Origin: a virus
Lineage: Duplodnaviria > Heunggongvirae > Uroviricota > Caudoviricetes
Length of the DNA stretch: 38,535 nucleotides
Virus record (IMG/VR): IMGVR_UViG_2874968258_000008
Strand: one strand, 5' to 3'
Below are positions 1 to 38,535 of the stretch, one piece after another (position 1 is the first letter of the stretch; each line of letters begins with the position of its first letter). The notes under the pieces were generated by a model, which saw only the letters and a list, made by a program, of their open reading frames with translations, was not told the origin of the DNA and did no database searches. Made by a program: the position numbers and the translations under genes.

Positions 1-141
1 TTACTGCTTACACTGTAAGAACGCCGCAAACTCCGCTCCCCAGAAGCTCATCCGTATTTCACACAGCGAACCGTGCAACATCCAGATGATGAGGATTGCC
101 GTCACGCAGAACGTGATGGTCGTAAGCGATTTTTGCGACAT
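1..141 (-). CDS. hok: Hok/Gef-family type I toxin peptide (46 aa); below the size cutoff of the supplied ORF track
   Basis: Manual translation of minus strand from ATG (141-139) to TAA (3-1): MSQKSLTTITFCVTAILIIWMLHGSLCEIRMSFWGAEFAAFLQCKQ; N-terminal hydrophobic helix followed by SLCEIR...AAF signature typical of Hok/Gef toxins; overlapped out of frame by a 70-codon ORF (59..271). Confidence 0.5.
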   Translation of the reverse strand: MSQKSLTTITFCVTAILIIWMLHGSLCEIRMSFWGAEFAAFLQCKQ

Positions 142-271
142 AGCACTTGCTCCTTTTCCGGAGAGGCGCTAACCTTTCACTTGTCAAGGTAATGCGGTTA
201 GGGCCTCGGTTAAACAGAGATGTTTTCCGGGGCCTTTCCACATCTGGCCTTCGGGTATTCCCTCCGACCAT
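59..271 (-). CDS. mok: mok-like overlapping reading frame of the hok locus (70 codons)
   Basis: 70-aa ORF in the supplied track overlapping the hok frame in another frame, same arrangement and length as mok in hok/sok loci; function inferred only from architecture. Confidence 0.3.
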   Translation of the reverse strand: MVGGNTRRPDVERPRKTSLFNRGPNRITLTSERLAPLRKRSKCYVAKIAYDHHVLRDGNPHHLDVARFAV

Positions 272-331
272 CAGCCGAAAGGCACCCGCGCGTAATCTAT
301 CGCTTTTTTGTTACTCCGGCAATTCTGCCTG

Positions 332-592
332 TTAATTCTGAGGTAAAGGCAAGCTCATCTGATTGTTTCCCCTGTGTGAAGCTGGCAGATCATGCCACGG
401 GATATCTTCTGAAGAGTGAACGCCGGAGGCGTGTTTTGATGTGAATTTATGGAAAGCTTCCAGTGTTGAGAAGCATACGCCGCATTCCAGATTGTTACAC
501 TGGTAATACTTTTGCCGCACGGTGTTTGAATCATTTTCCGGACGACTGGTGCGGATACGGGCAGATGCGCCACAAAGCGGACAACGGAACAT
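332..592 (-). CDS. ogr: Ogr/Delta-family zinc-finger late-gene transcription activator
   Basis: 86-aa ORF starting MFRCPLCGASARIRTSR...YYQCNNLECGVCF, matching the CxxC...CxxC N-terminus of P2 Ogr; located downstream of D as in P2. Confidence 0.8.
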   Translation of the reverse strand: MFRCPLCGASARIRTSRPENDSNTVRQKYYQCNNLECGVCFSTLEAFHKFTSKHASGVHSSEDIPWHDLPASHRGNNQMSLPLPQN

Positions 593-835
593 AGCGACCT
601 CCCTTAACGTAGTGCAGGGGCTATTCTAAGTTGTTCTGGCTCATACTCCAACAGCCAGTCCGTTTCGAGCGAAAAGCGGTGATTTAACTCTTGAAGAAAT
701 AGGCTTTGATACGATTTATCCAAAGCCTGTAAAAGATTGGAATGTTTTTTATCCTGTCATCTATTTTGGGAAAAGATCAGGAAATAGTTATGCACTTATA
801 GATTTACTATAGCATTGTATTATTTGAGTACACCC

Positions 836-2338
836 TCATGTTTTGATTTGTGCGCTAATAGAACTTTTCTGTCTTTTCTTCTGCTCTTGAATGTATGTCT
901 GCACCATTTCTGTTATGGTTGAAAATGCACTATGTTCTTCTATAGTTATTTTTAATTTAAATGTTTTAATGACCGGATTGGTAAGGTTATTTGCATCAAC
1001 TCTCACCTCAATTGCACCATTCACTTTCTTTGGTTTGTTGGCTGTATATACGAACAACGGGAATATTTCTTCTTTGACTTGATGACGCCACTCTTCGCAT
1101 TCCAGCGATACAACTTGAACTGGCTCATTTCTCTTTTCTTTATAATAAAAATCGTTTTTATCCCTTTCTGTTGGAGTAAGAGATAACAAAGGACCAATTT
1201 CTTTTGAAATTATACTGGATAGCGGTGTTTCCAAAGCTCCCCCAGCGTAAGGCATTCTTTCTGTTACGCCACATACACTACGCCATTTTCCTTTGGGGGC
1301 GGTAGGGGCTGAAGGTAGGTCAATCCTTTTGCTTTCAGTCAGCTCTTCCATTATCTCCCAATTAAATCCACACAGACGAAAATCTCCTTTTGCTGTAAAT
1401 GTTACCACAGCACGTTCAGCGATAGTATAACCTGTGTTTTGTAATAAAAACGACAGCGGGTAATTTATTGCCTTCGGATTAATATGAGTATGACAGTTTT
1501 TCAGTATTTCTTCACACTGCTTTTTCCAAAGTGGATAATGTTTTTCTTTATAAAGAGAAATATCATCTGCTGATACAGGGAAATACTCCTGTTGACTAAA
1601 TGACTTGATGATTTTTTCTAGTGATTGTGGGGTAGTTTGTTCATTGTCAAAGTTTGTAACCAATGGGAATGCATCCGTTAGTTGACAAAGCAAATTATCA
1701 ACTTCATATTCAGATAAAGCTGTATAATAAGGAAGTACAATATTTAATTGCTCGTCATCGGCTACTTTAATGCTGAAATCGGGCATAGACTGAGTGAATT
1801 GCTTCAGCTTAGCTTCCAGCAATTTAATTTGTTTATCCTTTTCATCTGGCTCAGCAGGAAGCAACCATGAAGAAGGCACTTTATAGCAGATTATATTATG
1901 TTTTATTGCTGAAAAACGTGGACCGCTATCATTGGTAATGATTGCCACCTCCGAATCTGGATCGTCAGCGCAATACCCTGCCGCAATACCAACAAAACGA
2001 TCGTCGGCCTCCTGATAATCCAATTGTTCAGATAACTGTTCACATGGTTTCAGGCTTAGATCCATGGTAAGAAAAACTCGCGGCGAGCGTTCACGAATAA
2101 CAAGAGTCATGTCAGTTGAATCAACTACTTGATTAAATAGGCTAGCAGCCTTCCTTGCTTTTTTGGATAGGCGGGAATTACCTTGCCCTTTCTGGCGGTC
2201 AATCTCTTGCTGAATGGGCCTTGTAATAATGATACATACTTCATCACAAGCAGTAATCTCGGAAAAATTTACCTGCGTCAAGTCCTTGCATTGTAGAAAA
2301 ATGTTTGAGTCTGGGAATAAATACAGCTTTTTGTTCAT
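836..2338 (-). CDS. Cargo protein, 500 aa, N-terminal PIN-like nuclease domain plus about 350 aa of unknown C-terminal region
   Basis: Long ORF in a markedly AT-rich island between D and ogr; N-terminus LYLFPDSNIFL...VCIIITRPIQQEIDR...VAIITNDSGPRF has the spaced acidic residues on predicted strand ends typical of PIN domains; RBS-like GAGG before ATG; no P2 counterpart at this position. Confidence 0.7.
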   Translation of the reverse strand: MNKKLYLFPDSNIFLQCKDLTQVNFSEITACDEVCIIITRPIQQEIDRQKGQGNSRLSKKARKAASLFNQVVDSTDMTLVIRERSPRVFLTMDLSLKPCEQLSEQLDYQEADDRFVGIAAGYCADDPDSEVAIITNDSGPRFSAIKHNIICYKVPSSWLLPAEPDEKDKQIKLLEAKLKQFTQSMPDFSIKVADDEQLNIVLPYYTALSEYEVDNLLCQLTDAFPLVTNFDNEQTTPQSLEKIIKSFSQQEYFPVSADDISLYKEKHYPLWKKQCEEILKNCHTHINPKAINYPLSFLLQNTGYTIAERAVVTFTAKGDFRLCGFNWEIMEELTESKRIDLPSAPTAPKGKWRSVCGVTERMPYAGGALETPLSSIISKEIGPLLSLTPTERDKNDFYYKEKRNEPVQVVSLECEEWRHQVKEEIFPLFVYTANKPKKVNGAIEVRVDANNLTNPVIKTFKLKITIEEHSAFSTITEMVQTYIQEQKKRQKSSISAQIKT

Positions 2339-2563
2339 TCAAACCTCAACTATGTCAATGGTGTTAGATTAATATAATAATAGTTATCAATTGGTTATCA
2401 AAGCATGATTCTTACCACCCCTGATGTCAGGTAGGAAAACACCATATGTTTCTGCTCTGTTTTTCCTTAGAAATAGGCATCCTTGCTGGAACAAAGCGAG
2501 CAGCTATATTGACTCTATGTTGTGAGTGTGTTGATCCGTTCTGAGTTAATACATTTAAGTTGC

Positions 2564-3673
2564 TCACTCTGTTTCTGCTATCCATTCCGGGATTTTTGCC
2601 TCAAGCTCAAGCTGCGTGGTAAAGCCGCTGTTATCAATGGTGTGCTCGGCTTTTGCAATAATCCAGTCCTGATTATCAATCTCGCTTTTAAATCCTGTTA
2701 CCGTGCCATGCATTTCGGGGTAGAGTTCTGCACGTCCATGCGCCAGTGTGATGGAGAATGATGCGGCTCCGCGTTGTAGCTGCTGCCACTTTGCCGCCGC
2801 TGCACGTCTTGCTGCCTGCTCGTTCTGATAAGTTTTGCGTAACACAAACACGTTGCCTTCCGCACCTTCCATATAGTCGCCTTCCCGGCTGCTGCTTTTC
2901 TCCTTTTTTGGTTTTGACGGTTTGCGGCGTTTCACGCTGACTTTTTTCTTTTTCCCGTAATTAAGATCAAGCCAGTAAGCGCGTACCCCCGTATACGCTT
3001 CGCGGTCAGCAATGCGGAACTGATGGCGATCGCCGCTGCTGCGTGTGATGGCGAACGAGGGCAACGGCTGGCCCTGTGCGTTCACGCCACCACCGGGCAT
3101 GATGAATAACAGATTACCGCTTTTTACCGTGGTGATTGCGCCCAGCATTTCCGCCATGCGCGTAAGGAAGGACATGTCGCTTTCTTCGGTCTGGTCGGCG
3201 TGGTCGATTTCGATATCCATCAGCATTTCGCTGATTTGCGGTTTCAGACCATACCGATGAGCGATGGCGGATACCACACGCTCAACGGTCACATCATGCC
3301 AGGACACCTCACGTTTAACGTTAAATTCAGCCCGAAAATCTGCGCTTCTGGCTGAAACAGTCAGCCTGTCCGGCGGTCCTTCGTGAGCGATTTCATCAAC
3401 AATGTAAGTGCCTTTTTCTGTCAGCGGTTCTCCCTTCCAGCCAATGAGAACCGTCAGGCGCGCGCCCCGTGGCGGTAGCTGCAACTGACCATCCGCATCA
3501 TCCAGCGTGATGGTGAGCTGGTCCGCCTCAAATCCCCGGTTGTCGGTCAGTGACAGGCTCATCAGGCGCTCTGCCACGCCTGACAGCGTTTTACCCTCCG
3601 CGAGAATATCAAAATCCGGCATTTTCACGGGGTCTGTGCCCTGACTGAGCAATTGCATGGTGGTGTCGGTCAT
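2564..3673 (-). CDS. D: Tail protein gpD (late control D protein family)
   Basis: 369-aa reading frame from internal ATG at 3673 preceded by GGGAGGGAG RBS (ORF track extends to 3805); sequence typical of P2 gpD / Mu gpP family. Confidence 0.85.
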   Translation of the reverse strand: MTDTTMQLLSQGTDPVKMPDFDILAEGKTLSGVAERLMSLSLTDNRGFEADQLTITLDDADGQLQLPPRGARLTVLIGWKGEPLTEKGTYIVDEIAHEGPPDRLTVSARSADFRAEFNVKREVSWHDVTVERVVSAIAHRYGLKPQISEMLMDIEIDHADQTEESDMSFLTRMAEMLGAITTVKSGNLLFIMPGGGVNAQGQPLPSFAITRSSGDRHQFRIADREAYTGVRAYWLDLNYGKKKKVSVKRRKPSKPKKEKSSSREGDYMEGAEGNVFVLRKTYQNEQAARRAAAAKWQQLQRGAASFSITLAHGRAELYPEMHGTVTGFKSEIDNQDWIIAKAEHTIDNSGFTTQLELEAKIPEWIAETE

Positions 3674-3830
3674 CTGCTCCCTCCCTGTGTGGCATGGTCG
3701 CATGTGCGTGCGGAGGGGGTTACTGCTTTTTGTTGTCGCCGTGGCGGGAGAATGGCGCAGGGGTGAGATTACGCGCGTGGTGGGTGATGATTGTTGCCGA
3801 ATCATTTAACGGATACAAGGGGTTGAAGCT

Positions 3831-5015
3831 ATGAGTGAAACTCGTTTTCATGGTGCCCGTGTTACGGAAAATACCGACCTGGTAACAGCGATTAACGATG
3901 TTGATTCCAGCGTTATCGGTATCGTGGCAACGGCGGATGATGCGGACGCGGAGCTGTTCCCGCTGAACAAGCCCACACTGCTGCCCCGCGTCAATGACGT
4001 GCTGGGAAAATGCGGAACAACGGGGACGCTTTATCGTGCGCTTAAGGCCATCGCAGACCAGGTGAGCACAAAGGTGATCGTCGTTCGCGTGGCTGAACAC
4101 AAAGAAGAAGACGGAAAAACGCAGGATCAACTGGTTATCGGTGGTTCTGAATCTGACGGCAGCTATACGGGGATGTATGCGCTGCTTGTTGCAGAGCAGG
4201 ATGAAAGCATCGGATACCGTCCGCGTATTCTGGCCGCGCCGGAGCTGGACACGGAGGCGGTGACAAAATCCCTGTGCGTGATTGCGGGTAAACTGCGCGC
4301 GTTTGTGTATGCCTCATGTCATGACTGTAACACGATGGCTGAGGCAATTACCTACCGCCAGAAATTCAACGAACGTGAGGTGATGCTCTTATGGCCGGAC
4401 TTCATCGCCTACAACCCGAAAAGTGGCAAAAACGAAACGTTCCCCGCGCCTGCCTATGCGTGCGGCCTTCGTGCGTACATTGACCATGAGCAGGGCTGGC
4501 ACAAATCGCTGTCCAACGTTCCGGTTAAAAATGTGCTGGGGATGTCCAGGCATGTGTTCTGGTCGTTGCAGGCCGAAGACAGTGATGCCAACAGCCTCAA
4601 CAACAAAGAAATCACGACCATTATTCGTCGCAACGGGTTCCGCTTCTGGGGCAACCGCACACCGGAAACGAACGCCTACATCTTTGAGGTGTATACCCGA
4701 ACCGCACAGGTGCTGGCTGATTCAATTGCGGAAGCGCAGTTTGAAACCATCGACAGTCCACTGACGCCTGCGAACGTGAAGGATGTTATCGGTGCCATCA
4801 GGGCAAAACTGGATTCACTGGTTACTGCCGGGAAACTGATTGGGGCGTCGTGCTGGTATGACGTGGTGGATAACGGCACCACGAATTTACGTCAGGGGCG
4901 CGTGCGTATTCGCTACAAATATACGCCTGTTCCCCCGCTGGAAGACATGGAGCTTTACCAGTCGTTTACTGATGAATTCTTTGGTCCCGCATTTGCGGTG
5001 CTGGGAGGTGCCTGA
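3831..5015 (+). CDS. FI: Tail sheath protein gpFI
   Basis: 394-aa ORF; conserved DADAE.FPLNKP and GTLY.AL.AIADQ motifs of P2 FI. Confidence 0.9.
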   Translation: MSETRFHGARVTENTDLVTAINDVDSSVIGIVATADDADAELFPLNKPTLLPRVNDVLGKCGTTGTLYRALKAIADQVSTKVIVVRVAEHKEEDGKTQDQLVIGGSESDGSYTGMYALLVAEQDESIGYRPRILAAPELDTEAVTKSLCVIAGKLRAFVYASCHDCNTMAEAITYRQKFNEREVMLLWPDFIAYNPKSGKNETFPAPAYACGLRAYIDHEQGWHKSLSNVPVKNVLGMSRHVFWSLQAEDSDANSLNNKEITTIIRRNGFRFWGNRTPETNAYIFEVYTRTAQVLADSIAEAQFETIDSPLTPANVKDVIGAIRAKLDSLVTAGKLIGASCWYDVVDNGTTNLRQGRVRIRYKYTPVPPLEDMELYQSFTDEFFGPAFAVLGGA

Positions 5016-5527
5016 TGGCTGTACCAAAACATCTTCGCTTTTTTACGCTGTTTGTGGATGGTGAAAACGAAGTGGGTAAGGTGACGTCCGTCACTCTGCC
5101 TAAGCTGACGCGCAAAACCGACAGCTACCGGGGTGGTGGCATGATGGGAGCGGTAAGTATTGATCTCGGCCTGGATGACTCCGCGCTTGATGCGAGCTTT
5201 GTCATGGGGGGCGCAGTTCGTGAGCTGTTCCTTAAGTATGGCGGCACGATTGACGGTACGCTGCTGCGTTTTGCGGGTGAATACTACACCGACGCTGAAA
5301 GCGACCTGTATGAAGTCGAAATGCGCGGACGTGTGACGGAAATTGATATGGGGGAAGCCAAACAGGGCGAAGCCACATCACACACTTACGCCATTAAAAA
5401 CACCTACTACAAGCTGAGTGTTAACGATCGCCCGTTGTGGGAGATTGACCTGCTGAACTTCATTTACCGGAAGGACGGCAGGGACATTGTGCCCGATCGC
5501 ATCCGTTCCGCGCTCGGGCTTGGCTGA
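5015..5527 (+). CDS. FII: Tail tube protein gpFII
   Basis: 170-aa ORF immediately after FI with ATGA start/stop overlap; P2 FII-like sequence. Confidence 0.9.
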   Translation: MAVPKHLRFFTLFVDGENEVGKVTSVTLPKLTRKTDSYRGGGMMGAVSIDLGLDDSALDASFVMGGAVRELFLKYGGTIDGTLLRFAGEYYTDAESDLYEVEMRGRVTEIDMGEAKQGEATSHTYAIKNTYYKLSVNDRPLWEIDLLNFIYRKDGRDIVPDRIRSALGLG

Positions 5528-5581
5528 TAAGTAATATGCAGGCGGCGCAGTGCGTCGCCTCTGACTGAAAGGAGTTTCCTG

Positions 5582-5947
5582 ATGAAAGAGACGAAAAACA
5601 TCGATACCGAAAACACGGTCGTTGCTGACACTGTGAAAGAAACCAGTGAGCGTGGCGTAAAACTTACCCAACCAATTGAGCGAGGCGGCGAAAAAATCAC
5701 GTATGTGGAGATCACCGGGGCTATTGAGCAGGCTGGATCTCTGCGAGATTTGTCGCTGTCTGATGTGCTGAATTTGAAAGCGGAATCCATGTTTACGCTG
5801 CTGTCACGCGTGACATCACCGCGACTGGATGAAGTGACGATCAAAAAAATGGCATCCCGTGACTTTATTCAGTTATGTGTGGTTGCCGTAAATTTTTTGA
5901 GCGGTGCGGACTCTGGCGAGAAGAACGAACAGGCGACGGAAGCCTGA
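5582..5947 (+). CDS. E: Tail assembly chaperone gpE
   Basis: 121-aa ORF between FII and the tape measure gene, position and size as P2 E. Confidence 0.8.
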   Translation: MKETKNIDTENTVVADTVKETSERGVKLTQPIERGGEKITYVEITGAIEQAGSLRDLSLSDVLNLKAESMFTLLSRVTSPRLDEVTIKKMASRDFIQLCVVAVNFLSGADSGEKNEQATEA

Positions 5948-6111
5948 TCACGGTTGTGTGCTTTGAGCACATAGAAGACTTTGTGGCGGATATTGCCGCC
6001 ATTTTTAACTGGTCGCCCGCCGAAATCTTCATGATGACGCCCGGCGAAGTGGTTAGCTGGCGTGAGCGGGCGGCACTTCGCAGCGGGAATGCAGACAATG
6101 AAGACTCTTGA
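5582..6111 (+). CDS. gpE+E' frameshift fusion (programmed -1 ribosomal frameshift)
   Basis: Slippery heptamer T_TTT_TTG at 5893-5899 in E frame; -1 frame continues open to TGA at 6109-6111 (ORF 5875..6111) overlapping the start of T, as for P2 E/E' and lambda G/GT. Confidence 0.55.
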
Positions 6112-8905
6112 TATCCGGGTCGCTTTCAGCGCCGTTGACAGGCTGACCCGGCCTGCCGAAAACGCCCGCCGCCTGATGGGGCAGTTTGGTGACTCCATCC
6201 AGCGAACGCAGGGGGCGATCAAAAATCTCGAGCGTCAGGCGCGTTCATTTGAGCGCGCCCGTGACGCTGTCAGTAAAGCGGATGCGGGCATCGTGAAAGC
6301 ACGACGCCAGCTTAACGCCCTTAATCAGTTACAACGCACGGGTACAGTGCTCAGCGAAAAACAACAAAAGCTGATGCAGCAGTTAAGCACCCGGCTTGAA
6401 CGCCTGAATGAATCGCGCACACGGGAAATTCAGAAAATGCGGGAACTTGGCGGAGAGCTGAAACGCCACGGCATTTCCCTGACAGGCAGCGATAACACCA
6501 TCCAGCAGGCCATCAGACGCACCGGACAATACAACAACCAGCTTGAACGCGAACGGCGGGCGCTTGCGCGTGTAACGCAGGCGCGTGAGCGGTATTCACG
6601 CGCGCAGGAAACAGCGGGAAAACTGAAAACAGGTGGTGCGCTGGCAACAGGTGCGGCGGCAGCGGGCGGCTATGCTGCCGGGCGTTTTTTGCAGCCCGCT
6701 ATCGGGTTCGGGAAAGAGATGTCCCGTGTTCAGGCACTGACGCGAATCGATAAAAACAGCCCGCAGTTTAAGGCGCTGCGTGAGCAGGCGTTAAAACTTG
6801 GCTCTGAAACGCAGTTCACCGCAGGCGATGCCGCCAGTGGACAGGCATTTCTTGCAATGGCTGGTTTCACACCGCAGGCCATTCAGGCTGCGCTTCCCGG
6901 CGTGCTGAGCATGGCAACGGCTGGCGGTATGGACCTCGGCGAGACGGCGGATATTGGTTCCAATATCCTGACGCAGTTCGGCCTCTCTGCTGACCAGATG
7001 GACCGGGTCGGTGACACACTTACCGCAGCGTTTACCCGTACCAACACTGACCTTCGCGCACTGGGCGAAACCATGAAATATGCAGGTCCGGTGGCGGGTA
7101 AGCTGGGAATATCGCTGGAGCAGGCCGCAGCGATGGCGGGCGTGCTGGCGAAGATGGGTATCAGGGGGAGTGATGCAGGTACAGCGTTGCGTAAAAGCCT
7201 GGCCAATCTGTCATCACCGCCAAAGGCAGCGGCAGAAGCACTGAAAGAGCTGGGGGTGTCAGTTGCTGACGCCAAAGGCAAAATGCGCCCGATGGAGAAT
7301 GTGCTGGCCGATCTCTATAAAGCCACCCGCAAATACGGGGAGGTTGACCGGGTATCGTTCTTTAAGGACATTGCCGGAGAAGAGGCTTTCACATCATTTA
7401 TGGGCCTCGTTGATGCGGCAGGTGACGGCTTCTTAGCCAAACTGAGAAAAGAACTTGAAGGCGCGCGCGGTGAGGCAGAACGCACGGCAAAGGTTATGGC
7501 CAATAACCTTGATGGCAACCTGAAATCACTCGGCAGTGCATGGGAAGGTCTGCGTATTCGCATCAGTGATCTGGTTGACGGTCCGCTGCGTTCTGTCACG
7601 CAGTGGCTCACGCGGGTTGTCTCAAAGGTGACGGCGCTGGCGCAGGCCCACCCGGCACTGACGCGCCAGTTACTGATAGCGGGAGGCGCACTGCTGGCGA
7701 CAACAGCAACGGTTGGTTCGTTGTCTCTGGTTATTGGGGTGCTTCACGGGAAGCTGGCTACGTTGCGTCTCGGTTTTTCTCTCCTGACCGAATCAATGAA
7801 TGTTGTCAGGGTTCTGCCTGCATTATGGGGAATGGTGACGGGTTCCGTTTCTTTACTTGGTGGCGCTATCGGGGCGCTGTTCAGTCCGGTTAGTCTTATC
7901 GTGGCTGCGCTTGCCGGAGCTGCCGTTCTTATCTGGAAATACTGGGATCCCATCAGGGCATTTTTTGCCGGGGTGTTCAGCGGGATTATGGAAAGGCTGA
8001 CCCCGTTGCGCGAAACCTTTGAACGGTTTGGCCCTGTTTTTGATGTCGTGCGCGATGGGATTATTCAGGTCTTTAACTGGTTTAAATCGCTGCTGTCACC
8101 GATGGAGTCCAGCAAGGAAACGCTGGATAAATGTGCCAGTGCTGGCGAGATATTCGGTAACGTTCTTGGCGGTGCGTTACAACTTGTTCTGACACCTGCA
8201 AAAATGCTACTGGATACGCTGGCGTGGATACTTGAAAAACTTGGCGTCCTTCCGGATGAAGCGGAAAGGGCGCGCAAGAAAATCGAAGACGCACAGCGTG
8301 CGGCCATTCTTCAGGACAAGGTTGCCTTGCTTCAGGGGAACCTGGCGAAAATCAATCCGCCGAAGCCTGTGGAAAATGGCAATGGCACCGGAGGTGATAA
8401 ACCCAAAGACAACAAACCGCTCACAGACAGCAATACCGGGACGCTACGCAGACTCAGCAAAATTGCTGATAACACAGGTAAGCTGGTTGATGAGACGAAA
8501 AAACGCATTGGCCCCGGCGATATTGTCTTTAAGAACCTGCCCCGCGCACTTGCTGTTCGTGGGGAGTGGCAGGAGCGGAAGATTGCGCAGGTCAGTAAGC
8601 CTGCCCCCGCAATTAATATCACACCCGTGGTCCCGGCTCCGCTGCCTCCGGCGCTGGTCCCTGTTGTTGCGGCCAGCTCCCGCCCGGTGGCGGAGGCCAT
8701 ACGCTCTCCAGTGGCATCAGTTCCTGTAACTTCCCGTAACCGGGAGCCTGTTGCCTCCGGATTTGGTGGTGAAATTCATGTTCATCTGCATAACGTTGTT
8801 ACGCAGAATCCCCGCGAACTGGCGAAACTGGTCGGTGAAATGGTCAGGGCAGAAATGGAACGGCGCGCCCGTGCCGGGCGTGGCAGTTTTTACGATAAAG
8901 ATTGA
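6089..8905 (+). CDS. T: Tail tape measure protein gpT
   Basis: About 940-aa ORF, Ala/Gly-rich with central hydrophobic segments, follows E/E'; start could be ATG 6089 or 6098 (ORF track opens at 6062). Confidence 0.85.
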   Translation: MQTMKTLDIRVAFSAVDRLTRPAENARRLMGQFGDSIQRTQGAIKNLERQARSFERARDAVSKADAGIVKARRQLNALNQLQRTGTVLSEKQQKLMQQLSTRLERLNESRTREIQKMRELGGELKRHGISLTGSDNTIQQAIRRTGQYNNQLERERRALARVTQARERYSRAQETAGKLKTGGALATGAAAAGGYAAGRFLQPAIGFGKEMSRVQALTRIDKNSPQFKALREQALKLGSETQFTAGDAASGQAFLAMAGFTPQAIQAALPGVLSMATAGGMDLGETADIGSNILTQFGLSADQMDRVGDTLTAAFTRTNTDLRALGETMKYAGPVAGKLGISLEQAAAMAGVLAKMGIRGSDAGTALRKSLANLSSPPKAAAEALKELGVSVADAKGKMRPMENVLADLYKATRKYGEVDRVSFFKDIAGEEAFTSFMGLVDAAGDGFLAKLRKELEGARGEAERTAKVMANNLDGNLKSLGSAWEGLRIRISDLVDGPLRSVTQWLTRVVSKVTALAQAHPALTRQLLIAGGALLATTATVGSLSLVIGVLHGKLATLRLGFSLLTESMNVVRVLPALWGMVTGSVSLLGGAIGALFSPVSLIVAALAGAAVLIWKYWDPIRAFFAGVFSGIMERLTPLRETFERFGPVFDVVRDGIIQVFNWFKSLLSPMESSKETLDKCASAGEIFGNVLGGALQLVLTPAKMLLDTLAWILEKLGVLPDEAERARKKIEDAQRAAILQDKVALLQGNLAKINPPKPVENGNGTGGDKPKDNKPLTDSNTGTLRRLSKIADNTGKLVDETKKRIGPGDIVFKNLPRALAVRGEWQERKIAQVSKPAPAINITPVVPAPLPPALVPVVAASSRPVAEAIRSPVASVPVTSRNREPVASGFGGEIHVHLHNVVTQNPRELAKLVGEMVRAEMERRARAGRGSFYDKD

Positions 8906-8911
8906 GGAGTC

Positions 8912-9406
8912 ATGGCCATGATGATGATCTACGGCATGTTTGTTTTTGAGCTGCGTACATTGCCGCATCAGCAGTTACAGCAAAACAAAAGCTGGCGGCA
9001 TGTGAAAAATGAACGCGTTAACCGTTCGGCAAGCTGGCAGTATATCGGTGCAGGTGATGAGCGCATCGTTCTTTCTGGTGTGCTTTATCCTGAAATTACA
9101 GGTGGCGAAGTGTCGCTGTCGCTGCTGACCACGCAGGCGTATACAGGACGACCCTGGCCTCTGATTGATGGCGTCGGGCAGATTTACGGCATGTATGTCC
9201 TGACCGAAACGAATACGACCCGCTCCGAGTTTGATCGCTACGGTAAGGCGAAAAAGATAGAATTTTCACTGACTCTTGAACGCTGTGATGAGGATTTGCG
9301 GGAGCGCCTGCAATCCTCATCGTTCAGCGATATGCTGTCCGGCTTCAAAGATAAGGTAACATCATCCCTTAACAGCGCGGCCAGTTCAGTTAAAGGGTTG
9401 TTCTGA
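8912..9406 (+). CDS. U: Tail protein gpU
   Basis: 164-aa ORF, YGMFVFELRTLPHQ N-terminus similar to P2 U; directly after T. Confidence 0.85.
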   Translation: MAMMMIYGMFVFELRTLPHQQLQQNKSWRHVKNERVNRSASWQYIGAGDERIVLSGVLYPEITGGEVSLSLLTTQAYTGRPWPLIDGVGQIYGMYVLTETNTTRSEFDRYGKAKKIEFSLTLERCDEDLRERLQSSSFSDMLSGFKDKVTSSLNSAASSVKGLF

Positions 9407-9414
9407 TTTAACAC

Positions 9415-9452
9415 AAAAACCGCTAATGGTCAGATTAGCGGTTATTTTGTTT
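9415..9452. terminator. Bidirectional rho-independent terminator between convergent U and invertase genes
   Basis: Hairpin ACCGCTAAT-GGTCAG-ATTAGCGGT flanked by A-run upstream and TATTTTGTTT downstream, so it carries a U-tract on either strand. Confidence 0.5.
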
Positions 9453-10029
9453 CCTGACTCTTCTCTATTGTTCCGATTGATTCTCCTGCGGGGTGGTAAC
9501 GATAAATCGTCGATATACCAATGCCGTAAATTATTGCCAGTTGTTTTCTGTCGTGCCCGTTTTTGATCAGCCTTGCTATTTGCTCATGCTGTTCTTTTGT
9601 CAGCTTCGGTCGACGTCCGCCTGTGCGCCCCCGTGCGCGTGCTGCCGCCAGTCCGGCCAGTGTACGTTCAACAATTAATTCACGTTCCATTTCAGCCAGG
9701 GCACCCATCACGTGGAAGAAAAAACGCCCCATTGGAGAAGATGTATCTATGCTGTCGGTCAGACTGCGAAAATTAATTCCTCGCTCCCGTAGTTCCCCGA
9801 CGAGAGAAATCAGATGTTTCATGCTTCGCCCGAGGCGATCCAGTTTCCAGACAACCAGCGTGTCACCTTTTTGAAGGCGCTTTAAAGCGCGTTTTAATCC
9901 CGGTCGGTCTGTCTTTGTCCCGCTTAATTTATCTTCAAATATTTGTTCACATCCTGCACAAACAAGAGCGTTTCGTTGCAGGTCTGTATTCTGGTCATTT
10001 GTTGATACCCTTACATAGCCAATCAGCAC
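9442..10029 (-). CDS. Serine-recombinase DNA invertase (Gin/Pin/Cin/Hin family)
   Basis: Translation LIGYVRVSTNDQNTDLQRNAL...GDTLVVWKLDRLGRS...GRRPKLT is near-identical to Mu Gin / e14 Pin; GTG start at 10029 with GGGAG RBS preferred over the upstream ATG at 10047 used by the ORF track. Confidence 0.85.
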   Translation of the reverse strand: MLIGYVRVSTNDQNTDLQRNALVCAGCEQIFEDKLSGTKTDRPGLKRALKRLQKGDTLVVWKLDRLGRSMKHLISLVGELRERGINFRSLTDSIDTSSPMGRFFFHVMGALAEMERELIVERTLAGLAAARARGRTGGRRPKLTKEQHEQIARLIKNGHDRKQLAIIYGIGISTIYRYHPAGESIGTIEKSQETK

Positions 10030-10083
10030 GCTGAATCTCCCGTCCAAAAGCGCAAATCATGTCATGCAGGCCGGAAACGGCCA

Positions 10084-10094
10084 TTATCTAAAAC
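10084..10094. repeat. Outer part of the left inversion crossover site (gix-like), separated from the rest by the IS insertion
   Basis: TTATCTAAAAC immediately left of IS copy A; joined to 11362..11376 (minus one copy of the 3-bp duplication) it reconstitutes TTATCTAAAACCTCGGTTTACAGGAA, the inverted partner of the site at 15693..15718. Confidence 0.55.
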
Positions 10095-10158
10095 TGAGGT
10101 AGCCTGAGTTTAACGGACACTCCTTCCTGAAATAGAATGGCATCAGAAGGAGCTAATA

Positions 10159-10461
10159 ATGAGCAGAAAAACCCAACGTTACTCTAAAGAGTTCAAAGCC
10201 GAAGCTGTCAGAACGGTTCTTGAAAATCAACTTTCGATCAGTGAAGGCGCTTCCCGATTATCTCTTCCTGAAGGCACTTTAGGACAATGGGTTACCGCCG
10301 CCAGAAAAGGGCTCGGTACTCCTGGTTCCCGCACGGTGGCTGAACTGGAATCTGAAATTCTGCAACTGCGTAAGGCGTTAAATGAAGCTCGCCTTGAGCG
10401 AGATATATTAAAAAAAGCAACAGCGTATTTTGCACAGGAGTCGCTGAAAAATACGCGTTAA
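10159..10461 (+). CDS. IS3-family transposase OrfA (HTH)
   Basis: 100-aa ORF; slippery A_AAA_AAG at 10418-10425 near its 3' end. Confidence 0.85.
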   Translation: MSRKTQRYSKEFKAEAVRTVLENQLSISEGASRLSLPEGTLGQWVTAARKGLGTPGSRTVAELESEILQLRKALNEARLERDILKKATAYFAQESLKNTR

Positions 10462-10496
10462 TCGAACAATGGCGACAACAATTTCCCATTGAAGCG

Positions 10497-11315
10497 ATGT
10501 GTCAGGTATTTGGTGTATCCAGGAGCGGTTATTACAACTGGGTACAGCATGAACCCTCAGACAGAAAACAAAGTGATGAGCGGCTAAAACTGGAGATTAA
10601 GGTGGCACATATCCGCACTCGCGAAACATATGGAACCCGGCGGCTCCAGACGGAGCTGGCAGAGAATGGCATCATCGTTGGTCGTGACCGACTGGCACGT
10701 CTTCGTAAGGAGCTAAGGCTACGCTGTAAGCAGAAACGCAAGTTCAGAGCGACTACGAACTCGAACCACAATCTGCCAGTTGCGCCAAATCTGCTGAACC
10801 AGACGTTCGCTCCTACAGCACCAAATCAGGTCTGGGTGGCGGACCTGACGTATGTTGCCACACAGGAGGGATGGTTGTACCTCGCTGGCATCAAAGATGT
10901 TTATACGTGCGAAATTGTCGGCTACGCCATGGGAGAGCGCATGACAAAAGAGCTGACAGGTAAAGCCCTGTTTATGGCGCTCAGGAGCCAGCGCCCACCT
11001 GCCGGGCTAATCCACCACTCTGATCGAGGTTCACAGTACTGCGCATACGATTACCGGGTCATACAGGAGCAGTTTGGTCTGAAAACATCAATGTCGCGTA
11101 AAGGTAACTGTTACGACAACGCTCCGATGGAAAGCTTCTGGGGAACGCTGAAAAATGAGAGCCTGAGCCACTATCGTTTTAATAACCGGGATGAAGCCAT
11201 CTCAGTAATACGGGAATACATTGAGATTTTCTACAATCGTCAGCGTCGTCACTCTCGTCTGGGGAATATCTCCCCGGCAGCCTTCAGGGAAAAATATCAT
11301 CAGATGGCTGCTTAA
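10497..11315 (+). CDS. IS3-family transposase OrfB (DDE integrase domain), expressed as OrfAB by -1 frameshift
   Basis: 272-aa ORF in the -1 frame relative to orfA; DDE region HHSDRGSQY...CYDNAPMESFWGTLK. Confidence 0.85.
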   Translation: MCQVFGVSRSGYYNWVQHEPSDRKQSDERLKLEIKVAHIRTRETYGTRRLQTELAENGIIVGRDRLARLRKELRLRCKQKRKFRATTNSNHNLPVAPNLLNQTFAPTAPNQVWVADLTYVATQEGWLYLAGIKDVYTCEIVGYAMGERMTKELTGKALFMALRSQRPPAGLIHHSDRGSQYCAYDYRVIQEQFGLKTSMSRKGNCYDNAPMESFWGTLKNESLSHYRFNNRDEAISVIREYIEIFYNRQRRHSRLGNISPAAFREKYHQMAA

Positions 11316-11358
11316 AAAAAGAACAAATGGTAGTGTCCGCTATTGCCAGTACACCTCA

Positions 11359-11376
11359 AACCTCGGTTTACAGGAA
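11359..11376. repeat. Inner part of the left inversion crossover site (gix-like) including the AAC target duplication
   Basis: AACCTCGGTTTACAGGAA directly right of IS copy A; CCTCGGTTTACAGGAA is the exact inverted copy of TTCCTGTAAACCGAGG in the H gene. Confidence 0.6.
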
Positions 11377-12387
11377 ACGGTAAACAAGGCTGGTAACGCC
11401 GTGCAAAAAAATGGCGATACGTTGTCCGGTGGACTTACTTTTGAAAACGACTCAATCCTTGCCTGGATTCGAAATACTGACTGGGCAAAGATTGGGTTTA
11501 AAAATAATTCGGATGCAGACACCGATTCCTACATGTGGTTTGAAACAGGCAACAACGGCAATGAATATTTCAAATGGAGACACCGCATCATTGGCACCCG
11601 GCCTAAAGACCTGATGAATCTTAAATGGAATGCTTTGTCTGTTCTTGTTGAAGCCCTTTTCAGCAGTGAAGTGAAAATATCGACAGTCAATGCACTGAGG
11701 ATATTTAATTCATCTTTTGGTGCCATTTTTCGTCGTTCTGAAGAATGCCTGCATATCATCCCTACACGAGAGAATGAAGGGGAAAATGGTAATATAGGGC
11801 CACTACGCCCCTTTACGCTTAATCTCAGAACTGGCCGGATAAGCATGGGGCATGGTCTTGATGTTACAGGGGATATATTTGCAAACCGTTTTGCAATTAA
11901 CAGTAGTACCGGCATGTGGATTCATATGCGTGACCAGAATGTTATTTTGGGACGTAATGCGGTATCCACTGATGGTGCTCAGGCTTTGCTCCGTCAGGAC
12001 CATGCCGACCGCAAATTTATGATTGGCGGTCTGGGAAATAAGCAATTTGGCATCTACATGATTAATAACTCAAGGACAGCCAATGGCACCGATGGTCAGG
12101 CGTACATGGATAATAACGGGAACTGGCTTTGCGGCTCGCAAGTTATTCCCGGCAACTATGGCAATTTTGATTCCAGATATGTGAAAGATGTTCGACTTGG
12201 TTCACAGCAATATTATGGAGTGAACAACTGGCAAACATGGAATTTTCAGTGCCCGTCAGGCTATGTACTGACGGGGATTAACGTACAGGATACCGGAAAA
12301 AACTCTGCCGATAATATTGCAGGCGTTCATTACAGGCCAGTGCAAAAGTATATAAATGGCACTTGGTATAATGTGGCGAGTATTTAA
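11359..12387 (+). CDS. Alternative tail-fibre C-terminal cassette (Hv'), silent in this orientation
   Basis: Open frame begins at the crossover site with LGLQETVN, the same junction peptide found in H, and ends ...[11 protein letters not shown] like the H C-terminus (...[11 protein letters not shown]); no start codon of its own; the ORF-track start at 11221 lies inside the IS. Confidence 0.7.
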
Positions 12388-12388
12388 T

Positions 12389-12916
12389 ATGATGCACTTA
12401 AAGAACATAAAAGCAGGTAATGCTAAAACAGTGGAGCAGTATGAGTTAACAAAGAAGCACGGAGTCATCTGGCTTTACTCTGAGGACGGAAAAAACTGGT
12501 ATGAGGAAGTGAAGAACTTTCAGCCAGACACAATAAAGATTGTTTACGATGCAAATAATATTATTGTCGCCATCACCAAAGATGCCTCCACGCTTAACCC
12601 TGAAGGTTATAGCGTCGTTGAGGTTCCTGATATTACAGCTAATCGTCGTGCTGATGATTCCGGTAAGTGGATGTTTAAGGACGGAGCTGTGGTTAAACGG
12701 ATTTATACGGCTGACGAACAGCAACAACAGGCCGAATCACAAAAGGCCGCATTGCTTTCCGAAGCTGAATCAGTCATCCAGCCGCTGGAACGCGCTGTCA
12801 GGCTGAATATGGCGACGGACGAGGAACGCACACGACTGGAAGCATGGGAACGCTACAGTGTTCTGGTCAGCCGTGTGGATACGGCAAAGCCAGAATGGCC
12901 ACAAAAGCCTGAGTAA
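12389..12916 (+). CDS. Tail fibre assembly chaperone G' (partner of Hv')
   Basis: 175-aa frame from [11 protein letters not shown]; paralog of the G gene at 14332..14745; conserved C-terminus ...[15 protein letters not shown]. Confidence 0.8.
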
Positions 12917-12921
12917 AAATT

Positions 12922-12941
12922 AAGGCCCGATATCGGGCCTT
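12922..12941. terminator. Palindromic hairpin between convergent G' and G 3' ends
   Basis: Perfect palindrome AAGGCCCGATATCGGGCCTT flanked by A/T runs. Confidence 0.45.
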
Positions 12942-12944
12942 GTT

Positions 12945-13075
12945 TCATTCTGGTTGTTCGGGAAACGTTACTGGCAGGCTGGAGGTGTCTGTGGATTCGA
13001 CCTTCTGCGCATAGAGCATCCACTCGGTTAATTTTTGTTTATTCTCGTCGGAAATAATGCCCAGCCGTAGCTGTG
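12945..13075 (-). pseudogene. G: 3' fragment of tail fibre assembly gene G, cut off by IS copy B
   Basis: Minus-strand frame continuous with G across the IS (after removing IS plus one GTG duplication) translates QLRLGIISDENKQKLTEWMLYAQKVESTDTSSLPVTFPEQPE then TGA at 12947-12945, a typical Tfa C-terminus. Confidence 0.6.
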
Positions 13076-13118
13076 TGAGGTGTACTGGCAATAGCGGACA
13101 CTACCATTTGTTCTTTTT

Positions 13119-13937
13119 TTAAGCAGCCATCTGATGATATTTTTCCCTGAAGGCTGCCGGGGAGATATTCCCCAGACGAGAGTGACGACGCTGACGATTG
13201 TAGAAAATCTCAATGTATTCCCGTATTACTGAGATGGCTTCATCCCGGTTATTAAAACGATAGTGGCTCAGGCTCTCATTTTTCAGCGTTCCCCAGAAGC
13301 TTTCCATCGGAGCGTTGTCGTAACAGTTACCTTTACGCGACATTGATGTTTTCAGACCAAACTGCTCCTGTATGACCCGGTAATCGTATGCGCAGTACTG
13401 TGAACCTCGATCAGAGTGGTGGATTAGCCCGGCAGGTGGGCGCTGGCTCCTGAGCGCCATAAACAGGGCTTTACCTGTCAGCTCTTTTGTCATGCGCTCT
13501 CCCATGGCGTAGCCGACAATTTCGCACGTATAAACATCTTTGATGCCAGCGAGGTACAACCATCCCTCCTGTGTGGCAACATACGTCAGGTCCGCCACCC
13601 AGACCTGATTTGGTGCTGTAGGAGCGAACGTCTGGTTCAGCAGATTTGGCGCAACTGGCAGATTGTGGTTCGAGTTCGTAGTCGCTCTGAACTTGCGTTT
13701 CTGCTTACAGCGTAGCCTTAGCTCCTTACGAAGACGTGCCAGTCGGTCACGACCAACGATGATGCCATTCTCTGCCAGCTCCGTCTGGAGCCGCCGGGTT
13801 CCATATGTTTCGCGAGTGCGGATATGTGCCACCTTAATCTCCAGTTTTAGCCGCTCATCACTTTGTTTTCTGTCTGAGGGTTCATGCTGTACCCAGTTGT
13901 AATAACCGCTCCTGGATACACCAAATACCTGACACAT
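13119..13937 (-). CDS. IS3-family transposase OrfB (copy B)
   Basis: 272-aa ORF identical in translation to 10497..11315. Confidence 0.85.
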   Translation of the reverse strand: MCQVFGVSRSGYYNWVQHEPSDRKQSDERLKLEIKVAHIRTRETYGTRRLQTELAENGIIVGRDRLARLRKELRLRCKQKRKFRATTNSNHNLPVAPNLLNQTFAPTAPNQVWVADLTYVATQEGWLYLAGIKDVYTCEIVGYAMGERMTKELTGKALFMALRSQRPPAGLIHHSDRGSQYCAYDYRVIQEQFGLKTSMSRKGNCYDNAPMESFWGTLKNESLSHYRFNNRDEAISVIREYIEIFYNRQRRHSRLGNISPAAFREKYHQMAA

Positions 13938-13972
13938 CGCTTCAATGGGAAATTGTTGTCGCCATTGTTCGA

Positions 13973-14275
13973 TTAACGCGTATTTTTCAGCGACTCCTGT
14001 GCAAAATACGCTGTTGCTTTTTTTAATATATCTCGCTCAAGGCGAGCTTCATTTAACGCCTTACGCAGTTGCAGAATTTCAGATTCCAGTTCAGCCACCG
14101 TGCGGGAACCAGGAGTACCGAGCCCTTTTCTGGCGGCGGTAACCCATTGTCCTAAAGTGCCTTCAGGAAGAGATAATCGGGAAGCGCCTTCACTGATCGA
14201 AAGTTGATTTTCAAGAACCGTTCTGACAGCTTCGGCTTTGAACTCTTTAGAGTAACGTTGGGTTTTTCTGCTCAT
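13973..14275 (-). CDS. IS3-family transposase OrfA (copy B)
   Basis: 100-aa ORF identical in translation to 10159..10461. Confidence 0.85.
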   Translation of the reverse strand: MSRKTQRYSKEFKAEAVRTVLENQLSISEGASRLSLPEGTLGQWVTAARKGLGTPGSRTVAELESEILQLRKALNEARLERDILKKATAYFAQESLKNTR

Positions 14276-14331
14276 TATTAGCTCCTTCTGATGCCATTCT
14301 ATTTCAGGAAGGAGTGTCCGTTAAACTCAGG

Positions 14332-14745
14332 CTACCTCAGTGAGTCCCATAGCTGGGTTTTATCCCTGACGAGCTGTAGCAGGCTTTGCTTTTCATTTTC
14401 CGCTTGTTGCCTCTGCTCTTCCCCGGTATAAGTTCGCTTTATCACTACGCCATCTTTGAACATCCATTTACCTGAAATATCAGCCCGGCGATTTGCTGTA
14501 ATATCAGGAACCTCAACGACGCTTGCGCCTTCCGGATTAATTGCTGAAACATCCTTTTCAATACAAATAATAACGCCGTTGTGGTCATAGACCATTTTCA
14601 ACGTATCAGGCTGAAAGTTCTTTTGTTCCTCATACCAGTTTTTCCCATCCTCTGTATAAAGCCATTTGATGTTAAATTGTTTCGTTAGCTGGTATTGCTC
14701 TTTTGTTTCAGGATTACCAGCAGAAATGTTTTTTAAGTGCATCAT
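14332..14745 (-). pseudogene. G: Tail fibre assembly gene G, 5' portion, truncated by IS copy B
   Basis: 137-aa ORF whose last two codons and stop lie in the IS terminus; about 40 aa shorter than paralog G' and missing the conserved C-terminus found at 12945..13075. Confidence 0.7.
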
Positions 14746-14747
14746 CG

Positions 14748-16718
14748 TTAAATACTCCCCGCGTTATACCACGTCCCATTAATGCAATACTGAATTGGCC
14801 TTGCCTGAGTTGTATCAATTAGTTCATCTCTGTTTGAGTTAACGGAACCGGTAACAACATAACCTGACCTGTCAGACCATCCGGGACCATTCCATGTCTG
14901 AACAGATAACAGACCACCAAGGCGAATACCTGTAATAAACCTTGAGTTACATTCTGCCTGCGTATATGCACCAACATCTCCCGCAGAGGGTTTGCGGGTT
15001 GTGGTGTAAAACTCTGACCAGTCAGCTTCAAAGCCATAACCATCACGCGCTGAACGATAAAAAATACCGCCGTTCCTGTAATTCACGCGGAACTGTACAG
15101 CAGGGCAGCTCCCCGTATTCATATTGAAGTGGAGGATTAATGTCGATGCGCCACCAATGTTTGCGTTATAGACCCCGCTATTCCAGTTCCAGCCAACAGC
15201 TTTATCATTTCCGACAGTGCTTCCTGTTTGCCCTAAAGCAAATGCAGGTTGTTGATTTTTCGTGTTGTAGTCTCGTCGCCAGCCAGGAGCGTAAGCATCA
15301 CCATGATTAATATAAGTGAATTGAGCGTTAGTAATTCCGCCACCGCTGGACGTGCTCGGCGTGGTAACGCGTATGGTCATTGCGCCGCGAGTGCCAATAA
15401 CTTCCACCACAGCACCTGCAAGACAAATATTTCCGCAACCTGTATCTGTAATGACCTTATTATTTGCATAAGCCCATGAGCCTTTGCACATCCAGTAAGG
15501 ATGGTTAAATGCTCCCTGACTCTCCAGCCACGAAATAAATTGCGCGGTTGTCCAGACCTGACTATCGCCACCAATATTCAGCCATGAGCTATATGCGCGG
15601 CAGGCACCAATATTTTTGGTGAAGGTATCTTTCCCCGGAATATCTGCGCCGTTCTGGTTTTTCTGTAATGCGCCAGAAGCCTGATTTACCGTTTCCTGTA
15701 AACCGAGGTATTCGATAACGGCGGCAACGGTCGATTTCGCAAGAATATCCCGCCCGACTTTTGTCAGGGTTGCCAGGCTGGCGACATCATTCCCCGTAAA
15801 ATACGGAAACCTGTCTGCCGCAGTAGCAAGCCCCGCCAGCGCCGTCAGAGTGGCATCTTTCGGTTGCTTACCCGCAAGCGCGTTAGTCATGGTGGTCGCA
15901 AAATTCGGGTCGTTGCCCAGCGCCGCCGCCAGCTCGTTCAGTGTGTTCAGTGCATCAGGCGAAGAGTCTACAAGTGCGGCAATCGCAGCCATAACGAAAG
16001 CCGTGCTTGCGATTTGGGTATTATTCGTTCCCTGTCGCGCAGTTGGTGTTGTTGGCGTTCCGGTCAGTGCCGGGCTGTTTAATGGGGCTTTCTTGTTCGT
16101 TTCATCCATTACTGCCTTAACGGCTTTTGGTGTCGCTGCCAGCGTTTCAGACGTGCTGTTGGTGGCGTTGCTGAGCTGGACAAGGCCTTTTGCGGTCAGC
16201 GAGGCGTCCGGGTGACGTCGTGACTGTTCATGCTCTTTCAGTTTGTCATCCACGTAATTCACTGTGGCCATCACCATGGTGTTATCCACGGTAAGCGCCA
16301 CAGTGGCAGTGCTGGATACGGTCAGAATGGTGCGAAATGTTTGTGCACGTCCGGATCCTTCGGCAACGGTTGGCTTGTAACTTTCGGCAGTATTGCCTAC
16401 CGCGATCAAATCGCCGTGCTCATCAAACACACCAATTTCCCGGATCCAGAATCCGCCCGTTTCAGGAGGAATAACCAGCTCCGCAATAATGTGGTTCTGA
16501 TGTGTTGCGTCCAGGGTGACGCGATTAACGGTATGTCGCCACACCTCATGCACAAGACGGGTCTGCTTACTGTCTGGCGTGGGTAAAGTACCGCCGCCGT
16601 CACCCACGGCCATATGTGTCAGGCGGACAGGTTTCCCATCTGGCGCGGTTGCCTGCGCTAATTTTTTTGCACCCGTATCGGTGATAATGGTTTTAAATTT
16701 TCGTGTTGTGGTACTCAT
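14748..16718 (-). CDS. H: Tail fibre protein gpH (constant N-terminal part fused to currently expressed variable part Hv)
   Basis: 656-aa ORF; N-terminus [23 protein letters not shown] typical of P2 H; crossover site lies inside the gene at codons around 337-345. Confidence 0.9.
15693..15718. repeat. Right inversion crossover site (gix/cix-like) inside gene H
   Basis: TTCCTGTAAACCGAGGTATTCGATAA; first 17 nt identical to my recollection of the Mu gix site (TTCCTGTAAACCGAGGTTTTGGATAA), 22 of 26 overall; inverted copy at the start of Hv'. Confidence 0.7.
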
Positions 16719-16720
16719 GC

Positions 16721-17284
16721 TTAATCGTCCGGATAAATGGTAATGACTTCACCGTCGTAAGTTGCTGCTGCCGCGAAAATATCTCCCTGAATCTCCTGAA
16801 TGATATTCAGCCCTGTCATGTGGCGGCTGACCGGGCGGGCATCAGCAATCAACCGCTCCATTTCCAGATACATTTCCTCCGTCACGCCACTGTCCAGCGT
16901 GCCAACATCAATCTTGAATGTTCCGGGTTCGCCGTTGAACTCCCACCACTCAGACACGCGAATGAGGTATCCCAGCGGCTCAATGGCCCGTCGCAGGGCG
17001 CTGATGGTTCCTTTGTGTCGGTGTATCAGCCATGCATCACGAATCACCTGTCGCTTTGTCTCTTCCGGCCAGTTGCGATCCCAGCGGTCAACGGAAAACG
17101 CCCAGGCGAGATAAGGCAGCAGATGCACCGGGCAGGTGTCCGGCGACCACAGCGTGTTGAGGTCTGCCGGAATGTCTGTAATGCGTGTTCCGACGGCTTC
17201 GGCACAACGCATGAAATTGCTGGCTGATGGTGGTAACAGTGAATTACTCATTACGCCCACCTTCGCTGATGGTGAATGACTCAC
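16721..17284 (-). CDS. I: Baseplate assembly protein gpI
   Basis: 187-aa ORF between J and H, P2 order; start may be the internal ATG at 17251. Confidence 0.8.
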   Translation of the reverse strand: MSHSPSAKVGVMSNSLLPPSASNFMRCAEAVGTRITDIPADLNTLWSPDTCPVHLLPYLAWAFSVDRWDRNWPEETKRQVIRDAWLIHRHKGTISALRRAIEPLGYLIRVSEWWEFNGEPGTFKIDVGTLDSGVTEEMYLEMERLIADARPVSRHMTGLNIIQEIQGDIFAAAATYDGEVITIYPDD

Positions 17285-18140
17285 AGCGCGCCGCCTGTAT
17301 GTCGCTGATGGCCATATTCTGTGTGGGTTCGATTATCTCCACGCGTTGCACACCGTGCACATGCAGTGCGGCAGCAATGGCGGACAACGCCACGTCCTGA
17401 CCGATAAGCCCCTGCTCAGCCAGCCACTTCCTGAACGACGATTCAGCCGCAGCCAGAATAGGTTCGGATTCCGGACCGGGGTAAAAGTACAGTTTTGCAT
17501 TCAGCCGCCATGTCACGATTCTGGCACTCTGTACGGTCAGGCGGTCGGCCACCGGGCGGGTATCCTCTGCATTCAGAACGGCGCGAACGGTATTAAGCAA
17601 CGCCTCCGTTGCTGTGCCGTCGCCCTCAGTGGACAGGATGGAAACCGTCACATTTGCCGGAGACGGACTGATGGCCCGCGCATCGCGCACCAGACCGCTG
17701 GTGCTGCGGGCAAAATACTCGTATGCGCCTGACGGGCCTGCAACACTCAGGCCGTCATACGCCCGCTGCGCCCGCAGTCTCAGCGAGGTGTCGTTCTCCA
17801 TCACCACGTCGGTGGTATCCGTTGCCGGAGTGATAACCAGGCGCTTTGTGTTCATATTGCCCGCGAGGTTGTCCAGGTCTGTTCCGGCGCTGTGGCTCAA
17901 CATGCAGGCGCGTGCGGCCTCATTGACCCGCTGGCGTAACAGCATTTCACGAAACGACATGGTTTGAGCGATAACGTTCAGGGGTTCCGATTCCAGTTCC
18001 AGTGCGGCGGAGACGACTTCACGCTGTTCGGCGGGATAAGCTGCAATCATCATGGCCTTTGTGTCAGCCAGAATTGCCTCAAAGTCAGGCTCCGCGATGA
18101 TGGCGGGTTCCGGTAACTGGGAAAGGTCAACGGCAGGCAT
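17244..18140 (-). CDS. J: Baseplate assembly protein gpJ
   Basis: 298-aa ORF, position and size as P2 J. Confidence 0.85.
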   Translation of the reverse strand: MPAVDLSQLPEPAIIAEPDFEAILADTKAMMIAAYPAEQREVVSAALELESEPLNVIAQTMSFREMLLRQRVNEAARACMLSHSAGTDLDNLAGNMNTKRLVITPATDTTDVVMENDTSLRLRAQRAYDGLSVAGPSGAYEYFARSTSGLVRDARAISPSPANVTVSILSTEGDGTATEALLNTVRAVLNAEDTRPVADRLTVQSARIVTWRLNAKLYFYPGPESEPILAAAESSFRKWLAEQGLIGQDVALSAIAAALHVHGVQRVEIIEPTQNMAISDIQAARCESFTISEGGRNE

Positions 18141-18143
18141 GAT

Positions 18144-18494
18144 TTACTCCCTCAGCGTGATGGTTAATTCAACATTCTGCATGGTCTGCATGACAGTGCC
18201 CGACAGCGTCACCCCGGCGTGGCCTCCTGCCTTCCAGACAACGTCGATGGCGTTCAGGGCAATGCGTGGTTCCCATCGTGTCAGTGCAATCACGGTAGCA
18301 CTCATGCATTGCAGACGCGTGGTGTTATTCATGGGTTCGTCAATCAAATCAGGCACAAGGCTGCCATATTCCCGTCGCATAACCCGGCTTGCCAGCGGGG
18401 TGGTCAGGATGTCCCTGACTGACTGTTTCAGGTGCGCCATATCGTTCAGGTTTCCCGTCCCGTCCGGGTTCATTCCTGTGTAGCGGGTTGTCAC
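18144..18494 (-). CDS. W: Baseplate wedge protein gpW (gp25-like)
   Basis: 116-aa ORF between V and J. Confidence 0.85.
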   Translation of the reverse strand: MTTRYTGMNPDGTGNLNDMAHLKQSVRDILTTPLASRVMRREYGSLVPDLIDEPMNNTTRLQCMSATVIALTRWEPRIALNAIDVVWKAGGHAGVTLSGTVMQTMQNVELTITLRE

Positions 18495-19072
18495 TGCGGG
18501 CCTCCTGTCGAATCGCTGCCACCTTTAACGCCACCGTGCTTATGCGTATGCACTGTGATGCCGTTTGAGGTGAAATCGCCGCCGCTGTGCGTGATATTGC
18601 CGCTCATCGTTCCCCCTTTTGTGACGTCAAGCGTCGCTGTTCTCAGAAGGTCTGTGCATTCCACGACAGGCGTGTTCAGTGTCACGCTGATGGATGCCTG
18701 CAAAGTGGCCGTTTTCATGCCGCTTGCGCTCAGTGCGCCTGCGTCCGCGTCGTAGCGGAACACCGCGCCGTCCGGCGCGCTGACCACGATTTCTTTCAGG
18801 CTTTTGCCGGGTGCCGGAATGGCATCACTCCACAGGCTGCCGATTATCATGGCGGTTTCCGGGTTGCCGCCGATGCAGGCAATTGCCACCTGTTCGCCTG
18901 GTGATGGCGGAAACCACACGTTGAAGTCTCCCGCGCGCGTGGTGTTCCAGCGCAGCCAGCCTGTTTCCAGTTCGCCGCTGCGAACGCGCACGCACCAGGA
19001 TTCCTCATCAACTTCAGAGATGATCCCGGTGCGGATGATATTGCTCAGCAGTCGCATGAGTTCTGCGCTCAT
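18491..19072 (-). CDS. V: Baseplate spike/hub protein gpV
   Basis: 193-aa ORF, Gly/Ser/Thr-rich C-terminus, P2 position. Confidence 0.85.
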   Translation of the reverse strand: MSAELMRLLSNIIRTGIISEVDEESWCVRVRSGELETGWLRWNTTRAGDFNVWFPPSPGEQVAIACIGGNPETAMIIGSLWSDAIPAPGKSLKEIVVSAPDGAVFRYDADAGALSASGMKTATLQASISVTLNTPVVECTDLLRTATLDVTKGGTMSGNITHSGGDFTSNGITVHTHKHGGVKGGSDSTGGPQ

Positions 19073-19704
19073 CGTACAGCCTCCGCAATCCGGCCCAGCA
19101 CCGTGTTATAAATCAGGCGCTCATCTGCCTGGCTGATACCCAGCAGCTCACGTACCGGGTAATCGGTGAAAATGCCCGGCGCAACCTGATCGCGCTCACC
19201 GAACTGATGAACGCGTGCAATACGTGCGGCCACGCCGCTGTAACCCACCGTCACACCGGAAGCATCTGCACGGGCTTTCAGGTAGCGGGCGGTGCGCAGT
19301 TTTACGAACATGGAGACGCGCCTGGTGCTGTCCTGGTTGATGCGCCGGGTGCGTATTTCCAGAAAACGGTCGATGTCATCCCGGTAAAACGTGCGGATAT
19401 TGTTTTTATCCTCATCCCACCCGGTGATGGTTCGCCCGTATTTCCCCGTGTCGTGATGCCAGTTTTTCAGCGTGCGTGCTTCGTTATTCCAGATAAAGCG
19501 AATGCGCTCCTGTATCCGGGTTACGCGGCGTCTGCGTGGTGTCCATGCGGTCCCGTCCGGCGCTTTCTGTGACCGGATACGCGCCTGCTGGGCGCGGCGT
19601 AAATCCTGTGCCAGCTTTCTGGCGATGTTATTAATGGCCTGCTGATTCAGGCTGTCGCGGATAGCCTCAAAGGTTTCATCCACGCGGGTGAATGCCTTAT
19701 CCAT
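19069..19704 (-). CDS. S: Tail completion / virion morphogenesis protein gpS
   Basis: 211-aa ORF between R and V, overlapping both neighbours by a few nt; longer than P2 S (about 150 aa). Confidence 0.7.
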   Translation of the reverse strand: MDKAFTRVDETFEAIRDSLNQQAINNIARKLAQDLRRAQQARIRSQKAPDGTAWTPRRRRVTRIQERIRFIWNNEARTLKNWHHDTGKYGRTITGWDEDKNNIRTFYRDDIDRFLEIRTRRINQDSTRRVSMFVKLRTARYLKARADASGVTVGYSGVAARIARVHQFGERDQVAPGIFTDYPVRELLGISQADERLIYNTVLGRIAEAVR

Positions 19705-20164
19705 CGCTTTCCCCCCACGTCACATCCTGGAATACATGCGACCAGTCGCCTTCGGAAGAGGGCAGGCGGGGTTTTGGCTCCGGCAGGTGTTCTGCCTGCG
19801 GTGTGCCCTGACTGCTGCGCGTGATGCGAACGCGTTCCCGCAGGGGGAGCGTAAACAGGAGATCGGCGCTGTCATCGTCATTGATAACGGCGGAAAATTT
19901 GATGTCCTGATTACGCTCCGGATTGAGCAACAACTGTGGCTGATTTTCGGATAACCACGCCAGCAGCGGCAGCGTGAGGTCGTCCAGCTCTCCGGCGTAA
20001 TCCATGACAAACATCACTATCTGATAGCGGTAAACAAACGATGGGGTTTCTCCGGTCGTTTCAATGTTGCCGCTCTCCACGAAAATGGTGAATTTTTCCG
20101 GGTTGGCATGACACCACCGGCATGAACGGGTCATGGCTTCACGCAGGGAATCAGTTTTCAGCAT
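19697..20164 (-). CDS. R: Tail completion protein gpR
   Basis: 155-aa ORF beginning MLKTDSLREAMT, as P2 R. Confidence 0.8.
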   Translation of the reverse strand: MLKTDSLREAMTRSCRWCHANPEKFTIFVESGNIETTGETPSFVYRYQIVMFVMDYAGELDDLTLPLLAWLSENQPQLLLNPERNQDIKFSAVINDDDSADLLFTLPLRERVRITRSSQGTPQAEHLPEPKPRLPSSEGDWSHVFQDVTWGESDG

Positions 20165-20441
20165 GGTTGTTGTCCTCGTTGTTCAGTCGTTGCAGCCTGC
20201 GCTGTTCCAGTAATTCAATGGCCCGCTTATCGGCGTTACAGGTTTCCAGTGCGTCCATGAGGCTGTCGCTCCATATCCCGATGTTTCCCCATGATGGCGT
20301 CACCGGAAACGGCGGGGGAAGTACGGGGGCGGTCAGCCCTTCCGGGATGAAACGGAACGACGGCGGCGGCGCGGACGCGTTCTGCGTGCTGGTGCAACCG
20401 CTCAGTAAAGCGAGCGTCAGGAACAGCGCGGGCACATGCAT
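20151..20441 (-). CDS. lysC: Outer-membrane spanin lipoprotein (LysC/Rz1-like)
   Basis: Frame from internal ATG 20441 gives signal peptide plus lipobox LLSGC and a proline-rich body; overlaps the 3' end of lysB in another frame. Confidence 0.65.
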   Translation of the reverse strand: MHVPALFLTLALLSGCTSTQNASAPPPSFRFIPEGLTAPVLPPPFPVTPSWGNIGIWSDSLMDALETCNADKRAIELLEQRRLQRLNNEDNNHAEN

Positions 20442-20709
20442 CTGTCGTGATATCGTTGCGTAGCTGTTCACGTCGGATTTCCCCTTCCTGTTGTCGGTTC
20501 TGGCGCGCTGTCATGACGTCACGCAGTACACCGGATGCGGTGCTGATGATGGTGCCGGCCTCTTTCAGGGTCCGGCTGTAATCGTCCAGTTGCGCCTGTG
20601 TATAACGGTTGTGTCCGTCTTCCTGCCCCAGTCTGAATGTCTGCCAGAGTGTTATGGTCAGCAGCGTGAGGACGGTCAGTGCCATCATCAGGATGTAACG
20701 CACTTTCAT
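20236..20709 (-). CDS. lysB: Inner-membrane spanin (LysB/Rz-like)
   Basis: 157-aa ORF with N-terminal TM helix (ILMMALTVLTLLTITLW) followed by charged helical region; start overlaps endolysin stop. Confidence 0.7.
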   Translation of the reverse strand: MKVRYILMMALTVLTLLTITLWQTFRLGQEDGHNRYTQAQLDDYSRTLKEAGTIISTASGVLRDVMTARQNRQQEGEIRREQLRNDITTDACARAVPDARFTERLHQHAERVRAAAVVPFHPGRADRPRTSPAVSGDAIMGKHRDMERQPHGRTGNL

Positions 20710-21254
20710 GACTGGCCTCCGGTGTCACGTAAGCACCATGCACGAAAATCAGTACGACGGTTAACCAGTCCCTGTGAGCGTTCGCCGCCGCTGTTCACGA
20801 AGTCAGTCAGTCTGTTGCACATGTCAGGCCAGTTGTGCGCCTGTGCATGTTTCCAGATAGTGGTGCGGTGGTAGTTACGGTTCTTATCCCTGAACCACAT
20901 AAGATTTCTGCATCCAAGATTAAAGGCGGCATCTGTCATTGCCTCAAACGCGGACTGTGGCATGGCGTTGCCGCTGAAGTTCTGATTTATGCAGTTTTCT
21001 GCATGTTGCATATCATTAACCCAGCGCCCGGCGACTTCCGTTTCGGTGTACAGACGATTTTCCACATGCCCGGTCGAGCCGCACCCCACGGTCATTACCC
21101 CGGCAATATCCCGGTAAGGCGTTGCGCGACAGTCCTCCCATGTGGCAATGCGGATTTGCGCTTCCGGGCTGGTCCGGAGTTTGTGAGGGGCAATGGAGAA
21201 CCCCAGCGCCACAATGGCGGCTACGGCGTAACGTTTAACGGGCAGCTTTATCAT
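20706..21254 (-). CDS. K: Endolysin gpK, lysozyme with N-terminal signal-anchor-release (SAR) segment
   Basis: 182-aa ORF; hydrophobic Gly/Ala-rich N-terminus YAVAAIVALGFSIAP then E-x8-D-x5-T motif (WEDCRATPYRDIAGVMT) of T4/P21-type lysozymes. Confidence 0.8.
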   Translation of the reverse strand: MIKLPVKRYAVAAIVALGFSIAPHKLRTSPEAQIRIATWEDCRATPYRDIAGVMTVGCGSTGHVENRLYTETEVAGRWVNDMQHAENCINQNFSGNAMPQSAFEAMTDAAFNLGCRNLMWFRDKNRNYHRTTIWKHAQAHNWPDMCNRLTDFVNSGGERSQGLVNRRTDFRAWCLRDTGGQS

Positions 21255-21537
21255 GTGTATCGTTATCCCGCAGAATGTTCAGAGCCTGACGCTCACTGTC
21301 GTGAAGTGGCCGTGCGTCTGACTGCGCCAGGATACTGGCGATGAGTTCATTGCGACGCTGCATGGCGGTTTCCATCAGGCGGCGATGTCGCCAGGCATGT
21401 AATGCAGACAGAGAACCGAGTAACAACCCGGCAAGGGCGATTTTTTCACTGATGGTCATCACGCCTATTGTGGTGGCTGTGACTGATGCCCAGAAGGTGA
21501 TCCAGTCACTCACCCGCTGAAAAAAACCTGTTACCAT
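21235..21537 (-). CDS. Y: Holin gpY
   Basis: 100-aa frame from internal ATG 21537 (ORF track extends to 21744); two hydrophobic segments; located between X and K as in P2. Confidence 0.6.
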   Translation of the reverse strand: MVTGFFQRVSDWITFWASVTATTIGVMTISEKIALAGLLLGSLSALHAWRHRRLMETAMQRRNELIASILAQSDARPLHDSERQALNILRDNDTHDKAAR

Positions 21538-21728
21538 AGCTGTATCATCTCTCGTTGTTTTTTCTTCTCCGGCTCCGGCATTTCCACCTCCTGTCCGGCT
21601 TCCAGAAATACCTGTCGGCAGAGTCCGGGGTTGGCATCCAGCACCTTTTCGGTGACGCCCTGCGTCGTGCCGTAGTACCGGAAACAGAGCGAATCCACGG
21701 TGTCGCCTTCCAGTGTCTTCACTTTCAT
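21531..21728 (-). CDS. X: Tail protein gpX (LysM-like)
   Basis: 65-aa frame from MKVKTLEGDTVDSLCFRYYG..LDANPGL, matching P2 X (QGDTLDAICVRYYG..LAANPGL). Confidence 0.8.
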   Translation of the reverse strand: MKVKTLEGDTVDSLCFRYYGTTQGVTEKVLDANPGLCRQVFLEAGQEVEMPEPEKKKQREMIQLW

Positions 21729-22231
21729 CAGCACAACTCCGCAAAGATTCGCGGGCGGCACAGAATGTCAGAGATGGCCCAGCTCACATCGCGCCACAAA
21801 TCCGATGTCTGTATATCCAGTGCGTCCGCCCGGCGGTCGCCCTTGTCCGTTGTGTCCGCATCGCGGTAACGCTCCAGAATCAGGGCGCGTGTGGCGGTAT
21901 AAACAGCATTGCGCCAGTGCCAGAGATTGACGCTTTCTCCGTTAATTACAGGTGCCGGAACATCGGCCAGCGTCTGATGGCCAGCCGCCTGCTGTTCCTG
22001 CTGCCATGCTTCCAGCTCGCGGGTAACGTGTGCCACGGCCCCGGTGGCGGTATGCAGCAGGCGGGAGGTGGTCACGCGGCCCGGCAGTCGTACCGCCAGA
22101 CGCAGCTCGCGCAGCACAATATCCGGCCAGAATGCACCCGCTGAAATACGGGTATCGCCATCTTCGGTGTCGGTGATGTCGTCCTCTGCGGGTCCGGGTT
22201 CAGTTCTGGCAACCATACTCATGGGGTTCAC
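21728..22231 (-). CDS. L: Head completion/stabilisation protein gpL
   Basis: 167-aa ORF between M and X. Confidence 0.75.
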   Translation of the reverse strand: MNPMSMVARTEPGPAEDDITDTEDGDTRISAGAFWPDIVLRELRLAVRLPGRVTTSRLLHTATGAVAHVTRELEAWQQEQQAAGHQTLADVPAPVINGESVNLWHWRNAVYTATRALILERYRDADTTDKGDRRADALDIQTSDLWRDVSWAISDILCRPRIFAELC

Positions 22232-22323
22232 TCCTGAAAAAATCGGGCGGTGGGTGCGCGGTGTAAACGGTCACGGAGCCAAACCGGAACACCGCGCACG
22301 CCGCCCGCTGACGGGGTCAGTCG

Positions 22324-23124
22324 TTAACCGCGCTTCGCCTTCTGCGTCGCGGTGGTTTTTCGTGTTGCAGGCTTCCGCGTTGTCTTTTTACTTTCGCTGC
22401 TTTCGTCCTGCGCCTGCTGTGCGCTGGCGTCTTCTGGTGCGGCTGCGGAATCGGCTTTTTTCAGGGCGCGGGAAAGGGTTGCAATCTCGCGTTTCACACC
22501 TGCGTTCTGGTTCAGATGCATCGCTTTGCGCAGCAGCTTCAGTGATGAGGCCATGCTGTCCGCATCGCTCAGGCCACGGCGGGCAAAGGCGCACGCCTTG
22601 CATAATTTGGCGCGCACTTCGTCCGGCATATCCTGGTTGGCGACAATTTCCCAAAGTGTGTCCAGTGGTTCGATAAAGACGGACAAATCCGCGTCGGCAT
22701 CCGTCCCGGCCTGCGTCAGTACCGGATTGCAGATTTCTTCGGTCAGCACTGTGGCAGCAGTACGGCCAAAGTTATCCGGCATGATGAGGTTGTGACGGAC
22801 CGCATACGCACCAATACGCAGCGCAAGCGGAAGATCGCCGCAGTCAATCGCCCACACCATCAGCGTGGCAATCACTTCGTCCTGTTGCCCGCCGTCAGCC
22901 TCCAGCGTTCCCTCAATCCAGCCGGAAAAGTCCGGCAACAACGCTTTTTTGATGTCGGCTTTCGCGCTTCTGGCCTGTACGCCCTTAAGCCGGGCCTGTG
23001 CCAGACGCAGACGATACAGCACCTCTTCATGCGCGGTACGCGCGGCGTGGTCCACACCTTCATTCGCCCGGCCTGCGCGCTGTGCCATCACGTTCTGCCA
23101 GTGTTGCTGTGCAGGAGTAATCAT
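22324..23124 (-). CDS. M: Terminase small (endonuclease) subunit gpM
   Basis: 266-aa ORF between N and L; basic C-terminus. Confidence 0.8.
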   Translation of the reverse strand: MITPAQQHWQNVMAQRAGRANEGVDHAARTAHEEVLYRLRLAQARLKGVQARSAKADIKKALLPDFSGWIEGTLEADGGQQDEVIATLMVWAIDCGDLPLALRIGAYAVRHNLIMPDNFGRTAATVLTEEICNPVLTQAGTDADADLSVFIEPLDTLWEIVANQDMPDEVRAKLCKACAFARRGLSDADSMASSLKLLRKAMHLNQNAGVKREIATLSRALKKADSAAAPEDASAQQAQDESSESKKTTRKPATRKTTATQKAKRG

Positions 23125-23169
23125 TTTTTCTCTCCGTTACAGGCGGGCATGATGCCCGCCGTGAGTTGA

Positions 23170-24222
23170 TTAGCTGTCGGCGAACTTCAGGCCAGTGACC
23201 ATCGCGCACTTGCCATAGTCTTCAACGACATAAGCGTCATTGATGGACTGGTAGGTGGCGATGCGGTTGTATTCCGGTTCGTCTTTCATCAGACGACGCA
23301 TTGAACCTTTCTGCCAGTAAATCGACAGGTTGTTGAATGAGGTGATCAGCATCGTTGCATCCGGGAAGAACGGTGCAAGGAACACACCCAGCCCGCCAAT
23401 GGTGCGCGATGACAGGATGAGCTGCCCGGCAAGTAATTCCGCATTGGGATTCTGGCCGCTGATGCTGTTCAGCACTGGCAGACGCAGCGAGTTAAACAGG
23501 TTGCGCCCCATAATCACCACGAGGTCGTCAGCTTCCTTGTGCCATTCATCCAGCAGAGATGAGCGCGCGTCCTGTACCAGTGCATCAGGGTTCGCGTATT
23601 TACCCGCGTGCGCCACGGTGTTGTCCATGTTGCGGGAAGTCAGCGTCACGTCATTCATTACGCGCTCGCTGGCATTGGTTCTGATGTGCTCCAGCCACCC
23701 CACGTTAACGTCCTGAAGCAGCTTGTTGGTGCTGAAGTTGGACTCATCCGCGTGAGATGTGCCGTTGAAACCGATCATGATGCGGTCAAGTGCCACCTGT
23801 CGGGCAATCTGTGCGCTGATGCGGGACTGAAAATCGCTGTGTGCCGACCAGGCATCAAGCTGCGGATACGAAATAAACGTGTCGTAGTTCACCTGTTCGC
23901 ACTGGTATTTGCGGTTTTTCAGATCAACCACGTTATTCGGGTTACGGCGTTTTGTTCCGTCATAACTGGTATTTGTGCGTGCAATCGGTCCTGTGGTGTC
24001 CAGGAGGATTTTTTCGCCTTTCTGGTCGGTCACGCCGATCACGTTAATTTTTTTTGTAAGTTCGGTGCTATCCTTTGAGGCGTTTTCAAAACGTTGCTGC
24101 ACCGCAGGTTCCACGGTAAATCGCGATACCAGTGCAGAAACCGGGATATTGTTAAGCGACGCCTGCTGCGCCATATAGCAACCCAGCTTGTTGCGGGTAA
24201 TATCTGACATCACCAGATTCAT
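23170..24222 (-). CDS. N: Major capsid protein gpN
   Basis: 350-aa ORF; FTVEP..Q motif near N-terminus as in P2 N. Confidence 0.85.
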   Translation of the reverse strand: MNLVMSDITRNKLGCYMAQQASLNNIPVSALVSRFTVEPAVQQRFENASKDSTELTKKINVIGVTDQKGEKILLDTTGPIARTNTSYDGTKRRNPNNVVDLKNRKYQCEQVNYDTFISYPQLDAWSAHSDFQSRISAQIARQVALDRIMIGFNGTSHADESNFSTNKLLQDVNVGWLEHIRTNASERVMNDVTLTSRNMDNTVAHAGKYANPDALVQDARSSLLDEWHKEADDLVVIMGRNLFNSLRLPVLNSISGQNPNAELLAGQLILSSRTIGGLGVFLAPFFPDATMLITSFNNLSIYWQKGSMRRLMKDEPEYNRIATYQSINDAYVVEDYGKCAMVTGLKFADS

Positions 24223-24245
24223 AAAAAATTTGCTCCTTTGTCTTA

Positions 24246-25082
24246 TCAGAAGTCAGCCAGCTGGTCGGAGGCTGCGCCCGTTGCGGTGAACCGGTTCTGC
24301 GGATCGCCGTCCTGCGTGCGCAGTTTTTCCTTCAGTGCTGTCAGCTCCGTGGTCAGTAAAGTGATTTTCTGGCTGTCCTGCTGATGGCGTGTTTCCAGCG
24401 CATTAAAACGGTCGATAATGTCGGCCTGTGACGTTGCGACGCTTTCCACCGCTTCCTGAATACGGGAGAAACTGGCGTCATCCGCTTTGCGGCCACGACC
24501 AATAATCCCCATTACGCGGTTAAACCACTGGGTGCCTTCTTCCTGGCGTTGTTCTGCCATTTCGATGATTTCAGACTCGATGGCTTCGGAGATAAGCGGT
24601 GCTTCACCCTGGATACTGTTGAACGTCATCACCGCCTGACGTTGCTGTGCCGTGAATTTCAGGCGCTCAGTGCCCAGGCTTGCCGGGGTGTCGGTCATCG
24701 CCAGCCCGACCAGATAGGCGCGCCCGTTAACGGAGAACTGCGGGTGCAGTTCGATACTGGAATAGATTTTCTTGCCGTCCGCGACAAGCTGCTTCATGCG
24801 CTCGGTCGGTTCGATTTCTGCATACAGCGCAGTACGTCCGGCCAGCGGACCTTCCGTAATGTCTTCCGTACTCAGTGCGGTGACATCGCCCATTGCGGAA
24901 AATTCGCTTGACGGGCATGGCGAGAGATAGTGCTCAACGTTCACGCGGGCAGCGTAAACATCCGGGTTGAAGTTCTCGGCGGCTTCACGCAGATGCACCG
25001 GACTGATTTCACGGCCATCAACAGTTGATCCGGAGACAGCCACGCGAAACTTTTTGCGGGATGTCTTTTTTTCATTAGCCAT
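24246..25082 (-). CDS. O: Capsid scaffolding protein gpO
   Basis: 278-aa frame from MANEKKTSRKKFRVAVSGSTVDGREISPVHLREAAENFNPDVY, matching the P2 O N-terminus pattern. Confidence 0.85.
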   Translation of the reverse strand: MANEKKTSRKKFRVAVSGSTVDGREISPVHLREAAENFNPDVYAARVNVEHYLSPCPSSEFSAMGDVTALSTEDITEGPLAGRTALYAEIEPTERMKQLVADGKKIYSSIELHPQFSVNGRAYLVGLAMTDTPASLGTERLKFTAQQRQAVMTFNSIQGEAPLISEAIESEIIEMAEQRQEEGTQWFNRVMGIIGRGRKADDASFSRIQEAVESVATSQADIIDRFNALETRHQQDSQKITLLTTELTALKEKLRTQDGDPQNRFTATGAASDQLADF

Positions 25083-25236
25083 AGTTTTTGCCCCTCTGAC
25101 TGGTTCTTCAGTCATGATGGCAAAGCGTAACAGGCTGATACAAAGGGCTTTTGTTGTAAGAAAACGGCCAGAACAGGGGGTTAAGGAGAACGGTTTCGCG
25201 CGCGGGTAATCTTCCTGTAATTACTCAGGGGGAGCA

Positions 25237-26988
25237 ATGATTCAGGACGCTTTTGTGCGCCAGCGTGCGCGGCAACTTTACTGGCAGGGTTATCCGCCCG
25301 CAGAAATATCACGTCTGATGGGAATAAACCCGAACACGATTTATGCGTGGAAAAAACGCGACCAGTGGGATGAAACGCCACCCGTGCAGCGTGTCACGCA
25401 GTCCATCGATGCGCGCCTCATCCAGCTTACTGAAAAACAGAATAAAACAGGTGGTGACTTTAAGGAAATAGACCTGCTGACCCGGCAGCTTAAAAAACTG
25501 CATGATGGCCAGCCGGATGCGACGGCCACAGGAAAGAAAGGCCGGGCGAAAAAACTCAAAAATCATTTCACGCCGGAACAGATTGCCGCACTGCGGGAAA
25601 AAATCATCAGCAGGCTGGAGTGGCATCAGCGGGGCTGGTTTGACTCCCTGACGCTTTGCAGGGAAGCCGGGATACGTAACAGGATGATCCTGAAATCCCG
25701 ACAGATTGGGGCGACCTGGTATTTTGCACAGGAAGCACTGCTGATGGCGCTGCGTGACGATGTGGCACAACCTTACCAGCGTAACCAGATTTTTTTGTCT
25801 GCGTCGCGTCGTCAGGCGTTCCAGTTTAAAAGCATTATTCAGAAGGCCGCGGCTGAAGTCGATGTGGAGCTGAAAGGGGGCGATAAAATCATCCTCTCCA
25901 ACGGCGCAGAGATGCATTTTCTCGGCACTTCTGCTGCGACGGCGCAATCTTACACGGGCAATTTTTATTTTGATGAATTTTTCTGGGTCAGTCGCTTTGC
26001 TGAACTGCGCAAGGTGGCTGGCGCTATGGCAACCTTCAGCGGACTGCGGCGCACCTGCTTCTCCACGCCATCCACCGAAACGCACGAGGCATACGCCTAC
26101 TGGAACGGCGACCGCTGGAACGAGAAAAAGGCCGCGCATAAACGCCAGCGTTTTTCTGTGGACTGGAAAACGCTGCATAACGGGCTTATCTGCCCTGACC
26201 GGACGTGGCGGCAAATTGTCACGCTGGAAGATGTGGTTAATCACGGCTGGAAACACACCGATATTGATGAAATTCGTGATGAAAACACCGAAGACGAGTT
26301 CCGCAATCTCTATATGTGTGAGTTTGTCCGCGAAGGGGAATCGGCATTTAACCTGAATATCCTGATTGGCTGCGGTGTTGACGGATACGACGACTGGAAA
26401 GACTGGAAACCCTTTGCCCCCCGCCCGATGGGGAATCGTCCGGTATGGATTGGGTATGACGCAAACGGCAGCAGTGGTAACGGCGACAGCGGCGCTGTGT
26501 CCGTGGTGGTTCCTCCGGCTGTTCCTGGTGGTCGTTTCAGAACGGTGGAGACGCGACGCGTTCAGGGGCTGGAATTTGAAGAGCAGGCCAGAGTTATTGA
26601 AGAGTTCACGTATCGCTACAACGTGGAACACATCGGCATTGATGCGACGGGCGGGCATGGGGATGCCGTCTATCAGATAGTGAAACGGTTTTTTCCCGCC
26701 GCCATCCCTTACACCTTCACGCTGTCATCAAAACGGTCGCTGGTACTGAAAATGCTGCAAATAATGCGTGCCGGGCGGTGGGAATACGATCGCGCCGAAC
26801 GCGAGCTGGTTGCGGCCTTTAACGCCGTGCGTAAGGTGAAAACACCGGGCGGTTTTATCACTTACGAAACGGACCGCGCGAGGGGGATCAGCCACGGCGA
26901 CCTTGCGTGGGCAACCATGCTTGCTGTCATTAACGAACCGATTGGCGGCGAAGGAGAAAACGAGCGTTTCACGGTTATGGAGTTCTGA
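25237..26988 (+). CDS. P: Terminase large (ATPase) subunit gpP
   Basis: 583-aa ORF divergent from O, P2 arrangement. Confidence 0.85.
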   Translation: MIQDAFVRQRARQLYWQGYPPAEISRLMGINPNTIYAWKKRDQWDETPPVQRVTQSIDARLIQLTEKQNKTGGDFKEIDLLTRQLKKLHDGQPDATATGKKGRAKKLKNHFTPEQIAALREKIISRLEWHQRGWFDSLTLCREAGIRNRMILKSRQIGATWYFAQEALLMALRDDVAQPYQRNQIFLSASRRQAFQFKSIIQKAAAEVDVELKGGDKIILSNGAEMHFLGTSAATAQSYTGNFYFDEFFWVSRFAELRKVAGAMATFSGLRRTCFSTPSTETHEAYAYWNGDRWNEKKAAHKRQRFSVDWKTLHNGLICPDRTWRQIVTLEDVVNHGWKHTDIDEIRDENTEDEFRNLYMCEFVREGESAFNLNILIGCGVDGYDDWKDWKPFAPRPMGNRPVWIGYDANGSSGNGDSGAVSVVVPPAVPGGRFRTVETRRVQGLEFEEQARVIEEFTYRYNVEHIGIDATGGHGDAVYQIVKRFFPAAIPYTFTLSSKRSLVLKMLQIMRAGRWEYDRAERELVAAFNAVRKVKTPGGFITYETDRARGISHGDLAWATMLAVINEPIGGEGENERFTVMEF

Positions 26989-28034
26989 TGAGCAGAAAAA
27001 ATAAAAAAGTGCGCATGAGTTCACGCATTGATCTCGCTGATGCGCTCAGGAAAGAATCGTCGCTCAGTGCATTCACATTTGATGGTCCTTACCGCCTGAC
27101 CGGGCATGACCTGCTGGACAATATGTACTGTGCTGATAACGGGCGGTGGTATGAAACCCCGGTGGACTGGTACGGTCTGGCAAGAGCTGCCCGGCAAACG
27201 TCCTGGCATCAGTCTGCGCTTTACTTTAAGCGCAATGTATTGCTCGGCTGCTATATTCCGCACCCGCTGCTTTCCCGGCAGGATTTCTCGGCGCTGGCGC
27301 TGGACTGGTTTGTGTTCGGTAACGCATTCCTTGAGCTTCGGAGCAATATGCTCGGCGAACCGCTTAAATTACGGCACGCCCTGGCGAAATACATGCGACG
27401 CGGAAGCGATCTTGAATCATGGTGGTATGTGCAGGATGGCAAGGATGCGTTTCAGTTTCGTCCTGGCAAAGTGTGCCACCTGATGAATCCGGATATTAAC
27501 CAGGAAATCTACGGCATGCCGGAATATCTTGGCGCATTACTCTCGGCCAGCCTTTCTCATTCGGCGGACATGTTCAGAAAACTGTACTACGACAACGGAT
27601 CCCACGCCGGGTGCATCATCTACATCGGTGCAGCGCAGGTAAACCGCGAAAGCATGGACTCCCTGAAAGAAACGCTACAGGGGGCACGTGGTGGTGGTGC
27701 GTTTAAAAACGTGCTCATTCATGCGCCCAACGGGGGCAAAGAGGGGGTGCAAATTTTGCCGTTCCAGCAGATCACCGCAAAGGATGAGTTCATGAATGTT
27801 AAGGCGGCATCCCGTGATGATGTGCTGGCTGCGCACCGCGTTCCGCCGCAACTGATGGGGGCGATGCCGGGCGAAAAAAGTGCGTTTGGTGATGTGGAGA
27901 AGGCCGCGCGGGTTTACGCAATTAACGAGCTGATGCCCGTCATGGAGGCCATGAAGCACATCAATGACTGGCTTGGCGAAGAGGTGATCCGCTTTAACCC
28001 TTACGCACTGTTAGACACCCAGCCCACATCCTGA
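26988..28034 (+). CDS. Q: Portal protein gpQ
   Basis: 348-aa ORF coupled to P by ATGA overlap. Confidence 0.85.
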   Translation: MSRKNKKVRMSSRIDLADALRKESSLSAFTFDGPYRLTGHDLLDNMYCADNGRWYETPVDWYGLARAARQTSWHQSALYFKRNVLLGCYIPHPLLSRQDFSALALDWFVFGNAFLELRSNMLGEPLKLRHALAKYMRRGSDLESWWYVQDGKDAFQFRPGKVCHLMNPDINQEIYGMPEYLGALLSASLSHSADMFRKLYYDNGSHAGCIIYIGAAQVNRESMDSLKETLQGARGGGAFKNVLIHAPNGGKEGVQILPFQQITAKDEFMNVKAASRDDVLAAHRVPPQLMGAMPGEKSAFGDVEKAARVYAINELMPVMEAMKHINDWLGEEVIRFNPYALLDTQPTS

Positions 28035-28060
28035 CGCGCTTCGCTTGTCTGCTGCTTCGC

Positions 28061-28085
28061 CGGGGCATAAAAAATTTATGCCCCG
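28061..28085. terminator. Hairpin downstream of Q (possible terminator)
   Basis: CGGGGCATAAA-AAA-TTTATGCCCCG, 11-bp perfect stem; no clear U-tract. Confidence 0.4.
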
Positions 28086-28458
28086 ACTCTCCAGCTCCTG
28101 TATCAGTCAGATAATTTCACGACGCTTTCCTGCTGATTGCCATCATCGACAGTCAGACTCTTACGCAATCCCACCTCGTTGACTGCATATTCTCGCCGTC
28201 TCAGTGCGATTTTGACGGCCTTACCTTTCACCCCATCAAATCAAAAGCCCTCACGTCTTTTTCACGCTCAGCGTGAGAAATACAGCCATTCTGTTGTATC
28301 TCTGCGACATCGTTCAGGGAATGCTATTTACCCCCTGAAACGCGGGCTGTTCCCCCGTCACCTGCGCGCAGAAAAAACGCGTTTTTTTGTGCATGCACGG
28401 ATCCTTGACGGATCCAGCCGCCACGCGGGCCGGAAGGGCAAAAAGTCGTTCAAAAAAA

Positions 28459-28488
28459 TTGTGCAAATTTGTGCACTATTGTGCATTT
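28459..28488. repeat. Three phased direct repeats of TTGTGCA at 10-bp spacing
   Basis: ATTGTGCAAATTTGTGCACTATTGTGCATTT; repeat starts at 28459, 28469 and 28479. Confidence 0.4.
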
Positions 28489-28525
28489 ATAAAATCAACT
28501 AAAAAACACCTAGTGTGACTTACCT

Positions 28526-28711
28526 CTACCACTCGATCGGCACGTAGTCATTAAGTTCCGGAGACCAATTGCACTTTTCACATCTGTGTTTTCCATTCTG
28601 GCAGATACATAAACGATAACGGCCACAATGCGGGCACCCATTTTCACCATTATCATAATCACCGAGCGACCATTCCTGCATAAGCAGCTCTTCTTCATCA
28701 TCATTTAGCAT
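28526..28711 (-). CDS. Small Cys-rich protein (61 aa), putative zinc ribbon, unknown function
   Basis: CPHCGRYRLCICQNGKHRCEKC cysteine pattern; last of three co-directional ORFs. Confidence 0.5.
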   Translation of the reverse strand: MLNDDEEELLMQEWSLGDYDNGENGCPHCGRYRLCICQNGKHRCEKCNWSPELNDYVPIEW

Positions 28712-28725
28712 TAATCCCCCTTGAG

Positions 28726-28965
28726 CTATTTACTCTTCTCGGCCCTCAAAATCATACGAGAACCATCATCCAGCTCCCAATTAATTTCACCGCCTTCTGC
28801 CATGACTAGATGCCAAACGAGTTGAGCGGCCTCGTTGGTTACATCGCGACCGCGATCATTTCCTACGCGGCGTTTTGTTCCGTCTCCTAAGTCACGCATT
28901 TTTGCCAATACGATGGTTTTTGATAGCGGTGAAAAACCAAGCTGTAGTCGTGCTGAATTACTCAC
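28726..28965 (-). CDS. Hypothetical protein (79 aa)
   Basis: ORF whose start overlaps the stop of the upstream 174-aa ORF (ATGA). Confidence 0.5.
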   Translation of the reverse strand: MSNSARLQLGFSPLSKTIVLAKMRDLGDGTKRRVGNDRGRDVTNEAAQLVWHLVMAEGGEINWELDDGSRMILRAEKSK

Positions 28966-29486
28966 TGGCTGCCCCCTTTGTACTGTGTTAACTCTTCCTG
29001 CTCCTGCATCATGCGATTGACCTGAACGCGTGTGCGTCGAACGGCAAAATTAAATTGAAACATGAGCCGGAACATTTCTGATGCTTCCGTGTGAGCATCA
29101 CGGATAGGTGACAGGCGGTACAGTTCTGCCTCCGTAGCTTGTTGAATCAATGACAGATCAAATTGAAGTGCGGGTCTGGTACATTTTGCACATCTGGCAG
29201 CAAGCTCCGGTATTAGTCTCTTAACGAAGGTGTTTTGCACCGCTTTGTTGATTTGTGTCTGCATCCAAATCGCAAATTTCAGCGAACGCATAAGTTTGAT
29301 AGCCTCGGGCAGCGGCAGATAGATCATGCTGGTAGATTTGGGTGGTTGGTGAACCATCTTCACGGATACGCGATTTCGCAGCGTTCGGAAAATCGTGTTC
29401 CCAACAACAGCTTCTACGGATACAGGACAGGGAGCCAGACCAGCCCGCAGTGCTTCTTTCATTAGCATGTATTCGTATTTTTTCAT
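28962..29486 (-). CDS. Hypothetical protein (174 aa)
   Basis: First ORF of a three-gene cluster downstream of parR; lower GC than the phage core. Confidence 0.55.
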   Translation of the reverse strand: MKKYEYMLMKEALRAGLAPCPVSVEAVVGNTIFRTLRNRVSVKMVHQPPKSTSMIYLPLPEAIKLMRSLKFAIWMQTQINKAVQNTFVKRLIPELAARCAKCTRPALQFDLSLIQQATEAELYRLSPIRDAHTEASEMFRLMFQFNFAVRRTRVQVNRMMQEQEELTQYKGGSQ

Positions 29487-29546
29487 CGTGTTTTCCTCGT
29501 GCGGGGCGACAGTGCACCCCGATAAAATTAAAAGCCGTCAAATTCG

Positions 29547-29858
29547 TCATTCAGGAAATAATGCCCGGATATTCCCTGCTATCTGACTGGTTATCTGTGC
29601 GGTTGGTACTGGCTGTGGCACGGGGCGTTCTGTCCTGGTTTGTGTCACCGATAACGCCTCATCGTCAGCCCATGCAGCCAGTCGGTAAGCCTCTGCTGGA
29701 TTCATTTTCAGAAGTGCCAGCCCGGCCAGAAAAGCCACGCGTTGGCCGCTTTTGCGGGCTTCTGGTGTAAGGCTGCCCAGCCAGGCGCATGCTTCGCTTT
29801 CGTTCTTGACGGCCGCAGGCTTCAGATAGAAACTTATCCGTCTGGTTGGTGTCGTCAT
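29547..29858 (-). CDS. parR: ParR-like centromere-binding adaptor protein
   Basis: 103-aa frame from MTTPTRRISFYLKP (ORF track extends to 29993); alignable from memory to plasmid R1 ParR (IAFKLNPD.., ..AALTAGLALYRQDP.., ..NILRSLFP); starts 4 nt after the parM stop. Confidence 0.65.
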   Translation of the reverse strand: MTTPTRRISFYLKPAAVKNESEACAWLGSLTPEARKSGQRVAFLAGLALLKMNPAEAYRLAAWADDEALSVTQTRTERPVPQPVPTAQITSQIAGNIRALFPE

Positions 29859-29862
29859 TGGT

Positions 29863-30822
29863 TTACTCCTTGTCCATTGCGTACAGCCCATTAACCAGAG
29901 CAAACTGTGGCACCCCGTCCGCGATGAAAGTCGCATTAACTCCGCAGGCTTCGCGGATAGCGGGTGCCACAATCTCCGCCCCTCCACCGACAACCATCAC
30001 CCGCCCGTAACCCGAAAAACCCGCCAGCGCGCGGATCACGCGTTGTTTCAGTGTTTCTTCCTTTTCACGAATAACCGCCATCAGGCTGGCGTAATGCGCG
30101 TCATTGTGGATGTGCTGGCGCAGCCAGGCTTCATCATGGCGATGTTCGATAATGGTATTGGCGATGTGGTGACTGGTGCGCATACCGTTAGTGGCCATCA
30201 CCGACAGTACGGCATCGGCCATCAGAGAAACGCCTACGTGTGGATCGCAAAACACCTGGCTGATACCTGCCAGTTGCCCCTGAACCTTTGCCACATCCAG
30301 CGTGGTTCCGCCCAAATCCACAATCAGCAGGGATTCAAACGGACTCATGTCAGCCAGTGCCTTAAAGCCAGCCGGAATGGATTCAGGCATAACCCGCACG
30401 TTACGGATAGTGAATGCTTCGCCGTTCTGGTACTCCACCGGGCGCATAACGTTCGCTTTTTTGCGGTTGATGTTGGCCATGTCCGGCTGTGCGTTTGTGT
30501 CGAAATACTCGCTCAGTGGCAGGGTGACAACCACATCCACCTCCTGTGGCGTGATGCCTGATTTGACCAGCGCGTGATGAATGGCAATGACATTTACATC
30601 GCTGTACTGGTATTGCGTGTCGGTTGTCTGGACAAAGCGATCGCTGACCGGATCAAAACCATAGCGCACGCCATCAAGCATGTAGTTCGCGGGCTGCATG
30701 CCACCGAACGGCGCAGACCATTCCGACTTGAAGCTGTTCGGGCTGATGGCGTTGCGGCGTTCGCCGTTCTCAGTCCATGCCAGCTTGATGTTGGTGGAGC
30801 CGTCGTCGATACAAATTTTCAT
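29863..30822 (-). CDS. parM: ParM/StbA-family actin-like segregation ATPase
   Basis: 319 aa; actin-fold motifs DDGSTNIK (phosphate 1), IVDLGGTTLDVA (phosphate 2), VVGGGAE (adenosine); extended similarity to R1 ParM along the whole length. Confidence 0.8.
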   Translation of the reverse strand: MKICIDDGSTNIKLAWTENGERRNAISPNSFKSEWSAPFGGMQPANYMLDGVRYGFDPVSDRFVQTTDTQYQYSDVNVIAIHHALVKSGITPQEVDVVVTLPLSEYFDTNAQPDMANINRKKANVMRPVEYQNGEAFTIRNVRVMPESIPAGFKALADMSPFESLLIVDLGGTTLDVAKVQGQLAGISQVFCDPHVGVSLMADAVLSVMATNGMRTSHHIANTIIEHRHDEAWLRQHIHNDAHYASLMAVIREKEETLKQRVIRALAGFSGYGRVMVVGGGAEIVAPAIREACGVNATFIADGVPQFALVNGLYAMDKE

Positions 30823-30853
30823 GTCGCTTTTCCTTATGTTGATTAATTAATCG

Positions 30854-30892
30854 TTTACGGGATTCTGAAATCCCGTTTTTGCCTGTTTTGTG
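30854..30892. repeat. Hairpin-containing direct repeat, copy 1, upstream of parM
   Basis: TTTACGGGATTCTGAAATCCCGTTTTTGCCTGTTTTGTG; near-duplicate of 30927..30965, which encodes the C-terminus of A. Confidence 0.5.
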
Positions 30893-30898
30893 CGCGCT

Positions 30899-33721
30899 TC
30901 ATATATCGCTGCGCGTTTTTTGCTCATTTACGGGATTCGTGAGTCCCGTTTCTGTCTGTTTTTTGTTTCCACTGGTCAGGCCACCCCGCAGCAGGTCTGC
31001 TTTGCGGCGGGCGCGTTCAGTGGTTTCACTGATTCTCTGTGCGTGCTCTGCGTCGCGGATGGCGCGCAGCATGTCAGAAAGCACGGTAACGGGTGTTTTC
31101 ATGGTGTTCTGGTCCTGCTGAAGTGTGGATGCCAGGCGTGCGGCGGCTTCAGGGTCTGATGCCCCCAGCTGTGTCAGATAGCTGGCGACCGGGTTATGGC
31201 GGATCTCCGTGCTGCTTACGCCATGATTACGGCTCAGGCGCTGCCAGAGCTGCGTGATTCGGCTGTCCGGGCGGGTATCCGGTTTGCGTACAATTTCAAA
31301 TCCCTGCGGTGCAATGATGCTGCCGTCAACGTACAGACTGCCGCCCCGTAACAGGTGCTGCATCTGTTGTTCACCGATATGCAGGCCGAGAGATTCAGCA
31401 GACTCCCGCCATTCTTTAGCGAGTAATTCGTGGTTATCAGGCAAAGGCCGCTGCTGTTTGCGGCTCTGTGTCCAGCTCTGCATTTCATCACTGCTGTTTT
31501 TTGCCTGTTTGTCACGAAGCGAACGCATCAGCGCCCGGCGTTCGTGCCGTTTCAGTGAGCGCATCCATTCATCCACATCAACGCCGTCAGGGAGCTGCGG
31601 CCACGGTGCTGGCCGTTCTTCCGGCTGTTCTGTCCCGTTGTTGTCCGTTTCCTGTACACGGGGACAGTTATTGCCACGAGTCCAAGGGGCGGCAGGGCCG
31701 CCCTGAAGGTCAAAACCATTTTCGCGGGCGCTGTCTTCCGCTTCCGGTTTGCGTCTTACCAGCTTCCAGTTATCCGGATGCGTGCACACACGGGAGGATT
31801 CCCCGATGAGTGGTGACCAGATCCCGTAAATCTGTACGCTCTGTTCGCCGTAATCGTTCAGCTCATCGGCGAGGTCGTAGGCGGTGCGAATCAGGTAGTC
31901 TTTGCGTGGAACAAGTACGCCGCCCTGTTTCTCTATGTAGGTGGCAAAACATCCGGCATCAGCGGCGGCAAGAACCGCATCCATTGCGTCATCCTTCAGC
32001 CGTTGCGGGCCTTCCGGGTTGCGTGCCATCTGGCTGGCAAGGCGGCGCAGTTCACGCCATACCTGGCAGGAGGGGATGCCAAAGAACTGGAACTGGCGGA
32101 CCCGGTGAAGGCGCGCCCAGCCGATGGCGCGTTCCACGCTCTCGGCCATTGATTTTCCGGTTTCGTGGTCAACGCGTGGCTTGCCCGTTTTCGGGTCGAT
32201 GCCATCCACGGCGCGGCTGTCCAGGTTTTTCCCGATGTAGGTGGCGATGTAGCTGGTTGGCGTGCCTTTTGAGCCGTCTACATACTCCGCCTTAAAGCGC
32301 GGAGTTATGTCATCGCCCAGCTCGTGACGATCTTCCTGAATGGCAATATCGCGGGTGTGGGACACAATGGTGTCGATTTCTTCCGGATGAGCAAAGACCA
32401 TCATATGCCAGTGCACGGTGCCGTCATGGTGAGGCTCCGCCGTGCGGATGCCATACCAGCGCAGGCCGTCGCGGTTCAGTTTTTTGCGGACCGTCGCAAA
32501 AAACGTGTTAACCAGGTAATCGCTGGAGTCGCGCATTGTGGCCCCGTTCCATTTGGGATTCGGATGACCGTTCTCCGTTGTGGCGTGGTATTTTGACGGG
32601 CAGGTGACAGTCAGAAACACCGCTTTGTCGCCACGGGCTTCGGCCAGAAGTTCCAGCCCCTTCATGGTGGCCATCATTTCTGCCTTACGGTGAACCGGGT
32701 TACTTACTCCCGCGTAATACACCGTCTCGAGATCAATCGTGAACCCGTCTTCATTTTCCAGCATGAAACTTTTCAGGAAATCGCGTGTTTTCTCGCGCTG
32801 TGCGCGAAACTCGCTTAACGCGTCCTGGCTCAGATAGGGCGATGTTTTTCTGGAAACCAGACAGGCGGCGCGAAGTTGTTCTTCTCTCCACTCGCAACGT
32901 AACAGCCACAGTTTGCGTTTCCACCATTCCGCACAGGTCAGGCGAAGGATTGCGCCCGGCAGCAGTTCTGTGTCCGGTTCGTGCCTCCGGTCTTTGTCTG
33001 TTGTCAGTGCGTCATAATGCGGAGGCATGGCGTGTAAGTGTAACGCCATGCGGGCCAGCATCTGATACGCCTTCAGCGTTACATCCATGGTCAGCTCGCC
33101 ATCAGTCGCGCCAAAACCATCGCAGAGTTTTTCGAAGGTGCTGCTGAACATCGCCGCCGTCATGGTGGCCAGCGTCTGTATCTGGTGTTTGTTGAGTTGC
33201 GGCAGGTAAAGCAAATCGTCCAGGCGTTCACGTCCGGCAAGGGAGCGATAACCCGGTGTCAGCCAGTGTCCGTCAGTGCGATCCAGACGTTCGAATATTT
33301 TGCGCAGGGTTCCGCGTGCATAGCGTTCCGCCTGCCAGCTCTTTTTGCCTTTCCGGCGATCGGCTTCCTGTTTTTTGCGCAGGAAGGAGAGGTGGCGAAT
33401 AAGCGGATCGCGCAGATAGGACGGCAGCAGGCGCAGCGAGGCCATGGCTTCATCCACCGCGCCGTGTGCCTGTTTTCTGGCGTCTCCTGCCAGTGTGATG
33501 GTTTTGTCCTGTTTTTCCTGTGCGTCCAGGCTTTTATTAATCAGGTTGCCCAGTGGCGTGGCGGAGAACGCCGCATCAGCCATTTCCTGGCGGCGCTCGT
33601 TCTCTGCCCGGTGGGCATCCAGCCAGGAGGAAAGCGCGGATTCAGGAGCGGGGATCCCCGTTCCTTCACGCCCCACTGCGTGGCGCGGTTGTTGCCAGTC
33701 CCTGATGTACTCTGCCGTCAT
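30899..33721 (-). CDS. A: Replication initiation endonuclease gpA (rolling-circle HUH family)
   Basis: 940-aa ORF with HUH metal-binding motif GTVHWHMMVFAHP and downstream Tyr-containing region, as in P2 A. Confidence 0.85.
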   Translation of the reverse strand: MTAEYIRDWQQPRHAVGREGTGIPAPESALSSWLDAHRAENERRQEMADAAFSATPLGNLINKSLDAQEKQDKTITLAGDARKQAHGAVDEAMASLRLLPSYLRDPLIRHLSFLRKKQEADRRKGKKSWQAERYARGTLRKIFERLDRTDGHWLTPGYRSLAGRERLDDLLYLPQLNKHQIQTLATMTAAMFSSTFEKLCDGFGATDGELTMDVTLKAYQMLARMALHLHAMPPHYDALTTDKDRRHEPDTELLPGAILRLTCAEWWKRKLWLLRCEWREEQLRAACLVSRKTSPYLSQDALSEFRAQREKTRDFLKSFMLENEDGFTIDLETVYYAGVSNPVHRKAEMMATMKGLELLAEARGDKAVFLTVTCPSKYHATTENGHPNPKWNGATMRDSSDYLVNTFFATVRKKLNRDGLRWYGIRTAEPHHDGTVHWHMMVFAHPEEIDTIVSHTRDIAIQEDRHELGDDITPRFKAEYVDGSKGTPTSYIATYIGKNLDSRAVDGIDPKTGKPRVDHETGKSMAESVERAIGWARLHRVRQFQFFGIPSCQVWRELRRLASQMARNPEGPQRLKDDAMDAVLAAADAGCFATYIEKQGGVLVPRKDYLIRTAYDLADELNDYGEQSVQIYGIWSPLIGESSRVCTHPDNWKLVRRKPEAEDSARENGFDLQGGPAAPWTRGNNCPRVQETDNNGTEQPEERPAPWPQLPDGVDVDEWMRSLKRHERRALMRSLRDKQAKNSSDEMQSWTQSRKQQRPLPDNHELLAKEWRESAESLGLHIGEQQMQHLLRGGSLYVDGSIIAPQGFEIVRKPDTRPDSRITQLWQRLSRNHGVSSTEIRHNPVASYLTQLGASDPEAAARLASTLQQDQNTMKTPVTVLSDMLRAIRDAEHAQRISETTERARRKADLLRGGLTSGNKKQTETGLTNPVNEQKTRSDI
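30927..30965. repeat. Hairpin-containing direct repeat, copy 2, inside the 3' end of gene A
   Basis: TTTACGGGATTCGTGAGTCCCGTTTCTGTCTGTTTTTTG; encodes ...KKQTETGLTNPVNEQ at the A C-terminus. Confidence 0.5.
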
Positions 33722-33727
33722 AGTGAT

Positions 33728-34093
33728 TTACTTCGTCATGCCATTCAGGGTGTCGCGGCAGACTGTAGCCAGCCGCTGAATTTCCAGCACGGTGTCTTCT
33801 GTGTCGGCATGGCGATGTGTGATGCGGATGCTGTCGGCAATCACATCGACGATTGCAGAGGATGGGCGCTGGTAAATGCCAATAACGGACGGGGTGCCAC
33901 CTTCAATGCGGTAAAGCCTGTAATTTCCCTCGTGGCTGTCAATCATGTAGCGACCATCAATAACAATCTTTCCGTCAGCGAGCTGCGGTACAGGCAGGGA
34001 TTTCAGGTACATGTCATAACGATCACGCACGCGAGCGGCAAGATCACGCTCTGTGTTGAGCAGGTATTCAAGAAAGTCGTTGGCGAGAATCAT
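33728..34093 (-). CDS. Early-operon hypothetical protein (121 aa)
   Basis: ORF immediately upstream of A with AGAGGA RBS. Confidence 0.6.
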   Translation of the reverse strand: MILANDFLEYLLNTERDLAARVRDRYDMYLKSLPVPQLADGKIVIDGRYMIDSHEGNYRLYRIEGGTPSVIGIYQRPSSAIVDVIADSIRITHRHADTEDTVLEIQRLATVCRDTLNGMTK

Positions 34094-34234
34094 TGCGGCA
34101 ATCCTCTTGTTACAGATGTGCGAAGGCCTCCCGCCGCAAGGTGCAGGAAAGGCCCGGAACAGGAATTAATGGAGTTTGTTTTGCTGCCGGATGAGCTGCT
34201 GAAGCCCGACGTGGTTTCCGGCAGTTGGAGGTGC

Positions 34235-34480
34235 TCATGCTCTGATTTCCCTCAGTAGCTGGTTGAACATCTGGGTTAGTGGGTTGCTACACCCAAACGG
34301 CATCAGGTTTACCTGATAAGAAAAGCGACCGCCTGTTTTGCGCTCTTTTCTTGTGACTAAACCGCTGCGCCAGAGACGGCGTAGCTCCGCATTAATGGTT
34401 GTGGTTGGTGTATTCAGTGCTGCGGCGATTTCTCCACTGCTACAACCCGGATTGGCAGCGATGTAGTCCAGAATGGTCAT
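34235..34480 (-). CDS. Small winged-helix DNA-binding protein (81 aa)
   Basis: MTILDYIAANPGCSSGEIAAALNTPTTTINAELRRLWRSGLVTRK resembles wHTH transcription regulators. Confidence 0.55.
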   Translation of the reverse strand: MTILDYIAANPGCSSGEIAAALNTPTTTINAELRRLWRSGLVTRKERKTGGRFSYQVNLMPFGCSNPLTQMFNQLLREIRA

Positions 34481-34680
34481 CTGCGTGACTCCTGTACCTG
34501 TCTGATAAGATTCACCTGCACCACGTTGGTGGCGCAGAAGTAAGTGCCGTCAGTGAGATAGATATGATGTGCATCCTTTTCTGAACGGTGTTTGTCGATT
34601 GTGGTAATCAGGCGTTCGTCAACTTCGTATTCACGTCCTCTGGAGGTGAAACGAACGACAGGAAAATGCTTAATTGCCAT
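34477..34680 (-). CDS. Early-operon hypothetical protein (67 aa)
   Basis: Frame from ATG 34680 preceded by AAGGAGG RBS (ORF track extends to 34731); stop overlaps the next start. Confidence 0.55.
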   Translation of the reverse strand: MAIKHFPVVRFTSRGREYEVDERLITTIDKHRSEKDAHHIYLTDGTYFCATNVVQVNLIRQVQESRR

Positions 34681-34766
34681 TACGCCTCCTTGGCGTGTGC
34701 GAATACCTCCGCGAATGCGGATTGTTTTCACATTTTCTTATTTAACCTAGGGTCTTATTTGCGCGG

Positions 34767-34880
34767 TTATTCTTCAGTGAAAAAGCGTTCAATCTTTTTT
34801 ACTGAATTAATAATTCGCATAATCCCAATGGCGCAGACCACCGAAATAATCAGAACAAGCCATGAAATAAATATACTCAT
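34767..34880 (-). CDS. Small hydrophobic peptide (37 aa), single predicted TM helix
   Basis: Manual translation MSIFISWLVLIISVVCAIGIMRIINSVKKIERFFTEE; start overlaps stop of upstream gene (ATGA); below ORF-track cutoff. Confidence 0.35.
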   Translation of the reverse strand: MSIFISWLVLIISVVCAIGIMRIINSVKKIERFFTEE

Positions 34881-35122
34881 GCGATATTTCCCAGCTTATA
34901 CGGTTCAATATGTTCCCCGCATTCTGCGGCACAGATCAGCTCGGAAAGTTCGTTAAGTGCATCCAGATCATCAGCGTAAAAAGCCACGTCATACAGACTT
35001 CGGATTGCTCTGGTCAATGAGTCACGGGCCGCACGTTCAGCATGAGCGCCTGATGCACTTAAGCGAAAATAAAAACGCTCAAGTGCTTTGTTAATGAGAG
35101 TTTTATATTCTTTGCCCATCAC
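34877..35122 (-). CDS. Early-operon hypothetical protein (81 aa)
   Basis: ORF in early leftward operon. Confidence 0.55.
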   Translation of the reverse strand: MMGKEYKTLINKALERFYFRLSASGAHAERAARDSLTRAIRSLYDVAFYADDLDALNELSELICAAECGEHIEPYKLGNIA

Positions 35123-35130
35123 AACGCCCT

Positions 35131-35418
35131 TTAATCTGCTTTCTGTATTTCAGCTTCTGAATCCATACAAATAATTTCGATACAGGGTTCATCGCCATTA
35201 ACCTGGCGTGCCTTTTCATCTTCGCTGATGATTTCTCGTACGGTCTGGTACGGAAGTTCCACAAGCAGTCGCGTGCCGTTCAGATAAACGTAAGTGGCTT
35301 CGTCGGCTCCGTTTTTACCCGCCGGAGTCACTCCGTCAATAGCGGATGCACGTAATAACAGTTCACCGCGAAAATCAATAAAACGGATAAATACACCTTG
35401 TGCATTGTCTTTGGTCAT
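35131..35418 (-). CDS. Early-operon hypothetical protein (95 aa)
   Basis: Frame from ATG 35418 with AGGTG RBS; the longer ORF-track version would overlap the upstream gene by about 100 nt. Confidence 0.5.
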   Translation of the reverse strand: MTKDNAQGVFIRFIDFRGELLLRASAIDGVTPAGKNGADEATYVYLNGTRLLVELPYQTVREIISEDEKARQVNGDEPCIEIICMDSEAEIQKAD

Positions 35419-35428
35419 AAAGCACCTG

Positions 35429-35767
35429 TTATAAATCAGCCTGTTTAATAAAACTTTGCCCGCGAAGCAGACGATCAACCGTGCGAAGTGCTTCGTATAA
35501 TGTGAAATCCTGCCCGAACTGATTGTCGCCACAGCTCAGTGCAAAAATGCGGTTTCCGGTAAACGGATTGCGTGGGCATTTGTGGATCACGATTCCAGCT
35601 TTCTCAATCAGCCAGGCGTGCTCGCCGATTTGTTTTACTGGGTAGCCATCCGGCGTTGCGTGTGTATCACTCAGGCTGTAGCGGATGTTGCTGCGTGATG
35701 CACTGGTAGTGAAACGGTTAGCGTGGCGTTCTGTTCCGGTACAAAAATTACGGCGTTGCTTCAGCAT
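35429..35767 (-). CDS. Early-operon hypothetical protein (112 aa)
   Basis: ORF directly downstream of the cox-like gene. Confidence 0.55.
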   Translation of the reverse strand: MLKQRRNFCTGTERHANRFTTSASRSNIRYSLSDTHATPDGYPVKQIGEHAWLIEKAGIVIHKCPRNPFTGNRIFALSCGDNQFGQDFTLYEALRTVDRLLRGQSFIKQADL

Positions 35768-35781
35768 AAAATGACACCTCG

Positions 35782-36060
35782 TTATTTTGTCATCTGCACG
35801 TATTTCTCTGCGTTTCTGATGGTTTTCAGGAAAATTGCGAAGAGATTTACTTTGCGTTTTGTGTTTCTTCCTTCTTGAGTAACGGGAATTACCGATCTAT
35901 CAGCCTGCCTTCTTACAGCGAGAATGCTTTGATTTGTGCGTTTCGCATAATCCTCTAGGCTTTCTTCAAGTACCGGTAGCCCATGTTCATTACGGTATGG
36001 GTAGAACGCCGCCAAACGCTCAAAATCCGCTTGTTCGTATGTGTTAAGGACTTTTGCCAT
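35782..36060 (-). CDS. cox: Cox-like excisionase / early transcriptional regulator
   Basis: 92 aa; YAKRTNQSILAVRRQADRSVIPV resembles the P2 Cox helix-turn-helix region (FAKLIGKSTGAVRRMIDKGKLPV); first gene of the operon divergent from C. Confidence 0.6.
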   Translation of the reverse strand: MAKVLNTYEQADFERLAAFYPYRNEHGLPVLEESLEDYAKRTNQSILAVRRQADRSVIPVTQEGRNTKRKVNLFAIFLKTIRNAEKYVQMTK

Positions 36061-36155
36061 GGTGTGATAACCTATTCAATCTGGTGCTATTTGTGGCTCT
36101 TTGTAGCGTCAAGTGGTACTCAACTGATAACCAATATAGTATTCAGGTGCACACC
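36061..36155. promoter_or_regulatory. Divergent early (Pe-like) and repressor (Pc-like) promoter/operator region
   Basis: 95-bp gap between divergent cox-like and C genes; TGATAACC occurs twice (36065 and 36125); role inferred from P2 organisation. Confidence 0.4.
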
Positions 36156-36467
36156 ATGTCAATAGAGATATCAAAGAAGCTAAAAGCAATTCGAGAATCT
36201 GAGGGGCTTAGTCAGGCAAAGTTCGCGGATTCAATAGGTATTGCGGTTGGTACGGTTAAGCAATACGAGACTGGTATTCGAGGTGTGGGAACGGAGGTTT
36301 TACTGAAAATCACAATGCACCCGGAATTTAAAAAATACACTACGTGGTTGATGAGTAACGAAACAAATGAGGCTGCTGGGCAGATCAGTCCTTCTCTCTC
36401 CCCTGATGGGCCAGAAAACACATCGTCTTCTCAAAAATCCCGCAAGACTGGCACACAGCCCGGCTAA
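36156..36467 (+). CDS. C: Immunity repressor C (P2 C-like, HTH)
   Basis: Frame from MSIEISKKLKAIRESEGLSQAKFADSIGIAVGTVKQYETG; C-terminal ...HPEFKKYTTWLMSNE...GQISPSLS closely parallels P2 C (...TPQFTKYTLWFMTNQ...GQIAPALA). Confidence 0.8.
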   Translation: MSIEISKKLKAIRESEGLSQAKFADSIGIAVGTVKQYETGIRGVGTEVLLKITMHPEFKKYTTWLMSNETNEAAGQISPSLSPDGPENTSSSQKSRKTGTQPG

Positions 36468-36516
36468 TCATGGAACGCTGGGGGCATGGTGGTCTTGTAA
36501 CGCTGGGGCTTCACGA

Positions 36517-37494
36517 ATGAGCATAAAATCAATTCCGGGAGGGTATCTTCTTGACATGCGTCCTGAGGGGCGTAAAGGCAAACGCATTCGCAAAAAATTT
36601 AAAACGAAATCGGATGCAGTTTTATATGAGCGGTGGGTGCTGGCGCAACAGCATAACAATGAGTGGAAAGGAAACTCCATTGATCGCCGTCCGCTGTCAG
36701 TGCTTATTGACTTGTGGTGGAAATACCACGGCCAGCTAATGAAGTCAGGGCATAACACGCGCCTTAAATTGCTGCGCTTGAGTGAGGCAATGGATGACCC
36801 GTGCGTGCATAAACTTAATACAACGATGCTCACCGAGCTACGTGTGTCCAGGATAGAGCAGGGGATACAGCCCAGCACCATAAATCGAGAGATTGGGGCG
36901 TTAAGCGCGATGTTTACCGCACTCATCTCATCCGGCCATTTTCTTAACGATAACCCCGTTCAAGGCCTTAAAGGAATGAAGGTTAACGAGCGTGAAATGG
37001 GATATCTGAGTAAGTCTGAATGTGTTCAGTTGCTGGATGCACTGGCTGAAAATCCCGATGAACGGCTGGCCGTCGAAATCCTTCTGTCGACCGGGGCGCG
37101 ATGGGGCGAGGTAGCGGCACTGGAGCAGCGCCGTGTTCTTCATTGTCGAATCACTTTTTCAAAAACGAAGAACAGCAAAAACCGTACCGTTCCTATTTCT
37201 GAAAGCCTGTTTGAAAAGATCAAAAAACGGGGCGGGAAACTGGTGTTTCCGACGCTGGATTATTCATTGGTTCGCGATGTCATCAAAACGGTCGCACCTG
37301 ATGTTCCTGACGGCCAGGCTGTTCATGCGCTGCGCCACACCTTCGCCAGTCATTTCATGATGAACGGCGGCAATATTCTGACGCTCCAGAAAATTCTGGG
37401 GCACGCAAAGATTCAGACAACGATGATTTATGCCCATCTTGCGCCGGATTACTTGCAGGATGCGGTGAGGTTTAATCCCTTGGGAGGAATGTAA
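36517..37494 (+). CDS. int: Tyrosine integrase (P2 Int-like)
   Basis: 325-aa frame from MSIKSIPGGYLLDMRPEGRKGKRIRKKF (P2 Int: MAIKKLDDGRYEVDIRPTGRNGKRIRRKF); catalytic region ...HALRHTFASHFMMNGGNILTLQKILGH...MIYAH. Confidence 0.9.
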   Translation: MSIKSIPGGYLLDMRPEGRKGKRIRKKFKTKSDAVLYERWVLAQQHNNEWKGNSIDRRPLSVLIDLWWKYHGQLMKSGHNTRLKLLRLSEAMDDPCVHKLNTTMLTELRVSRIEQGIQPSTINREIGALSAMFTALISSGHFLNDNPVQGLKGMKVNEREMGYLSKSECVQLLDALAENPDERLAVEILLSTGARWGEVAALEQRRVLHCRITFSKTKNSKNRTVPISESLFEKIKKRGGKLVFPTLDYSLVRDVIKTVAPDVPDGQAVHALRHTFASHFMMNGGNILTLQKILGHAKIQTTMIYAHLAPDYLQDAVRFNPLGGM

Positions 37495-37496
37495 CT

Positions 37497-37997
37497 ATGG
37501 AAATAAAAAAACCTACAAAAAAAGAGTTATATGACTATTTACTATCGAAATATATAGAAGATAAATGCAAAGAAGAAGCTGATGAAATCAATAAGAAGTC
37601 GATGAGTCGTGTCAAAAAACATAAAGAGCGGCTGATGGAGATTACGCCAGAAATCTTCTTCCGTTTCTTGTCTGAGAAGGGGGTCTCCAGTGTCTGCCCT
37701 TCATGTGGATCGTCGCGATTATCTGTTCCAGAAAGTATGGATCTTTGCTGGGATAAAAATAAGAAACCAGAAAATTTTAACAATCTACCCCTGGAGGAAC
37801 AGAGTGAGTTAATTAAAGAGAACATAAAGCATTATGTATCTTATGCTTTTTTGGGTGATGTTAAGAGCATACCTGATATGCGCAAAACTTATTACACGCT
37901 GCATTGCCTGAATTGTGGTTACCTGAGCCTTTATCGTACGTCTGCGGTGCTGAAGTGGTTGGAGAAAGACAAAGCGCAGGATGGTGATAATGGGTAA
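37497..37997 (+). CDS. Hypothetical protein (166 aa) with two CxxC pairs, very AT-rich
   Basis: ORF starting 2 nt after the int stop; CPSC...CLNC cysteine pairs; strongly AT-biased codon usage unlike the phage core. Confidence 0.55.
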   Translation: MEIKKPTKKELYDYLLSKYIEDKCKEEADEINKKSMSRVKKHKERLMEITPEIFFRFLSEKGVSSVCPSCGSSRLSVPESMDLCWDKNKKPENFNNLPLEEQSELIKENIKHYVSYAFLGDVKSIPDMRKTYYTLHCLNCGYLSLYRTSAVLKWLEKDKAQDGDNG

Positions 37998-38097
37998 TGT
38001 AGCAAGAAATCTTTTCGGTAATTCAGCAGGTAGTGTGTCGCATTCTGAGCGTGATGTGCTTTATCATGGTGGCGATGGCGGCAGTAGTGGAGGCGGA

Positions 38098-38535
38098 ATG
38101 TCAGATAAACTTGAAAGGCGAATTGAGCGGCTCGAAGGTGATTTATCGCTAACAAGAAACGACCTTGCGACGCTTGCTGAACGCACTACAAACCTCTCAA
38201 CTAAAGCCGATGTTGGTGAGGTGAAAGGTGAACTCAAAGCAGACATAGCACATCTGAAAGGTGATCTTGAATGCGATATTGCGAATCTGAAAGGTGAGCT
38301 TAAATCTGATACAGCTAACCTGAAAGAGCAGCTCAAATCAGACATTAACAGCCTGAAGGGTGAGCTTACCGAAGCGATGGATAAACGCTTTGACAAGATT
38401 ATGGATGAGATGAATCGGCGGTTTGACAAGGTTGATGATAATACGAAGTGGCGTTGGAGTGGCATTATTGTGCCAGTGTGCACAACCATTTTCACAGCGG
38501 CGGTTGCTGTATTTGTTGCTAAATTTGTTGGCTGA
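38098..38535 (+). CDS. Coiled-coil protein with C-terminal transmembrane anchor (possibly XhlA/DUF1640-like)
   Basis: Frame from ATG 38098 with GGAGG RBS (ORF track opens at 37981); heptad-like repeats KGELKADIAHLKGDLECDIANLKGELKSDTANLKEQLKSD and hydrophobic tail IIVPVCTTIFTAAVAVFVAKFVG. Confidence 0.5.
   Translation: MSDKLERRIERLEGDLSLTRNDLATLAERTTNLSTKADVGEVKGELKADIAHLKGDLECDIANLKGELKSDTANLKEQLKSDINSLKGELTEAMDKRFDKIMDEMNRRFDKVDDNTKWRWSGIIVPVCTTIFTAAVAVFVAKFVG

Follow-up and report, generated by a model that had tools for sequence, protein, structure and literature searches.

The junction between gene A and parM in this P2-like Escherichia coli prophage carries a pair of spaced palindromes that probably constitutes a parC-like centromere, the candidate binding site of ParR (StbB), for the type II parMR cassette of the prophage. 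We infer from the sequence that ParR binds the palindromes and that the resulting complex partitions DNA. The layout is a new-looking version of a known kind of element, and our literature search found no paper defining the cis site or the role of the A–parM junction. All positions given here refer to the window, the whole stretch of 38,535 nucleotides of viral DNA that was analysed.

Three genes, all on the minus strand, surround or adjoin the site. Gene A encodes a P2-type replication endonuclease of 940 amino acids (30899–33721; Pfam Phage_GPA, E = 7e-131). It is followed by parM (StbA), encoding an actin-like partition ATPase of 319 amino acids (29863–30822; Pfam StbA_N, E = 3e-82, and ParM, E = 1e-68), with its ATG at 30820–30822 and the ribosome-binding site AAGGA at 30831–30835, and by parR (StbB), encoding a ribbon-helix-helix adaptor of 103 amino acids (29547–29858; Pfam PF10784, Plasmid_stab_B, E = 2e-23). 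Both cognate proteins of a type II locus, the actin-like ParM and the ribbon-helix-helix ParR, are thus encoded in the cassette. The cis site lies directly before parM and parR lies after it, an arrangement found in more than 270 related loci.

The phage ParR and ParM are shown to be bona fide members of their families. ParM shares 47% identity with R100 ParM; for ParR and the R100 ParR N-terminal domain the figure is 32%. A PDB search with the single ParR sequence gave no match; only a ParR profile succeeded, matching entry 2JD3 (deposited as STBB PROTEIN; E = 1.5e-10), which we take to be pB171 ParR. ParR is the presumed reader of the palindromes. All ParR variants, including a second allele that is only 52% identical, retain the N-terminal strand PTRRISFYLKPAAVK together with the same palindromes; the middle region of the protein is hypervariable among variants, and the C-terminal tail NIxxLFPE is conserved. 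PADLOC defence models had no matches among ParM, ParR and their neighbours.

The site is built on a direct repeat pair (30851–30892 and 30924–30965), each copy 42 nt long, with 81% identity and a start-to-start distance of 73 bp. The motif TTTACGGGATTCnnnnnTCCCGTTT occurs exactly twice in the window, against 0.01 occurrences expected from shuffled sequences. Each copy consists of a 20-bp imperfect palindrome, with the core GGGAYTnnnnARTCCC, and an adjoining A/T-rich arm; on the plus strand, ACGGGA and TCCCGT in both copies form part of an inverted repeat (8-bp stem, 4-nt loop) that leads into a T-rich run. These observations confirm what the initial annotation had reported, namely a repeat occurring twice, 73 bp apart, with this inverted repeat and T-rich run in each copy; the coordinates also bear out its gene layout, with one copy in the end of A and the other before the parM ribosome-binding site.

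The A-proximal unit (30924–30965; repeat family D1) combines an arm that is A-rich on the sense strand, and T-rich on the plus strand, with palindrome 1 (30930–30949; ACGGGACTCACGAATCCCGT on the minus, or sense, strand, core GGGACT-nnnn-AATCCC), which lies within the final codons of A. The parM-proximal unit (30851–30892) combines an A-rich arm with palindrome 2 (30857–30876; sense strand ACGGGATTTCAGAATCCCGT), which is intergenic; 24 nt of this unit, CAAAAAACAGGCAAAAACGGGATTT, are identical in a Hafnia relative. The 20-mer of palindrome 2 ends 34 nt, and its 16-bp core 36 nt, before the parM ATG, and 21 nt separate its end from the AAGGA. The spacer between the palindromes (30877–30929; 53 bp) holds the TGA stop of A; its sequence is variable, with alternative versions known, and its length is kept. 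Altogether the two palindromes present four inverted half-sites, AATCCC/GGGATT, with half-site centres 10 bp apart within each palindrome, and they are found nowhere else in the window.

A perfect 12-bp palindrome, GATTAATTAATC (30841–30852), whose centre lies 20 bp from that of palindrome 2 and which has GATT/AATC in common with the core, may be a third, weak site. A symmetric variant of it, GGTTAATTAACC, is present in relatives; the 12-bp palindrome is not conserved in Hafnia. As a sign of curvature, A-tract phasing gave four of five tracts in phase, in an overall test that was not significant (p about 0.2). We also considered a longer ancestral duplicated unit containing a vestigial parM start, and rejected it: beyond about 42 nt, the similarity does not exceed that of shuffled sequence.

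A survey of loci, selected by the conserved motif at the A 3′ end, assigns the repeats to the parMR cargo module and not to A. The palindromes are present in all 227 parM-positive loci sharing this A 3′ end and in none of the 14 parM-negative loci, which cover four different cargo junctions (including L002 and L003). The pair stays with parMR where the upstream open reading frame is a different one (L045, L243 and L158), and both copies are kept in L084 behind an A gene that stops before the first of them. Scanning IMG/VR for the bare double-palindrome pattern returned at least 120 loci; among the matches listed, 119 have this parMR arrangement. The sole non-parMR locus among these matches (L186), a high-GC actinophage whose GGGGGACTnnnnAGTCCCCC sites are unrelated, was set aside. 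One locus of about 270, L262, is a natural single-copy variant; it is nested among two-copy sequences and so represents a derived deletion, and persistence in a genome does not strictly depend on having two copies. If they are the centromere, the repeats also show precisely where, in the P2-family hotspot, a swappable cargo module has its left edge. The A–parM junction with its repeats occurs in about a quarter of complete E. coli genomes (1299/5426).

The geometry of the site is strongly conserved. Among 88 distinct sequences of relatives, the palindromes are spaced by 73 bp in 83 and by 72 or 74 bp in the remaining five, and the core bases GGGATT/AATCCC are nearly invariant. The distance from core to parM ATG is identical in 100 of 100 IMG/VR loci. 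In the Hafnia module the spacing is exactly 73 bp despite 21% base divergence, the best alignment requiring one +1 and one −1 indel. The E. coli and Hafnia modules share 79% identity in the non-coding region, compared with 70% for third codon positions of parM, 59% for those of parR and 58–70% for A. Within E. coli, per-site diversity of the palindromes is no lower than that of flanking DNA. No co-variation between ParR and the site was detected by protein search, contig look-ups, a metagenome scan (with the ParR alignment) and scans of IMG/VR and of one genome per species (with ParM), a test without power since the N-terminal strand and the core are the same in all relatives found.

Type II centromeres lie directly upstream of parM in R1 (PMC2241845), in SXT/R391 (PMC4489591) and in pSK41 (PMC5016525), and the phage repeat pair occupies the same place. 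The initial annotation had offered a parC-like centromere or an operator for ParR. The former is the better supported, by strict co-occurrence with parMR, fixed geometry and position. An operator role is unsupported because no promoter was found: a consensus scan of 29400–31600 on both strands detected no sigma-70-like promoter, and inspection by eye gave only weak matches, at 8/12 positions or fewer. The parMR genes may instead be transcribed from the early operon through A.

A centromere of this kind could work as follows. The 73 bp between the palindromes, which are flanked by A-rich arms, amount to about seven helical turns, so that both palindromes would face the same side of the DNA. Ribbon-helix-helix dimers of ParR would bind them to form a small nucleoprotein complex, in which the C-terminal tails (NIxxLFPE) would capture the ends of ParM filaments. 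The filaments would then push phage genomes present as extrachromosomal copies away from one another.

In R1, parC is made up of two blocks flanking the par promoter, each of five direct iterons of 11 bp, ten in all (PMC2241845). The phage site lacks an array of four to ten tandem direct iterons of 10–20 bp and has two 42-nt units, each with a single 20-bp palindrome, and a weak third palindrome, and no 11-bp tandem array was found at the phage repeat region by an analysis that shows the classical 11-bp array in R100. Strict membership of the R1-type parC class therefore fails; the proposed functional analogy stands. Like the phage site, R1/R100 parC is located directly before parM, with parR following (Dam & Gerdes 1994; Hoischen et al. 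2008, PMC2241845). Both span about 150 bp with two separated protein-binding blocks (predicted ones in the phage), both have an A/C-rich sense strand, and the ribosome-binding-site context CATAAGGA is common to the two. R1 iterons end in A(A/C)CCC, resembling the phage half-site AATCCC. However, R1 has direct iterons in two blocks (the block starts are 94 bp apart), whereas the phage has two 20-bp palindromes, or four inverted half-sites, 73 bp apart; and the R1 blocks flank the par promoter, whereas no recognisable promoter lies between or beside the phage palindromes. Residues of the ParR β-strand that are predicted to face the DNA also differ (RRTIAFKLNP in R1, TRRISFYLKP in the phage), and a different specificity is therefore expected.

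The pSK41 parC has four repeats in direct orientation, with a 20-bp repeat unit bound by a ParR dimer-of-dimers; this unit is the same size as the phage palindromes. The pSK41 repeats form a continuous tandem array (Schumacher et al. 2007, as summarised in PMC5016525), whereas the phage has two dyad-symmetric units 53 bp apart, and there is no sequence relationship. The srpC site of the SXT/R391 integrative and conjugative elements (ICEs) comprises four 13-bp repeats, direct and inverted, upstream of a parM homologue (Carraro et al. 2015, PMC4489591) and is bound by the small adaptor SrpR in electrophoretic mobility shift assays (PMC4489591). As in the phage, a ParM-type cassette resides on a normally chromosome-integrated element, with a centromere of few short repeats before the parM homologue; unlike the phage, the host element is an ICE, the repeat sequence is unrelated and SrpR has no detectable similarity to ParR/StbB. 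The AlpACS system of Corynebacterium prophage CGP3, which its authors link to viral DNA transport and replication and not to plasmid inheritance (PMC5539076), likewise combines a prophage-encoded actin-like protein, a DNA-binding adaptor and specific cis sites (predicted in our phage), but the actin-like and adaptor families are unrelated and the host and phage type differ. Finally, the nearest plasmid ParMR systems, with ParM at most 52.6% identical, contain no such palindromes and have T-rich direct iterons upstream instead.

If the palindromes are a centromere, type II layouts extend from tandem direct iterons to spaced palindromes, and the site offers a compact, easily mutated handle on the question of why a phage that integrates retains partition machinery of the plasmid type. 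One possibility, which we regard as doubtful at present, is that the phage carries a working minimal ParMRC, with a two-palindrome centromere, that segregates excised or replicating circles, or else that the centromere exerts incompatibility against related incoming elements. Segregation would imply a facultative plasmid-like or carrier state, or delivery of phage DNA to both daughter cells during establishment or induction. Incompatibility, directed at related incoming elements, would suit the location of parMR in the P2 cargo hotspot. In one complete assembly, an entire phage of this type appears as a 34.4-kb circular ‘plasmid’ joined at the attachment site, an entry that is compatible with an episomal state and is no proof of one.

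Several other explanations of the palindromes were weighed against the centromere. It is unlikely that they are sites for a protein other than ParR, such as a host factor or another phage regulator, tied to parMR by proximity alone. A dyad-symmetric site of 16 to 20 bp is generic for dimeric DNA-binding proteins, and nothing computed here picks out the one that binds. However, the window has no such sites elsewhere, and they co-occur only with parMR, across differing upstream genes and downstream cargo, and ParR is the only DNA-binding protein with the same distribution as the palindromes.

The repeats could also act in RNA, either as sense-strand hairpins in an A–parM transcript, serving mRNA processing, stability or translational control of parM, or as plus-strand intrinsic terminators blocking antisense or late read-through into parM and A. 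We consider both unlikely because compensatory changes are lacking and the strand favoured by one-sided changes in one copy is the opposite of that favoured in the other. Sense-strand hairpins, for which we see only a small chance, would suit the probable co-transcription of parMR with A, suggested by the lack of a detectable promoter, and the region does fold more stably than shuffled sequence (z = −5.1), but low folding energy is a trivial outcome of two palindromes. The frequent palindrome 2 variants, A1>G (36 of the 88 distinct sequences) and C18>T (13 of 88), still pair as G·U wobbles in sense-strand RNA, whereas T7>C, the commonest variant of palindrome 1 (24 of 88) and the one that this window carries, gives a C·A mismatch there. 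No sense-hairpin pair has a two-sided compensatory change, Rfam returned no match for the repeat region, and a hairpin offers no obvious RNA rationale for an exact 73-bp spacing.

Terminators, proposed in the initial annotation for antisense transcription, are marginally less probable still. The formal pattern fits: both copies pass a plus-strand scan for terminator-like sequences (8-bp stem, 4-nt loop and T-rich tail, giving a GC-rich stem-loop with a U-tract), and the T-rich tails, which belong to the conserved repeat unit, are also kept in Hafnia. However, between A and the portal gene, whose end is about 2.8 kb distant, every annotated gene is read from the minus strand; the 2.8 kb upstream hold no plus-strand gene, and no plus-strand unit ends here. 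Nor is the stem maintained in relatives: the same two palindrome 2 variants create C·A mismatches in the plus-strand RNA, weakening the parM-proximal hairpin, and the 88 distinct sequences hold no compensatory changes in the plus-strand stem. Exact spacing, a fixed distance to the parM ATG and presence only with parMR would be unexpected for terminators.

Least credible of all is that the repeats are a functionless duplication of the A 3′ end, at a target site or junction, left by insertion of the parMR cargo, as had also been suggested: one copy does lie in the last codons of A, the other would encode a similar peptide in its own register (KQAKTGFQNPVND followed by a stop) and the single-copy locus L262 ends A with exactly this peptide, but comparison with A 3′ ends lacking parMR, the check that the initial annotation itself proposed, refutes the idea, all 14 such loci having zero copies and not one. 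In these relatives with other cargos, homology to the present A ends at about 30985, with a TAA stop about 30 nt later. Where parMR is present, both copies are kept even if the gene upstream is a different one (L045 and L158) or an A that stops early (L084); the duplication is older than the split of the module between E. coli and Hafnia, with its spacing preserved, and L262, one locus of about 270, is a derived deletion.

How a repeat copy came to lie in A follows from the loss of a stop codon. The A stop TGA is at 30899–30901, and the copy at 30924–30965 therefore encodes KQTETGLTNPVNE near the C terminus of A. The gene overlaps this copy because its usual TAA stop is a CAG codon here (30956–30958, minus strand); the aligned codon is TAA in L084 and in the parMR-less relative E06, where it is the annotated end of the coding sequence. 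Past the CAG, 19 extra codons (QTETGLTNPVNEQKTRSDI) read through palindrome 1. What the initial annotation said of one copy, that it encodes the final residues of A, thus holds for this window, but the overlap is an incidental by-product of the lost ancestral stop, and the module begins right after that stop. A frameshift joining A to the register of the second copy was checked by eye and rejected, the A-run being out of frame for a slippery heptamer. For annotation, the last 19 residues of A are read-through of the putative centromere DNA, outside the replication protein proper.

An integrated P2-like prophage of the P88 type (genus Xuanwuvirus, Peduoviridae) makes up the window; across 29500–31500, its identity to relatives, among them Citrobacter phage phiSM and P88 itself, is 95–99%. 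The replication gene A (30899–33721, minus strand; 940 aa; Pfam Phage_GPA, E = 7e-131), parM/stbA (29863–30822, minus strand; 319 aa) and parR/stbB (29547–29858, minus strand; 103 aa; Pfam Plasmid_stab_B, E = 2e-23) belong to one same-strand early gene block (cox-like gene ... A, parM, parR), of which parMR is the distal end. The direct repeat reported at the A–parM junction in the initial annotation is real: the 38.5 kb hold exactly two occurrences of its motif, with 0.01 expected. The two 42-nt units, one parM-proximal (30851–30892) and one A-proximal (30924–30965), are 81% identical and 73 bp apart, and each contains a 20-bp imperfect palindrome (palindrome 2, 30857–30876, and palindrome 1, 30930–30949, respectively). 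The inverted repeat and subsequent T-rich run described on the plus strand are present in both copies; on the sense (minus) strand, the T-rich tail is an A-rich arm 5′ of each palindrome. Also as described, the A-proximal unit encodes the last residues of A (..KQTETGLTNPVNE..) and the other unit lies upstream of parM; the latter is intergenic, its end 34 nt ahead of the parM ATG, and the stop codon of A (30899–30901) falls in the spacer. As 73 bp is about 7.0 helical turns, the two dyads lie on the same helix face. The interval from palindrome 2 to the ribosome-binding site of parM holds a third palindrome, GATTAATTAATC (30841–30852), perfect over 12 bp; it lies 20 bp away from the palindrome 2 centre and has GATT/AATC in common with the core. 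Some relatives have GGTTAATTAACC here, with both sides changed and the symmetry retained, others are altered on one side only, and in the Hafnia relatives it is not conserved, the symmetry being missing.

The repeats are almost certainly part of the parMR module. With a conserved 23-nt motif from the 3′ part of A as the anchor, the palindromes are present in all 227 loci with parM downstream and in none of the 14 without parM, which comprise four different cargo junctions. Conversely, a scan of IMG/VR with the bare pattern GGGAYTnnnnARTCCC-N50-64-GGGAYTnnnnARTCCC returned at least 120 loci, with the parMR arrangement in 119 of 120 among the matches listed. The palindrome pair also accompanies parMR behind other upstream neighbours: loci L045 (3457–3924) and L243 have a 155-aa ORF of unknown function inserted between A and the repeats, and L158 provides a third context. 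The A–parM junction is found in 1,299 of 5,426 complete E. coli genomes. The 155-aa ORF has CxxC..CxxC motifs (PHROG 21788) and runs through palindrome 1 to the terminal residues ..KQTKTGFTNPVNEQKTRSDI, the same as those of A in the window, so that two unrelated proteins have the same C-terminal tail. The one exception among the listed pattern matches (L186, 3842–3925) is a chance match on an unrelated high-GC actinophage-like IMG/VR contig; it has three copies of GGGGGACTnnnnAGTCCCCC in ~90 bp, probably an operator or centromere array of its own.

More than 200 loci supplied 88 distinct versions of the region for comparison. The palindromes are spaced by 73 bp in 83 versions, 72 bp in 4 and 74 bp in 1, and the distance from the palindrome 2 core to the parM ATG is the same in 100 of 100 IMG/VR loci. 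Core positions 3–8 and 13–18 (GGGATT / AATCCC) are nearly invariant, with variation at a few single positions besides the four central bases and the outermost pair. Within E. coli, diversity is no lower in the palindromes than in the flanks, the sequences being too alike to show it. The most distant relatives found, from Hafnia, are 88% (ParM) and 74% (ParR) identical to the window in DNA and retain both palindromes, GGGATTCATGAATCCC and GGGATTTGAAAATCCC, exactly 73 bp apart; the 89-nt palindrome-to-palindrome segment is equal in length, its best alignment having one insertion and one deletion. At 79%, identity over the 148-nt region is above that of third-codon positions in parM (70%) and parR (59%) and that across A (58–70%), which suggests, as modest evidence, constraint on the non-coding DNA.

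ParR is the only DNA-binding protein with the same distribution as the palindromes. It belongs to the StbB/ParR family, its N-terminal domain being 32% identical to R100 ParR, and a profile of phage and plasmid ParRs matches structure 2JD3 (E = 1.5e-10), deposited as 'STBB PROTEIN', which we take to be ParR of plasmid pB171. ParM has 47% full-length identity with R1/R100 ParM. ParR occurs as several alleles, down to 50% identity (window 29547–29858; L090 and L092, 3001–3315; proteins P0029–P0060), which differ in a hypervariable middle segment and are identical over an N-terminal region of ~20 residues; ParM, in contrast, is 99% identical among them. The pattern resembles the outcome of recombination, or of diversifying change, limited to the linker. 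All alleles keep the N-terminal segment PTRRISFYLKPAAVK, and the N-terminal ribbon strand is the DNA-reading part of the ParR/ribbon-helix-helix fold. The NIxxLFPE tail is kept in all of them too; the C-terminal ParR tail makes the contact to ParM in the R1 and pSK41 systems (review PMC5016525). Where the second ParR allele is present, the palindromes are the same, and the combination of an invariant N-terminal strand and unchanged palindromes fits a role for ParR as the palindrome reader. There is no co-variation of ParR and palindromes to score, both the strand and the palindromes being constant among the relatives found.

In type II systems, parC lies upstream of parM (PMC5016525, PMC2241845). 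It is a continuous tandem-repeat array in pSK41 (PMC5016525), and in R1 has 11-bp direct iterons, a block of five on each side of the promoter, over 159 bp in total; R1 parC is strongly curved and bound by about one ParR dimer per iteron (PMC2241845). The R100 parC that we retrieved has an 11-bp period, two block starts 94 bp apart and an A/C-rich sense strand. The phage region resembles it in position, in size (~150 bp), in being bipartite and A/C-rich on the sense strand, and in the CATAAGGA ribosome-binding-site context; the half-site AATCCC resembles the A(A/C)CCC ends of R1 iterons, a lead rather than a test. Unlike R1 and R100, however, the phage has two dyad-symmetric 20-bp units instead of ten direct 11-mers. 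The nearest plasmid ParMs are only ~52% identical and are preceded by T-rich direct iterons with no such palindromes, pointing to a phage-specific lineage with its own type of site. The closest conceptual parallel is srpMRC of the SXT/R391 integrative conjugative elements, and among prophages, a precedent for combining an actin-like system, an adaptor and cis sites is AlpACS of CGP3 (PMC5539076). A literature search found no paper addressing this A–parM junction element, which would belong to a known kind, the type II partition centromeres, but with a new arrangement; the prophage that carries it is very common in E. coli. On plasmid p142_B, a parC-like region upstream of parM (L004, 1590–1870) has repeat families 72–73 bp apart; the direct pair AATCCGTATTC / ATCCCGTATAT at its distal edge is similar to the phage half-site AATCCCGT, which may be a coincidence.

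Given the conserved palindrome pair, its fixed geometry and its strict linkage to a complete parM–parR cassette, we consider it likely that the repeats are the ParR-bound centromere of parMR. ParR dimers, or dimers of dimers, would occupy both palindromes on the same DNA face, with one dimer per 10-bp half-site as in other ribbon-helix-helix centromere binders, and the A-rich arms may aid bending. The complex would offer the C-terminal tails of ParR to the ends of ParM filaments, which would push extrachromosomal phage genomes apart. A promoter scan revealed no recognizable sigma-70 promoter between or beside the phage palindromes, whereas the R1 iterons flank one. Together with the position of parMR at the distal end of the early block, this suggests that parMR expression probably accompanies that of the early lytic operon, at a stage with circular phage DNA present. 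The initial annotation had offered a parC-like centromere or operator for ParR as one of three readings. Its centromere half is the best supported of the three, through linkage and geometry; an R1-like autoregulatory operator is possible but unsupported, no promoter having been found.

A double-stranded protein-binding site fits the data better than an RNA hairpin. No two-sided compensatory change occurs at any base pair of either stem in the 88 distinct sequences. In palindrome 1, T7>C (24 of 88, including the window) leaves a wobble pair only in plus-strand RNA, and in palindrome 2, A1>G (36 of 88) and C18>T (13 of 88) do so only in minus-strand RNA; with one-sided changes in opposite directions, a hairpin is not consistently protected in RNA of either strand. 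The favourable folding energy of the region (z about −5) is a trivial effect of two palindromes, and Rfam gave no match. After the sense-strand hairpins come AAAUGA and AAACGA rather than U-tracts, so the hairpins are not terminators for A or parM. The repeats had also been proposed to terminate antisense transcription, and the hairpins do match the terminator pattern on the plus strand, but every annotated gene from the portal gene (~2.8 kb off) to A is on the minus strand and the palindrome 2 variants pair only in minus-strand RNA, making this unlikely.

In two E. coli prophages with a close A and other cargo, E06 and B1S11, homology to the window ends at ~30985, A stops ~30 nt beyond and no palindrome copy is found. 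The parMR position is taken by an AAA-family ATPase and an S8/S53 peptidase in E06 (L002, 980–3291) and by three hypothetical genes on the opposite strand in B1S11 (L003, 749–3256); IMG/VR holds at least two further cargo junction types. The A-to-portal interval is a known cargo/defence hotspot of P2-like phages, which these alternative cargoes fit. The suggested target-site duplication of the A 3′ end is rejected, because the relatives without parMR cargo have zero copies, not one. In locus L084, A terminates at a TAA immediately before palindrome 1, and the annotated A stop of E06 is a TAA at the aligned position; in the window, this codon is CAG (30956–30958), extending A by 19 codons through palindrome 1 to TGA. 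The Hafnia relatives have the A stop inside the centre of palindrome 1. These positions place the parMR module boundary directly after the ancestral stop of A, the coding overlap being incidental. One locus in ~270, L262 (metagenome contig ERZ894188 NODE-8, upstream of parM, ~2036), lacks exactly one 73-bp unit, and its A ends in ..KQAKTGFQNPVND. Single and nested among two-copy sequences, it most plausibly arose when recombination between the repeats deleted a unit, and could be a ready-made natural one-palindrome mutant. Its A terminus, ..GNKKQAKTGFQNPVND, is what translation of the second copy in its own register would give.

Inside A, a ~44-nt minus-strand stretch (31656–31699; ..CCGCCCCTTGGACTCGTGGCAATAACTGTCCC..) is 81–91% identical across ~70 other P2-family phages, including Fels-2, SopEPhi, SEN8 and many Klebsiella and Yersinia phages, to which the remainder of the surrounding 1 kb of A has no DNA-level alignment. 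It may be the replication origin or nick site, which P2-type A proteins cut in their own gene. Finally, a circular non-mobilizable 'plasmid' listed in one complete E. coli assembly (L341; NZ_CP148288.1, whole record, 34,461 bp) is an entire P88-like phage, with integrase, cox, A, parM, parR and structural genes; the record joins the integrase to the ogr/methyltransferase end. Such a record suggests an excised circle plentiful enough to assemble as a replicon, and bears on why the phage retains a partition system.
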